DNA of 64,000 nt, from positions 3,456,001 through 3,520,000 of the forward strand of contig JASGHJ010000002.1 of assembly GCA_047602405.1 (NCBI GenBank). The letters are read 5' to 3'. Below are positions 1 to 64,000 of the stretch, in pieces; position 1 is the stretch's first letter; every line of letters begins with the position of its first letter. Source of the DNA: Anaeromyxobacteraceae bacterium (GTDB taxonomy: Bacteria; Myxococcota; Myxococcia; Myxococcales; Anaeromyxobacteraceae). The notes under the pieces were generated by a model, which worked only from the letters and a program-made list of their open reading frames with translations, was not told where the DNA came from and did not search any database. The translations under genes were made by a program, and so were the position numbers.

Positions 1-413
1 TCGAGCGCGGCGAGCTCCACCTGCGCGAGCCGCTTCATGCCCCCGGCCCGGGCCTCCTCCACGAAAGCCTCCAGGCGCCGCGGCCCGTCGAACAGCACCG
101 CCACGCGCGCGCCGCGGTTCTGGTTCACGTCGCGCTCGATGCGCGCCGGCTCGGGGCGGCCCACGCGCGCGAGCAGCGCGACCCGCCCGTCGAGCGTGGG
201 CGCGACGAGATCCGGCGCGTCCGGGTCGGACAGGCCCGCCCCGAAGGTGAGCCCCTCGCGCCACAGCCAGCCCGCGGCGACGACGCGGAGCCAGAGCCGC
301 TCGATCGTCTCGGACGGATGACGCGCCGCGGAGAGCGAGACCTCGTGCTCCTGACCCTCGTCGGCGTGGACGATGCGCAGCTCGAACCGGTGCAGCGTGG
401 ACGGGAGGGCCAT
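1..413 (-). CDS. yaeQ: YaeQ family protein (3' end runs off the window)
   Basis: Hand translation from ATG at 413: MALPSTLHRFELRIVHADEG...ARHPSETIERLWLRV...GLSDPDAPDL. HPSET and GLS.PD.PDL motifs are typical of YaeQ. Not in the ORF track. Confidence 0.85.
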   Translation of the reverse strand, partial: MALPSTLHRFELRIVHADEGQEHEVSLSAARHPSETIERLWLRVVAAGWLWREGLTFGAGLSDPDAPDLVAPTLDGRVALLARVGRPEPARIERDVNQNRGARVAVLFDGPRRLEAFVEEARAGGMKRLAQVELAAL

Positions 414-526
414 GAGGGGGTGTAGGTGGGTGTCCCTGGTGCGGGGGATGCGGTGTGGTGGGAGGAGGTCGCTGACTATCGCGGGGCGCGCCCGGCGTCT
501 ACACTCGCGACCGGAGGCCCTTCCTC

Positions 527-1255
527 TTGGTGCTCACCGCCACCCTGCTCGCGCTGACGACCCTCGCCGAGCCAAAGCTCCCGCCGAAGCCGACGACGGC
601 CGCGACGGCTGCTCCGTCGACGACCTCGACCTCGAAGCCCGCCGCGTCCGGCGAGGCCCAGCCCGCGACCGCGGCCCCGGCGAAGCCGGCGCCCGCGACG
701 CCCGCCGCAGCGCCTCCGCCCGCCGTCGCCGTGCCGGTCGCCGACCCCGGCTATCCGGAGTGGGGCACGGCGATCGACGCCGGCATCCCGGGCGGCGTGA
801 ACCTCGACGTCATCTACCGCCCCATCCCGTTCATCCGGCTCTGGGCCGGCCCGGCCTGGAATTACGCCGCGTTCGGCTTCCAGGGCGGCGCGGGCGTCGC
901 GCTCGCCAACTGGGGCATCACGCCGGTGCTCTCGGTCGAGGCGGGGCGCTACTTCTCGACCGACGTCGCGCAGTTCGTGAAGGGCGGCGGCAGCGTCCCG
1001 GACGAGATGAAGCCGCTCCTCCAGAAGATCTCGCTCAACTACGCGGCGGCCCTGCTCGGGTTCGAGTTCGGGAGCCCGCGGGGCTTCTCCTTCGCGCTGC
1101 GCCTCGGGCTCGCGCGCATGTCGCTCGCGACGCACGGCTCGGGCACGTTCACGCAGGACAACGGCCAGGGCGGCACGACCTCGGTGAAGTTCACCGATCC
1201 TCGGTTCACGGCGACGGCGCCCGCGCTGAAGCTCGGCTTCCAGTACTGGTTCTAG
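527..1255 (+). CDS. Secreted outer-membrane beta-barrel protein with Pro/Ala-rich N-terminal linker
   Basis: Signal peptide, amphipathic beta strands, C-terminal LGFQYWF resembling a Bam beta-signal. Confidence 0.65.
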   Translation: MVLTATLLALTTLAEPKLPPKPTTAATAAPSTTSTSKPAASGEAQPATAAPAKPAPATPAAAPPPAVAVPVADPGYPEWGTAIDAGIPGGVNLDVIYRPIPFIRLWAGPAWNYAAFGFQGGAGVALANWGITPVLSVEAGRYFSTDVAQFVKGGGSVPDEMKPLLQKISLNYAAALLGFEFGSPRGFSFALRLGLARMSLATHGSGTFTQDNGQGGTTSVKFTDPRFTATAPALKLGFQYWF

Positions 1256-1265
1256 GGACGACCCC

Positions 1266-1841
1266 ATGCGCCGCTCGAAGCCCACGCTCCTCGCCGCCGC
1301 GCTGGCCCTCCTCGTGGCCTGCGGCGGCCCGCTGCTCTACGTCGAGGTGACCATCCCCGAGCTCGAGGTCACCCTGCCCGGCCAGACGGTGCCCGCCTTC
1401 ACCGGCCTCCCCACGCCCAACATCTCCTGCGGCACGAACTGCCTCTTCACCGAGCTCGAGTACGACCTCGGCGACTCGGTGCCGCTCCTCGGCGAGAAGA
1501 ACGTCGACGTCGACCTGCGCATGACGCAGATGAACATGAAGATCGACGCGGGCGTGAACGACCTCGGCGGCGTGAAGTCGGTGACGCTGAAGCTCGTCGA
1601 CCCCGCCGACCCGACGCGGATGATCACCGCCGCCTCGTACTACCGGTCGGCGCCCCACGTGCAGAGCTTCACGGTGAGCGGCAACGCGAACCTCGACCTC
1701 GGCTCCTACCTGCAGGGCACGAAGTTCAAGGGGCGCGCGGAGCTCATCTACGACGCCCCGATGCCGGAGTTCACCGCCACCATCGGCGCGATGTTCTCGC
1801 TCGTGCTGAAGGTGGACTACGGGACCTACGTGGGACTGTAG
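1266..1841 (+). CDS. Hypothetical lipoprotein
   Basis: Lipobox LVAC-GG. Starts 10 bp after the barrel gene. Confidence 0.7.
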   Translation: MRRSKPTLLAAALALLVACGGPLLYVEVTIPELEVTLPGQTVPAFTGLPTPNISCGTNCLFTELEYDLGDSVPLLGEKNVDVDLRMTQMNMKIDAGVNDLGGVKSVTLKLVDPADPTRMITAASYYRSAPHVQSFTVSGNANLDLGSYLQGTKFKGRAELIYDAPMPEFTATIGAMFSLVLKVDYGTYVGL

Positions 1842-1844
1842 CGG

Positions 1845-3669
1845 TCAGGCCTGCTTCACGAGGCCCAGCACCGCCTCGCCGTGCTCGGCCAGCTTCTTCG
1901 GGCCGATCCCGCTGATCTCCCCGAGCGCGTCGAGGTCTCGCGGGCGCGCCTCGGCAATCGCGGCGAGCGTCGCGTCCGGGAAGACGACGTAGGCCGGGAC
2001 ACCCTTCGCGCGCGCGGTCGCGCTCCGCCAGGCGCGGAGGGCCTCGAACAGAATCGGCAGCCTCGGCGTCCGTCCGTTCGTCCCGAGCGTAGGGTCCGCG
2101 AAGCGGACCCGGAGACGAGGGACGCCCCGCGTTCTTCCGCGACCGTCCCTTCCCCGGCACCGGCGGCGCCGACGCCATGATCTCGGCGCCGGTGCACCGA
2201 TCGCAGGCGTCGCCGCAGGCCTCGGCGTCCTCGCCGAAGTGCCCCACCAGCGCGGCGTGCCGGCAGCCCTCGCCCTCGGCGAGCCGGAACATCGCCCGCA
2301 CCTGCGCGCGCTGCCAGCCCGCGACCTCCGCGTCCTCCCCGTCGAGGAGCCGCTCCCAGCTCATCACGTCGGCCCAGGAGTACAGCATCACGACGTCGGA
2401 CGGCTTCCCGTCGCGACCGGCGCGGCCAATCTCCTGGTAGTAGGCCTCGATCGTGCGCGGGAGGTCGCGGTGCACGACGTAGCGGATGTCCGGCTTGTCG
2501 ATGCCCATCCCGAACGCGACGGTCGCGACGACGACGTCGAGCGCCCCCGCCTGGAAGGCGTCCTGCACCCGCGCGCGCTGCTCGGGCTCGAGCCCGGCGT
2601 GGTAGGCCTCCGCGCGGATGCGGTGGCCGCGCAGCATCGTCGCGATCTCCTCGGTGGACTTGCGCGACAGGGCGTAGACGATGCCGCTCTCCCCGCGCCG
2701 CGCGCGGACGATGCGCAGGATCGCCTCGCGCGCGGTGACGCCCTCGCCCTTCTTCATGGCGTGGATGCGCAGGTTCTTGCGGAGGAAGGAGCCCTTCACG
2801 ACGAGCGGGTCCTTCATCGCGAGCTGCCGGGCGATGTCGCGCACGACCTCGGGCGTCGCGGTCGCGGTGAGCGCGAGCACCGGCGCGCCGAAGCGCTCGC
2901 GCAGCCCGGCGAGGTTGCGGTAGGCGGGGCGGAAGTCGTGGCCCCAGGCGCTGATGCAGTGGGCCTCGTCGACGGCGAGGAGCGAGAGCTTCACGCCCTC
3001 GAGCGCGCTCCCCACCGAGGCCTCGAGCCCCTCCGGCGCCGCGTAGAGGAGCTCGAGCTCGCCGCGGCGGAGCGCGCGCACGCGGTCGCGGCGCTCCTCC
3101 GGCGCGAGGCTCGAGTTGAGGAAGGCCGCGCGCAGGCCCACCCGCGACATCGCGTCGACCTGGTCCTTCATGAGCGCGATGAGCGGCGAGATGACGAGCG
3201 TCGTGCCGCCGAGGAGGCGCGCCGGGATCTGGTAGGTGAGCGACTTGCCGGCGCCGGTCGGCATCACGCCGACGCAGTCGCGCCCCTTCAGCACCGCCTC
3301 GACGATCGGCGCCTGCCCCGGCCGCCAGGCGGCGTGGCCGAAGGTCGCCCGCAGAACCTCGCGGGCGCGCTCCGCGGCCTCGGCGGCCGGGATGGCGGGC
3401 GGCGCCGCGAGCGGCAGCGAGGACTGCTCGCGACGGGCCGGCGCGGCCTCGAGCTCGCGCGCCAGCGCGCGGAGGCGGTCGATCGAGGCCGGCGTGAAGA
3501 GCGCGGGCCTCGCCCGCCAGCGCGCGCGGAGCGCCGTCAGGCGCTCGAGACACGAGCGGCGCGCCTCGGGGCTCCGATCGCCGCCCCGCCACTCCTGGCC
3601 GAGCTGCGCGATCTGCTCCTCGAGGGCGCGCCGATCTCGCGCCTCGGTCTCTTCGGTGCCGTTCGTCAC
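1845..3669 (-). CDS. recQ: RecQ family ATP-dependent DNA helicase (apparent +1 frameshift at about 2052 before the HRDC domain)
   Basis: MPTGAGKS, VDEAHCISAWGHDFRPAY, ATVAFGMGIDKPDIR, YYQEIGRAGRDG, Zn-binding Cys. HRDC (LFEALRAWRSATARAKGVPAYVVFPDATL...GIGPKKLAEHG) follows in the next frame and ends at TGA 1845-1847. Confidence 0.9.
2074..2124. repeat. REP-like nested hairpin within the recQ linker
   Basis: CGTCCC...GGGTCCGC-GAA-GCGGACCC...GGGACG: perfect 8-bp inner stem plus an outer stem. Confidence 0.55.
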
Positions 3670-3736
3670 GCCGGCCCCAGCCTACGACGAACCTGGGACA
3701 GGGCGTGACGGACGGCGGGTCACCGAGAGGTCGGTC

Positions 3737-4561
3737 CTACTTCCCGAGCTTCGCGTCCTCGACGATGACCGGGTACGGGTGGCCCGTGCCGAAGTCCTTG
3801 TCGACCTGGACCTTGCCCTTCACGACGACGACGTCGCCCACGTTGACCTTCTCGTTCGTGGTGACGGTGAGGTCGTTCGTGTTGGCGGCGCCGGTGCCGT
3901 CGCGGAGGTGGAGCCAGTTGCGGCCCATGATGCCCTCGTTGAACTTCACGACCTTGCCGCGGACCGAGACGGCCTTGTCCTTGAGCGCGGTGCGCTGCGC
4001 GTGGACCTCGGCGATCGTGCGGGCGTCCGCGCCGGTGGCCTTGTCGACCTTCACGTCGCCGACGTCGGGCACGTTCGCCGCGGCCGCGTGCTGCGCGGCC
4101 ATGTCGGGCATGCCGCCCGTGGGCGCGCCGCCCATACCGGGGGGCGGCATCCCGCCGCCCATGCCGCCGGGCATCCCGCCGGTCGGCGGCGGGCCGCCCT
4201 GCGCGTGCGGGACGGCGGGCGAGCCGCCGAGCGAGCCGAAGTACACGAGCTCGAACTTCCGGTTGAGGGTCTTCGACTCGAAGTCCTTCATCGGGATCGC
4301 GCCGGCGACCGTCACCTCGGCGCCGACCGCGGCGTCGGTCTTCGGGACGGCGGTCCAGGTCTCGCCCTGGGTGGCGGCGATCTTGAGGTAGCTGTAGGGC
4401 GGCGCGTCGAGCTTCTCGAGCACCTTGCCCTTCACCTCGGTCATCCCGGCGGGCGGGGCCGGCATCGCCGCGGTGGGGGCGGCGGCCGTCGTGACGGGCT
4501 CCTGCTTCTTGCACGCGGCGAGCGCCAGCGCGGCGAGGACGACGGTGGACAGGCGACGCAT
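3737..4561 (-). CDS. Lipoprotein with two OB-fold-like domains (NrfJ-like) and a Gly/Met/Pro linker
   Basis: Lipobox LAAC; GKVLE..DAPPYSYL and VRGKVVKFNEGIMGRNWLHLRDG segments. Confidence 0.7.
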   Translation of the reverse strand: MRRLSTVVLAALALAACKKQEPVTTAAAPTAAMPAPPAGMTEVKGKVLEKLDAPPYSYLKIAATQGETWTAVPKTDAAVGAEVTVAGAIPMKDFESKTLNRKFELVYFGSLGGSPAVPHAQGGPPPTGGMPGGMGGGMPPPGMGGAPTGGMPDMAAQHAAAANVPDVGDVKVDKATGADARTIAEVHAQRTALKDKAVSVRGKVVKFNEGIMGRNWLHLRDGTGAANTNDLTVTTNEKVNVGDVVVVKGKVQVDKDFGTGHPYPVIVEDAKLGK

Positions 4562-4733
4562 CTTGAACTCCTGGGAGTGGGTCAGGCGGTTACGGGGACC
4601 GCTTTATAACTCAGGTGGCCGGGGTTTCGATCCCGCCGGGGGGGCCTTTTCGGTAAGGGGCGCACGCAACCCTTGCGTCCGTCCTCGTAAACGCCCGGAG
4701 ACCTCGGCCGCCCCGCGGGGATCCGTGCGGCGT

Positions 4734-5495
4734 TCAGCCGCGGAGCCGCCAGCCGGAGCGGAGGATGGCGTAGGCCGCGCCCGTCGCGACGACCGCGAGG
4801 AGGCCGAGCGCCGCGAGCCCGGCCCAGGGGGAAGTGTCGGAGACGCCGAGCATCCCGTAGCGGAGCCCGTCGACCATGTAGAAGACCGGGTTCCAGAGCG
4901 TGAACGCGCGCAGGCCCGGCGGCAGCATGTCGACCGAGTAGAAGACGCCGCCGAGGAAGGTGAGCGGCGTGATGATGAACGTCGGCACCACGTTCACCTG
5001 CTCGAAGCTCTTCGCCCAGATGGCGGTGATGAGCCCCACCGAGGCGAAGCCGATGGCGGCGAGCACGAGCAGGCCGAGCGCGAGCAGCGGGTGGGCGAGC
5101 TCGAAGCCCTCGAAGACGCCCGCGACGAGCCAGGTCACGCCGCCCACGATGAAGCCGCGGACGACCGCCGCGACCACCATGCCGACGAGGATCTCCGCGT
5201 AGGCGAGCGGCGAGACCAGCAGGTCCACGATGGTGCCCTGCAGCTTCATCACGAACATCGAGGAGGCGGTGTTGAGGTAGGCGTTCGTGACGACGCCGAG
5301 CGCGACGAGGCCGGGCACGATGAACTGCGCGTAGGGCACGCCGTGGATCTCGCGCAGGCGCCCGCCGAGCGACCAGCCGAACACCACGAAGTAGAGCGCG
5401 GTCGTGACCACCGGGGAGAGCACGGTCTGGCCGGGGACCCGGAGGAACCGGCGGGTCTCCTTCGCGACGAGCGTGCGCAGGCCGACGCCAATCAC
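4734..5495 (-). CDS. ABC-2 type transporter permease (YadH-like)
   Basis: KETRRFLRVPGQT...PLTFLGGVFYS...NPVFYMVDGLRYG. GTG start overlaps the ATPase stop. Confidence 0.9.
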   Translation of the reverse strand: MIGVGLRTLVAKETRRFLRVPGQTVLSPVVTTALYFVVFGWSLGGRLREIHGVPYAQFIVPGLVALGVVTNAYLNTASSMFVMKLQGTIVDLLVSPLAYAEILVGMVVAAVVRGFIVGGVTWLVAGVFEGFELAHPLLALGLLVLAAIGFASVGLITAIWAKSFEQVNVVPTFIITPLTFLGGVFYSVDMLPPGLRAFTLWNPVFYMVDGLRYGMLGVSDTSPWAGLAALGLLAVVATGAAYAILRSGWRLRG

Positions 5496-6421
5496 GCTGC
5501 GTCCCTCCCGCCCGACACGAGCCGGACGAACACGTCCTCGAGCGTGGTGCGGCGGGTCTCGGCGTCCTTCACCTCGAGCCCCGCGGCCTGGACGGCGCGC
5601 AGCGCCGGGCCGAGCTGCGCCGAGCCCCCGGCCTCGATCGAGAGCACGGCGCCGCCGGCCTCGAGCCGCCCGCCGAGCTCGGCGAGCGCCGGCGGCAGCG
5701 TGGCGGCCGGGCGCTCGAGCACGAGCCGGAACGTCCGGCCGCCGTAGCGGCGGAGCAGCGCCTCCTTCTCCTCGACCACCACGAGCTTCCCGTGGTCGAT
5801 GACCCCGACACGGTCGGCGAGCTCCTCGGCCTCCTCGAGGTAGTGCGTCGTGAGGACGACGGTGGTGCCGCGGGCGCGCAGCGTGCGGACGTAGGCCCAG
5901 AGCGAGCGGCGGAGCTCCACGTCGACGCCCGCGGTCGGCTCGTCGAGGAAGAGCACCTTCGGCTCGTGGACGAGGGCCTTGCCGATGAGGAGGCGGCGCT
6001 TCATGCCGCCGGAGAGCGCGCGGGTGTTCTCGCCCCGCTTGGACGCGAGGTCGAGCGCGGTCAGGATCTCCTCGAGGCGTGCGTCGGCGAGGCGCAGGCC
6101 GAAGTACCCGGCCTGGAAGCGCAGCGTCTCCTCGACCGTGAGGAAGGGGTCGAAGTTGAGCTCCTGCGGCACGAGGCCGATCGCACGGCGCGTGAAGCGG
6201 TAGTCCCGGACGACGTCCTTCCCGAGCACCGTGACGGTGCCGGAGGTGGCCCTGAGGAGGCCCGCCACGATGGAGATGAGCGTGGTCTTCCCCGCGCCGT
6301 TCGGGCCGAGCAGCGCGAAGATCTCGCCGTCCCTCACGTCGAGGTCGACGCCGTCGACGGCCGTGAAGGCCTTGAACCGCTTCGAGACCTTTTCGATGGA
6401 GACGACCGGGGGGGCGGTCAC
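5492..6421 (-). CDS. ABC transporter ATP-binding protein (YadG-like)
   Basis: GPNGAGKTT, LSGGMKRR, LDEPTAGVD, TTHYLEEAE. Confidence 0.93.
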   Translation of the reverse strand: MTAPPVVSIEKVSKRFKAFTAVDGVDLDVRDGEIFALLGPNGAGKTTLISIVAGLLRATSGTVTVLGKDVVRDYRFTRRAIGLVPQELNFDPFLTVEETLRFQAGYFGLRLADARLEEILTALDLASKRGENTRALSGGMKRRLLIGKALVHEPKVLFLDEPTAGVDVELRRSLWAYVRTLRARGTTVVLTTHYLEEAEELADRVGVIDHGKLVVVEEKEALLRRYGGRTFRLVLERPAATLPPALAELGGRLEAGGAVLSIEAGGSAQLGPALRAVQAAGLEVKDAETRRTTLEDVFVRLVSGGRDAA

Positions 6422-6481
6422 GCGGCCGGTTTATACCGCGGGCCGGGCGGGCGCGCAGGGGCCGGGAGCCCTCCGGCGCCC

Positions 6482-7309
6482 TCAGCGGGCCCGCGGCCGC
6501 GGCGAGCGGCACACCGCGAGGAGCCCGAAGGCGCGGGAAGCCGGCTCCTGACCGGGGTCGAGCGGGGAGAACCGCACGTCCTCGTTCGCGAACCGCTCCG
6601 CCTGCCGCGCGGCCGGATCGCGCAGGAAAGGGAGCCGCTTCCCGAGTGATCTACGCCACTTCCACGCGGCGCGGGCCAGCCCCTTCTTCCGGGAGTCGGC
6701 GACGCCCCCGACGAGCGCCGCGCGCTTGCGCTCGTCCGCGAGGTCCTGCCCCAGGAGCTCGCAGCGTTCGAAGTAGAGCGAGGTCAGCCACGCGAGCTGC
6801 GCCGGGGTGAACTCCTGCACGTGATGGACGTTCCAGCGGACGTTCAGCTCGAGGGTCATGACGCGGTTCGGGCACCCGATGACCGCCACGCCGCCCGGGC
6901 GGAGCAACCGCGAGACGTTCTCGACGAACGTGTAGTAGCGCTCGGTGTGCTCGACCACGTCGAACGAGAAGACGAAGTCGAAGCGCTCGGCGAGCGTCAC
7001 GGGGAGGCGCGGGTCCTCGAGGTCCGCAACCGCGAACGTCGTGTTGGGCTTCGCGTACCGGCGCCGCGCGTGGTCGATCGAGACGGGGGAGCGGTCGAGC
7101 CCGAGCACCTCGCCGGCGCGCTCGGCGAGGAGCGCGACCCCGTAGCCCGAGCCGCAGCCGAAGTCGAGGACCCGGGCGCCCGCGAGCGGAAAGGCGTCGC
7201 GGGCCCACAGGTAGCGCGACTCGTGGCCCACGGAGCAGAAGGTGGCGCCGTGCGGGGCGTCCTCATCCGGGACGTACCGGACGTCACCGTCGGCCTGGCC
7301 GATCCTCAT
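6482..7309 (-). CDS. Class I SAM-dependent methyltransferase
   Basis: VLDFGCGSGYG, FDFVFSFDVVEH, LLRPGG. Confidence 0.88.
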   Translation of the reverse strand: MRIGQADGDVRYVPDEDAPHGATFCSVGHESRYLWARDAFPLAGARVLDFGCGSGYGVALLAERAGEVLGLDRSPVSIDHARRRYAKPNTTFAVADLEDPRLPVTLAERFDFVFSFDVVEHTERYYTFVENVSRLLRPGGVAVIGCPNRVMTLELNVRWNVHHVQEFTPAQLAWLTSLYFERCELLGQDLADERKRAALVGGVADSRKKGLARAAWKWRRSLGKRLPFLRDPAARQAERFANEDVRFSPLDPGQEPASRAFGLLAVCRSPRPRAR

Positions 7310-7375
7310 GGCGTGCAGCGGAGCACACCGGCCGGCAGGACCACAAGTGAAGCCATCGGCGCCAATTGGGCCTCG

Positions 7376-7389
7376 CGTCCCGGAGTACC
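7376..7389 (+). repeat. Isolated copy of the WCCSRGAGT repeat
   Basis: Intergenic CGTCCCGGAGTACC; its 13-nt GTCCCGGAGTACC is identical to the unit at 30122-30134. Confidence 0.4.
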
Positions 7390-7443
7390 TCACGGGTGCG
7401 GGCCGCGCCCGTAACGAACCCCGGGGTCCCGCGACTCACCTCC

Positions 7444-8037
7444 ATGATCCACGCCCTTTCCGTCACCTTCCGCGAGGCGGCCCCCGCCGAGCTCGACGTG
7501 CTCGTGCGCATCGACGACGACGCCGCGACGCTCTACGAGGAGGCCGGGCTCGACTTCTCGGGCCCCGCGATCCGGGCCTTCGTCGACGCGGAGCAGGCGC
7601 GCTGGCGCAGGGCGGCCGAGGCTCACCGGGTCGAGCTCGCGGTCGACGCGCAGGGCGAGGCGGTCGGCTTCGTCGCGCTGGGGTTCGTCGACGGGCAGCC
7701 CTACGTCGACCAGCTCTCCGTCGTGCGTCGCGCGATGCGGCGCGGCGTCGGGCGGGCGCTGCTCGCGCGGGCGCTCGCCTGGAGCGAACGCGCGGGTGCG
7801 CTCTGGCTGACGACGTACGCGCACCTCCCCTGGAACGCGCCGATGTACGAGCGCGCGGGCTTCACGCGCGTGGAGGAGTCGGGGTGCGGCCCCGAGCTCC
7901 GCGCGATCCTCCGCGAGGAGCGTGCCGCCTTGCCGAGCCCGGAGCAGCGCCTCGCGATGGTACGCAGGCCGCGCGTCAGCGGCGGACGGGCCTCCCCGTC
8001 GCCGCCTGGGGCTCCTCCTCGGCCATCGCGGACGTGA
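7444..8037 (+). CDS. GNAT family N-acetyltransferase
   Basis: YVDQLSV..RAMRRGVGRALL (motif A); WLTTYAHLPWNAPMYERAGF. Confidence 0.88.
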   Translation: MIHALSVTFREAAPAELDVLVRIDDDAATLYEEAGLDFSGPAIRAFVDAEQARWRRAAEAHRVELAVDAQGEAVGFVALGFVDGQPYVDQLSVVRRAMRRGVGRALLARALAWSERAGALWLTTYAHLPWNAPMYERAGFTRVEESGCGPELRAILREERAALPSPEQRLAMVRRPRVSGGRASPSPPGAPPRPSRT

Positions 8038-8251
8038 ACGCGGCCTCTGCCGCGAGCGCCGCCTCCCGCGCGACCTTCGCGCCGCGGGAGACGGCGTCGC
8101 CCACCTCGCCGGCCTTGCCGGCGAGGCGCCTGCGGGCCTCGGCCCCGGATCGCGGCGCGAGGAGGAGCGCCAGCGCGGCGCCGACCGCCGCGCCGCCCAG
8201 GAACGCGAGGAGCACGGTGACACCGCCGTACCCGCCTTCCCCTTCCTTCAC
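7976..8251 (-). CDS. YtxH domain-containing protein
   Basis: FLGGAAVGAALALLLAPRSGAEARRRL signature. GTG start overlaps the upstream stop. Confidence 0.85.
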   Translation of the reverse strand: MKEGEGGYGGVTVLLAFLGGAAVGAALALLLAPRSGAEARRRLAGKAGEVGDAVSRGAKVAREAALAAEAAFTSAMAEEEPQAATGRPVRR

Positions 8252-8601
8252 GGCGACACCTCCCCGGGCGCGGCGGGTCCGGCCGGCGCCTCCGGCTCCG
8301 CGGCCCCGTCGCCGCGCTGCTCCGCGAGCGCGCGCATCGCCGCCGAGAGCGCGGGCCCCACCGAGGCGGCGAGGGCCGTGGCGATCTTCACCGACCCCTC
8401 GACCTTGCCGGCGAGCGCGTCGACCCGGCCCGCCGCGGAGGTCGCCACCTCGAGCGCGCGATCCAGCCGCTGGCCCGTGCTCTCGAGGGTCCGCTCGAGC
8501 GTGTGGAGCGTGGATTGCAGCTGCAGCAGCACGGGCACGAACGCGCCCACGGCCACGGCCACCAGCACCAGGACGGCGGTCATCAGGCTCTCGGTCGACA
8601 C
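8248..8601 (-). CDS. DUF948/YtxG-like single-TM coiled-coil protein
   Basis: N-terminal TM helix then heptad repeats; coupled to the ytxH-like gene. Confidence 0.6.
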   Translation of the reverse strand: MSTESLMTAVLVLVAVAVGAFVPVLLQLQSTLHTLERTLESTGQRLDRALEVATSAAGRVDALAGKVEGSVKIATALAASVGPALSAAMRALAEQRGDGAAEPEAPAGPAAPGEVSP

Positions 8602-8619
8602 GGTTCCTCCCGGGCTCGG

Positions 8620-9096
8620 TCAGGCGACGCCGTGACGGTGCGCCGGAGGCAGGCCCAGCCGCTCCACCGTGGCCCGCTCGAAGTCCACCTCGATGAGCAC
8701 CGCGGGCCCGTCGCCGACGACCGCGCCGTCGTGGCCGGGCTCGATCGCCACCACCTGGGGCGCCACGAGGTCGACGCGGCAGCCGTCGGGGTAGTCGATG
8801 CGGATCGCGCCGCTGACGAGGAAGCCGACGTGGCCGTGCGTGCAGAGGTCCGTGCCGACCTTCGGCCGCATGTGCACCGACCAGCGGAAGCCCGGGGGGT
8901 AGACGATCCGCTTCACCCGGGCGTCCCAGGCCCGGCCGATCTCGATGCGGACGTCCCCCACGTCGCTGCGGGAGGCGCCGCGCACCGGCTCGAGCGGGGC
9001 AGCCCGGGCCCGGCGCGGCCTCTTGCCGGACGTCCGCCGCCGCGTCGTGGCCCGCTTCGCCTTCTTCACCTTCTTCTTCGAGGGAGCTCTGGCCAT
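8620..9096 (-). CDS. Cupin domain protein with basic N-terminal tail
   Basis: PGFRWS.H..P.VGTDLC.HGHVG...IEPGHDG.VVGD. Confidence 0.75.
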   Translation of the reverse strand: MARAPSKKKVKKAKRATTRRRTSGKRPRRARAAPLEPVRGASRSDVGDVRIEIGRAWDARVKRIVYPPGFRWSVHMRPKVGTDLCTHGHVGFLVSGAIRIDYPDGCRVDLVAPQVVAIEPGHDGAVVGDGPAVLIEVDFERATVERLGLPPAHRHGVA

Positions 9097-9110
9097 CGTT
9101 CCTCCTCCGG

Positions 9111-9650
9111 TCAGCCACCCGCGCCGGGCGGCGGGGGCAGGGCGGCCATGCGGCGCATCATCTCCTTCGGCGAGACGTCCTCCTTGTGGGTCGCGAGCTG
9201 CCAGTCGTGGCCGAAGGGGTCGACGACGCGGCCGTACCGGTCTCCCCAGAACTGGTCCTCGAGCGGCATGGTGACCTTGGCGCCGGCGTCGACCGCCCGC
9301 CGGAATGCGGCGTCCACGTCCTTGACGTAGAGGAGCAGGCTCGCCGGGGAGCCGCCGAGGGCCTGCGGGCTCTTCGAGCCCATCTCCGGGAACTCGTCGG
9401 CGATCATGACGACCCGGTCGCCGATCCTGAACTCGGCGTGCATGATCCGACCGTCCGGCCCCTGCGCACGGCCGCCGAGCTCCTTCGCCCCGAACGCCTT
9501 CGCGTAGAAGGCGAGCGCGTCGGCGCAGCCGCGCACGGTGAGCGAAGGGACGAGCACGCCGTAGCGCTTCGGGATCGCCTCGACCTGCTTCTTGCGCGGA
9601 GCCGCCTTGCGCGCGCGGACCTTCGGCTTCGCCGGCCTCTTCTTCGCCAT
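9111..9650 (-). CDS. VOC/glyoxalase (PhnB-like) protein with basic N-terminal tail
   Basis: ALAFYAKAFGA...IMHAEFRIGD...DQFWGDRYGRVVDPFGH.W. Confidence 0.9.
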   Translation of the reverse strand: MAKKRPAKPKVRARKAAPRKKQVEAIPKRYGVLVPSLTVRGCADALAFYAKAFGAKELGGRAQGPDGRIMHAEFRIGDRVVMIADEFPEMGSKSPQALGGSPASLLLYVKDVDAAFRRAVDAGAKVTMPLEDQFWGDRYGRVVDPFGHDWQLATHKEDVSPKEMMRRMAALPPPPGAGG

Positions 9651-9693
9651 GGGGTGCTCCCTCCGGAGGTGTACGGTCGGTGTTACCCCCTCC

Positions 9694-10317
9694 TCATCGC
9701 GGTGGCGACGGCCCGTTGGGGCCCCGGCCGCCGGACGCCCGGACCGCCCTCTTCCGGCCCCGGAGCGAGCCCAGGATCCGGTCGAGCCCGAACTCGAACG
9801 CCGCCTCGACGTCGCCGCCGAGGCGGAAGGCCCCCGAGGCCTCCATGCCGGCGAAGCCGTGGGTGAACGCCACGAGGAGCCGCGCCCCCTCGAGCACCTC
9901 CGCCCCGCCGCCCATCCACTCGCCGAGGAGCGCGAGCAGGCCCTGCATCGCCCCCGCGGGCGGACCGGCCGCGGGGGCCGCCGCCTCGGAGGTGGGCGCG
10001 AAGACGAGCGCGTAGAGGCGCGGCTCCCTCCGCGCGAACGCCCGCTGCGCGCGGGCCACCGCCCGCAGCCGCGCCTCCAGGCTCCCCTTCCCCGCCGCGG
10101 CGAGGAGGCGCTCCGCGAGCTCGCGGCCGACCGCGCCGGCCACGCCGCGCAGGATCGCCTCGCGGCCGCCGGAGAAGCGCTTGTAGAGCGACGGCGCCTT
10201 CACGCCGACGGCGGCGGCGAGCTCGCCGAGGGAGAAGGCCGCGGCGCCGTCGCGGGCGACGAGGCGGCGGGCCTCGGCGAGGATCTCGGCCTCCGACGTC
10301 TTCGGGACGGTGGGCAC
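9694..10317 (-). CDS. TetR/AcrR family transcriptional regulator
   Basis: HTH FSLGELAAAVGVKAPSLYKRF; C-terminal HGF..ME..G.F. Confidence 0.9.
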   Translation of the reverse strand: MPTVPKTSEAEILAEARRLVARDGAAAFSLGELAAAVGVKAPSLYKRFSGGREAILRGVAGAVGRELAERLLAAAGKGSLEARLRAVARAQRAFARREPRLYALVFAPTSEAAAPAAGPPAGAMQGLLALLGEWMGGGAEVLEGARLLVAFTHGFAGMEASGAFRLGGDVEAAFEFGLDRILGSLRGRKRAVRASGGRGPNGPSPPR

Positions 10318-10329
10318 GAGCGAGGCCCC

Positions 10330-11007
10330 TCAGGCGGCGGCGGACGCGGGCGGCGCGACGGCGGCGGGTGCGCGGTGCCGGTCGATCCACCACGCCCACG
10401 GCACGAACAGCCAGAGCGAGAGCCCCATCCAGGCGATGACCTCGGGGCCGGGTGGCGGCGGGCCGCCCACCGAGGACGCGAAGACCACGACCATGAAGGC
10501 GACCATCGCGAAGAGCGCGAAGGTGCCGGCCCGATCGGTGGCGCGCGTCGCCCGGAGGTACACCGCGACGCCGAGCGCGAGCGAGAGGAGCTCCGCCGCG
10601 ACGGTGACCGGCACCACGTTCCAGAGACCCAGCCCGAGCTTCGGCCCGCCCGGCCAGAGCGGCAGGTCCGGCCGGTGGAACGGGAGGTCCAGCAGCCAGT
10701 GCGCCGGCACGAGCGCGCCCGAGACGAGCGCGGTGCGGAGGTCCCTCCCCCACGCCCACACGCCGAGGCCGAACAGGGCGCCCACGAGCGTGATGGTGAG
10801 GAGGCTGTGCGACCAGGGATACGACTCGAAGTCGAGGTCGGACGCGGCCATGAGGCCAGGGACGATCGTCACCTTCTCGAGGCCGAGGAGGAGCAGCACC
10901 GGCCACAGGCAGTCGGCGAGGTTGCCGGCGAGGACGAGGGTGCCGAGGCCGGCCCGCGGGGCGGCGCGCTTCGAGGCGAGGGCGAGTCCGTAGTGGCCGA
11001 GGAACAC
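10330..11007 (-). CDS. Membrane-bound metal-dependent hydrolase-like protein
   Basis: MFLGH, YPWSHSL, HWLLD..H.PDLP motifs; multiple TM helices. Confidence 0.75.
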   Translation of the reverse strand: MFLGHYGLALASKRAAPRAGLGTLVLAGNLADCLWPVLLLLGLEKVTIVPGLMAASDLDFESYPWSHSLLTITLVGALFGLGVWAWGRDLRTALVSGALVPAHWLLDLPFHRPDLPLWPGGPKLGLGLWNVVPVTVAAELLSLALGVAVYLRATRATDRAGTFALFAMVAFMVVVFASSVGGPPPPGPEVIAWMGLSLWLFVPWAWWIDRHRAPAAVAPPASAAA

Positions 11008-11032
11008 GGGGGGGCGGGCTCCAATCCCGCTG

Positions 11033-11059
11033 GGCTATCTATAGTAGCCATGATGGTTA
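11033..11059. promoter_or_regulatory. Candidate TetR operator in a divergent promoter
   Basis: AT-rich inverted repeat GGCTA-TCTATAG-TAGCC plus overlapping AGCCATGATGGTT, just upstream of the hydrolase-tetR operon. Confidence 0.5.
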
Positions 11060-11129
11060 TCCTCAATATCCTTGACGGAGCACCCCACGGAGGACACGCT
11101 GCGCGTGAATCTGCGCCCCGGGAGTCCTC

Positions 11130-11732
11130 ATGACGCTGCTCCGCCTCGCCCTCGCCGCCTCCTTGCTCGCGGCCGCGGCCAGCGCCGCCGCCGAGCCCGG
11201 TGAGCTTCCCCCGCCCCGGCACCGGCTCGGGCTGGGAGTGTCCCTGAACACCGGCCTCGTGGGGTCGTACCTCTCCTCGCTCAACAGCGCCGTGCCTGCG
11301 TCCCAGGTCTACGTGCTCGTGCCCGTGGACGCGCGGTACCGGCTCGAGCCGACGGTCGGCTGGGCCTCGCTGGAGGACGAGGCTCAGGGAGAGCGGGGGT
11401 CCAGCCTCGTCCTCGGGCTGGGGATGCTCGGAGGCGGCGCCCTGAAGCCGGACCTGGAAGGTTACATGGGTGCGCGCGCAGCGGTGACCTGGACGAAGCT
11501 GCGGGCGACCGGCCTCGACTCCGAGATCTCGGCGATGAACGTGACCGTCGCGGGCGTCGGGGGTCTCGAATACCTCCTGGGCGCGGCGTTCACGCTCGGC
11601 CTCGAGGTGCAGGTGCAGTACTCCGCGCTCGGGAGCCGGCACGTGAACTCACCCGCTGGAGCCTCGTCGACGAAGGGCGGCCACTCCTCCTCGACCGAGG
11701 GGCTGTTCTTCCTCAGGGGGTACTTCCTGTAG
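11130..11732 (+). CDS. Outer-membrane beta-barrel protein (paralog of 25614-26171)
   Basis: Signal peptide, about 8 beta strands, GLEYLLG, terminal LRGYFL. Confidence 0.7.
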   Translation: MTLLRLALAASLLAAAASAAAEPGELPPPRHRLGLGVSLNTGLVGSYLSSLNSAVPASQVYVLVPVDARYRLEPTVGWASLEDEAQGERGSSLVLGLGMLGGGALKPDLEGYMGARAAVTWTKLRATGLDSEISAMNVTVAGVGGLEYLLGAAFTLGLEVQVQYSALGSRHVNSPAGASSTKGGHSSSTEGLFFLRGYFL

Positions 11733-11747
11733 AGACCAGGCCCGCCG

Positions 11748-13587
11748 CTACATGTGCGGCGGCATCACCCAGACGAACTTCGCGAGCAGCGTGCCGTCGG
11801 CGAGCGGCGTGACGACGGCGTCGGCGGACTCGCCGGTGACGAGGTCGGCGAGGCCGATCGGCTTCATGCCCTGCATGATCACCGTGGCGGCGTCCACGGC
11901 GAGGGTCTTCCCACCCACCACCACCGTCTTGCCCGCGACGTCCGCCGTGCCGATCGGGCCGGTCACGTGGTCGACCGTGGGCGGCGGCGCGGCGGGCGCG
12001 ACCAGGATCGAGAGCGCCGTGAGCGTGCCGTCGGCGTTCTTCGTGGCCATCGCCGCGGCGGGCTCCCCGACCTTCAGGTCGGAGAGGCCGATCACGGCCG
12101 TGCCCCGGAGGAGCTTCGTCTCGGCGTTCACGAGCAGCGTCACGTCGATGGCGGCCGAGGTCGTCACCATGCCGATGGGCTCGACCGTGAGCGTGACGCT
12201 GTCGGCCCCGACCCCCTTCACGGTCCCGCGGAAGCCGAGGACGGCGGGCGGAGGCGCGGGCATGAGCTGGATCGCGACCGCCGTGAGCGTCGCGTCGGCG
12301 GCCCTCCGCGCGAGCGCGCCCGCGAACTCGCCCACCTTCACGTCGGCGAGGGCGATGACGGCCGTGCCGCGCATGATCTTCGTGTTCGCGTCGACGAGCA
12401 CCTCCACGAGCGCGGTGGGCGAGGTCGAGGCCCATGGGCCCGGCCTGGACCTCGAGCGTGAGGGAGTCGGAGCCGACCGCCTGGACCGCGCCGTGGAGCT
12501 CCACGAGGTCCGGCGAGGGCGGCCGGAGCGCGAGCACGTGCACCTCGGCGGCGAGGAGCGAGCCGTCGGGCTGCTTCGTCACCTCCGCGTCGGCGAACTG
12601 GCCGACCTGCACGTCGGCGAGCCCGGCCACGCCCGTCCACGCCGTGTGATCGTCCACGCCGACCTTCGTGTCGCCCACGGTGAAGGTCTTCCCGGCGGCG
12701 TCGACCGCCGACACCCTGCCCGCCACGTGGAAGTCGTCCGGCATCCCTTGGCCGCCGAGCACGCGCACGACGCCCGCCAGGATCACGCCCGCCGCGTCCG
12801 CCACGCCGCGGACGAGCACCCGGTCGCCGATCCGCAGGTCCGCGATCGCGATCGCCTGGTCCCGGCTCACGATGCGCGCCTTCGAGGCGTCGACCTTCTG
12901 GCCGTCCACCGTCAGGTTCGTGCCGTCGACCGCCTCGAGCGTCCCCACGAGGGCGAGGCCGCCCGGTGCGTCGCCCGGGCCCGGGTCGGGCCGGACCTCG
13001 ACCCGCTGCGCCGCGACCGTGCCGTCCGCCTGCAGCGTGCCCTCGACCTCGACGAGCTGACCGACCGCGAGGTCGCCGAACGCCGCCGCGTCCCGTCCGC
13101 TCCGGAGGACGGTCGCGTCGGTGATCGCGACGACGCGGCCCGCGACCGTGATGGTCTTGCCCGTCGCGTCGACGCTCTCGATGGGCCCGCTGAACTCGGT
13201 GCCGGTGCGCTCGCACCGCTCGGAGGCGGTCGAGCCGGTGAGCGCGACCGTCACCTGCCGGTACTCGCCCGCGAGGACGGTCGCGATGCCGAGCCGGGCC
13301 TGGACCCCGGCGCCCGAGAAGGTGAGCTCGCTCGCGCCCGCGGGCACGCCGTCGAGGGCGAAGGCGCCCGCGGCGTCGGTGGTGGTGGACGGTCCGCCGC
13401 CGACCTGGACCTTCAGCGCCTGGTTGCCCGCGCCGAGCACGGTGCCCTCGATCGCGCCGCCGCTCCGCTGCGGGGAGGTCCTCGCCGTGCCGCCGCCGCA
13501 GGCCGAGACCGCGAGCAGCGCCGCCGCGCCGATCGCCAGCAAGGGCCTCGTCGAGAGGCCGGAGAGGCTCCTGTCCGTCATGGCCAT
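11748..13587 (-). CDS. Multi-DUF5666 repeat lipoprotein (apparent +1 frameshift at about 12417-12433)
   Basis: Lipobox VSAC-GG. About six repeats of G.(V/I)..VD....T..V.G..V.VD..T....ADL.VG..V.V.....DG.L.A continue across the frame change. Confidence 0.8.
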
Positions 13588-13716
13588 ACCCTCCGTCGTG
13601 GGTGCTCCGAGCCTAACAACACGGCCGGCGGGTGGCGCAATCCGAACCCCGAGAGGTCATGCACCGTCCGGTACGATCGGCGCGAGGCCTACATGCAACT
13701 CGCAACGCCGGGCGGG

Positions 13717-14874
13717 CTACGCGAGCTGCGTCCTGAACCGCACCGCCGCGAGCCCCATGAGGCCGAGCCCCAGGACCGCGAGCGCGGCCAGCTGGAACCA
13801 GAGATCCGCGAGGCCGGCCCCGCGCAGGAGCACCCCGCGCATGACCTCGGCGAAGTGCCGGAGCGGGTTGAGGTACGTGACCGCCTGCAGCCAGCCCGGC
13901 ATCGCGCGGATGGGCGTCATCACGCCGGACAGCAGGATGGCGGGCATCATGAAGAGGAAGCCGCCGAGGAACGCCTGCTGCTGGGTCTGCGAGACGGTGG
14001 AGATGAACAGCCCCATGCCGAGCGTGGAGAAGAGGTAGAGCGCCACGCCCACCAGGCCGACGAGGAGGCTCCCGCGCAGCGGCACCTCGAAGACCCAGGT
14101 GCCGGCGGCGATGAGGAGCGCCATGTCGATGAGGCCGAACATGAGGAACGGGAGGAGCTTCCCGAGGAGCAGCCACAGCGGCTGGATCGGGGTCACGAGC
14201 ACCTGCTCCATCGTGCCGTTCTCGCGCTCGCGGCTGAGGCCCATCGCGGTGACGAGGGTGGTCACGATGACGAGGAGCATCGCGGCGATGCCGGGGACGA
14301 GGTACGGCGCCGTCTTGAGCCGCGGGTTGTACGCGACGCGCGGGACGAGCTCGATCTGCGCGGGCTCCGGCCGGCCGGCGGCGCGCAGCCGCTCGCGCAT
14401 GAGCGCCTCGGCGCGCTCCCCGAAGTAGCGCGAGGCGGCGGCGCCGGCGGTGGAGGCGCGGTTGGGATCGGTGCCGTCGAGGAGCACCTGCACCTCGGCG
14501 GGCCGGTGCGCGGCGAGGTCGGCCCCGAGGCCGGAGGGGAGCACGAGCGCCGCGGCGGCCCGGCCGTCGTCGACGAGGCGCACGGCCTCCCCGGCGGAGC
14601 CCGCCTCGGCGCGCGCGCGCAGCGTGCCGTCGGCGAGGAGCCGGCGCGCGTGCTCGCGGCTCTCGGCGCTCCGGTCGAGGTCGACGAGCACCGTCGGCAC
14701 GTCGTCGACGTCGAAGTTGACGGCGAAGCCGAAGATCATCGTCTGCACGAGCGGCGCGGCGATGACCATGAACATCACGCGGCGGTCGCGGACGGTCTGG
14801 CGCATCTCCTTGCGGAAGACCGCGGCGACCTGCAGCCGCGGCGACGGCCCGCTGCGCTCCGGGGTGGGGGTCAC
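13717..14874 (-). CDS. ABC transporter permease (YbhR-like)
   Basis: KEMRQTVRDRR; SRERENGTMEQVLVTP; NPLRHFAEVMRGV. Confidence 0.9.
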   Translation of the reverse strand: MTPTPERSGPSPRLQVAAVFRKEMRQTVRDRRVMFMVIAAPLVQTMIFGFAVNFDVDDVPTVLVDLDRSAESREHARRLLADGTLRARAEAGSAGEAVRLVDDGRAAAALVLPSGLGADLAAHRPAEVQVLLDGTDPNRASTAGAAASRYFGERAEALMRERLRAAGRPEPAQIELVPRVAYNPRLKTAPYLVPGIAAMLLVIVTTLVTAMGLSRERENGTMEQVLVTPIQPLWLLLGKLLPFLMFGLIDMALLIAAGTWVFEVPLRGSLLVGLVGVALYLFSTLGMGLFISTVSQTQQQAFLGGFLFMMPAILLSGVMTPIRAMPGWLQAVTYLNPLRHFAEVMRGVLLRGAGLADLWFQLAALAVLGLGLMGLAAVRFRTQLA

Positions 14875-16025
14875 GCGAGCCTCCGCTGGAAGCGGGCCGT
14901 GGCGATCGCGAGGATCACGACGGTGAAGAGGGTCATGGCGAGGAGGTCGGGCCACACGACGCCGAGCCCGTTCCCCTTGAGGAGCACGCCGCGGAGCCCG
15001 TGGACGAGGTACCGCGCCGGGATGATCCGGGAGAGGAGCTGCAGCGGCACCGGCATGCTCTCGATGGGGAAGATCATCCCGGAGAGGATCACCGAGGGGA
15101 GCATCGCCGAGAGCGCGCCGCCCTGGGTCGCCACGAGCTGGTTCTTCGTCACGACCGAGATGAGGAGCCCCTGCCCGAGCATGCCGGCGAGGAACACGAA
15201 GCCGAGCAGGAACACCACGAGGGTGGGCCCGCGCGCCGGGACCTCGAAGACGAACATGCCGACCGCGATCACGAGGAGGAGCGCGAGGAGGCCCAGCACG
15301 AGGTACGGCAGGAGCTTCCCCAGGATGATCTCGAAGCGCCCGACCGGCGTCGCGAAGAGCTGCTCCATCGAGCCGCGCTCCCACTCGCCGGCGATGGCGA
15401 GCGCCGTGAGCATGACGGCGGTGATGGCGAGGAGGAGCGCGGTGAGCCCCGGCACCATGAACACCGCCGAGCGGCCCTCCGGGTTGTAGAGCGTCCAGAC
15501 CTTCACCTGGAGCGGCGGCTCGAGGCGGGTGGCCTCCACGCCGGCGAGGCCGCGGGTCACCCCGCGGACGATGCCGTCGGCCTTCGCGAGGACCTGGTTC
15601 GCGACCACGGGGTCGGAGCCGTCGACGAGGAGCTGGACCTTCGTGCGCTTCCCGCCCGCGAGGTCGGCCGCGTAGCCGCGGGGGATCTCGAAGGCGGCGA
15701 CGGCGGCGCCCTTCCGGAAGAGCGGCTCGGCGTCGCCGGGCGCGACCTGGCCCACCACGGCGAGCTCGCCCGCGGCGCCGAGCGAGCGGGTGAGCGCGCG
15801 CGAGGCCTCCGAGGCGTCGCGATCGGCGACGACCACCGGAAGGTGGTCGAGGTCGGTGGAGACCCCGTAGCCGAACAGGAACAGGAGCGCGACCGGCATC
15901 ACGAGCGCGAGCACGAGCGTGCGCGGATCGCGGCGGACGTGGATGGTCTCCTTCGCGGCCATGGCGCCGATGCGGACGAGGGAGCGGCGGAGGCGCTCGG
16001 CCTGGCTGAGGGTCCCGTCGCTCAT
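14871..16025 (-). CDS. ABC transporter permease (YbhS-like)
   Basis: KETIHVRRDPRTL; AGEWERGSMEQLFATP. Confidence 0.9.
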   Translation of the reverse strand: MSDGTLSQAERLRRSLVRIGAMAAKETIHVRRDPRTLVLALVMPVALLFLFGYGVSTDLDHLPVVVADRDASEASRALTRSLGAAGELAVVGQVAPGDAEPLFRKGAAVAAFEIPRGYAADLAGGKRTKVQLLVDGSDPVVANQVLAKADGIVRGVTRGLAGVEATRLEPPLQVKVWTLYNPEGRSAVFMVPGLTALLLAITAVMLTALAIAGEWERGSMEQLFATPVGRFEIILGKLLPYLVLGLLALLLVIAVGMFVFEVPARGPTLVVFLLGFVFLAGMLGQGLLISVVTKNQLVATQGGALSAMLPSVILSGMIFPIESMPVPLQLLSRIIPARYLVHGLRGVLLKGNGLGVVWPDLLAMTLFTVVILAIATARFQRRLA

Positions 16026-16966
16026 GCGGCACCCTTCTTGACGCCCGCGCCGACCACCGCGAGGAAGACGTCCTCGAGCGAGGCCTGCACCTCCTCGGCC
16101 TGCACCTCGCGCGCGCCCGCCCGGGCGAGCGCCGCCGCGACCGCGCCGGCGTCGAGCGCGGCGGGATCGACCCGCACGTGCACCGCGGCGCCGAACGGCT
16201 CGGCCGACCGCACGCCGGGGAGCGCGCGCAGGGCCGGCAGCGCCCCGCCGAGCCCGGCCCCGCGCGCGAGAACGACGCGCTCGGGCACCCAGGTGCGCTT
16301 CAGGCCCGAGGGCGTGTCGAGCGCGACGAGCTTGCCGTCGACCATGAGGCCGATGCGCCGGCAGTACTCGGCCTCGTCGAGGTAGTGCGTGGTGACGAAC
16401 ACGGTCGTGCCGCCCGCGGCGAGCTCGCGGATGAGGTCCCAGAACGCGCGCCGCGCGACCGGATCCACGCCCGCGGTGGGCTCGTCGAGGAAGACGACCT
16501 TCGGCCGGTGGAGGAGCGCGCTCGCGAGCGCGAGCCGCTGGCGCAGGCCACCCGGGAGGTCGCCGGTGGTCTGCTCCTCGTGGCCGGTGAGCCCGACCCG
16601 CTCGAGGAGCTCGGCCGCGCGCCGGCGGAGGGCGGTGCCCTCGAGGCCGTAGGCGGAGCCGAAGAAGACGAGGTTCTCCATGACCGGGAGGTCGAGGTAG
16701 AGGGAGAACTTCTGGCTCATGTAGCCGATGGAGCGCTTCACGGAGGCCGGGTCCTTCCCGACGTCGTGGCCCGCGACCGTGCCCACCCCGCCCGTCGGCG
16801 CCAGCAGCCCGATGAGCATGCGGATGGTGGTCGACTTCCCGGCGCCGTTCGCGCCGAGGTAGCCGAAGATCTCGCCCTCCTCGACCTCGAAGCTCACGCG
16901 GTCGACGGCGGTGAACGCGCCGAAGCGGCGGGTGAGGTCCCGGGCGGTGACGGTGGGCGCGCTCAC
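16022..16966 (-). CDS. ABC transporter ATP-binding protein
   Basis: GANGAGKST, GYMSQKFSLY, LDEPTAGVDP. Confidence 0.9.
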   Translation of the reverse strand: MSAPTVTARDLTRRFGAFTAVDRVSFEVEEGEIFGYLGANGAGKSTTIRMLIGLLAPTGGVGTVAGHDVGKDPASVKRSIGYMSQKFSLYLDLPVMENLVFFGSAYGLEGTALRRRAAELLERVGLTGHEEQTTGDLPGGLRQRLALASALLHRPKVVFLDEPTAGVDPVARRAFWDLIRELAAGGTTVFVTTHYLDEAEYCRRIGLMVDGKLVALDTPSGLKRTWVPERVVLARGAGLGGALPALRALPGVRSAEPFGAAVHVRVDPAALDAGAVAAALARAGAREVQAEEVQASLEDVFLAVVGAGVKKGAA

Positions 16967-17742
16967 GGCTGCGCCTCCGGAACGGCGGGTGCCTCCGGAG
17001 CGGTGGAGGCCTCCTGGATGGCCGAGACGAAGAGCTCCTCGAAGGTGGGCTTCCGGCTCCTGGCGAGGAGCTCCTGCGGCCGCCCCTCGAGGAGGAGCCG
17101 CCCCTCGTGCACGAGCCCCACCCGCGAGCAGCGCTCCGCCTCGTCCATGTACGGGGTGGAGACGACGACGGCCATGCCCGCCTCCACGAACCCGTGGAGG
17201 AGCTCCCAGAGCTCGCGGCGCGAGACCGGGTCGACGCCGTTCGTCGGCTCGTCCAGCAGGAGGAGCTCCGGCTCGTGCAGCAACGCGCACGCGAGCGCGA
17301 GCTTCTTGTACATGCCGCCGGAGAGCTGGTCGGCGCGCCGGTCGCCGAACCGGGCGAGCCGCGTGATGTCGAGGAGCCGCGCCCGGCGCTCCTCGAAGAG
17401 CTTGCGGGGCAGCACGGCGAGGCGGCCGAAGAACTTCAGGTTCTCGTCGATGGTGAGGTCGCGGTAGAGGCTGTACTGCTGTGGCATGAGGCCAATCCGC
17501 TCGCGCACGCGCGGGCTCGTGGGCGGCAGGCCCAGCACCCGCGCCTCGCCGGCGTCGAGGTCGATGAGCCCGGTGAGCGCGCGCATCGCGGTGGTCTTCC
17601 CCGCCCCGTCTGCGCCGACGAGCCCGTAGAGCTCGCCGCGCTCGACGCGGAAGGAGAGCCCACGGAGCGCCCGGGTCTCCCCGAAGCGCCGCTCGAGCCC
17701 GACGGCCTCGAGGGCCGGGCCGGTGGCGACGCCCTCGGTCAC
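16963..17742 (-). CDS. ABC transporter ATP-binding protein
   Basis: GADGAGKTT, LSGGMYKKL, LDEPTNGVDP, STPYMDEAE. Confidence 0.9.
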   Translation of the reverse strand: MTEGVATGPALEAVGLERRFGETRALRGLSFRVERGELYGLVGADGAGKTTAMRALTGLIDLDAGEARVLGLPPTSPRVRERIGLMPQQYSLYRDLTIDENLKFFGRLAVLPRKLFEERRARLLDITRLARFGDRRADQLSGGMYKKLALACALLHEPELLLLDEPTNGVDPVSRRELWELLHGFVEAGMAVVVSTPYMDEAERCSRVGLVHEGRLLLEGRPQELLARSRKPTFEELFVSAIQEASTAPEAPAVPEAQP

Positions 17743-18797
17743 TTGGCCGCCTCGGCGGAGCGGGCGCCCCGGGCGATCGTGACCTGCACCGGCATGCCGT
17801 CCCGCAGCTTCCCGTCCCGGTTCTGGACGGTGACCTCGACCGGGTAGACGAGGCGATCGCGGTCGGTGCGGGTCTGGATGTTGCGCGGCGTGAACTCGGC
17901 CTCGAGCGCGACGGTGCGCACGACGCCCTCGAACGCCTCGTCCGGCCAGGCGTCGGCGACGACGGTCGCCTTCCCGCCCGGCCTCACCGCGCCCACCTCG
18001 GCGTTCGGCAGGTAGAAGGTGGCCTTGAGGTCGGAGAGGTCGACGAGCCGCGCGAGCGTCGTGCCGGGCGTCACGAGCTCGCCCGCCTCGTGCGGGAGCT
18101 TCGCGACCTCGGCGTCGCGCGGCGCCCGGAGCTCGCACTCGCCGACGAGGAGCTTCACGCGGGCGACCTGCGCCTCGCCGGCCCGGACCTGCGCGAGCGC
18201 GGCCTCGGCCTGCGCGGTCGAGGCGTGGAGCCCGGCCTCGGCGGCGCGCGACTGCTCGGCGCTCGCGGCGGCCTGGGCGCGCGCGGCCGCGGCCTGCCGG
18301 GAGAGCCCGGTGGCCGAGGCCTCGGTCTGGTCGAGGCTCGACGCAGCGACGTCGGCGGTGATGGACGCGAGCCGCTTCGCCTGGCGCTCGGCGGCGGCGG
18401 CCTGCGCCTCGAGCGCCTCCGCCTGCGCCTTCGCGGCGTCCTGCCCGGCGGAGGCGGCGACGCGGCTGCGCTCGGAGGCGCGCGCGGAGGCGCCGGCGGC
18501 GTCGGCCTGGGCGCGCGCGGCGGCGAGGCGCGCCTCGGCCTCGGCGAGCTGGGCGGCGGGATCGGCGCAGTCGAGCCGGACGAGGAGGTCGCCCTTCTTC
18601 ACCGCCTGGCCCTCCCGCACCTTCACCTCCTCGATCCGCGCGCCGACGCGGCTCGAGAGGTCGACGGTCACGCCCTCGAGGACACCCGAGCCGCCGGAGG
18701 GCGAGGAGAGCGCCCGCGCCTGGATCCACAGGCGGACGGAGATGAGCCCTGCGAGGACGACGACGAGGACGGCGAGGATGACGACGACACGGCGCAT
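17739..18797 (-). CDS. HlyD family efflux adaptor (YbhG-like)
   Basis: N-terminal TM, VKVREGQAVKKGD, coiled coil, AEFTPRNIQT..DR..LVYPV. Confidence 0.9.
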   Translation of the reverse strand: MRRVVVILAVLVVVLAGLISVRLWIQARALSSPSGGSGVLEGVTVDLSSRVGARIEEVKVREGQAVKKGDLLVRLDCADPAAQLAEAEARLAAARAQADAAGASARASERSRVAASAGQDAAKAQAEALEAQAAAAERQAKRLASITADVAASSLDQTEASATGLSRQAAAARAQAAASAEQSRAAEAGLHASTAQAEAALAQVRAGEAQVARVKLLVGECELRAPRDAEVAKLPHEAGELVTPGTTLARLVDLSDLKATFYLPNAEVGAVRPGGKATVVADAWPDEAFEGVVRTVALEAEFTPRNIQTRTDRDRLVYPVEVTVQNRDGKLRDGMPVQVTIARGARSAEAAK

Positions 18798-18832
18798 GCG
18801 AGGCCTCCGGTGGCTTGGCGCCCCTCCACCTT

Positions 18833-18848
18833 CGCAAGCCGCGTGCCC
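18833..18848 (-). promoter_or_regulatory. Sigma54 (-24/-12) promoter of the hlyD-ABC operon
   Basis: Minus strand gGGCACGCGGCTTGCg = GG-N10-GC. Confidence 0.7.
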
Positions 18849-18978
18849 GCGCGCGCGCCGCGAAATCGGGCGGGTTTTCGGTCCGTGACGCAACCGGCCG
18901 TGTAAGGCAACCCGACGCCCTGCTCGGCGGTCCTGACGGTCGGTCCGCGCGGAGGCGCGAGATCCCGGGGGTTTTCCA

Positions 18979-18995
18979 CCGGCACCGCGCTTGCT
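18979..18995 (+). promoter_or_regulatory. Sigma54 (-24/-12) promoter of the tolC-kinase-activator operon
   Basis: ccGGCACCGCGCTTGCt = GG-N10-GC. Confidence 0.7.
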
Positions 18996-19008
18996 CTGTG
19001 CGGGCGGC

Positions 19009-20292
19009 ATGGTGATCCTCACGACCCTCGCCGCCCTCGCAATCTCGGCGGCCCCGGCCCCGCTCGAAGAGCTCCCGCTCGCCGACGCGCTCACCGAGCT
19101 CGAGCGCGCGAACCCCGGCCTCGCCCAGGCGCGCGCCCGCGCGGACGAGGCGGACGCGGTCGTCCGGCAGGCCTGGTCGCCGCTCCTGCCGAACCTCTCC
19201 GCGCAGGGGACCTGGCTCAAGAACTCCGACGACGCGGCCCTGCAGCTGCCCGCGCTCATCGCGCCGCCGGCGGGGCGCGAGGTCGTCCTCCAGCCCGACC
19301 ACTCGCTGACCGTGCAGGGGCAGGCCCGGCTCGCGCTGCTCGCCCCGTCGGCGTGGTTCGACGTCGCCGCCGCGGGCGGCGCGGCGCGGGCGTCGGGCGC
19401 GTCCGCGGAGGCCGCCCGCCGGAACGCCCGCGCCGCCTTCACCCAGGCGGCGCACGCGGCGCGCGCCGCGGAGGAGCTCGTGCTGGCCTCCGAGGCGGCG
19501 GTGAAGAACGCCGCCGATCTCGAGGGCATCGCGTCGCGGAAGGTCGCGGCCGGCACCGCCGCGCCGCTCGACCGGCTGCGCGCGGAGACCGAGCGCGTGA
19601 AGCGGGAGAGCGACCTCGCCCAGGCGCGCGCGAACCTCGGGCGGGCCCGGCTGGCGCTCGGCGTGCTGCTCGGCCGGCGCGCGCCGGTGCGGGTGGCCGT
19701 CCCGGAGCCGGCCGCCGCCGCGGCGGGTCCGGGCGCCGCCAATCTCGCCGCCGCCGCGCTCGCCGCGCGGCCGGAGCTCCGGGCCTCGCGCGCGCAGGTC
19801 GAGGCGGCGCAGAACCAGGTGCGCTCGGCGTGGGCGCGCGTCGCGCCGACCGTCTCGGCGAGCGGCGCGATCTTCGCGTCCGACACCGCCTACCCGACCG
19901 GCGAGAAGAACGGCTGGCGCGCGACGGTGGATCTGACCTGGGCGCTCTACGACGGCGGCCTCCGGTACGGGAAGCGCGACGAGGCCCGGGCCCGGCTCGC
20001 CTCCGCCCGGGCAGGCGAGGAGGCGCAGCGCCTCGCGGTCGTGCAGGAGGTCGAGGACGCGGCCCGCGACGTGGACGTCGCCGCCGAGCGGCTCCGGCTC
20101 GCCGAGGCGCAGCGCAGGCTCACCGGGGACGCCGCCGGCACCGCGAAGCGCGGCTTCGAGGCGGGCGTCGCCTCGTCGCTCGACGTCATCGACGCGAACG
20201 ACCGGCTCTACCTCGCCGACGTCGGCCTCGCCGACGCCCGGGCCCGGCTCGCGCAGGCGCGCGTGGCCCTCGACCGGGCCACCGGGAGGTGA
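19009..20292 (+). CDS. TolC family outer-membrane efflux protein
   Basis: Signal peptide, LLPNLSAQG, LYDGG, GFEAGVASSLDVIDA, LDRATG. Confidence 0.88.
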   Translation: MVILTTLAALAISAAPAPLEELPLADALTELERANPGLAQARARADEADAVVRQAWSPLLPNLSAQGTWLKNSDDAALQLPALIAPPAGREVVLQPDHSLTVQGQARLALLAPSAWFDVAAAGGAARASGASAEAARRNARAAFTQAAHAARAAEELVLASEAAVKNAADLEGIASRKVAAGTAAPLDRLRAETERVKRESDLAQARANLGRARLALGVLLGRRAPVRVAVPEPAAAAAGPGAANLAAAALAARPELRASRAQVEAAQNQVRSAWARVAPTVSASGAIFASDTAYPTGEKNGWRATVDLTWALYDGGLRYGKRDEARARLASARAGEEAQRLAVVQEVEDAARDVDVAAERLRLAEAQRRLTGDAAGTAKRGFEAGVASSLDVIDANDRLYLADVGLADARARLAQARVALDRATGR

Positions 20293-20357
20293 GGCCGATG
20301 CGCGGAGGCGGACGCTCGCGTATCCTCCCGGGGCGGCGGAAGCCCGCGGAGGCCGAC

Positions 20358-21684
20358 TTGCCCGAGGGGCACGAGCAGAATCGAGCGTCAGGAGCTGGGG
20401 CGGCTGTTCGGGAAGATCATCGCCGCCCGGCTGCTCGTCATCCCGTTCCTGCTCGGCGCGGCGGTCTGGCTCGCGTTCCAGGACGTGACGCCGTGGAGGC
20501 GGGCGGTGCTGTTCACGGTGGGCCTCGCCGCGCCGTCGTTCTTCGTCGCCGAGTGGCTCCGCTTCCGCCACCGCGGGTTCACGCCGCTCGCGATCCCGGT
20601 GAACCTCACCGTCGCCGCGCTCGCGATCCTGAGCGTCTCGCTCGCGAGCGGAGGGCCGGTCTCGCCGTTCCTGGTCGTGCTCGTCCCGTTCGCGGTGCTC
20701 TCGGGGCTCTTCACGCCCTACCCGCTGCACGTGCTCGTGCCCCTGATCGAGCTCGTCGGCATCTGGACGCTCTGGGGCGTCGCCCGCTACGCCCCGCTCC
20801 CGGAGTTCCACCCGGCGGTGTTCGGCACCCCCACCGGCCCGCTCCACGTCACGTTCCTGGCGTGCCTCTACAGCTTCGTGATCCTGATGGTCACGGGCGT
20901 CACGCGCCTCACCCGCGGCACGCTCCAGCGCACCATCGGCCGGACCATCCTCGCGCAGCGCGAGTCGCTCAAGGCCCACGCCGAGCGCGCCGAGGAGCTG
21001 ACCGCGCTCTCCGCCGAGATCGCGCACGAGCTCAAGAACCCGCTCGCGAGCGTGAAGGGGCTCGCGGCGCTCCTCGCCCGGGACGCGCAGGTCGGGGGGA
21101 AGGACGCCGAGCGGCTCGGGGTGCTGCGCCGCGAGGTGGACCGGATGCAGTCCGTCCTCGACGGGTTCCTCAACTTCTCGAGGCCCCTCGTGCCGCTCGC
21201 GCTCGGCGAGGCGGACGTCGCGGCGATCGCCCGCGAGGTCGCGGCCCTGCACGAGGGCATGGCGAAGGAGCGCGGGGTCGACGTGCACGCCGGGGACGGC
21301 CCGGTGCCGGTGCGCTGCGACCCGCGCAAGGTGAAGCAGGTGCTCATCAACCTCGTGCAGAACGCGCTCGACGCGAGCCCGCGCGGAGGCGAGATCGCGC
21401 TCGACACGGCCGCGCTCGACGGCGGCGGCGCGCGGGTGCGCGTGCTCGACCGCGGGCGGGGCGTCGACCCCGCGCTCGGCGACACGATCTTCCAGCCCGG
21501 CGTGACGACGAAGTCCACCGGCTCCGGCCTGGGCCTCACGATCGCCCGGGCCCTCGCCCGCCAGCACGGCGGCGACCTGCACCTCCTCCCCCGCGCCGGC
21601 GGCGGCACGGTGGCGGAGCTCACCCTGCCCGGCCTCGCCCCGCCGGGCCCCGCCGCCGACCCCGGGAAGGACTGCGCCGCGTGA
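20358..21684 (+). CDS. Membrane sensor histidine kinase (apparent +1 frameshift at about 20379)
   Basis: H-box [10 protein letters not shown]-box NLVQNA, G-box GSGLGL. GGAGG-TTG start at 20358 joins the main frame if CAGAATCG is read as CAGATCG. Confidence 0.85.
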
Positions 21685-23067
21685 CCGTGCCCCCGCCCGC
21701 CCCGGCCTCCTCGTTCGCGCGGGTCCTCGTCGTCGACGACGACCCCGGCGTCCGCTACACGCTCCGCGAGATCCTCGAGGCCGAGGGCGTCGCCGTCGAC
21801 GAGGCGGCCGACGGCGCCGAGGCGCTCGCCCGGATGGAGGCGGCCCCCGCCCCGCTCGTGATCACCGACCTCCGCATGCCGGGGATCGACGGGCTCGAGC
21901 TCCTGCGGCGGCTCTCTGCCCGCGCGCCGGCGCCGCGGGTCGTGCTCATCACCGCGCATGGCTCGGAGCGCACGGCCGTCGAGGCGATGAAGCTCGGGGC
22001 GTGGGACTACTTCAAGAAGCCCTTCGACCTCGAGGAGCTCGTGGGGGTCGTGCGCCGGGCGCTCGAGGCGGTGCGGCTCGCGAGCGAGAACGAGCGGCTG
22101 TCGGGCGAGCTCGCGCTCGGACGCACGATGGTCTTCGCGTCCGAGGCGATGCGGAAGCTCGCGGTCCTCGTGGGGCGGGTCGCGCCCCGCGACGTGACGG
22201 TGCTCGTCACGGGCGAGAGCGGCACCGGGAAGGAGCGGGTCGCCGAGGCGATCGTCGCCGCGTCCCGGCGCGCCGCGCGGCCCTGGGTGCGCTTCAACTG
22301 CGCCGCGCTCACGCCGGAGCTCGCCGAGGCCGAGCTTCTTCGGGCACGCGAAGGGCGCCTTCACCGGCGCGACCCGGGCGCGGCCGGGGCTCTTCGGCGA
22401 GGCGGACGGCGGCACGATCCTGCTCGACGAGATCGGGGAGCTCGCCGCGCCCCTGCAGGGGAAGCTCCTGCGCGTGCTCCAGGAGGGCGAGGTCCGGCCC
22501 GTCGGCGAGGAGAAGGTCCGCAAGGTGGACGTGCGGGTCATCGCCGCCACGCACCGCGACCTCGCCGACGAGGTCAGGAAGGGGCGCTTCCGCGAGGACC
22601 TCTTCTACCGGCTGAACGTGGTGCACCTCCGGGTCCCGCCGCTCCGCGAGCGGCCGGAGGACGTCCCGGTGCTGGCGCGCCACTTCCTCTCGCGCTTCGC
22701 GGGGCGCTTCGGGATGGAGGGGCTCGCCGTCACCGACGCGCTCCTCGGCGAGCTCTCCGCGCGCCCCTGGCCGGGCAACGTCCGCGAGCTCGAGAACGCG
22801 CTCGAGCGGCTCGTGGCGCTCTCCCCGCCGGACGGGCTCGACCTGACGCTGCTCGGCGAGGAGCCGTCGGCGCGGACCGACGCGGAGCCGGGCGACCGGG
22901 CGCTCCCCCTGCGCGAGCGGGTGGAGGCGTTCGAGCGCGGGCTCGTCGTCGAGGCCTTGCGCGCGGCGGGCGGGAACCGCAGCGAGGCGGCGCGGCGGCT
23001 CGGCATCTCGCGGGTCACGCTGCACGACAAGCTCAGGAAGTGGGGCATCCCCGGCGACGGGGAGTAG
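21681..23067 (+). CDS. NtrC-family sigma54-dependent response regulator (apparent +1 frameshift at about 22336)
   Basis: Receiver (VDDD, ITDLRMP), [21 protein letters not shown] across the shift, [21 protein letters not shown], Fis HTH. Confidence 0.9.
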
Positions 23068-23103
23068 CGGGCGGGCGCGCGCGGGCGCAGCGTCGAGCGC
23101 GGG

Positions 23104-23772
23104 ATGCTCGCGCTCTTGCTCATGGTGAACCTCGCCGCCTCGAACGCCGGCGCGCCGGACTCCGCCGCGCCGGCCCCGGCCGCCTCGCCCCCGGTGGCGC
23201 CCGATCTGGCCGCCGCCGCACTCCCGGGCGTGGCGCCGCCGGACCTCGCCGTGGCGCCGCCACGGGCCCCCGGGCCGGGCAGCCCGTTCACGCCAGGGGT
23301 CTTCGCGGCCGCGAGCGCAGGCGCCGTCGCGGGCGACCTCGCCACGCTCGGCCTCGGTTACGGGGCGCTCATGCTCTTCGCGAACGGCACCTTCGAGCCG
23401 ACCGCCGAGGGCTTCCGTCGGGCGGCCCTCGGGGTGGCCGCCGTGGGGGTCCTCCTGCCGCCGGTCCTCGCCGCGCTCGCGGCGCGGGGTGCGCACGGCG
23501 GGGGCTCCTTCTGGCGGGCCGCACTCTTCGCGCTCGCCGGGCAGGCCATGGCGCTCGGGGCCGGGTGGGCGGCGTGGCCGCGGGCGTGGGCGTTCCCGCC
23601 GGCCCAGCTCATGGCGGTGGGGCTCGGCTCGGCCCTGGGCTTGCGCACCTCCGCGGCGCCCCGGGCAGCCGCGGACCGGGGACCGCCGGACCCTCCGCCC
23701 GAGGCGGCCCGGCCTCCCCCCGGCGACGGCCCCGGGGCCATGGCCCGGACCCCCGTCTGCCCGGTCGGGTAG
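23104..23772 (+). CDS. Hypothetical membrane protein
   Basis: Signal-like N-terminus and several hydrophobic segments. Confidence 0.5.
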   Translation: MLALLLMVNLAASNAGAPDSAAPAPAASPPVAPDLAAAALPGVAPPDLAVAPPRAPGPGSPFTPGVFAAASAGAVAGDLATLGLGYGALMLFANGTFEPTAEGFRRAALGVAAVGVLLPPVLAALAARGAHGGGSFWRAALFALAGQAMALGAGWAAWPRAWAFPPAQLMAVGLGSALGLRTSAAPRAAADRGPPDPPPEAARPPPGDGPGAMARTPVCPVG

Positions 23773-23838
23773 CCGTGCGAGGGCGGCGTGTCGTCGCCGC
23801 TTCACCGGGGCGCGCCCTTTCGTTATGTTGCGCGCGCC

Positions 23839-25470
23839 ATGGCCAACGCCAACCTCCGCATCCCCGCGCCCCGCAACGAGCCGGTCCTCAACTACGCCCC
23901 GGGCTCGCCCGAGAAGGCGGCCCTCAAGGCGAAGCTCGCCGAGCTCGGCTCGAAGGAGCTCGAGATCCCGCTCGTCATCGGTGGCCGGGAGATCCGCACC
24001 GGCCGGCTCGCCGACGCGCGCGTGCCCCACCGCCACGCGCAGCGGCTCGCCCGCTGGCACCAGGCCGGCCAGGAAGAGGTGAAGGCCGCCATCGAGGCCG
24101 CGCGCGTCGCGCGCAAGCCCTGGGCCGCGATGTCGCCCTACGACCGCGCCGCGATCTTCATCAAGGCCGCCGAGCTCCTCGCCGGCCCGTGGCGGCAGGT
24201 GCTGAACGCCGCGACCATGCTCGGCCAGTCGAAGACGCCCTTCCAGGCGGAGATCGACTCGGCCTGCGAGATCATCGACTTCTGGCGCTTCAACGCGCAC
24301 TTCATGGAGCGGATCCTCGAGGACCAGCCGTATTCGCCGCCCGGGCAGTGGAACCAGCTCGAGGCGCGGCCGCTCGAGGGCTTCGTCTTCGCGGTGACGC
24401 CGTTCAACTTCACGTCCATCGCCGCGAACCTGCCCACCGCGCCCGCGCTGATGGGCAACACGGTGGTCTGGAAGCCGGCCTCCTCCGCGGTCTACTCCGC
24501 GTGGTTCGTGCTGAAGCTCCTCGAGGCCGCGGGGCTCCCGCCCGGCGTCATCAACTTCGTGCCCGGCTCCGGCCGCGCGGTCGGCGACCCCGTCCTCGCG
24601 AGCCCCGAGCTCGCCGGCCTGCACTTCACCGGCTCGACCGGCGTGTTCCAGAACATGTGGAAGACGATCGGCGAGAACCTGCCGCGCTACCACACCTACC
24701 CGCGCATCGTCGGGGAGACCGGCGGCAAGGACTTCATCTTCGTGCACCCGTCGGCCGACCCCGACGCGGCCGCGACCGCGCTCGTGCGCGGCGCGTTCGA
24801 GTTCCAGGGCCAGAAGTGCTCGGCCGCCTCGCGCGCGTACGTCCCGGAGAGCCTGTGGCCGGCGATCCGCGACCGCGTGCTCGGGATGGTCACCGAGATC
24901 AAGATGGGTGAGGTCGAGGACTTCACCACGTTCATGGGCGCGGTCATCGACAAGGACGCGTACGACCGGATCAAGGGGTACATCGAGGTCGCGCGGTCCT
25001 CGTCGCAGGCGAAGATCCTGATCGGCGGGAAGTGCGACGACTCGAAGGGCTGGTTCGTCGAGCCGACCGTCGTAGAGACCGTGAACCCGCGCTTCCAGCT
25101 CATGGAGGAGGAGATCTTCGGGCCGGTGCTGACGCTCTACGTGTACTCGGACGCGAAGCTCGACGAGGCGGTGGAGCTCTGCGGCTCGACGTCGCCGTAC
25201 GCGCTCACCGGCGCCGTGTTCGCGCGCGACCGCGAGGCGGTGGTGGAGCTGCGCGCCCGGCTCGTCGACGCGGCCGGGAACTTCTACGTGAACGACAAGC
25301 CCACCGGCGCGGTGGTCGGGCAGCAGCCGTTCGGCGGCGCGCGCGCGTCGGGCACGAACGACAAGGCGGGATCGATCGCGAACCTGTACCGGTGGACGTC
25401 GCTCCGGGCGATCAAGGAGAACTTCGATCCGCCGACGCGGTTCGAGTATCCGTACATGAAGGAGAAGTGA
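23839..25470 (+). CDS. pruA: L-glutamate gamma-semialdehyde (P5C) dehydrogenase
   Basis: NEPVLNYAPGSPE, QAEIDSACE, PFNFT, GETGGKDF, QGQKCSA, SGTNDKAGS. Confidence 0.95.
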   Translation: MANANLRIPAPRNEPVLNYAPGSPEKAALKAKLAELGSKELEIPLVIGGREIRTGRLADARVPHRHAQRLARWHQAGQEEVKAAIEAARVARKPWAAMSPYDRAAIFIKAAELLAGPWRQVLNAATMLGQSKTPFQAEIDSACEIIDFWRFNAHFMERILEDQPYSPPGQWNQLEARPLEGFVFAVTPFNFTSIAANLPTAPALMGNTVVWKPASSAVYSAWFVLKLLEAAGLPPGVINFVPGSGRAVGDPVLASPELAGLHFTGSTGVFQNMWKTIGENLPRYHTYPRIVGETGGKDFIFVHPSADPDAAATALVRGAFEFQGQKCSAASRAYVPESLWPAIRDRVLGMVTEIKMGEVEDFTTFMGAVIDKDAYDRIKGYIEVARSSSQAKILIGGKCDDSKGWFVEPTVVETVNPRFQLMEEEIFGPVLTLYVYSDAKLDEAVELCGSTSPYALTGAVFARDREAVVELRARLVDAAGNFYVNDKPTGAVVGQQPFGGARASGTNDKAGSIANLYRWTSLRAIKENFDPPTRFEYPYMKEK

Positions 25471-25481
25471 CCACCTCGGCC

Positions 25482-25544
25482 GGACCGGGAGTCACCCGGG
25501 GTGGACCGAGAGTTCCCGCGGGGCGACCGGGAGTCACCCCGGGT
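25482..25544 (+). repeat. Repeat cluster A: 3 x 21-bp units, core ACCGRGAGT
   Basis: GGACCGGGAGTCACCCGGGGT / GGACCGAGAGTTCCCGCGGGG / CGACCGGGAGTCACCCCGGGT; GAGT at 25489, 25510, 25531. Confidence 0.85.
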
Positions 25545-25613
25545 GTACCACCTAGGACAGGCTCCGATCGGACCCGTTGCATCCCGGCGGGGCGTCGGGA
25601 AGGATGCCGGGCC

Positions 25614-26171
25614 ATGACCCGACTCCAAGTCACCCTCGCAGCGTCGCTCCTCGCCCTCGCCACCCCGGCCCTGGCCGCGCCTCCGGCCGCGCAGGCCCAG
25701 CCGGTGCAGCAGCCCGCGGGCGCGGGGCCCAAGATCGGCCTCGGCATCGCCCTCAACTCCGACCCGACCTTCTCGAGCCCGGCCGAGATCCTCGTGCCGA
25801 TCATCCTCAACCCGACGATCCGGGTGGAGCCGTCGCTGGGCATCTTCTCCCGCAACGTCGACGGCGGCACCGACACCCGCAACTTCGTGCTCGGCGTCGG
25901 CGTCCTCGCGGGCAAGCAGGTCGCCCCGGCCACCGAGCTGCTCTTCGGCGGCCGCCTCAAGCTCGGCTTCGCGAAGTTCGACAACGGCGTCACCTCCGAC
26001 TCGGGCACCGACATCCTCATCGCGGGCGCCGCGGGCGCGGAGCACTGGTTCTCCGACAAGTTCTCGCTCGGCCTCGAGGCGCAGCTCGGCTACTACGCGC
26101 TCTCGAACGTGTCCGGCGACGCCTCGGGCTTCTTCACGCAGGGCGCGCTGACCGCGCGCGTGTACTTCTAG
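25614..26171 (+). CDS. Outer-membrane beta-barrel protein
   Basis: Signal peptide, GAEHWFS, terminal ARVYF; similar to 11130-11732. Confidence 0.75.
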   Translation: MTRLQVTLAASLLALATPALAAPPAAQAQPVQQPAGAGPKIGLGIALNSDPTFSSPAEILVPIILNPTIRVEPSLGIFSRNVDGGTDTRNFVLGVGVLAGKQVAPATELLFGGRLKLGFAKFDNGVTSDSGTDILIAGAAGAEHWFSDKFSLGLEAQLGYYALSNVSGDASGFFTQGALTARVYF

Positions 26172-26289
26172 GCGCGACGCGGCCCGTCACGGCGGGCCGA
26201 CCGCGCGTTGCGCAGTGCACGGGAGCCGGCGCCTCGCGGCGCCGGCTCCTCGCGTCTCCGCGCGTCAAGCGCGGTCCTCCGCACCCCGG

Positions 26290-26400
26290 TGGGCCCATCC
26301 CGTCCCTGGGCCCATCCCGTCCCGGAGTTCCCCGCGCGCGCGCCGTCCCAGAGTTCCCGCGCCCCGTCCCGGAGTTCCCCCGCGGCGGCCTTACTCTGGG
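26290..26400 (+). repeat. Repeat cluster B: CCGTCCCRGAGTTCCC x3 plus one inverted core
   Basis: GAGT at 26325, 26351, 26372; inverted ACTCTGGG at 26393; 17-bp tandem TGGGCCCATCCCGTCCC at the left edge. Confidence 0.85.
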
Positions 26401-26498
26401 TGCCCCAAGTGAGCGCAGGGTGAAAGGTGGTTTGCAGTCCCACCGAGGCCGTATGGGTTCGCTGACCGGCCGATCCGCGCGCCGGAGGGGAGAACTCG

Positions 26499-28766
26499 AT
26501 GGCGACGAAACCTGCCCGGGGCGCGCTCGTCGCGCTCACCTCGTCGTTCCTCGCGCTCGCCGCCTGCGGCGGCCCGCCGTCCGAGGCCGAGGGCGCCCTC
26601 GCGCCGCCGCCGCCCGACTCCGCCCTCGCCTGCGACTGCAGCTGGCACTCGGCGTTCGACCTGTGCGTCACGTGCTGCGGCGACGTCGGCCAGGCGGTGT
26701 GCCCGTCCGGTGGCGCCTGCAAGCCGGGCCTCGTCTACAACGCCGCGAAGGCGGTCTGCGACAACCCTCCCCCGGCCTGCGGCTGCAGCTGGCGCTCGGC
26801 CTTCGACCTGTGCGTCACGTGCTGCGGCGACGTCGGCCAGGCCATCTGCCCGACGGGTGACTCGTGCAAGCCGGGGCTCCACTACGACGGCTCGACGACC
26901 CACTGCGAGCAGGCCTGCTCGTGGCACCAGACCGTGTTCGGCAACTGCTGCGGCGACGTCGGCCAGCCGATCTGCGTGAGCGGCGACGCCTGCAAGCCCG
27001 GCCTCCACTACGACGGCTCGACGACGCACTGCGAGCTGCCGTGCTCGTGGCACCAGTCGTCGTTCGGCAACTGCTGCGGCGACGTCGACCAGGTGCACTG
27101 CGATCCGCTCTCCGGCGACACCTGCAAGCCGGGCCTCGCCGTCGGCGTCGCGACCTGCCGTGACTTCCGGACCCCGGGCGAGACCTGCGGGCCGGACTAC
27201 CCGTGCAAGGACGGCTCGAGCTGCGCGCTCGTGGTCGACGCGAGCGCGCTCAAGCTCGAGTGCATGCTCGACAAGGACTCGAACGTCGTTGGCGACCCCG
27301 ACGCGTGCAAGGCCTTCTACAGCGCGGACATCGCCACCGGCGCGAAGAACAGCGGCGGGACGCTCAACTTCGGCGTGGGCGCACAGGGCTCGGTGGGTGT
27401 CGCGGGCGCGATCGAGACCGGCGTCTTCTACACGGAGGACGAGCGGTACGGCTGCTACGTGACCACCTGCTACGGGCTCGAGACGAACGTGGGCATCGGC
27501 GTGTACGGCGTGGTCGGCGAGTCGGACAAGTACGAGGACTTCAAGGGCCACTCGTTCGTGCTGAACCAGCTCGCCGGCATCGAGTTCGTCAGCTACATCA
27601 ACTCGCAGGGGTGGAACTCGAAGGAGGATCTCGGCGCGGGCAAGGCGCCGGTCTCCGCGAGCCAGGCGATCTCCATCGGGCTCGACATCATCCCGATCTC
27701 GGTGGGCGCGGCCGAGTGCGACACGATCACGCAGGTGGTCGTCGGGCAGGACACCGCGAGCCCGCCCGTCGCGCTGTGCCACGACGTCTCAATGACGCCC
27801 GCCACCGGATGCACCGCGGCCGTCTCGGTGAACAACGGGTCGTACAGCCCGACCGCCGGCGTAACGATCACGACGTCCCAGAGCCCCGCCGGCCCGTATC
27901 AGATCGGGAACACCCCGGTGACGCTCACCGCCACCGACTCGAACGGCCTCACGGCGACCTGCAGCGCGACGGTGACCGTGCTCGACGGCGTCCCCCCGGT
28001 CATCACCTGCCCCGCGAACGTCCGGGCCACGAACGAGGCCGGCCGCTGCGACGCCAGGGTCTCGTTCCCGGAGCCGGTCGCGACCGACACCTGCTCCGCG
28101 GTCGCGGCGAGCGCGACGCCGGCGTCGGGCTCCACGTTCGCCGTGGGCACGACCACGGTGAAGGGGCTCGCGCTCGACGAGTACCTCAACACGGCTTCGT
28201 GCTCGTTCACGGTGACGGTGGTGGACGCCGAGGCGCCCGGGATCACGGCGCCGCCGGACATGGTGGTCGACGCGACGATGCCGACGGGCGCGGTGGTGAG
28301 CTACCCGGCGTTCACCGCGACGGACAACTGCGCGGGGTTGGCGGTGGACGCCGAGCCGCCGTCCGGAAGCGTGTTCCCGATCGACCCGGACCCCGCCGGC
28401 TTCACGGAGGTGGTGGGCCGGGCGACGGACGCCGCGGGGAACGTCTCGACGGCGTCGTTCAGGGTGCACGTGAAGGGCGCGCGGGAGCAACTCTCGGACC
28501 TCCTGGCCTTCGTGGAGACCCTGCGGCATCACGAGGGGCTGGAGCACCGGCTCCTGCAGGCGATCCGCGCGCTCGACCGGGGCCGCACGTTCCAGACGTG
28601 CCACACGCTCGGGGAGATCATGGAGGAGCTCGGGGAACAGGAGCGGGAGCGGTGCCCACAGGAGGAGACCGCGGCGCTCCTCACGGCCGCCGGGCGGATC
28701 CGCGACGTGCTGTCCTGCCAGACTTGCCGCGAGGAGGAAGACGAGGGCCTCGCGGACGCGCGCTGA
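26499..28766 (+). CDS. Lipoprotein with four Cys-rich repeats and HYR domains
   Basis: Lipobox LAAC-GG; 4x CSW....(C)..CCGDV.Q..C..G..CKPGL; D..PP.ITCP...P.ATD.C...SGS.F.VG.T.V (HYR). Confidence 0.8.
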   Translation: MATKPARGALVALTSSFLALAACGGPPSEAEGALAPPPPDSALACDCSWHSAFDLCVTCCGDVGQAVCPSGGACKPGLVYNAAKAVCDNPPPACGCSWRSAFDLCVTCCGDVGQAICPTGDSCKPGLHYDGSTTHCEQACSWHQTVFGNCCGDVGQPICVSGDACKPGLHYDGSTTHCELPCSWHQSSFGNCCGDVDQVHCDPLSGDTCKPGLAVGVATCRDFRTPGETCGPDYPCKDGSSCALVVDASALKLECMLDKDSNVVGDPDACKAFYSADIATGAKNSGGTLNFGVGAQGSVGVAGAIETGVFYTEDERYGCYVTTCYGLETNVGIGVYGVVGESDKYEDFKGHSFVLNQLAGIEFVSYINSQGWNSKEDLGAGKAPVSASQAISIGLDIIPISVGAAECDTITQVVVGQDTASPPVALCHDVSMTPATGCTAAVSVNNGSYSPTAGVTITTSQSPAGPYQIGNTPVTLTATDSNGLTATCSATVTVLDGVPPVITCPANVRATNEAGRCDARVSFPEPVATDTCSAVAASATPASGSTFAVGTTTVKGLALDEYLNTASCSFTVTVVDAEAPGITAPPDMVVDATMPTGAVVSYPAFTATDNCAGLAVDAEPPSGSVFPIDPDPAGFTEVVGRATDAAGNVSTASFRVHVKGAREQLSDLLAFVETLRHHEGLEHRLLQAIRALDRGRTFQTCHTLGEIMEELGEQERERCPQEETAALLTAAGRIRDVLSCQTCREEEDEGLADAR

Positions 28767-28792
28767 CCCGGCCTGATCCTGACCCGGCCTCG

Positions 28793-28921
28793 GCCCGTCC
28801 CTCCCGGGGCCCGTCCCAGAGTCCCCGGGGCCCGTCCCAGAGTTCCGGCGGGGCGGGCCCTCCCAGAGTAATCCCGTGCTCTCCCGGAGTCGGGCGGGTG
28901 GGGGGAGTCGGGCGGGTGGGG
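28793..28921 (+). repeat. Repeat cluster C: TCCCRGAGT x4 followed by a G-rich 18-bp tandem
   Basis: GAGT at 28819, 28840, 28866, 28887; then GGAGTCGGGCGGGTGGGG x2. Confidence 0.85.
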
Positions 28922-28960
28922 CCGGTCGGACGCGGTCCGGTCCTGGGGTAGAACGGACGG

Positions 28961-30028
28961 ATGAAGCACCTCCCCCTCGTCGTGCCCGCCGTCGGGCTCG
29001 CCCTCCTTGTGGGGGGTGCCTTCCTGCCCTCGCATGGCCTCCTCGACCTTCTCCGTGGGGTCGTGCTCGTGGCCGCGGTGCTCGCGGCCGTGCACCACGC
29101 GGAGGTCGTCGCCCACCGCGTGGGCGAGCCGTTCGGCACGCTCGTGCTCGCCCTCGCGGTCACGGTCATCGAGGTGGCCCTGGTCGTCTCGATGATGCTC
29201 GCCGCGGGTCCCGAGAAGGCCGCGCTCGCCCGCGACACGATCTTCTCGACGGTGATGATCATCGCGAACGGGGTGATCGGCCTCTGCGTCCTCGTCGGCG
29301 GCCTGCGTCATCGTGAGCAGAGCTTCAAGGTGGAGGGCATGGGGCCGGCGTTCGCGTCCCTCGTGACGCTCGCCACCCTGGTGCTCGTGCTCCCGACCTT
29401 CACGCAGTCGGCGCCTGGCCCCGTGTACTCGCACAGCCAGCTCGTCTTCGCCGGGCTCGCGTCGCTGACGCTCTGGGGCGTCGTCACCTTCGCCCAGACG
29501 GTGCGGCATCGCGACTACTTCCTCCCGCCGGGCGGCGTCCTCGCCGACGACATCCACGCGGAGCCCCCGTCCGCGAGGCGGGCGCTCCTCTCGCTCGCCC
29601 TGCTCTTCGTCTCGCTCGTGTCGGTCGTCGGGCTCGCGAAGGTGCTCTCGCCTCGCGTCGAGGAAGCCGTCGCGGCGGCCGGCGCGCCGGAGTCGGTCAT
29701 CGGCATCGCCATCGCGCTCGTGGTGCTCCTGCCGGAGACGGTCGCCGCGGTGCGGGCGGCGCGGGCGGATCGCCTCCAAACCAGCCTCAACCTCGCGCTC
29801 GGCTCGGCGCTCGCGACCATCGGCCTGACCATCCCGGTCGTCGTGGCGGCCTCGCTCGTCATCGGCTTCCCGCTCGTACTCGGGCTCGAGGGGAAGGACC
29901 TCGTCCTCCTGCTCCTCACCGCGGTGGTGGGTGCGGTAACGCTCGGTCCGGGCCGGACCAGCATCCTCCAAGGCGCGATCCACCTTGTGGTGTTCGCGGC
30001 CTTCCTGTTCCTGGCGCTCGTACCGTAG
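28961..30028 (+). CDS. chaA: Ca2+/H+ antiporter (CaCA family)
   Basis: AVHHAEVVAHRVGEPFGTLVLALAVTVIEV; LLPE; NLALGSALATIGLTIP; LQGAIHL. Confidence 0.9.
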   Translation: MKHLPLVVPAVGLALLVGGAFLPSHGLLDLLRGVVLVAAVLAAVHHAEVVAHRVGEPFGTLVLALAVTVIEVALVVSMMLAAGPEKAALARDTIFSTVMIIANGVIGLCVLVGGLRHREQSFKVEGMGPAFASLVTLATLVLVLPTFTQSAPGPVYSHSQLVFAGLASLTLWGVVTFAQTVRHRDYFLPPGGVLADDIHAEPPSARRALLSLALLFVSLVSVVGLAKVLSPRVEEAVAAAGAPESVIGIAIALVVLLPETVAAVRAARADRLQTSLNLALGSALATIGLTIPVVVAASLVIGFPLVLGLEGKDLVLLLLTAVVGAVTLGPGRTSILQGAIHLVVFAAFLFLALVP

Positions 30029-30052
30029 CGGGCCGTACCAGCGAAGCGACGG

Positions 30053-30135
30053 CGACGGCGGTCCATCCCGGAGTCACGGCGGACGGTCCGACGGCGGTCC
30101 ATCCCGGAGTCACGGCGGACGGTCCCGGAGTACCG
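30053..30135 (+). repeat. Repeat cluster D: 36-bp direct duplication containing TCCCGGAGT x3
   Basis: CGACGGCGGTCCATCCCGGAGTCACGGCGGACGGTC x2; GAGT at 30071, 30107, 30128. Confidence 0.85.
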
Positions 30136-30206
30136 CCGATCGGCCGGTGGTCCGCGGCGCGGACCCTCCGCGATCAGCCCGAATACGTGATCACGCAGGC
30201 TTACGC

Positions 30207-30223
30207 CCGGCACGGCTCCTGCG
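30207..30223 (+). promoter_or_regulatory. Candidate sigma54 promoter of the RAYT-like gene
   Basis: ccGGCACGGCTCCTGCg = GG-N10-GC; ATG lies 14 nt after the GC. Confidence 0.55.
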
Positions 30224-30235
30224 ATGCAGCGCCGT

Positions 30236-31129
30236 ATGACCGCTCCCCGCCAGGTGCTCCAGGGCAAGACTTCACTCGTCACCCGCCGCACGGCCAGACA
30301 GGAATTCCTCCTCAAGCCGGCCAAGTACACCAGCGCACTCTTCGGCTATCTGCTCGCCGTCGCGTCCTCACGCTATGGGCTCGACGTCCACGCCTTCGTG
30401 GTGATGTCCAACCATTACCACCTCGTCGTCACCGACCATCACGCGCGGTTACCGCTCTTCTGCCAGTACCTCGACGGCCTGTGCGCGAGAGCGATGAACG
30501 TGGAGTGGGGCCGGTCGGAGGACTTCTGGGGGCCCCCGACCTTCAGCGACGTCACGCTCGTCACAAAGGAAGCGGTCCTCGCGAAGGTGCTCTACACGCT
30601 CACCAACCCCGTGGAGGCCGAGCTCGTTGCGAAGGGCAGCGAGTGGCCCGGGCTCTGGTCGAGCCCCGAGCTCATCGGCGCCGGCACGCTCACCTTCGAG
30701 CGTCCGGAGGGCTTCTTCGACCCCAAGGGCGTGATGCCAGAGCAGGCGTTCCTCACCCTCAAGACACCGTCCGGTTACACGAGGGAAGACTTCCACAGGC
30801 TGCTCACCGCGCAGCTCACCTCCTTCGAGGCGGACATGGCCAAAGCGCTCGAGCATCTCGGCCGCCGGGTCCTCGGGGTGAAGAAGGTCCTGAAGCAGCG
30901 CCACACCGACCGGCCGGCGGCCCGGGCGCAGCGCAGCGAGCTCAAGCCGCGCATCGCCACGCGGGACAAGTGGAGGCGGATCGAGGCGCTCGGGCGGCTG
31001 AAGGCGTTCCTCGAGGAGTATCAGGAGGCCATCACCCGGTACCGGGGCGGAGCGCACGACACGCGCTTCCCGGCCGGCACGTACTGGATGCGCGTCTGCT
31101 TCGGCGTGGCGTGCGCCGGGTCCGGGTAG
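30236..31129 (+). mobile_element. HUH Y1 transposase-family nuclease (RAYT/TnpA-REP-like) with C-terminal extension
   Basis: AFVVMSNHYHLVV (HUH), FW, Y...NPVEA.LV....WP catalytic Tyr region. About 150 extra C-terminal residues ending FPAGTYWMRV. No tnpB. Confidence 0.88.
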
Positions 31130-31154
31130 AAGGCCCGAGCGCGTCCGGTTCGGT

Positions 31155-32661
31155 TCAGCCCGGTAGCCGCACGGTCACCGTCGTCCCCTTCCCGACCTCG
31201 CTCGTGACGCTCACCTCGCCGCCGTGCGCGTCGACGATGCGCTTCACGAGCGCGAGCCCGAGCCCCGTCCCGCCGGTACCGCGCTGACGGCTGCGGTCGG
31301 TCCGGAAGAAGGGCGTGAAGAGGCGCGGCAAGTCCGCTGCCTCGATCCCGATACCCCGGTCCTGCACCTCGAGCACGGCGGTGCCGCCTTCGACGCGCAC
31401 CCGCACCGTGATCGGCGCGGGCGCTTCGGAGTACTTCCCAGCATTGTCGACGAGGTTCGCGACCAGCCGCCGCAGCAGCGCGGCGTCGCCCTGGACCGCG
31501 ACCCCTGCGCCCCGACTCTCGGATGGCACGGTGGAACTCTGGGACGGACCTGCGTCGGGGAGACTCTGGGACGGGCTGGGGAGACTCCCGGACGGGGTGA
31601 TGAGCTCGACCACCCGGGCGGGGTGTGCCTCCCCCCACCGCCCCGCCGCCTCCCTCGCCACCACCTCGAGATCCACCGGGGCGCGCTGGATCGGCCACCG
31701 CGAACCCTGGCCGCTCGCGGCCTCCAGGTTCGCCATGTCGAGCCGCGCGGCGGCGAGGACGTCCTCGACCAGCCGGTCCAGCTCGTCGAGGTCGGCCCCG
31801 ATGCCGGCGAGGTGCCGCCGCGCCTTCTCGAGGTCCCCCTCCGCCGCGAGCTCGAGCGCCACCCGGATGCGCGCCATGGGGGTCCTCAGCTCGTGCGACA
31901 CGTTCGCGAGCAGCTCCTGCTCCGACCGCACCAGCCGCTCGAGCCGCGCCGCGGCCTCGTCGAACGTCCGCCCGAGCTCGCCCACCTCGCCCCGGCCGCG
32001 CACGTTCGCGCGCGCCGAGAGGTCTCCCTCCCCGAGCCGCCGGGCGGCGTCGGTGATGCGCTCGAGCGGCGCCGCGATCGACCGCGCGAGCGGGACCGAC
32101 CCGACCGCCAGCGCGAAGAGCACCGCGCCGATGATCGAGATCAGCCGGATCACGTGGTCCTCCGCCGGCGGCGGAGGGGTGGCGAGCAGCATCGCCCCGC
32201 CGCGCAGCGGCACCGCCCAGCCCCAGGGACGCCCGTGCAGCCGCTGCGCCTCCCGGAGCGGCGCCTCGCCGGCCCGCTCGCGCGGGATTGGCGGCTCCGC
32301 GCTGGACGCGACGAGCGTCCCGTCGCCGTCCCACACCGTGGCGCGCACGCCGAACGCCTCGCGAACCCGCAGGAGCTCGGCCGCGAGGCGCCGCGGATCC
32401 TGCCGCAGCTCCTCCACCCGCGTCGTCGCGTACTCCACCGCGGGCCCGCCGCCGTTCCAGACGCTGCCGGGACGGAACAGCCAGCCCGTCACCCCGACCG
32501 CAACCGCCACGAGCACGAGGAGCGCCACGCCGTGCAGGTAGACGCGCCAGAAGAGACGGCCCGTGGCCGTGGCGGTGGTGCCGCCGGTGGTGGCGCAGGT
32601 GCCTGAATTGCGCCCGCCGCCACTCGCGCGGGTCCCTCCGCTCCGCGCCGTCCGGCCTCAC
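31155..32661 (-). CDS. HAMP-domain sensor histidine kinase (CpxA-like; apparent +1 frameshift at about 32560; in-frame repeat insertion)
   Basis: HAMP, NVSHELRTPMARI, NLVDNAGKY, DRGIGI, GTGLGL. GTG at 32661 overlaps the regulator stop and gives a His-rich N-terminus. Confidence 0.88.
31511..31597 (-). repeat. Repeat cluster E: CCRTCCSRGAGT x4, inside the kinase CDS
   Basis: ACTC at 31515, 31536, 31563, 31584; encodes PSGSLPSPSQSLPDAGPSQSSTVPSESRG. Confidence 0.85.
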
Positions 32662-33365
32662 TCGCCGTCCCCCGCGAGGAGATACCCCGCGCCGCGCACG
32701 GTCTTCACGAGGCGAGGCTTCTTCGGGTCGTCGCCGAGCTTCTGCCGCAGCCGCGAGACGTGCACGTCGATGGACCGGTCGAAGGCCTCTTCCGCGGTGC
32801 CCTTCGCGAGCTCCATCAGCTGCTCGCGCGTGAGCACCCGCCCCGCCCGGCGCGCGAGCGCCTCGAGGAGCGCGAACTCGTAGCCGGTGAGGACGATCTC
32901 CTTGCCGTCGAGCGTCACCCTCCGCGAAGCGGGCTCGACGACGAGCCCGCCCACCTCGATGGTGTCGAGCGCCGGCCCCGCCCGCCCCTTGGCGCGGCGG
33001 GTGACCGCGCGGAGGCGGGCGAGGAGCTCGCGCGGCGAGAAGGGCTTCGGGAGGTAGTCGTCGGCCCCGAGCTCGAGGCCGAGCACCCGGTCCGCCTCCT
33101 CGCCGCGCGCGGTCAGGACCAGGATCGGCACGTCGGAGCGGGCCCGGAGCTCCCGGCAGACCTCGAGCCCGTCCTTGCCCGGCAGCATGAGGTCGAGCAG
33201 CACGGCGTCGTACCGCGTGCGCACCGCCTCATCGAGCCCGCGCTTCCCGTCCGTGACGTGCGTGATGGCGACGCCGTGGCCGGCGAGGTACTCCGACGTC
33301 AGCGCGGCGAGCCGGGTGTCGTCCTCGACGAGGAGCACGTTCAGGGGTGTCGTCGTCTCGGCCAT
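32658..33365 (-). CDS. OmpR-family response regulator (CpxR-like)
   Basis: VEDD, LDLMLP, GLELGADDYLPKPF, DRSIDVHVSRLRQKL, KTVRGAGY. Alternative start at 33377. Confidence 0.93.
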   Translation of the reverse strand: MAETTTPLNVLLVEDDTRLAALTSEYLAGHGVAITHVTDGKRGLDEAVRTRYDAVLLDLMLPGKDGLEVCRELRARSDVPILVLTARGEEADRVLGLELGADDYLPKPFSPRELLARLRAVTRRAKGRAGPALDTIEVGGLVVEPASRRVTLDGKEIVLTGYEFALLEALARRAGRVLTREQLMELAKGTAEEAFDRSIDVHVSRLRQKLGDDPKKPRLVKTVRGAGYLLAGDGE

Positions 33366-33435
33366 CGGCGCCTTCATTGTACAGCCCCGGGACCGCCGGG
33401 ACCTTCGGGAGAAGCGAGAGCCAGAGCCAGAGCAT

Positions 33436-33900
33436 CTACCGCTCCCAGCGGCTCATGTGGCGCTCGACCTTCTTCGTGACCTTCTCGCGCTGCTCCGGCG
33501 TGAGCGTGTCGTGCACCTCGACCGCGGCGTCGACCGCCTGGTGGGCGATCGCGCGGGCGGCCTCGATGCGCTCGTCGACGAGGGCGTGGAGCTGGGCCTT
33601 GTCCGGGTTCGGGGACTTCCAGGCCTCGAGGGCCACCTCGTGGCCGGACCTGCCGGCGTCGTGGAACGCGCGGCCGGCGGCGAGCAACCGGTCGGCGACC
33701 GCGTGCAGCTGGGTGCGCTGCGCGGGCGTGGCGTCGAGATCGTCGAGCGCGTCGTCGACGCGGTCGTTCACGAACGCGGCCACCTCGGCGGGGTCGTGCA
33801 TGCGGTGCTGGAAGCGCCAGCCGGCGAGGGTGACGACGCCACCCAGGACGACGAGGCCGGTGACGGAGGCGGTGAGGACGCGCTTCAGGGTCGGGTTCAT
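33436..33900 (-). CDS. Spy/CpxP-like periplasmic protein (heavy-metal sensor family)
   Basis: Signal/TM segment; LDATPAQR and LTPEQREK (LTxxQ) motifs. Confidence 0.8.
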   Translation of the reverse strand: MNPTLKRVLTASVTGLVVLGGVVTLAGWRFQHRMHDPAEVAAFVNDRVDDALDDLDATPAQRTQLHAVADRLLAAGRAFHDAGRSGHEVALEAWKSPNPDKAQLHALVDERIEAARAIAHQAVDAAVEVHDTLTPEQREKVTKKVERHMSRWER

Positions 33901-34093
33901 GTCGGGTGCCTTCCTTCTCTTCGTGCGTGAGGCCGTCCGGGAGGGGCGGGCCGTCTTCGATGGTGAGAAGATGCCCGTCCCCCGTTGCCCGCCCTTGTCC
34001 GGAATCTGAAGAAGCGTTAAGCACGGCGCTCGCCTCCGGGGGGCCCGCAGCACCACCCCGGCACCACATGAAAACCCTCCGGAGAACGCACCC

Positions 34094-36083
34094 TTGAGCC
34101 TCGTCGTCGCGAGCGGCATCACGCTGGCCCACGGCGATCGTGTGCCTCTTCGACGAGGAGGGGTTCTCGGTCGGCCCCCGGGACCGGGTCGGTCTCGTGG
34201 GCGCGAACGGCACCGGGAAGTCGACGCTCCTCAAGATCCTCGCGGGCACGCTCGAGCCGGACGCGGGCACCCTCACCTGGCGCCGCGGCGCGCGCGCGGG
34301 CTACCTGCCGCAGGACGTGGCGGAGCTCCCCGACATGCCGCTCGTCGAGGCGGTGCTCGCGACGGTGCCCGGCCGCTCGGCGCTCGAGGAGCGCGTCCTC
34401 TCGGTCGAGGCGGAGCTCGCGGTCGCGCGCGCGGAGGAGGATCAGCTCGAGCTCGCCGCGATGCTCGCCTCGCTCCACGACGACCTCGCGCACTTCGAGG
34501 AGCGCCACGGCAAGCACCGCGCGGAGCGGATCCTCGGGGGGCTGGGCTTCTCGGAGGCCGACCTCGCGAAGGCGGCCCGCACCTTCTCCGGCGGCTGGAA
34601 GATGCGCGCCGCGCTCGCCGGGCTCCTGCTCCAGGACCCGGACCTCCTGCTGCTCGACGAGCCCACGAACCACCTCGACGTCCCGACGCTCGCCTGGTTC
34701 GACGCGTTCCTGCGCGGCACGCCGCGCGCCGTCGTGCTCGTCACCCACGACCGCGACTTCATGAACCGGCAGGTCGACCGGGTGATGTCGCTCGAGCTCG
34801 AGGGGCTGCGCAGCTGGTCCGGGAACTACGACCAGTACCTCGCCCAGCGCGCCGAGGAGGAGGAGCGCCTCGCGGCGGCCGCCGCCCGCCAGGAGGCGCG
34901 CATCGCCGAGCTGACCCGCTTCATCGAGCGGTTCGGCGCGAAGGCCTCGAAGGCGTCCCAGGCGCGCTCGCGCCAGAAGATGCTCGACCGGATGGAGCGG
35001 ATCCAGACGGTGGAGCAGCGCGCGACCGTGAGCTTCCGCTTCGCGGAGGCGCCCCACTCCGGGAAGGAGGTCCTCAAGGTCGAGGGCCTGCGGAAGGCCT
35101 TCGGCACGAAGGTGGTCTACGACGGCCTCACGGCGACCATCCAGCGCGGCGAGCGCGTCGCGGTCATCGGGCCGAACGGCGCGGGCAAGTCGACGCTCCT
35201 CAAGATCGTGGCCGGCGAGCTCGCGCCCGACCGCGGCGTCGTGAAGCTCGGCCACGGCGTCGTGCCCGCCTACTACGCGCAGCACCTCTTCGAGCGCGGC
35301 GAGCACGGCGAGGGCTCGCCCTTCGGCGCGCTCGACCCGTCTCGCACGGTGCTCGACACGCTCTGGGACCTCGTGCCGGACCGCGGCGAGGCCTACGTGC
35401 GCAGCATCGCGGGCTCGTTCCTCTTCTCGGGCGACGACGTCGAGAAGAAGATCGGCGTCCTCTCCGGCGGCGAGCGCTCCCGCGTCGCGCTCGCCCGGAT
35501 CCTGCTCGTGCCGGCGAACCTGCTCGTCCTCGACGAGCCGACGAACCACCTCGACATCGCCTCCGCCGAGGCGCTCATCCGGGCGCTCCGGTCCTTCGAG
35601 GGCACGCTGCTCTTCGTCTCGCACAACCGCTCGTTCGCGAACCAGCTCGCGACCGCGTGCTGGGAGGTGAAGGACGGCGGCGTGCTCCCCTTCCCCGGCA
35701 ACCTCGACGACTGGCTCTACCACCAGAAGCAGCTCGCCGAGGCCGGGGCGCTCGACGGCGCCGCGGGCCACGGGAACGCACAGGGCGGCGCCGCGCGGGC
35801 GCCGGTCAGCGAGAAGGACCGCAAGCGCCTCGAGGCCGAGGCCCGGAACGCGCGCTACCGGCTCGAGAAGCCGCTCAGGGACGAGATCGCGAAGCTCGAG
35901 CAGCGCATCGCCGTGCTCGAGAAGGCCGAGAAGGAGGCCTCGACCGCGCTCGCCGACCCTGCGCTCTACCAGGACTTCGCCCGCGCGAAGCCGTACATCG
36001 ACGCGCAGCGCGAGGCGAAGGACGAGCTCGACGGGCTCTACGCCCGGTGGGAGAAGGCGAACGAGGAGCTCTCCGGGCTCTGA
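34094..36083 (+). CDS. ABC-F family ATPase (apparent +1 frameshift at about 34145)
   Basis: Two NBDs (GANGTGKST/FSGGWKMR; GPNGAGKST/LSGGERSR), LDEPTNHLD x2, C-terminal coiled coil, no TM. Confidence 0.92.
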
Positions 36084-36148
36084 ACGCGGCCGCGGCGAGC
36101 CCGCTCTCCCGGAACTCGCCGCGCGCGTTGCTCCTGTCGTCCGCTCCG

Positions 36149-36826
36149 TCAGTGGTGTCCGCCGCCGTCGTCCGTGCCGCCGCCATCACCACCGCCGCCG
36201 TTGTCGTCCGTCCCGCCGCCGCTCGTGCCACCGCCTCCGTTGTCGTCACCCGGCTCCGCCGCGCCACCGCCTCCGTTGTCGTCGCCCGGCTCCGCCGCGC
36301 CGCCGCCACCGTTGTCGTCGCCCGGCTCCGCCGCGCCGCCACCGCCGTGGTCGTCCCCCGGCTCGGCCTCGCCGTGCCCGCCGTCGTCGTCGCCCGCCTC
36401 GAGCTCGAACGTCCCGTCGTCGTCTCCGTGGCCCGAGACCTCGCCGTCCTTGCCGTGGTCGTCGGTCGCGTCGGCGCGCTTGCCGTGGTCGTCCACCTTC
36501 GTGACCTTCAGCGCCGCCGTCGCCGGCACGCCCGCCGGGCGGTCGAACAGGACGTGGAACGGGGTCGACAGCGCCGCGCCGGTGGTCCTCACCTCGACCG
36601 CGCGGAGCGCCTTGCCGGGCTCGCGCTCGGCGAGGCTGATCTCGAGCTCGCCCGAGGTCACCGCGCCCGCCGGCACCTCCACGCGGACGCCCGCGCCGGG
36701 CAGCTCGATGACGCCGCCCGCCGCGTCGATCGTGCCCTTCACCTCACCCCGCTCCGTGCCGCCGCACGCCGCGAGAACCACCGCCACCAGCGCCACCGAG
36801 AAGCCGTTCCGCGTCGAGATCGTCAT
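36149..36826 (-). CDS. Lipoprotein with C-terminal EPGDD(H/N)GGGG repeats
   Basis: Lipobox LAAC-GG; AAGGAG RBS; acidic Gly/His-rich tail. Confidence 0.7.
   Translation of the reverse strand: MTISTRNGFSVALVAVVLAACGGTERGEVKGTIDAAGGVIELPGAGVRVEVPAGAVTSGELEISLAEREPGKALRAVEVRTTGAALSTPFHVLFDRPAGVPATAALKVTKVDDHGKRADATDDHGKDGEVSGHGDDDGTFELEAGDDDGGHGEAEPGDDHGGGGAAEPGDDNGGGGAAEPGDDNGGGGAAEPGDDNGGGGTSGGGTDDNGGGGDGGGTDDGGGHH
36150..36400 (-). repeat. Coding 36-bp tandem repeat (AAEPGDDNGGGG)
   Basis: About 4 near-perfect units plus degenerate copies. Confidence 0.8.
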
Positions 36827-36900
36827 GGTGTGTCTCCTTGAGGTGGACACACCGCGGACGACTCGACCTGGGACAGACCCGCCCGGGGCCCGCTGGGTAC

Positions 36901-37754
36901 CTACCGGCCAATCCCCAGAATCCCCCCGCAGCCCCTCGACGTCCAGCCCCTGCTCCTCGGCGAGATTCGAGCAGCGCCGCCGCGCGTGCCTCGTCGGCTG
37001 GGCCACCCGAGCCCTGCGAGACCATCACGGCCAGCGTCGCGCTCGCGCGCGCGTTGCCGGCCTCGCTCGCGAGCCCGTACCAGCGACGCGCCTCGACCTC
37101 GTCCCGCTCGACGCCGGCGCCCGTCGCGTGGAAGGCGCCCATGTTGTACGCGGCCCGCGGGTGGCCCGCCTCGGCGGCCCTGCGGCACCAGTCGAGCGAC
37201 GCGACCGGATCCTTCGGCACGCCGAGGCCGCTCGCGAGCAGCACCGAGACCTCGAACATCGCGTCGGGCGACCCGCGCGAGGCGGCGGCCTCGTGCAGGC
37301 GAAAGCTCTCCGGGACGTCCCGGGCCCGGCCCCAGCCGTGGAACGCGAGCAGGCCGGCGAGGTAGCCCCAGCGGCCGCCCGGATCGTCGGCGATCATCCG
37401 CAGCGTGGCCTCTTGCGCGCCGGCGGCGGACGCGGGCGGCGCCTCGAGCTCGGCGCGCGCCGCGGGGAGCACGCGGATGAGCTCGTCGCGGCCGTCGACC
37501 GACTCGAGCGCGACGGCGCGGCTCGCGCAGTCGGCGGCGTCCGCGACCGAGAACGCGAGGCCCCCCGGATCGAGGTGGTAGCGGGCGAGCGCGGTCCAGG
37601 CCTCGCGCACGCCCGCGGCGGCGAGCGCGTGGAGCTCGCGCTCCATCCAGCGGAGCTCCTCGAGGGAGAGGATCCCCACGGCGGCGTCACCGCGCAGGCT
37701 CTGCTGGCGCAGCTCCTCGCAGCGGGCGAGGCGGTCGCGGAGGTCGTCGTCCAC
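36901..37754 (-). CDS. Sel1-repeat (SLR) protein (two apparent +1 frameshifts at about 36965 and 36920)
   Basis: G.GV.KD...W..RAAEAGH..A.YNMG..H..G.GV.RD repeats. Corrected end LLDLAEEQGLDVEGLRGDLGIGR* at TAG 36901-36903. Confidence 0.8.
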
Positions 37755-37760
37755 GCCGCG

Positions 37761-37958
37761 TCAGCTCCGATCGCGCACGGGCACCGGCGGCGCGGCCGGG
37801 GCGTCGGGATTGCCCGGCCAGACCGGCCGCGGCGTCTCGCCGTCGGGGAACGTGACCTTGCCCGCGAGCACGCAGCCGCGCATCCCGGGGCGGCAGTACG
37901 CGCCCGGGACCTTCTGGCAGAGGCCGTTCACCTCGTGCGGGCAGGACCAGGAGGACAC
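37761..37958 (-). CDS. Small Cys-rich protein
   Basis: WSCPHE..GLC......C.PGMRGCVL; ends 6 bp before the Sel1 gene. Confidence 0.6.
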   Translation of the reverse strand: MSSWSCPHEVNGLCQKVPGAYCRPGMRGCVLAGKVTFPDGETPRPVWPGNPDAPAAPPVPVRDRS

Positions 37959-38009
37959 CCCCCGAGCCTACGCCAGGAGGGCCCGCGCTGTCCCCGGGGG
38001 CCGGCCGCG

Positions 38010-38567
38010 TCAGTCGATCGCGTCCACGAGCGCGAGCAGGAAGGGCGGGGAGCGGAGGTCCTCGCCGGAGGCGCCGACGACCTCGAGCGCGGCCTTGCCG
38101 TCCTTGCCCCACGCGAACTCGGACACCCGCTCCCACGTGGAGGTCTGGCCGCGGAGCTCGTCGCGCCCGAGCGCGACGAACACCCGCTCGTCTCCGATCT
38201 TCCCGCGGATCGTGACCGTGCCGTGCTCGGCGTCGTCGAACACGTTCAAGACCACCCCGTCGCCCACGATCCGGCCGGGCTCCACGCGCAGACGGGTGTG
38301 GAGCGTGACCGGCTCGACGACGTCGTCCCTCAGGTAGAACGTGTGGACGGTGCCGACCCAGGCCCCGTCGGCGTCGCGGACGAGATCGAGATCGGGGCCG
38401 TCGACCCGCCCCCCGCCGAACCGCACCTGCCGGCCGGACGCGAAGGCGAGGCGCGCCCCCGCCGAGGCGGTGGCGGCGGCGTCGAGCTTCATCGGTGCGC
38501 CGGGCCCGGTCCAGGCGCAGGCGGCGAGGGCGAACGGCAGGGCGGCGGCGAGCAGGCGGGACGTCAT
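38010..38567 (-). CDS. Hypothetical lipoprotein, tandem copy 2
   Basis: Own GGAGG RBS and MTSRLLAAALPFALAAC lipobox. Confidence 0.65.
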   Translation of the reverse strand: MTSRLLAAALPFALAACAWTGPGAPMKLDAAATASAGARLAFASGRQVRFGGGRVDGPDLDLVRDADGAWVGTVHTFYLRDDVVEPVTLHTRLRVEPGRIVGDGVVLNVFDDAEHGTVTIRGKIGDERVFVALGRDELRGQTSTWERVSEFAWGKDGKAALEVVGASGEDLRSPPFLLALVDAID

Positions 38568-39206
38568 GGCGGCCTCCGGGAGCGTGGGTCCTGAGATCAG
38601 CGTGTCGACGAGCGCGAGGTAGAACGCGGCACCCCGGGGCGCGGCGGGGGAGCCCTCCTCGAGCTGCAGCGTGGCGTGCCCGCTCGGCCAGCCCTCGCCG
38701 CGCCAGACGTTCGCGCCTTTCTTCACGAGGCGCAGCGCGTTCGTCCGGATCTCGTCCTTCGTCATCGTGACGTTCACCTTCGACGCCCCTACGAAGCCGT
38801 GGATCGTGACGGTGCCGGTCGCCGCCTCGTCGAAGATCGCGAGCGACAGCCCGGCGCCCGTGATCCGCCCGTCCGAGACGGTCAGCCGGGTGTGGACCGC
38901 GCCGCGGCTCGCCCCCACCCCGCGCTGCGAGCGCGGCACGTCGGCCTGCACGACGCCGATCCACGTTCCGTCCGGTCCCCGCTCGACGTCGATGTGGTCG
39001 CCGTCGACCTTCCACGGCTGGAAGACTGCCTCTCCCGCGGTGGAGCCGTTGTTCACGAGCACGAGCTTCGCCGCCGGCACCACCTCGCCCGGCGCGAGCG
39101 CCGGGGCGGCGCTGGCCGCGTCGAGCTTCATGGGGACGCCGGGCCCGGACCAGGCGCAGGCGGCGAGGGCGAACGGAAGGGCGGCGGCGAGCGGGCGGAA
39201 GTTCAT
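38568..39206 (-). CDS. Hypothetical lipoprotein, tandem copy 1 (no stop; reads in frame into copy 2)
   Basis: GGAGG RBS, MNFRPLAAALPFALAAC; paralogous to copy 2 along its full length. Confidence 0.65.
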
Positions 39207-39311
39207 GGCGGTCCTCCGGACGATCTGACCCCACCCAGCGTCAAAGGGAAACGGTCCTCGTCGGGTAGGCAGCCGGCCGGTCCGGGGGTGCAGCGAACGG
39301 CGCGCCGCCCC

Positions 39312-39794
39312 TCACCGCGCGAGCGCCAGGCCCAGGAGCACCGCCGCGAGCGCGGCCGCGACGGCGCGCACGTGGTTCCAGAGCGTCCAGAGCGCGAGGA
39401 AGCGCGTCCAGAGCGCCGCGGCCTCCGCGGTCCCCGGAGGGGTCGCCGCGAGCCGCTCGTTCATGGGCACGCTGCGCAGCGCCGTGACCCCCAGGCCGCC
39501 GGCGAGATAGACGAGCGCGCCCGCGATCGCGAGCGGCCCCCGGTGCGGCCCGTGGCCGAAGAGCCCGAGCGCGACGACGCCGGCGCAGGCGAGCGCGGTC
39601 CCGAAGAACAGCGCCATGAAGGGTGGCCGGAGCGCCGCCGCGTTGATCGCGCGCATCGCGGCGGCGCCGTCCTCCGGCCGCAGCGCCTCGAGGCCGCGCA
39701 TCACGAACAGCGAGAAGGCGAGGAACACGCCGCCCATGAGGGCGCAGCCGAGCGCGGAGAACGCGAGGAGGGTGGGGCCGGGCGCGAGGTGCAT
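39312..39794 (-). CDS. DUF1772/anthrone oxygenase family membrane protein
   Basis: GVFLAFS.FVM.GL; AMRAIN; VPMNERL; WTLWNHVR. Confidence 0.85.
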   Translation of the reverse strand: MHLAPGPTLLAFSALGCALMGGVFLAFSLFVMRGLEALRPEDGAAAMRAINAAALRPPFMALFFGTALACAGVVALGLFGHGPHRGPLAIAGALVYLAGGLGVTALRSVPMNERLAATPPGTAEAAALWTRFLALWTLWNHVRAVAAALAAVLLGLALAR

Positions 39795-39811
39795 CCATGG
39801 AACCTAATGCA

Positions 39812-39843
39812 GACGGGCCCGGCGCTCGCGCACCGGGCCCGTC
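39812..39843 (-). terminator. Strong hairpin downstream of tpx
   Basis: Minus strand GACGGGCCCGGTGC-GCGA-GCGCCGGGCCCGTC (GNRA loop, one G-U pair); weak U-tract. Confidence 0.5.
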
Positions 39844-39867
39844 CGAGACCTCCAGGCTGGCGCCTGG

Positions 39868-40368
39868 CTACCGCACCGTCTTCAGCGCGGCCTCGTAGTC
39901 CGGCTCCTGGGCGATCTCCGGCACGAGCTGGCTGTGGATCACCTTGTCCTGCTCGTCGAGCACGATCACCGCGCGCGCGGTCACGCCGGCGAGCGCGCCG
40001 TCCTGGATGAGGACGCCGTAGTCCTTCGCCATCTGCTTCGAGCGCATGAGCGAGAGCGGGTGGACGTTGTTGAGCCCCTCGGTCGTGCAGAAGCGGCCGG
40101 ACGCGAACGGCAGGTCGGCGGAGACGACGAGGACGACGGTGTTCTGGAGCTTCGCCGCCTCGGCGTTGAACTTGCGGGTCGAGGCCTGGCAGATGCCGGT
40201 GTCGAGGCTGGGGACGATGTTGAGGATCTTCTTCTTGCCCGCGTAGGTCGCGAGCGTGACGTCCTCGAGCTTCGTGGTCGTCAGCTTGAAGTCCGGCGCC
40301 TTCGAGCCGACGGCGGGGAGGTTGCCGTTGGTGTGGATCGGGTTGCCCTTGTGCTTGGTGTCGGCCAT
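39868..40368 (-). CDS. tpx: Thiol peroxidase (atypical 2-Cys peroxiredoxin)
   Basis: [37 protein letters not shown]. Confidence 0.95.
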
Positions 40369-40437
40369 GGCGGTCTCCGGATGGGGGTGGGGTTGGCCTC
40401 GATCCATAACCCGGGAGGGGCCCGAGTGCACGCTCCG

Positions 40438-42564
40438 TCAGGCCGCCGCGACGCCGGCGAGGAGCGGCGACGGCGTGCCCGGCGCGGCGATCCAGAGCTG
40501 GTGCGCGGCACGGGTGACGGCGACGTGCAGCCTGCGGCGCGCGTCGTTCGTGTCGGGGTACTCCCGGGCGGAGGCGTCCGGCACGACGACGTAGTCGAAC
40601 TCGAGCCCCTTCACGGCGTCCACGTCGGTGACGTCGACGCCCGGCTTGAACGCGAACCGGCCGTCGAGCGCGAGGCGCACCTCCGGCAGGTCCGCGAGCA
40701 GCCGGTGGAAGCCGCGGGCGGTGTCCGGGCCGCCGGTGACGACCGCGATCGAGGCGCGCGGCTCGCGGTCGAGGAGGTCGCGGATCGCCCCGGAGAGGAA
40801 GAGCTGCGCGTGCGCCTCGGTGGGGAAGTCGAAGCGCGCGACCGGCACGCCGTCCCGGCCGGTGCGGGGCCGCTCCGGTGGCGCGAGCGGGCCGAGGATG
40901 GCGTGCGCGGCCTCGGCGATCGGCCGCGGGCAGCGGTAGGTGGTCTCGAGCCGCACGGTCTCGGCGCCCTCGGCGCCGAGCGCGGCGAGCGCCTCGGGCC
41001 AGCCGGCGTAGGAGGAGAAGGTCTGCTGCGCCTCGTCGCCGGCGAGGGTGACGCTGTGGCCGGAGAGCGACCGCCCGAGCGCGAAGAGCTCGAAGAGCGA
41101 GACGTCCTCCGCCTCGTCGACGACGAGGTGGGAGGCGCGCTTGCCGGTCGCGCCGCCGCGCGCGGCCGACATGAAGAGGAGGATGGGGAGGTCCTCGGGG
41201 TCGAGGGTCCCGGAGATCGCCTCCGGCGTGTCCTCCTCCATGGGCTTGCCGTCGAGGGTCTCCCGGCGGTCGGGGTCGATGCCACCCACGTCCATCGGCG
41301 GCGCGAGCTGCATGCGCGTGTGGCGCAGGACCTCCTCGATGGCCGTCGTGGGGAGATCGCCCGCCGCGCGCTCGACGACGCCCGCGAGGAACCTCGCGTC
41401 GAGGAAGAGGTCGCCGAGCTCGCGGCGGAGCGCGAGGAACGTGGGCCGCCCCTGCGCGGGCCGCGGCAGCGCCCGGAGCGCCGCGTAGAGCGCGGGGTGG
41501 CGCTTCGTGCGGGAGACGAGCGCGGGCGCCTCGGCGTACAGCCGCGGCGGCGGGACGCCGAGCGCGGCCTGGAAGGCGCCGCGCGACCAGTTCCCGAGCG
41601 TGCGGACCTGCGCCTTCCCGAGGCCGAGCGGCTCGAGGAGCCGCTCCGCGAGGCGGGCGAGGCCGGTCTCGGGCGCGACGACCTGCAGGCGCGAGGGCGG
41701 GAAGCGGCGCGGGTCGTCGAAGGCGATGCGGGCGAGCCGGTGCAGCGCGACGGTGGTCTTGCCGCTGCCGGCCGAGCCCAGGACGAGGAGCGGCCGGTCC
41801 GCGGGCGCGGCGACGGCGTCGTACTGGGTGGGGTCGAGGAGCGCGGTGATGTCGGCGGCGCCCGCCCTGCCCTCGCGGCCGGCGCCGGTGCCCAACCTGC
41901 CGGAGGCGGAACCCAGCACGCCGGCGCGCGCGGCGGTCCCCTCCCCGCCGCCGAGCTCGGCGACGTCCGCGTGCGCGCTCCGCCAGCGGCCGTCGGCGCC
42001 GCGGGAGAGCACGGTCGCGCCGGCGGAGACGCGGGTGAGCTGGCCCTTCTCGACCACCACCACGCGCCGCGCGGTCACGAACCCCGCCGACACGCGGCCC
42101 GGGAGCGGCTCCTCGAACTCCTCGCCCTCGCGGTACCGGTAGAAGATCGCGGCCACCGGCGCGAAGCGCCAGTCGACGACCCGCACGCCCGCGGCGCGGT
42201 CCACGAAGGTGTGCCGGCCGAGGCAGAAGTCGCGGACCTCGTCGCCCTCCTTCACGCGCAGGTGCGCGAAGTACGGCACCTGCGGGTCGGGGAGCGGGCC
42301 GGGCCGGGCGCGCTCGAGCACGGCGCGCACGACGCCCATCTCCTGGAAGACCGTCGGGAGGTCCTTGCCGGTCGACTCGAGCGCCTCGTCGCGCAGCTCG
42401 CGGAGCCGGGCCTCGAGGTCGCCGTCGCTCCCGCCGCCCTTCCGCGCGGCGATCGCGCCCTGCACGGCCGCGAGGAGCGCCTCCTCCTCGCGCACGAGCA
42501 CGCGCTCGGCGGGCGAGAGGTCGACGAGGGCCGGGTCGGCGGGCTCTGGGCGGGCGCGCGGCAA
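40438..42564 (-). CDS. HelD-like superfamily 1 helicase/ATPase (start uncertain)
   Basis: PYFAHL, VVDWR.AP..IFY, GSAGSGKTTVALHRLA, VVDEAED, AGDEAQ, YR, KGLEFD, LHVAVTRA. Confidence 0.8.
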   Translation of the reverse strand: MPRARPEPADPALVDLSPAERVLVREEEALLAAVQGAIAARKGGGSDGDLEARLRELRDEALESTGKDLPTVFQEMGVVRAVLERARPGPLPDPQVPYFAHLRVKEGDEVRDFCLGRHTFVDRAAGVRVVDWRFAPVAAIFYRYREGEEFEEPLPGRVSAGFVTARRVVVVEKGQLTRVSAGATVLSRGADGRWRSAHADVAELGGGEGTAARAGVLGSASGRLGTGAGREGRAGAADITALLDPTQYDAVAAPADRPLLVLGSAGSGKTTVALHRLARIAFDDPRRFPPSRLQVVAPETGLARLAERLLEPLGLGKAQVRTLGNWSRGAFQAALGVPPPRLYAEAPALVSRTKRHPALYAALRALPRPAQGRPTFLALRRELGDLFLDARFLAGVVERAAGDLPTTAIEEVLRHTRMQLAPPMDVGGIDPDRRETLDGKPMEEDTPEAISGTLDPEDLPILLFMSAARGGATGKRASHLVVDEAEDVSLFELFALGRSLSGHSVTLAGDEAQQTFSSYAGWPEALAALGAEGAETVRLETTYRCPRPIAEAAHAILGPLAPPERPRTGRDGVPVARFDFPTEAHAQLFLSGAIRDLLDREPRASIAVVTGGPDTARGFHRLLADLPEVRLALDGRFAFKPGVDVTDVDAVKGLEFDYVVVPDASAREYPDTNDARRRLHVAVTRAAHQLWIAAPGTPSPLLAGVAAA

Positions 42565-42605
42565 GCGGGGAGTGATAACCGGTCGGCCGCGCGCGCGCCA
42601 GGGCG

Positions 42606-44093
42606 CTACGGAGGGAGGATCGTCTCCCCGTTCGAGAGGTACCGGTCCACGCACTGCGCCACCTGCCGGCCCTCGCGGATCGCCCACACCACGAGCGACT
42701 GCCCGCGCGCCATGTCGCCGGCGGCGAACACGCCCGGGACGCTCGTCATCTTGTTCGGGTCGGTCCAGACGTTGCCGCGGTCGTCGATCTTCGCGCCGAG
42801 CTGGCCGAGCATGGTGCGCTCCGGCCCGGTGAACCCGAGCGCCAGCAGGACGAGATCCGCCTCGATGACCCGCTCCGAGCCCGGGACCTCCTTCGGGCCG
42901 AACCGGCCGTCGGGGCCCTTCGTCCACTCCACCGAGACGACGTGCAGGGCCTTCACGCGCCCGTCGGCGTCGCCCTCGAAGCGCTTCGTGAGCACGCAGA
43001 ACTGGCGGGGGTCGGCGCCCCAGAGCGCCTTCGCCTCCTCCTGGCCGTAGTCGGTCCTGAGGACCTTCGGCCACTGCGGCCACGGGTTGTCGAGGGCGCG
43101 CTCCTCGGGCGGGCGCGGAAGGATCTCGATCTGCACGACCGCCTTCGCGCCGTGGCGGATGGAGGTGCCCACGCAGTCGGTGCCGGTGTCGCCGCCGCCG
43201 ATCACGACGACCTTCCGGCCCTTCGCCGAGACGTACTTCCCGTCGGCGAGGTTGGAGTCGAGGAGCGACTTCGTGTTGGCGTGGAGGAACTCCATCGCGA
43301 GGTGGATGCCCTGGAGCTGGCGGCCCTCCACCGGCAGGTCGCGCGCCTGCGTCGCGCCGCCCGCGAGCACCACCGCGTCGTAGTCCTTCGTGAGCCGGTC
43401 GGCGCCGATGTGCTTGCCGATCTCGGTCCCGGTCACGAAGCGCACGCCCTCGTCGGCCATGAGCCGGACGCGGCGCTCGACCACCTTCTTGTCGAGCTTC
43501 ATGTTCGGGATGCCGTACATGAGGAGGCCGCCCACCCGGTCGGAGCGCTCGAAGACCGTGACGGCGTGCCCGGCGCGGTTCAGCTGCGAGGCCGCGGCGA
43601 GCCCGGCGGGGCCGGAGCCGACCACCGCCACCCGGGAGCCGGTGCGGCGCGCCGGCGACGACGGCTTCACCCAGCCCTCCTGCCAGGCGCGGTCGACGAT
43701 CTCGGCCTCGATGGTCTTGATGGTGACGGGCGGCGCGTTGATGCCGAGCGTGCAGCTGCCCTCGCAGGGCGCCGGGCAGACCCGCCCGGTGAACTCGGGG
43801 AAGTTGTTCGTCTTCGAGAGCCGGATCCAGGCCTCGTGCCACTGGCCGCGGAAGACGAGGTCGTTCCACTCCGGGACGAGGTTGTTCACCGGGCAGCCGA
43901 CCGCGAGCCCGGCGACGAGCTTGCCGGTGTGGCAGTACGGGATGCCGCAGTCCATGCAGCGCGCGCCCTGCGCGCGGAGGACGTCCTCCGCGTAGGGCGG
44001 GTGCGCCTCGGACCAGTCCTTGACGCGCTCGAGCGGCGGCCGCTCGTGCTTCGGCTCGCGCCCGTACTCCAGGAAGCCTCTGACCTTGCCCAT
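42606..44093 (-). CDS. gltD: Glutamate synthase small subunit
   Basis: [59 protein letters not shown]. Confidence 0.96.
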
Positions 44094-44121
44094 GTATTGC
44101 TCTCTCCGGACACCTGCTGCC

Positions 44122-44177
44122 GGGGTGGGGCCCCGACGAGCCTTGCTCGGCGGGGCGGGGGGCGCCGAGCCCCCCGC
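44122..44177. repeat. Double-hairpin REP-like element between gltB and gltD
   Basis: CCCCGACGAGC-CTT-GCTCGGCGGGG and GCGGGGGGC-GCCGA-GCCCCCCGC. Confidence 0.55.
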
Positions 44178-44183
44178 AGAAAC

Positions 44184-47100
44184 TCAGTTCCCGCCGACGC
44201 GGGCCTCGTCGCGCGCGTTGGCCTCGAAGGCGGCCATCTCGGCCTCCTCCGGCGACATCCCCTGCTCCCGCATCCTCGCCTGCGCCTCGAGCACGCGCCG
44301 GTAGTCGTTCGGCATGACGCGCACGAGCTTCGTGAGCGCCTCGCCCCAGCGCTCGAGGAGCCTGCGCGCCAGGCGGCTCTCGGTGAGGGTCGCGTGCTTC
44401 TCGACGAGCCCCTTCACGAGCTGCCCCTCGTCGCGGTCCTCGATCCGGCCGAGGCTCACCATCTGCGGGTTGCAGCGGCGCGTGAACGAGCCGTCCTCGT
44501 CGAGCACGTAGGCCGTGCCGCCCGACATGCCGGCCGCGAAGTTGCGGCCGGTCGGGCCGAGCACGATCACCCGGCCGCCGGTCATGTACTCGCAGGCGTG
44601 GTCGCCCACGCCCTCGACGACCGCGTTCGCGCCCGAGTTGCGCACCGCGAAGCGCTCGCCGGCCATGCCGCGGATGAAGAGCTCGCCGCTCGTCGCGCCG
44701 TAGAGGGCGACGTTTCCGACGATGACGTTCTCCTCCGGCACGAAGGCCGCGCCGCGCGGCGGGAACACCACGATCCGCCCGCCGGAGAGCCCCTTGCCGA
44801 TGTAGTCGTTCGCGTCGCCCTCGAGGACCAGCGTCATGCCCGGCGGGATGAACGCGCCGAACGACTGGCCGGCCGAGCCCTGGAACAGCACCTTGACGGT
44901 GTCGTCGGGCAGGCCCTTCGGCCCGTGGCGGCGGGTGATCTCGCTGCCGGTCATCGTGCCGACCACCCGCATGGTGTTCCTGATCGGGAAGGTCGCCCGG
45001 ACCTGCTTCTTCTCCTCGAGCGCCGGCCTCACGGCGTCGAGCAGCGCGGTCGCGTCGAACGTCCGCTCGATGCCGTGGTCCTGGGGGATCTGGCAGGTCT
45101 TCCCGTAGGTCGACGGCACCTGCGGCCGGAAGAGGATCCGGCTGAAGTCGAGGTTGCGGGCCTTCCAGTGATCGACGGCCCGGCGGAGCTCGAGGTGCTG
45201 CGAGCGGCCGACCATCTCGTCCACCGTGCGGAAGCCGAGCTCGGCCATGTACTCGCGGACCTCCTGCGCGACGAAGCGCATGAAGTTCACGACGTGGGCC
45301 GGGTCGCCGGTGAAGCGGGCGCGGAGCGCCGGGTCCTGGGTCGCGACGCCCACCGGGCAGGTGTTGAGGTGGCAGGCGCGCATCATGATGCAGCCGAGCA
45401 CCACGAGCGGCCCGGTGGCGAAGCCGAACTCCTCGGCGCCGAGCAGGGCGCCCACGACGACGTCGCGGCCGGTCTTGAGCTGGCCGTCGACCTCCACGAC
45501 GATGCGCGAGCGCAGGTCGTTCATCACGAGCACCTGGTGCGTCTCGGCGAGGCCGAGCTCCCAGGGGATGCCCGCGTGCTTGATGGAGTTGAGCGGCGAG
45601 GCGCCGGTGCCGCCGTCGTGGCCGGAGATCAGCACGACGTCGGCGTGCGCCTTCGCGACGCCCGCGGCGATGGTGCCGACGCCCACCTCGGCGACGAGCT
45701 TCACCGAGATGCGCGCCTTGTGGTTCGCGTTCTTGAGGTCGTGGATGAGCTGCGCGAGGTCCTCGATGGAGTAGATGTCGTGGTGCGGCGGGGGCGAGAT
45801 GAGGCCCACGCCCGGCGTCGCGTGCCGGGTCTTCGCGATCCACGGGTACACCTTCGAGCCGGGCAGCTGGCCGCCCTCGCCGGGCTTCGCGCCCTGCGCC
45901 ATCTTGATCTGCAGCTCCTTCGCCATGACGAGGTACTGGCTCGTCACGCCGAAGCGCCCGGAGGCGACCTGCTTGATCGCGGAGTTCTTCGAGTCGCCGT
46001 TCGGCAGCGGCTCGTAGCGGGACGGGTCCTCGCCGCCCTCGCCGGTGTTCGACTTGCCGCCGATGCGGTTCATCGCGACGGCGAGCGCCTCGTGCGCCTC
46101 CTTCGAGATGGAGCCGTAGCTCATCGCGCCGGTCTTGAAGCGGCGCATGATCGCCTCGACCGGCTCGACCTCGTCGATCGGCACCGGCTTCGAGGACGGC
46201 ACGAGGTCCATCAGGCCGCGCAGCGTCGCGAGCGCAGCGGCCTGGTTGTTCACGAGCGCCGAGTACTCCTTGAAGAGCCGGTAGTCGCCGGTGCGGCACG
46301 CGTACTGGAGCTTGTGCACCGTCTCCGGGTTGAAGAGGTGCGTCTCGCCGTTCTGGCGCCAGTGGTACTGGCCGCCGGTCGGCAAGCTCGTGTGCACGAT
46401 CGGGCGCGCGGGCGGGAAGCCGCGCTCGTTCCGGAGCCGGGCCTCCTTCGCGACGACGTCGATGCCGACGCCGCCGACGCGGGTCGCGGTCCAGGTGAAG
46501 TACTCGTCGATGAAGTCCTGGTTCAGGCCGACGGCCTCGAACACCTGGGCGCCGTGGTACGACTGGATCGTCGAGATCCCCATCTTGGAGATCACCTTCA
46601 CGATCCCCTTGTTGACGGCCTTCACGTACTTCTTCTCCGCCTCGTAGGCCGAGCCGGGGATGAGGCCGAGCGCCACCTGGTCGTGGATGGTCTCGAACGC
46701 CAGGTAGGGGTTGATCGCCGAGGCGCCGTAGCCGACGAGGAGCGCGAAGTGGTGCACCTCGCGCGGCTCGCCCGACTCGAGCACGAGGCCGATGCGGGTG
46801 CGGGTGCCCTCGCGGATGAGGTGATGGTGCACTGCCGCGACCGCGAGGAGCGACGGGATGGGCGCGTCCTCCGCGTCGTGGCCGCGGTCGGACAGGATGA
46901 TGATGTTGACGCCCTCCGCGATGCACTCGGAGGCCTTCCAGCGCAGGTCCTCGAGCGCCTTGCGCAGGCCGGCGCCGCCGTCCTTCGCGCGGAAGAGGAT
47001 GGGGAGCGTGACCGAGCGCAGCCCCTTCGAGGCGATGCCGCCGTCGAGGTTGCGCAGCTTCTCGAGCTCCTCGTTGCGGAGCACCGGCGTGGGCAGGGAG

Positions 47101-48794
47101 AGCTGCCGGCAGGACTCCGGCCCGGGCTCGAGCAGGTTGCCCTCGGGCCCCACGGCGGTCTCGACCGCCATGATGATCTCCTCCCGGATCGCGTCGACCG
47201 GGGGGTTCGTCACCTGGGCGAACAGCTGCTGGAAGTAGTTGAAGAGGGGCTGCGGGCGCTCGGAGAGCACCGCGATGGGCGCGTCGTTGCCCATCGAGCC
47301 GATGGGCTCGGTGCCGTCCGTCGCCATCGGCGTGATGATGATCTTCACGTCCTCGGCGGTGTAGCCGAAGACCTCCTGGCGGCGGAGCACGGTCTCGTGA
47401 TCCGGCTCGTGGACGCTCGAGGGCTTCGGCAGCTCGTCGAGCCGCACCGAGTACCGCTCGAGCCACTCCTTGTAAGGGTGGGCGCGGGCGATGCGCTCCT
47501 TCAGCTCGTCGTCGGCGACGATGCGCCCCTCGCCGGTGTCGACGAGGAAGAGGCGCCCGGGCTGGAGCCGGCCCTTCTTCAGGATCCGCTCGGCCGGGAT
47601 GTCGAGCACGCCGACCTCGGAGGCCATGACGACGAGGTCGTCCTTCGTCACGTAGTAGCGCGAGGGGCGCAGGCCGTTCCGGTCGAGGACCGCGCCGATG
47701 CGGACGCCGTCGGTGAAGGCGATCGAGGCCGGGCCGTCCCAGGGCTCCATGATGCAGCTGTGGAACTCGTAGAAGGCCTTCTTCGTCGGGCTCATCGTCT
47801 CGTGCCGCGTCCACGGCTCCGGCACCATCATCATCATGGCGTGCGGCAGCTCGCGGCCCGAGAGCGTGAGGAGCTCGAGCACGTTGTCGAACATCGCCGA
47901 GTCGGAGCCCTCGGTGTCGACCACGGTGAGGATCTTCTGGAGGTCGTCGCCGAAGAGCGACGAGCGCATCATCGACTGCCGCGCGTGCATCCAGTTGATG
48001 TTGCCGCGCAGCGTGTTGATCTCGCCGTTGTGCGAGATGTAGCGGTACGGGTGCGCGCGCGACCAGGACGGGAAGGTGTTGGTCGAGAAGCGCGAGTGCA
48101 CCATCGCGAGCGCGGTGTCGACCGCGGGGTTCGCGAGGTCCGGGTAGAACGCGGCGAGCTGGGTCGCGTTCAGCATGCCCTTGTAGAGCAGGGTCTTGAA
48201 GCTGAGGCTCGGGACGTAGAAGTGCGTGCGGCCCGGGATCGCCGAGCGGGAGATCTTCTTCTCGACGAGGCGGCGGATGACGTAGAGCTTCCGCTCGAAG
48301 CTCATCGCGTCAGGGCACTCCGGGCCGCGGCCCACGAAGAGCTGCCGGATGACGGGCTGGCTCGCCCGCGCGGACGGGCCGAGGCTCTCGTTCTCGGTCG
48401 GCACGTCGCGCCAGCCGAGGACGGTCTGGCCCTCGGTCGCCACGACCCGCTCGATGATCTCGAGGCACGCCTCCTGGCCCTGGGGATTCGGCGGGAGGAA
48501 GACGGTGCCGCAGCCGTAGTGGCCGGGCTTCGGCAGCGCGAAGCCGAGCCGCCTCGCCTCCGCCTCGAGGAAGGCGTGCGGCATCTGGAACAGGATGCCC
48601 GCGCCGTCGCCGGTGTTCGCCTCGGCGCCGACCGCGCCGCGGTGCTCGAGGTTCACGAGCACCTGCAGGGCCTGCTGCAGGATGTCGTGCGAGCGGCGGC
48701 CCTTCACGTCGGCCACGAAGCCGAAGCCGCACGCATCGCGCTCGTTCGAGGGGTCGTACAGCCCCTGCTCCTCGGGATAGCCGGTCTCGATCAC
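44184..48794 (-). CDS. gltB: Glutamate synthase large subunit
   Basis: [54 protein letters not shown] start 8 nt after AAGGAG. Confidence 0.97.
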
Positions 48795-49057
48795 CGCCAC
48801 GTCTCCTTCGCCCCGGGCGTGGAAGCCCGGGCCCAGCGCGAAAAAAGAGGAAGGGTCAGTATCCCCGAGCGGGGTCCCAAGCGTCAACGACAGGGACCCA
48901 CAGTCGCGCATCCGACTTCGTGGGGAGGCGCGGCGTGTGGACGCGGCCGCGAACGGGGCGCGGCGCGCGGCGAGACCGGTCGCCGTGCGCCGCGCGGGCA
49001 CTGCTGGATCGACTTCTCAGAGTAAGCGCGGATTCCCGCGCGAGGCCGGGCCGATGG

Positions 49058-49996
49058 CTACGGCGAGCCCGGCCCGCCGGGACCGCCCGGACCGCCCGGC
49101 GCCGCCGGCTTCCGCCTCGCGTGCGGCGCCGCGGCCTTCGCCGGGGCGCCGCTCGCCTTCCCGGGCGGCTGCATGAGCACGCCGCGCTCGTTCTCCGCGG
49201 GCCACTTCGCCGCGATGCGGGTCTCCGCGCCCTCGAGCGAGATCTCCGGCTTCTTGTCGGCGTCGGCCTGCTGGCCGTCGGCCGGCTTCCCATCGCCCTG
49301 GGCCTTCGCGTCGGCCGGCTGACCGTCCCCCGGCTTGGCCTCGCCGCCGGGCTTCGCCTCGCCGGTGGGCTTCGCCTCGCCCTCGGCGCCGCCGCTGCCG
49401 GTGCCCTGCTGCGCGGCCGTCCCCGCCTGCGCCGCGCTCGCCTGCGCCGCGGGCGTGGGCGACGGCTTCGCGAGCACGAGCTCGATCGCGGTCGCGTCCT
49501 CGGGCACGTCGTGCCCGATCAGGAACCCGTTGCCGGCGTCGTCCGGGATCACGCGCCCGAGCGCCACGGCCTCGCCGGTCTTCCGCCGCGCGGAGAGCAC
49601 GTACTCGCCTCCCTTGGCGGTGAGGCCGTAGAGGTAGGCGCGCGCCGCCTGCGCCTCCGGGTGAGCGAAGAGCACGCCGCTCTCCACCGCGCCCTGCCCC
49701 GCCGCGAAGAAGATGGCGACCGAGCGCCCGGCCGACTTCTGCACCGACTCGTCCCTGCGTGCGTCGGCGAGCATCCTGTCGCGATCCGCGATCCCCTTCT
49801 GCGCCTCCTCCGCCGCGCGGCGGTTCTGCTCCGCCTGGGTGCGGAGATCGGCCGTCTTGGACGTCTCCACGACCGACCAGACGACGAGGGAGACGACGGC
49901 GACCACCACCACCGTGATGAACGCCCACAGCTTCCACTCGTCCCCGCCCCGCTTGTTGAGGACGCTCCCGAACTCGATGCGGTCTTGCTCAGCCAT
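49058..49996 (-). CDS. Single-TM protein, possibly anti-sigma factor (RskA C-terminal-like)
   Basis: TM plus coiled coil plus beta domain plus low-complexity EAKP repeats. Family resemblance is weak. Confidence 0.45.
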   Translation of the reverse strand: MAEQDRIEFGSVLNKRGGDEWKLWAFITVVVVAVVSLVVWSVVETSKTADLRTQAEQNRRAAEEAQKGIADRDRMLADARRDESVQKSAGRSVAIFFAAGQGAVESGVLFAHPEAQAARAYLYGLTAKGGEYVLSARRKTGEAVALGRVIPDDAGNGFLIGHDVPEDATAIELVLAKPSPTPAAQASAAQAGTAAQQGTGSGGAEGEAKPTGEAKPGGEAKPGDGQPADAKAQGDGKPADGQQADADKKPEISLEGAETRIAAKWPAENERGVLMQPPGKASGAPAKAAAPHARRKPAAPGGPGGPGGPGSP

Positions 49997-50062
49997 GCCC
50001 TCGAAGGTGGGGAGGGCGTGCTCGGCTGGGGAGTGCTCGGCGCCCGCGGAGCGGGCGGGCGA

Positions 50063-51437
50063 TCAGGCGTGGCCGACCGGCTCGGGGGTGCGGCGCCGCC
50101 CGCCCGCGCGGTACTCGCGCAGGCGGTACTGGATCTTCCGGACGGAGACGCCCAGCACCTCGGCCGCGCGGACCGAGGAGCCGCCCACCCGGTCGAGCGT
50201 GCGCAGGATGGCGTCCCGCTCGATCTCGAAGAGCGATCCCCCCGGTACGATCGCGACGTCGCCCCGCCCCGCGCAGGCGAGCGCCGGCGAGAGGCTCCCC
50301 ACCTCGAGCTCGGGCCCGGGCGAGCGGGCGACCGCGCGCTCGAGCTCGTCGGAGAGCTCCCGCACGTTGCCCGGCCAGTCGTGCGCGAACAGCGCCGAGA
50401 GCGCGCCGGGCGAGAGCGCCTCGACCTCGCGGCCGGCCCGGCGCGCGTGCCGCTCGAGGAAGTGCGCCGCGAGCGCGGGCAGGTCGCCGCGCCGGGCGCG
50501 CAGCGGGGGCAGCACGAGCGTGACGACCGCGAGCCGGTAGTAGAGGTCGGCGCGGAACCGGCCGGCGCGGACCTCCTCGGCGAGGTCGCCGGTGGCCGCC
50601 GCGACGAGCCGCACGTCGGCCGGGATCGTCTCCCGGGCGCCGAGGCGCTCGGCGTCGCCGGTCTGCAGCATCCGCAGGAGCTTCACCTGCGTGCCCATCG
50701 GGAGGCAGTTCACCTCCTCGAGGAGCAGCGTCCCGCCTTCAGCCTCCTCCACCGCGCCGATGCGGCGGTGGCGGCCACCCTCGAAGGCGCCCGGCTCGAC
50801 GCCGAAGAGCCCGCGCCTCGAGCATGGGCTCGGAGACCGCGGCGCAGGAGACCCGCACGAGCGGGCGGTGGCGGCGCGTGGAGGCCTCGTGGAGGAGCGC
50901 GCCGAAGTGGGTGCGGCCGGTGCCGGCCTCGCCCTGCACGAGCGCGGTGGCCTGGGTGGGCCCCGCGCGCGCGACCACGTCGAGCGCGGCCAGCAGCTCG
51001 GGGGATTCACCCACCGTCACGAGGCGTTCCGTGAGGGCCCGGCGGAGCTCCTCGCCCTCCCGCCGGAGCCGGCGCGACTCGAGCGCCCGCTCGAGCACGA
51101 GCGCGAGCTGCCCGCCCTCGAGCGGGCGCACCACGTACGCCTCGGCGCCCGCGGCGAGCGCCGCGACGGCCGGGCCGAGCTCACCCGCCGACGCCGTGAC
51201 GACGACCGCCGCGTCGGGCCGCGCCTCCCGCACGCGCTCCACCACGAGCGCGCCCTCCGCCTCCGGGAGGTCCGCCGGGACGATCACGGCGGCCGGCGCG
51301 AAGGTGGGCGCGAGGCCCAGGGCAGCGTCGAGCGACGCCGCCTCGCGCGCGTCGTGTCCGCGATCGCACAGCGCCGCGCGCAGGGTCGCGCCCCGCTCGG
51401 GATTGCCGTCGATCAAGAGCACGCGCGGACGTTCCAT
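50063..51437 (-). CDS. Degenerate NtrC-like sigma54 activator (apparent +1 frameshift at about 50811)
   Basis: [20 protein letters not shown]. Walker A is [14 protein letters not shown] is GAFEGG, and the receiver lacks canonical acidic residues. Confidence 0.8.
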
Positions 51438-51456
51438 GGGCGCCGGGCGCGCCAGG

Positions 51457-51472
51457 AGCAAGGCGTGTGCCC
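51457..51472 (-). promoter_or_regulatory. Sigma54 (-24/-12) promoter
   Basis: Minus strand gGGCACACGCCTTGCt = GG-N10-GC, about 20 nt before the ATG. Confidence 0.65.
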
Positions 51473-51639
51473 GGCCTCCGGGGGCCTTCGCGCTGCACGA
51501 ATTGCGCCCCGATCTCACCCACCGTGGCGCGTGCCCGGCTCCTCCGTGCGGAACCTCCCGCCCCGGCGGCGGAATTGGCCCTCCGGCGGGGGATGCACGC
51601 GCGGTCGCTCCCGCGCACCGGGCGCGCTATGGGGGAGGC

Positions 51640-52173
51640 ATGGCGCACACCTGGCTCGGCGGCCGGATCGCCCTCGTGGAGGGCGACCTCACCACGCTCG
51701 ACGTCGACGCGATCGTGAACGCGGCGAACGAGAGCCTGCTCGGCGGCGGCGGCGTGGACGGCGCGATCCACCGCGCGGCGGGCCCGGGGCTGCTCGAGGA
51801 GTGCCGGACGCTCGGCGGCTGCCGCACCGGCGAGGTGAAGGCGACGCGCGGCCACCGGCTGAAGGCGCGCTGGGTGCTGCACGCGGTCGGGCCGGTGTGG
51901 CGCGGCGGCGGCGCGGGAGAGGCCGGGCTCCTCGCGGGCTGCTACCGCGGCGCCCTCGCGCTCGCGCGGGAGCGGGGCCTCGGCTCGGTCGCGTTCCCGG
52001 CCATCTCGACGGGCGTGTACGGCTACCCGCTCGAGGCGGCGACCGAGGTGGCGGTGGCGACGGTGGTGGGGGAGCTTCGCGCCCACCCGGCGCCCGCGGA
52101 GGTCACCTTCGCGGTGTTCTCGGCGCGGGCCCGGGAGGCGTACGAGCGGGTGCTGTCCGCTCAGCGCTGGTAG
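51640..52173 (+). CDS. ymdB: Macrodomain O-acetyl-ADP-ribose deacetylase
   Basis: GDLT...[39 protein letters not shown]. Confidence 0.92.
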
Positions 52174-52565
52174 GTCGACCCGCCCTGCGGCGGCGGCACG
52201 TAGTCGGCGGCGGGGAGCGCGCCGATCGAGCCGGGCGGGTTCGCGAGCGGGAACCGGGTCGCGTTGTCGGTCATGGCGAGCCCGATGAGCAGCGCCACGA
52301 AGACGAGCGAGGTCGCGAAGATCAGCCGGTTCGCGCCCTGCTGGTCGTACAGGTGCATGAAGAAGAGCGCGACGAGCGTGCCCTTCACCGACGCGATGCC
52401 GAGCGCGACGACGATGTTCCACGGCGTGTGCAGGTGCACCTTCGCCGCGGCGTAGGTGATGACCGTGAAGGCGAGGAGCGCGAGGAGCACACCCACGTAC
52501 CGCTTGAAGTGGGAGTGGTGCATCGCCTCGTGCTCTGCGTGAGAGGGGTGCGGGGAGTCGGCCAT
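52161..52565 (-). CDS. ctaF: caa3-type cytochrome c oxidase subunit IV
   Basis: [16 protein letters not shown]. Confidence 0.88.
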
Positions 52566-52576
52566 GGTCTTGGCAC

Positions 52577-53210
52577 CTAAACCAGGTAGATGAGCGGGAA
52601 GACGAAGATCCAGACGAGGTCGACGAGGTGCCAGTACAGGCCGGCGAGCTCGACCGGCACGTAGTACGCCGCGGTGTACTTCCCGGCGCGGGCCTTGAGG
52701 GCGATGATCGCGAGCACGGTCATGCCGATCACCACGTGGATCGCGTGCAGGCCGGTGATGAGGTAGTAGAGCGAGAAGAAGATCGGGCCGCCGGGGCCGG
52801 GGCCGATCGCCTCCCAGGTGTAGTAGCGGCCCGGGAGCATCCCCTCGTGGAAGTGGTGCGAGTACTCGTACGCCTTGAAGCAGAGGAACACGACGCCGAG
52901 CAGCACCGAGAGGCCGAACAGGTAGAACGTGTTCCTCGGCTTCCCGAGCGCGGCCTGGTCGAGGCCCCAGGCCACCGTGAACGAGCTCACGATGAGGACG
53001 ACCGTGTTCGTCAGGCCGATGCTCGTGTGCAGGTGCCGGCTCGCCGCGGCGAAGGCGTCCGCGTAGAGGTACCGGTACACGCCGTACCCGGTGAACAGGC
53101 CCGCGAAGAGGAGCACCTCGGTGGCGAGGAACAGCCACATGCCGAGGCGCGCGGCGTGCTGCTGCTTCTCGAGGCTCTCGAAGTGGTGCGCGAGCGGGCT
53201 CGCGGCGGCG

Positions 53211-53221
<11 letters not shown>
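52577..53221 (-). CDS. ctaE: Cytochrome c oxidase subunit III
   Basis: GMWLFLATE; TGLHAIHV; LYWHLVDLVW. Confidence 0.93.
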
Positions 53222-54852
<1,631 letters not shown>

Positions 54853-54875
<23 letters not shown>

Positions 54876-55905
54876 AGGCGGGGCCCTCCGTCGGGCCGGA
54901 CCGGACGGTCGGCGTCCTCAACGACTTGATGTACTCGACGACCGCCGCGACCTCGGGCGGGCTCATCTTGCCCTGGTACGTCGGCATCACGTTCTGGTAG
55001 CCGTCCACGATCTGGGCGGCCGGGTCCATCATCGACTTCGTCAGGTAGCCCTCGTCGGCCACCTGCATCTTCCCGTCCTTCATCTTCTGGTTGCGGAGGT
55101 ACAGGTCCACCCAGGTCGGGCCGATGTGGCGCGAGCCGTCGACCGAGTGGCACTTGAGGCAGCCCTGCTCCGCGGCGACGCGGCGGCCCTCCTCCACGAC
55201 GTTCGAGCCGAGGAGCGTGCGGCCGACGCCCGGCATCGAGTCCTGCGCCGAGGCGAGGTCGTAGCGCCGCTGCTCGGCGACCCACTGGTCGTACTCGGCC
55301 TCGGGCATCACGATGAGCTCGCCGAGCATCGCCGAGTGGCCGGTGCCGCAGAACTCCGCGCAGAAGATGTCGTAGCGGCCGACCTGATCGGCCTTGAACC
55401 ACGTCTGCGTGTAGCGGCCCGGGAGCGCGTCCATCTTGATGCGCATCGCCGGGATGTACATGGAGTGGATCACGTCGCGCGAGGTGATGAGGAGCCGCAC
55501 CGGGCGGTTCACGGGTACGCGCAGCGTGTCGACCGAGTTCGGGCCGCCCGGGTACGCGAACTTCCACATCCACTTCTTGCCCTGGACGTAGACGTCCATC
55601 GCGTCCTGCGGCGGCAGGGTCAGCTTGATGAACTGCGGGAAGCCGATCGCGAACCAGAGCAGGAAGAGCGCGAGCGGGGCGCCGACGAAGATCGCCTCGT
55701 GCATCGCGGTCGGGTGGACCCACGGCGTCTTGTCGTCCTCGCTGCGCCGCCGGTACTTCACGAAGAAGTAGAGCGCGGTCGCGAACACGCCGAAGGCGCC
55801 CAGCATCGTCATGATGATGACGAAGTAGTGGAGCTGGTCGACCTGGCGGGCGTACTCGGACGCCTGCGGGGGGAGGAACAGCAACTGTCTCATCAGCTCG
55901 TTCAT
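54853..55905 (-). CDS. ctaC: Cytochrome c oxidase subunit II with C-terminal cytochrome c
   Basis: DVIHS, CAEFCGTGHSAM (CuA), CLKCH heme motif. Confidence 0.94.
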
Positions 55906-56795
55906 GCCGTCTGCCTCGCCTTCGCGCGCCGCTCCCGCACGACCAGCCCGACGATGAGGCCGGTCAGCGCGAGCAGCACGAGCGCCGCCCCGGCGCGCAC
56001 GAAGCCCATCGCGTAGGGCTCGTACCTCCGGGAGGCGGGGTCGTATCGGTAACAGGTGAGGAGGAACCGGTCGAAGCTGGTCCCGACCTTGCCCTCGGAC
56101 GCCTCCACCACCGCGAGGCGGAAGTCCTTGGGCGGGTACTCGATGCCGTACAGGTACCGCGACACCCTGCCGTCCGGGGTGAGCACGAAGATGGCGGCGA
56201 CGTGCGCCCACTCCTTGCGCGCCTCGTCCCAGGCGTAGTGGAAGCCGACCGCGTCGGCGAGCGCGCGCGACGCCTCGCCCGTCGCGACGAGGAACGGCCA
56301 GTCCTTCCCGTTCTGGTGATCGGCGACGCCGAGCGACTGCAGGTAGCCGCGGCGCCGCTCCCCCGCCTGCGCCGGCTTCTCGCGGGGGTCGAAGGAGATG
56401 GTGACCGCCTGGTAGTCCTTGCCGAGCGTGAGGCCGTTCTTCCGCATCGCCTCGGCCTGCCCGGAGAGGATGAGGCCGCAGAGCATCGGGCAGTCGTAGT
56501 AGACGAGCGAGACCACGAGCGGCCGGTGGCCGTCCGCGATCGAGCGGAGGTCGAAGGGCTGACCGTTCCAGTCCACGAGCCCCTTCACGTCGAGGGGCAC
56601 CGCGTTGCCGAGCCGCTCCTCGATCCGGACGTCCTCGAGCGCCTTCGGCGTGGCGTCGGTGGGCGTGCCCTCCATCGGGCGGTGCTGCCAGAACTGGGCG
56701 TGCGCGGGCGCGGCGCCGGCGAGGCCGGCGGCGAGCACCGCGGCGGCCGCCCAGCGGGAGCCGTTCGCTCCGCGGCCCGGAAGCGCAGGCGTCAC
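55902..56795 (-). CDS. SCO1/SenC family protein
   Basis: YYDCPMLC; H.AAIFVLTPDGRVSRYLYG. Confidence 0.9.
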   Translation of the reverse strand: MTPALPGRGANGSRWAAAAVLAAGLAGAAPAHAQFWQHRPMEGTPTDATPKALEDVRIEERLGNAVPLDVKGLVDWNGQPFDLRSIADGHRPLVVSLVYYDCPMLCGLILSGQAEAMRKNGLTLGKDYQAVTISFDPREKPAQAGERRRGYLQSLGVADHQNGKDWPFLVATGEASRALADAVGFHYAWDEARKEWAHVAAIFVLTPDGRVSRYLYGIEYPPKDFRLAVVEASEGKVGTSFDRFLLTCYRYDPASRRYEPYAMGFVRAGAALVLLALTGLIVGLVVRERRAKARQTA

Positions 56796-57199
56796 GGCTG
56801 CCCTCCCGGGGCGGCCGCCTGCCCCGCGCGGCGGCCCTGCGAGACGAGCTCCATCGCGCGGTCGATGGGCATGTGGACCGTGCCGGCGTCGCGATCGACC
56901 CAGCCCCACGTCGCCAGGCGCTCGCGCTTCGAGGCCGCCTGGCGCTCGCCGCGGACCGCCACGTCGAAGTAGTCCTGCTCGACCATTCCGATCTTCGACT
57001 TGCCCGCCTCGGTGGCCGCGGCGAGCGGGCCGTGCTCGGCCTGGCGGCCGTGCAGGTAGTGGATCGCGACGGCGCTGGCGACGAGGAACACGACGAGGGA
57101 CGCCACGCCGACGAAGACGATCGTCGGGGTGTGGATGCGGTCGTCTTCCTGGCGGACGGGCTCGTGCCCGCCGTGGGCGGATGCGTGGGCGTCGCTCAT
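56792..57199 (-). CDS. ActG-like subunit of alternative complex III
   Basis: Single TM; WGWVDRDAGTVHMPIDRAM; positioned between actF and sco. Confidence 0.7.
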   Translation of the reverse strand: MSDAHASAHGGHEPVRQEDDRIHTPTIVFVGVASLVVFLVASAVAIHYLHGRQAEHGPLAAATEAGKSKIGMVEQDYFDVAVRGERQAASKRERLATWGWVDRDAGTVHMPIDRAMELVSQGRRAGQAAAPGGQP

Positions 57200-58382
57200 T
57201 GCGGCAGGTACCTCAGCGAGTCGTCGAGGTAAGGATCGCGGACCGGCACCGACGCCGAGCCGCGCATGCGGAGGATGAGGAAGGCCGCGGCCGCGCCGCC
57301 CACGCCGACCCACGCCGCGAGATCCCACAGCGTGAACCGCGGCCCGGCGGCGTCGAGGTGCGGCATGACCAGCCAGTACACGTCGATCCAGTGGACGAAG
57401 AAGCAGCCACACCGCCACGCGGGCGAGGCGGACCGGCTCGCGCTTGCGGTCGCGGGAGAGGAGCAGGAAGAACGGCACGAGGAAGTGGAAGATCGCGAGG
57501 AACGCGCCGACCCACTTCCAGCCGCCGTTGATCCGGAGCACGTACCAGGGCACCTCCTCCGGGACGTTCGCGATCCAGATCAGCATGAACTGGCTGAACG
57601 CGATGTAGGCCCAGAAGGCGGTGAAGGCGAGCAGGAACTTGCCGAGCGAGTGGAGGTGCTCGGCGGAGAGGTGGTGGCCGAAGCCGTTCGGGTCGTTCCG
57701 GGTCATCGCCGCGGCGATGATGATCACGGCGAAGGCGCACATGAAGCCGCCCGCGAACCAGTAGACGCCGAAGATGGTCGAGAAGAAGCGCGGGTCGAGC
57801 GACATCATCCAGTCGAACGACGCGAACGTCATGGTGAGCGCGAGGAGCGGCAGCGCGCCCGCGCCGAGCCGGCGCTGCTTGAGCGTGAGCCCCGGGTCGC
57901 CGCTCCGGTCCTGCTCGAGCGACCAGGAGCGGAGCAGCCAGGCCACGACGATCCAGACCGCGAAGTACCCGACCGCCCGCCACGTGAAGAACGCGGTGTT
58001 GAGGTACGGGTGCTTGTGGTGGATGGCGTGCTCCATCACCGGGTCGAGGCCCGCGGGCGGCGAGACCCACACGAAGAGCGAGCCCCGCGCGAGCCAGAAT
58101 CGGGACGAAGAGCACCGCGAAGAGCACGATCGTCGCGGGCAGGTGCTCCATGAAGCGGCGGGCGACCACCGGCCACTTCGCCGAGGCGGCGTGGAGCGCG
58201 CCGAGGAGGATGAGCGACGCGACCGCGACCGCGCACCAGGTGGTGAACGCGACGAGGTAGCTGAAGGCCGCGCGCCGCGGGTCGACGAAGGCGCCCACGG
58301 CGGTGACGCCGAGGCCGGCGACGGCGGCGATGAGCGCGTTGCGCAGGCCGGTCTTGCCGCCCTGCCAGGGGGTGAGGTTCAT
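57196..58382 (-). CDS. actF: Alternative complex III membrane subunit ActF (apparent +1 frameshifts at about 58098 and 57401)
   Basis: FDWMMSLDPRFFSTIFG; FWAYIAFSQFMLIWIANVPEE; HWIDVYWLVMP after correction. Confidence 0.85.
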
Positions 58383-58963
58383 CGCGCCTCCCCCTCGAGC
58401 TTCGCGCGCTCGGCGGCGGGCGCGTCGGCGACGCCGGCGGCCTGCGAGAGCTGCAGCGCGCGGACGTAGCCGACCACGGCCCAGCGATCCTGCTCGCCGA
58501 GCTCGCGGGCGTAGCCCGGCATGAGGCCGAAGCCGTGGGTCACGACGTCGTAGAGGTAGCCGTCCGCCGCGTCGCGGTAGACCGGCTGGTGGAGGTTCGG
58601 CGGCTTGCGCAGGGACATGTTGAGGGCGAGCTGGCTCTCGCCGTCGCCGAGGACCCCGTGGCAGACGGCGCAGTGGATGTCGAACTTCTTGCGGCCTCGG
58701 GCGAGCGCCGCCGCGTCGAGCGCGACCGGCGCGGCCTTCACGTACTGGCCGTCCTCGCCGCGGCCGGTCATCACCGGGGCGGCCGAGATGGAGCGGAACT
58801 GCACCGTGCCGGCGGGCGGCGCGCGCATCGAGAGGCCGTCCGCGTGCTGCGGATCCTCCTGGTACGCCTTCGCCTTCGGCTGGCGCCACATCGGGTCGAG
58901 GCTCGGGCAGCCCGCGAGGAGCGGGAGGAGGGCGAGCCCGAGGAGCGCGGAGGTCCGGTTCAT
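58379..58963 (-). CDS. actE: Alternative complex III monoheme cytochrome c lipoprotein ActE
   Basis: Lipobox LAGC; M..QPK; CAVCHG; MPGY; DRWAVVGYVRALQ. Confidence 0.9.
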   Translation of the reverse strand: MNRTSALLGLALLPLLAGCPSLDPMWRQPKAKAYQEDPQHADGLSMRAPPAGTVQFRSISAAPVMTGRGEDGQYVKAAPVALDAAALARGRKKFDIHCAVCHGVLGDGESQLALNMSLRKPPNLHQPVYRDAADGYLYDVVTHGFGLMPGYARELGEQDRWAVVGYVRALQLSQAAGVADAPAAERAKLEGEAR

Positions 58964-59484
58964 CGCGTGCCCTCCGGGACGATCGAGACCTGGCGCGCGC
59001 CGAGCTTCCGGAGCTCCGCCGCGACCGCCTCGGCGTCGCCGTCGACGGCGGCCGAGAGCCACAGCCCGTCGATGGACGCGGAGCGGAACGCCTCCACCTC
59101 GAACACCGGGTGGTGGAGCCGCGGGAACCCGAAGTAGAACCCGAGCAGCCCGAAGAAGATGGTGCCCGAGGCGAAGAGCACGCCGAGCTCGAAGGTGACG
59201 GGGATGAACGCCGGGGCGCTGTGGGGCGGGCGGCCGCCGACGTTGAGCGGCCAGTCGATGGCCGACACGTAGAGCTGCAGGAGGTACCCCGTGATCGCGC
59301 CGGTCAGGCCGGCGGCGAGCGCCACCAGCGGCACGGTGGAGCGCTTGAGGCCGAGGGCCTCGTCCGAGCCGTGCAGCGGGTATGGCGAGTGGAGGTCCAC
59401 GGTGGTCCCGGGGCGCGTGCGCAGCGCGCGGGCCGCCCCGAGGAGCGCCTCCTCGCGCTCGAACTCTCCGAGCACGTAGTTCAT
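58960..59484 (-). CDS. actD: Alternative complex III subunit ActD (DUF3341)
   Basis: [29 protein letters not shown]. Confidence 0.9.
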
Positions 59485-60921
59485 GAGTGGCTCCCGGTGT
59501 TGCCCGCCGCGCCGTGGGCCGCCGCCCCACCCCCAGGAACATGGCCGGCGTGCTCGAGCTCGCGCCGGAGCTCCTTGACCTCGAAGATCGGGATCGCCGG
59601 CAGGAAGCGGAGGAAGAGGAGGAACAGGACGCCGAAGGTCGCCATGGAGCCGAGGAAGAGGCCCCAGTCGACCCAGGTCGGGTAGTACATCGCCCAGGAC
59701 GAGGTGATGAAATCGCGGCTGAGCGAGACGGCGATGATGATGAACCGCTCGGCCCACATGCCGACGTTGATGAAGATCGACGCGACGAAGAGGACGAACT
59801 CGTTCCGGCGCGCCCACTTGAACCAGAAGATCTGCGGCGTCACCACGTTGCAGAACAGCTGCATGTACCAGATGCCCGCGTAGGGCCCGGTCCAGCGGTT
59901 GTAGAACGCGAACGCCTCGTTGGCCGAGCCGGAGTACCACGCCATGAAGTGCTCCATGGCGTAGCCGTAGGAGACCATCATGCCGGTCACGAGGATCACC
60001 TTCGACATGTTCTCGAGGTGACGCTCGGTGATGACCTGGCCGTAGCCGAGGACCCGGCGCGCCGGGATCATGAGCGTGAGCACCATCGCGAAGCCGGAGA
60101 AGATGGCGCCGGCGACGAAGTAGGGCGGGAAGATGGTGGTGTGCCAGCCCGGGAGCTGGGAGATGGCGAAGTCGAACGACACGATCGTGTGCACCGAGAC
60201 CACGAGCGGCGTCGAGAGGCCGGCGAGGAGCAGGTACCCGATGCGGTAGTGCTGCCAGTGGCGGGCCGAGCCGCGCCAGCCGAAGCACATGATGCCGTAC
60301 ACGATCCGCTGGGTGCGGTTCTTCGCGGCGTCGCGCAGCGTGGCGAGGTCGGGGATGAGGCCGAGGTACCAGAAGAGGAAGGACACGCTCGCGTAGGTCG
60401 AGATCGCGAACACGTCCCACGGCAGCGCCGACTTGAAGTTCGGCCAGATCTGGTTGGTCGACGGGTACGGGAAGAGCCACCACGCGAACCAGGGCCGGCC
60501 GAGGTGGAGCACCGGGTAGAGACCGGCCATCGCCACCGCGAAGAGGGTCATCGCCTCCGCGAAGCGGTTGATGGAGGTGCGCCACTTCTGCTGGAAGAGG
60601 CAGCAGGATCGCCGAGATCAGCGTGCCGGCGTGGCCGATGCCGATCCACCAGACGAAGTTGGTGATGTCGAAGGCCCAGGCGATGGGGATGTTGTTGCCC
60701 CAGGCGCCGATGCCGACGAACAGCGTGGTGACGAGCGAGAGCGCCCAGAACCCGACGCCGCCCATGAGCAGGGTGACGAGGATGATCCAGCCCTTCCGCG
60801 TCGGCCCGAGGACCGGCGCGAGCAGGCTGTCGGTGAGCTCCCGGTCGCTCGGGTTCCCCACCAGCACCGGGGCGCCCTCGAGCGCGTGCACTTCCTCGAT
60901 GGTCTTCGTGGCGGTGCTCAT
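59481..60921 (-). CDS. actC: Alternative complex III quinol-binding subunit ActC (NrfD family; apparent +1 frameshift at about 60599)
   Basis: [62 protein letters not shown]. Confidence 0.92.
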
Positions 60922-63900
60922 GCGAGGTCGGGGTTCGGGTTCCGGAGCTTGACGAGGTACGCCGTGCGCGGGCGGGTCCCCAGCTCGTGGAGCAGGTTGT
61001 AGCGGCGCGCGTCGCCGTGCAGCTTCGCCACCTTCGAGGACGGGTCGTTGAGGTTGCCGAACACGATCGCGTCGGCAGGGCAGGCCTGGCCGCAGGCCGG
61101 GACCACCTCGTCGCCGCCGATCTTCCGGCCGGACGCGCGGGCGTCGATCCGCACGCGCTCGATGCGCTGCGTGCAGTACGTGCACTTCTCCATCACGCCG
61201 CGGCTCCGGACGGTGACGTCCGGGTTCATGAGCATGCGCAGCGTCGGGGCCGGGTCCTGGTGGTAGTCCAGGTAGTTGAAGCGCCGGACCTTGTACGGGC
61301 AGTTGTTGGAGCAGTACCGCGTGCCGACGCAGCGGTTGTAGACCATCGTGTTGAGGCCGTCCTCGGAGTGGACGGTCGCGTTCACGGGGCAGACGTACTC
61401 GCAGGGCGCCGCCTCGCAGTGCACGCAGGCGAGCGGCTGGGAGACCGACTCCGGCTCCTCGATCGAGCCCTGGTAGTAGCGGTCGACGCGGAGCCAGTGC
61501 ATCTCGCGGCTGCGGGCGACCTCCTTCTTGCCCACCACCGGGATGTTGTTCTCGGCCTGGCAGGCCACGGTGCAGGCGCCGCAGCCGATGCACTTCGAGA
61601 GGTCGATCGACATCCCCCAGGAGACCTCCTCCTTGGAGTAGTCGACCGCGCCGAGGATGTCGGGCTGGGCGCCGCGGAGCCTCTCGAGCTTCGCCTGCTC
61701 CTCCTCGAGGTGGTGCGCCGGCAGCGCGATGGCGAGCTCGCGGTCCTCCTTCGAGAGGCCGTCGTTCATCGTGAAGTGACCCTGGGTGACGGCGAGCTCG
61801 ACCTTCCGGCCCACCTTCTCGAGGGTCGCCCCGCCCGCGTACCAGGGGGCCTCCGCGGTGCGCAGCGCGTAGGCGTCGAAGCCGGAGCCCCCGCCCACCG
61901 CGCCTCCCGCGCGCTGGCCGTAGCCGAGCGCGAGGCTGACCGCGTCGTCGGCGTGGCCCGGCACGACGAGCGCCGGGGCCTCCACCGTGCGGCCGGCGCG
62001 GGAGAGCCTCACGACGTCGCCGTCGGCGACGCCGAGCTTCTTCGCGGTGGCCGCCGAGAGGTGCGCCGCGTTCTCCCAGGTGAGCTTCGTCACCGGGTGC
62101 GGCCACTCCTGCATCCAGGCGTTGTCGGCGAGCCGGCCGTCGAGGACCTTGTAGTCCGGCGCGAAGCCGAGCTCGAGGCCGCCGTTCGCCGCCGGGGCGG
62201 CGGGGGCCGCCGCGACCGCGGCCGCGACCTTCGCGAAGTCGCAGGCGGGCGCCTCGGGGGCCTTCGGCGCGCCGACCGACGCGAGGCCGGCGGAGAGCCA
62301 CTCGGCCCACCGGCGCTCGAACGCATCGGCCGGCCTCGGCAGGTTGCCGTCGACCCCGGCGACCGCGGCCGCGGAGCCGCCCGTGGGGAGCGGCGCGGCC
62401 GGGAAGCCGCCGCGGCGCCGCCAGGCGTCCTTGACGAGCTTGTGGCCGCCGGTCTCGAGCGCGCCCTCGTCGACGAGGGCGGCCATGAGGTCGAGCTCGG
62501 TCGTGCCCTCCACGAGCGGCGCGACGAGCGGCTGGACGATGGAGGCCTGGCCGTCCCGGGCGCGGAGGTCGCCCCAGCGCTCGAGCGGGTGGAGCGCCGC
62601 GAGCCGGAACTGCGCCGCGCGGGCGGTCTCGTCGTCGCGGTACGCGAGGGCGACGACCTCCTTCGCCTTCCCCACCGCCGTGCGCAGGTCGGCGTCGGCC
62701 GGCGCGGTGTGGAGCGGGTTCCAGGCGGTGACGAACAGGACGTCGACCGCGCCGGCGCGGAGCTCGTCGGCGAGCGCCTTCACGGCCGCGGCGCTCGAGG
62801 GCTCCACGACGGGCGCGTGGTAGAAGACGGTCACGCCGACGTTGCCGAGCGCGGCGTTCATCGCGGCGGCGAGCGCGTGCACCGCGGCGGGCTGGCGCGC
62901 GCCGGCGACGACGAGCGAGCGGCCCGGCGCCGAGGCGAGGTCCTTCGCGACCGCCGCGGCGACCTTCGCGCGGTCGCCGGCAGGGCCGCCCGCGGCGGCG
63001 AGCGCGCCCTGGCCGTGGGCCTGCGCGAGCGCGCCGGCGACGGCCCGGGCGAACGCGAGCACCTCGGAGCCCCGCATGCGGAAGCGGTGGTCCGCGGAGC
63101 CGCCGGTCACCGTCATGTCCGGCTCGGCGACGTAGAGCCGGTTGAGGTGGACGTCGGCGCGGCGGGAGGCGAACCCGCGCGCGTGGCGGACGTGCTCGCC
63201 CTCGCGGCCGAGGAAGTCGGCGTCGAGGGAGAGGATCACGTCGGCGCGCGCGACGTCGTAGGTCGGCTCGAGCGGCCGCCCGAAGGCGGCGGCGGTGCCC
63301 GCGCCGGCCTCGCCGGCGGTGGCGGACCAGGCAACGAGCTTCGCCCTCGGGAAGCGGGCGAGCACCTTCGCCCGGTACTCGGCGAGCGTCGGCGAGCTCG
63401 TGGGCTCGACCAGGAACCGGAGGCGAGCGCCGCCGTCCTTGTCGTGCGCCTTCGCGAGCGCGGAGAGCTCGGCGAGCACGCCGGGCCAGGTGAGCGCCCG
63501 CTGGGCGCGCGTCGAGGCCGATGCGCGGCGGAAGCCCGTGACGCGGGAGGGCTCGTAGAGCTCGAGCACCTGCGCCTGCGTCGGCGCGTCGGTGCCGCCG
63601 AGGCTCGCGCGGTGGTCGGGGTTGCCCTCGATCTTCGTGGGCTTCCCCTCCCAGCTCGTGACCACGAGGCCGACGGCGTGGCCGTCGAGCTCCATCGCGG
63701 TCGCGTAGTGGTTCGCGAGCGTGGGCGTCACGCCCTGCGGCGCCGAGACGTACGGGACGAGCTTCTCCCGCGGCGGACGGCAGGCGTCGAGCGTGGCGAG
63801 CGCGGCGGAGGCGCCGAGCAGCTTCATGAAGCCGCGACGCGACCAGCCGTCGGCGGGGGCGGCGTCGCCGTGCGGCGCCGCGAGGGACTCGGCGGCGCCC

Positions 63901-63980
63901 TCGGCCTCCGCGATCGTGCGCCAGGGGCGCTCGGTCGCGGCCGGCTTCTGTCCGTAGATGGGAAGGCCTAGCGATGGCAT
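60918..63980 (-). CDS. actB: Alternative complex III subunit ActB (Tat-exported molybdopterin-oxidoreductase-like plus Fe-S domain)
   Basis: SRRGFMK Tat motif; [45 protein letters not shown]. Confidence 0.93.
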
Positions 63981-64000
63981 GTGTAGCAGGTCACCCGCGG
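63968..64000 (-). CDS. actA: 3' end of multiheme cytochrome ActA (partial)
   Basis: Minus strand reads [10 protein letters not shown]: a terminal CxxCH overlapping the actB start. Confidence 0.75.
   Translation of the reverse strand, partial: PRVTCYTCHR

Follow-up and report, generated by a model that had tools for sequence, protein, structure and literature searches.

We focused on a nuclease gene of a member of the Anaeromyxobacteraceae that is surrounded by clusters of a short repeat. The DNA analyzed, called the window here, is a whole stretch of 64,000 nucleotides from a genome labeled G000, and the original prediction for it was a RAYT-like enzyme acting on phased, nonpalindromic repeat arrays. 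A motif search for WCCSRGAGT recovered all of the clusters, at 25484, 25505, and 25526; at 26320, 26346, and 26367; at 28814, 28835, 28861, and 28882; and at 30066, 30102, and 30123 on the + strand, and, inverted as claimed, at 31515, 31536, 31563, and 31584 on the − strand. The predicted GAGT spacings are exact (21 bp in 8 of 12), and the four upstream clusters do occupy the four gaps between the aldehyde dehydrogenase, beta-barrel, HYR-domain, Ca/H exchanger, and Y1 genes. With 19 motif matches in 25482 to 31597 (6.1 kb), when 964 of the 992 tiles of the genome (6.2 kb each) have 0 or 1, this clustering goes beyond chance; genome-wide there are 276 matches, and all 8 same-strand 21-bp spacings fall in the window. 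The description as nonpalindromic is upheld overall, since folding of the clusters does not exceed that of dinucleotide-shuffled sequence on either strand (z of −1.7 to +0.1), although short palindromes make up the linkers of cluster 1. What had been overlooked is that the conserved unit is longer (∼13 to 17 nt, beginning 4 nt 5′ of WCCSRGAGT), that an inverted motif copy lies at 26393, and that the downstream cluster lies in frame inside a histidine kinase open reading frame (31155 to 32528, − strand). A lone copy at 28490 (− strand), within coding sequence, is probably due to chance. The features of the locus are as follows.

23788 to 25470, + strand: aldehyde dehydrogenase gene, a host gene and the left neighbor
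25480 to 25543, + strand: cluster 1, three orphan end copies at a 21-bp pitch, in the native gap between the aldehyde dehydrogenase and beta-barrel genes
25596 to 26171, + strand: outer-membrane beta-barrel gene, a host gene
26290 to 26401, + strand: cluster 2, three end copies (26 and 21 bp) preceded by two truncated 5′ pieces
26393 to 26401: inverted copy of cluster 2, making an inward-facing pair
26499 to 28766, + strand: Cys-rich HYR-domain lipoprotein-like gene, between clusters 2 and 3
28793 to 28920, + strand: cluster 3, four end copies (21, 26, and 21 bp) with partial units on either side
28961 to 30028, + strand: Ca2+/H+ exchanger gene, between clusters 3 and 4
30053 to 30132, + strand: cluster 4, a stuttered left end, with an exact 36-bp duplication (30053 to 30088 and 30089 to 30124) and then the terminal copy
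30119 to 30132, + strand: the element's left terminal repeat, ∼100 bp before the open reading frame as throughout the family
30141 to 30165, + strand: subterminal boxes of the CGGACC type (direct, inverted, direct) with a 20- to 21-bp period, putative protein-binding sites
30208 to 30222, + strand: sigma54-type −24/−12 motif, GGCACG-N4-YTGC
30236 to 31129, + strand: Y1/HUH gene (RAYT-like, TnpA-Y1 class 2), 297 amino acids, starting at 30236
31155 to 32528, − strand: native sensor histidine kinase gene, its 3′ end 25 bp from the Y1 stop
31502 to 31601, − strand: cluster 5, four end copies (21, 27, and 21 bp), in frame in the kinase as residues ∼310 to 342, with PSxS peptides and a net gain of 27 residues

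At the two ends of a ∼1.25-kb element, this repeat, CC(C)GACCSAGAGT(A), forms an imperfect terminal inverted repeat. The element carries the class 2 Y1/HUH gene and is apparently a small, undescribed mobile element of anaerobic myxobacteria. The family is present in 62 of 92 Anaeromyxobacteraceae genomes with up to 14 copies (1 to 14 genes per genome), the median number of strict repeat copies being 13 per genome. The predicted tie between repeat and nuclease was borne out, as at least six strict copies occur in 52 of the 62 genomes with the gene and in 0 of the 30 without it. Up to 500 bp upstream of the gene, 137 repeat matches lie on the + strand versus 2 on the − strand, and downstream 0 versus 184; held-out loci carry an inward-pointing repeat at 64 of 68 left and 47 of 52 right ends, with none on the wrong strand. 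Information content drops sharply at position −6 (84 of 99 loci on the left, 71 of 99 on the right), and element length is 1,216 to 1,291 bp (n = 61). The end logo contains no GTAG/GTGG hairpin element, setting the repeat apart from REPs as had been stated. In distant homologues the end motif is altered and the stutter retained, and distant Opitutae matches with YxHLNP carry GGGGTCAG upstream. The left-arm boxes hold a fixed 20- to 21-bp spacing across elements, with which the 21-bp phasing of the arrays agrees, and support for a conserved left-arm hairpin is weak at best (P of 0.04 to 0.13; pairing of 65 to 67% versus 63 to 65% in shuffles). Recognition of phased double-stranded sites, one of the options originally put forward, is thus plausible for the boxes at the ends, while only some orphan arrays have the 21-bp phasing. 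In the window, clusters 1 to 3 are orphans and cluster 4 is the left end of the element, which has no normal right end: the kinase 3′ end stands where the ∼220-bp right arm normally is.

The protein has its catalytic motifs intact in all 86 members (NHxH and YxxxNP; N63-H64-Y65-H66, Y124, N128, and P129 in the window). TnpA-Y1 class 2 is defined by HuH and Y---NP motifs (PMC6006769), both of which the family has, and the TnpA-REP fold was recovered with 4ER8 as best match (Foldseek E of 1.7e-6; VIA Z of 13.9, rmsd of 3.5, 155 aligned). Scores were 44.1 bits against NCBIfam NF047646 (REP-associated tyrosine transposase), below the curated cutoff of 80, and 19.1 against a threshold of 23 for Pfam Y1_Tnp, the sole Pfam domain in 16 of 18 members. 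For the C-terminal extension of ∼150 amino acids, a structural search of the model gave no match above a Z of 3.6, and in the Atlas this part matches only Myxococcota clusters without a name. The second His and the Tyr are 58 to 59 residues apart in 86 of 86 proteins, as in the 2.1-type protein compared. Upstream of the gene, GGCACG-N4-YTGC, a sigma54-type −24/−12 motif, occurs in 50 of 63 nonredundant elements, in none of the gene-body controls, and in 57 of 75 held-out loci; judging from its position in the window, transcription would begin right at the start codon. Predicted sigma70 promoters did not exceed those in shuffles, and no Rfam match was found.

Beyond the single inverted pair, extra copies of the ends are mostly 17- to 25-nt pieces anchored at the outer terminus, sometimes 40 to 1,400 nt. 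In 142 adjacent pairs, the stretch in common begins 5 to 7 nt (69 pairs) or 0 nt (26 pairs) outside the repeat, with its other limit at +17 to +19 in 51; prefixes of the left end measure 12 to 33, 41 to 54, 81, 111, 437, 518, and 1,426 nt. Tandem copies at ends are spaced 18 to 69 bp apart, with 21 bp in just 2 of 98 pairs. Among distal pairs 21 bp is the commonest pitch (9 of 35), 7 of those 9 coming from genomes G001 and G002. The linkers are low-complexity sequence or pieces of the end itself; when looked up in the genome, seven were found 1 to 13 times, and they are too short to inform. A CGT tail follows 31 of 101 orphans versus 7 of 250 ends, and plain copying of the present end leaves this tail unexplained.

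The orphans lie mostly in intergenic gaps, and in some genomes they concentrate around the gene. Nonterminal clusters fall within 40 kb of it in 10 of 13 cases in G001 and 11 of 13 in G002, two close kin with common sites, where this zone makes up 6.4% of each genome. All six true arrays (at least three copies) of G000 lie within ∼5 kb of two Y1 genes, and each of these genes has a variant of its own. No such halo was seen in G003 and G006 (1 of 8 and 0 of 8 clusters near the gene) or at five of the seven copies in G000. Orphan orientation toward the gene is strict in the window and weak in G001 (10 versus 7) and G002 (13 versus 9).

To judge mobility, we compared insertion sites and obtained 4 filled/empty pairs among 93 elements tested. 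Neither a short target duplication nor a fixed distance to CTAG exceeded shuffled flanks in 32 and in 102 elements, and a long target duplication was rejected as a rule, 35 bp being duplicated in just two elements (L086 and L093) and absent from the others. Genomes G000 and G026 have all seven sites in common, with no empty site found in G026, indicating no recent transposition in this lineage. Four G004 elements have flanks that are not neighboring in six relatives, hence yielding no empty sites, and for two G007 elements the search matched one flank only. Copies are 98 to 100% similar within a genome and 92% between orthologous sites, and the near identity may stem from gene conversion. No plasmid match was found. 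Right arms are mosaic in some elements; an origin of the odd right arm of L079 from target flank was rejected, with no match in flank DNA of 12 relatives or elsewhere in G087.

Comparison of sequences documents the ends, discrete insertions without target duplication, outer-anchored pieces, array turnover, and orphan clustering near the gene, and the arrays look like products of end copying. The probable, if by no means certain, source is a TIRYT-like transposase that copies its ends in cis, mostly abortively, at a fixed IS-like copy. The Y1/HUH enzyme would recognize a 13- to 17-nt nonpalindromic terminal repeat, inverted at both ends; made from a leaderless sigma54 transcript, it would act chiefly near its own gene, binding the phased boxes and nicking 0 to 6 nt outside the repeat. 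The nick would start one-ended transfer or copying, usually aborting after ∼20 nt, so that either the end is stuttered or an orphan copy is deposited a few kilobases away, while rare complete events would give new insertions or overwrite sibling copies. We propose that the window copy is limited to abortive events because its right arm is gone, and that selection retained events that landed in intergenic gaps or, in frame, in a loop. A 17-nt end piece plus ∼4 nt could then account for the 21-bp pitch, the same distance that separates the terminal box from the one after it.

An unlikely alternative is that the arrays are scars, i.e., full insertions near the gene that were deleted down to their ends, or successive, nested left ends that took up the HYR and exchanger genes as cargo, with the ends multiplied by slippage. 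Nested partial left ends with gene fragments do exist in G006 and G001, elements are located at synteny breaks, inward-facing orphan pairs 100 to 200 bp apart occur, and the HYR, exchanger, and Y1 genes stand between genes that are adjacent to each other in relatives. Against this reading, cluster 1 sits in a native junction (two copies are present in the sister genome G026, and the motif was not seen in the sequence inspected downstream of the corresponding stop codon in 18 further relatives), and cluster 5 sits in a native gene. A right end of the element inside the kinase gene, with the 3′ half of that gene as captured sequence, was ruled out, since the orthologues align end to end; the cluster is present in remodeled form in G026 and absent from all five more distant kinase orthologues. 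G026 also has the HYR gene but not cluster 2, with unrelated sequence of similar length at the orthologous site, and an array of ∼85 to 95 bp in G002 is a clean gain relative to G001. Moreover, the breakpoints of the duplications are clustered rather than uniform. At the sister locus, cluster 3 has five copies with different linkers, and the 36-bp duplication of cluster 4 is missing from G026.

It is quite improbable that the host has domesticated the fixed copy and keeps the arrays as binding sites through which the Y1 protein or a sigma54 enhancer-binding protein regulates or organizes the neighbors. G000 and G026 both retain an intact Y1 gene at their shared site, the two differing by 65 synonymous versus 41 nonsynonymous codon changes, the terminal repeat opens with a box like those before the sigma54 motif, and the preference of orphans for gaps between genes would fit. 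At least two distal clusters accompany 7 of 16 copies without a normal right end versus 7 of 52 others, although 4 of these 16 loci are profile misses and the remainder represent about four or five lineages. The gain, loss, and remodeling of arrays between sister genomes and the array within coding sequence argue against such a role, as does the scatter of halo-bearing copies over a quick tree (L120 and L122 absent from its rows) rather than in one subfamily.

The original version, in which a phased repeat-spacer array is the substrate of the enzyme or a source of small guide RNAs, now has very little credibility. A constant core with variable 8- to 14-nt linkers at a 21-bp pitch in the window, and the frequency of that pitch among distal pairs, speak for it. 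Most homologues have one inverted copy per end (single ends in 44 of 76 held-out loci), the irregular tandem spacing at ends also opposes a phased substrate, and the linkers are too short for target addressing. Small RNAs find no support, as one array is protein coding, the array at the left end is simply 36 bp duplicated, and folding does not exceed shuffles. Chance or ordinary slippage in GC-rich DNA, independent of the gene, can be dismissed despite a 13-bp microsatellite with the short motif elsewhere in G000, given the enrichment, the strand rule, and the gene dependence, with 0 of 30 genomes without the gene reaching six copies.

End copying by the transposase can also be carried one step further: tentatively, and with low confidence, this may be an HUH family that reads phased double-strand boxes at inverted ends and is chiefly a local writer, pasting ∼20-nt tags repeatedly within tens of kilobases under sigma54 control, so that fixed copies remodel intergenic regions and protein loops and are perhaps kept by the host. 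If true, the family would show a stage lying between mobile Y1 elements and domesticated RAYTs accompanied by their repeat families, and it would offer a candidate enzyme for inserting short tags. The kinase insertion indicates that end copies can change host proteins. Since the family offers a 13- to 17-nt end, a predicted nick window (0 to 6 nt outside), hundreds of natural products, filled/empty sites, and cultured hosts, the way in which RAYT-like enzymes spread their repeats can be tested directly.

Among known systems, one-ended HUH transposition with one fixed and one variable (“fuzzy”) end is familiar from IS91 and Helitrons, whose enzymes are of the Rep type and whose ends are direct or unlike. 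Replitrons (PMC10288648), as far as the available parts of that report describe them, likewise have one fixed and one fuzzy end, comparable to the prefix series and mosaic right arms here, but with Rep-type enzymes and direct or unlike ends, while the products here are mostly ∼20 nt. With IS200/IS605 elements (IS608 and ISDra2) the family shares Y1 chemistry and, the two 35-bp exceptions aside, insertion without target duplication; those elements have unlike left and right subterminal hairpins on one strand and a TnpA of ∼150 amino acids with Y---Q, in contrast to the symmetric inverted ends, YxxxNP, and 297-amino-acid protein found here. Unlike CRISPR-like or guide-RNA arrays, the present ones have a variable pitch, self-derived or low-complexity linkers, and an in-frame coding copy. 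REPtrons (Escherichia coli TnpA-REP, PDB 4ER8; group 2/3 RAYTs, PMC5581495 and PMC8266576) have the same fold and a gene amid its repeat, and REPs too may sit in frame in genes (PMC5581495; PMC8266576). However, the GT[AG]G-footed hairpin of REPtrons (subclasses 2.2, 2.4, 2.5, 2.7, and 2.8) is missing here, copies number tens near the gene rather than hundreds genome-wide, and the gene is multicopy and mobile. The 55-amino-acid insertion of subclass 2.3 between beta3 and alphaC is also missing.

The closest likeness is to TIRtrons and their TIRYT enzymes (Di Nocera 2013, PMC3733652), which Quentin 2018 (PMC6006769) equates with TnpA-Y1 subclass 2.1. In both, a RAYT-like Y1 gene stands between terminal inverted repeats rather than GTAG hairpins, further copies of these repeats are found elsewhere in dimers or clusters, and the protein has a class 2 YxxxNP motif, NHYH, and a long C-terminal tail. 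The TIRtron motif GGGGWSAS is absent toward the gene here (nearest match 6 to 7 of 8, on the other strand), but it is not in every TIR (PMC3733652). A C-terminal HTH domain (Bac_DnaA_C, HTH_23, or HTH_28) like that of TIRYT subgroup 2.1.2 was not found by Pfam in 16 of 18 members; subgroup 2.1.1 has a different C-terminal extension (PMC6006769). No Anaeromyxobacter or Myxococc- entry was found in the supplements that were searched. Compared with the TIRtrons of the available passages, the present elements reach up to 14 copies with filled/empty sites, and those passages contain none of the outer-anchored stutters, tens-of-kilobases halos, in-frame host-gene insertion, and sigma54 motif found here. 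For subclasses 2.1 and 2.3, Quentin 2018 found no partner resembling REPs (PMC6006769), and the family bears on how RAYT-like enzymes spread repeats and on what hairpin-less subclasses act on, its local halo suggesting a way for a repeat family to begin around an immobilized transposase.

The five WCCSRGAGT clusters that had been predicted around a Y1/HUH gene (clusters 1 to 5, at 25480, 26290, 28793, 30053 and 31502) were recovered with their spacings by a motif search of the sequence, and the repeat feature is real. Nineteen copies fall within 25482-31597, versus 0 or 1 in 964 of 992 same-size tiles of the genome (6.16 Mb, 74% G+C, 276 matches), and all eight same-strand 21-bp spacings of this genome lie within the window's clusters. 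Only two other arrays reach three copies: one of six copies, 5 kb from a Y1 paralogue, and a 13-bp microsatellite near C1 2168222 (at least 15 copies), which is unrelated, contains the short motif and lies more than 50 kb from any Y1 gene. Also distant from Y1 genes, C2 2830509 and 3045539 each carry an inverted pair of the short motif (11 bp apart), the two pairs being near-identical and part of a larger palindromic repeat. All five clusters point towards the Y1 gene; the downstream one is not intergenic and lies in frame inside a sensor kinase gene.

30236-31129, + strand: Y1/HUH (RAYT-like) gene, 297 residues

The protein gave weak matches to Y1_Tnp and a RAYT model, each below its cut-off, and its NHYH and YxxxNP motifs are intact, as they are in all 86 homologues. 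Its predicted structure (mean pLDDT 84) best matches E. coli TnpA-REP; the last ~150 residues are conserved but gave no Pfam family and no solved fold above Z 3.6. Its named relatives come from Anaeromyxobacteraceae and other Myxococcota. The family (1,566 cluster representatives at 1e-30) is present in 62 of 92 Anaeromyxobacteraceae genomes, with 1 to 14 copies each, and elsewhere in 2 of 174 sampled genomes of the phylum at E 1e-50. The window's genome has seven copies, one of which (L007/L008, C2:581817-582693) carries a frameshift near codon 52 that splits it.

These seven copies are flanked on both sides by a related motif, in inverted orientation. Among 99 non-redundant loci, the left motif lies 94 to 116 bp before the ORF in 84, and the right motif, on the opposite strand, 200 to 262 bp past it in 71. 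Alignment of these ends showed that five positions outside the search pattern are also conserved, beyond which information collapses, and the resulting profile gave 137 forward versus 2 reverse matches in the 500 bp upstream and 0 versus 184 downstream. End to end, the element measures 1216-1291 bp (n = 61). We then used held-out metagenome loci (80 fetched, 4 removed as duplicate or unmatched, 76 kept, none in profile training); where the flank was long enough, the profile recovered 64 of 68 left ends and 47 of 52 right ends, none on the wrong strand. Genomes with the gene carry the strict pattern at a median of 13 copies (at least 6 in 52 of 62) and those without at a median of 1 (at least 6 in 0 of 30; reversed-pattern control, 1.8); close kin among them are not independent. 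Distant homologues have altered end motifs with the same stutter. End positions, held-out loci, gene-dependent copy number and these altered motifs support the predicted link between motif and enzyme.

Regarding array construction, the stretch shared by members of 142 adjacent same-strand pairs starts 5 to 7 nt outside the repeat in 69 of them and 0 nt outside in 26; it most often ends at +17 to +19 (51). Upstream of a gene, copies agree with the true left end mostly over 12 to 33 nt, and otherwise over 41 to 54, 81, 111, 437, 518 and 1426 nt; the outer terminus of this series is fixed and its inner limit varies. Of the 76 held-out loci, 32 have an end with at least two copies. The pitch at element ends is broad (21 bp in 2 of 98 pairs), and distal pairs have their mode at 21 bp (9 of 35, 7 of the 9 from two close genomes), as counted with the strict pattern, which misses most of the window's own pairs. 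The GGGGTCAG-containing end of an Opitutae gene of subclass 2.1 type (L035, upstream of 7986) is likewise stuttered in tandem, so this behaviour may be general among TIRYTs. At L213 (G006:C1:2626000-2637000) and G001:C1:4620038, nested 5' gene fragments, each with its own left end, lie upstream of an intact copy.

CGGACC-type boxes occupy the left arm at +2 and +21/22, with an inverted box 8 to 10 nt later and another 19 to 21 nt after the second. Since pairing between them barely exceeds that of shuffles (140 arms), they look like spaced putative binding sites, not a hairpin, and could equally be sites of a host enhancer-binding protein. GGCACG-N4-YTGC lies 27 to 30 nt before the start codon in 50 of 63 elements (strict; none in gene bodies) and 57 of 75 held-out loci; we take it to be a sigma54 promoter, from which a leaderless transcript would result.

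At the window's locus, the last part of cluster 4 is the element's left terminus; an exact 36-bp duplication that precedes it is absent in the sister genome, G026. Only 25 bp separate the kinase stop from the Y1 stop, so that both genomes have lost the right arm. Five orthologues align with the kinase over its full length and lack its 27 extra residues; the G026 kinase carries an insertion at this position that is built differently. In place of cluster 2, G026 has unrelated sequence of about the same length; clusters 1 and 3 occur there remodelled, and relatives have the cluster 1 junction in native form without the motif. The window copy's state is shared by the paralogue at C2:3726578, which has its own motif variant and six copies versus four in G026. 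The 755-aa product of 26499-28766, also in the window, starts like a lipoprotein and contains three HYR domains and four Cys-rich repeats of 42-49 aa.

In G001, 10 of 13 non-terminal clusters are no more than 40 kb from a gene, as are 11 of 13 in G002; in these two close relatives the orientation bias towards the gene is weak, and one G002 array is a clean gain relative to G001. Such a halo was not seen in G003 (1 of 8 within 40 kb) or G006 (0 of 8). At least two distal clusters accompany 7 of 16 loci without a normal right end versus 7 of 52 others, although in four of the 16 the profile missed the right end, and the others come from a small number of lineages that are scattered in a quick tree. 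Some 640-800 bp past the gene in G001 and G002 (L117 and L124), two end copies face inward on either side of host coding sequence, with which they seem to be in frame. At G003:C1:4292221-4346763, four sites within 55 kb carry five strict end copies, and no family gene is close by; this may be what remains of a lost element's halo.

A filled/empty test of 93 elements flagged 8, of which 4 are true pairs; the others were three self-matches and one case without a clear right end. No short target duplication exceeded shuffled flanks (102 elements), and exact 35-bp direct repeats flank only two elements, L086 and L093, in different genomes. The two flanks of four G004 elements are not adjacent in any of six relatives. 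Counting against a simple mobility picture, G000, the window's genome, and G026 have all seven element sites in common, and four paralogues (L044-L047; L244-L247 in G026) are 98-100% identical within each genome versus 92% between orthologous sites, suggesting that copies are overwritten in place; therefore, identical copies, as in G087, are alone no proof of recent jumps. The right arms of these paralogues, 48-63% alike between the two genomes, were replaced genome-wide, with one site retaining its own arm in both. The near-identical G087 genes (L079, L083-L089) have right arms of constant length (~190-240 bp) that diverge at variable points past the stop and hold no conserved sequence, that of L079 being unmatched in relatives. 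The stop codon of a same-direction gene often just precedes the outermost end copy (98 of 243 terminal, 20 of 88 distal, by a crude ORF filter), and in two cases the element end itself provides the stop. At L090 (G082:C22), two identical copies in direct orientation, 4.3 kb apart, resemble a composite transposon.

On balance, we think that the arrays probably arise by one-ended end transfer, which the Y1 enzyme would perform in cis and mostly abort. For TnpA-REP, a covalent 5'-phosphotyrosine and its transfer to a 3'-OH have been demonstrated (PMC8266576), and the Y1 enzyme would, by analogy, do the same; its cis preference, nick position and reason for 21 bp would be those suggested by the products. 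End transfer does not account for the orphans' distinct CGT tail, the two 35-bp duplications or the right arm, which is hypervariable yet constant in length. Only tentatively can the family be read as an HUH enzyme that pastes a ~20-nt tag repeatedly into DNA within tens of kb of its own gene, under sigma54 control. It is unlikely that the arrays are scars of full elements or of cargo capture, and we doubt still more that they are binding sites kept by the host. The original prediction was right that the feature is real and the motif tied to the enzyme; its guide array is very improbable. Chance is negligible as an explanation.

Our literature search, with subscription journals and ISfinder outside its scope, found no description of this Anaeromyxobacteraceae element family or of local end-copy halos; related work includes Bertels 2017 (PMC5581495), PMC3337134, PMC3116915 and Replitrons (PMC10288648). 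Di Nocera 2013 (PMC3733652) describes RAYT-like genes with terminal inverted repeats (TIRs) and TIR dimers or clusters; four of its supplements held no match, and Figure 9 and additional files 4 and 5, outside the search, may contain related ends. Quentin 2018 (PMC6006769), two supplements of which held no match, equates TIRtrons with subclass 2.1 and found no REP partner for it. The window protein belongs to TnpA-Y1 class 2; its family lacks the insertion of subclass 2.3, the TIRtron HTH domain was not found in it, and the element departs from the GGGGWSAS motif of TIRtrons/TIRYTs (subclass 2.1). The element works like the TIRtron of Di Nocera 2013.
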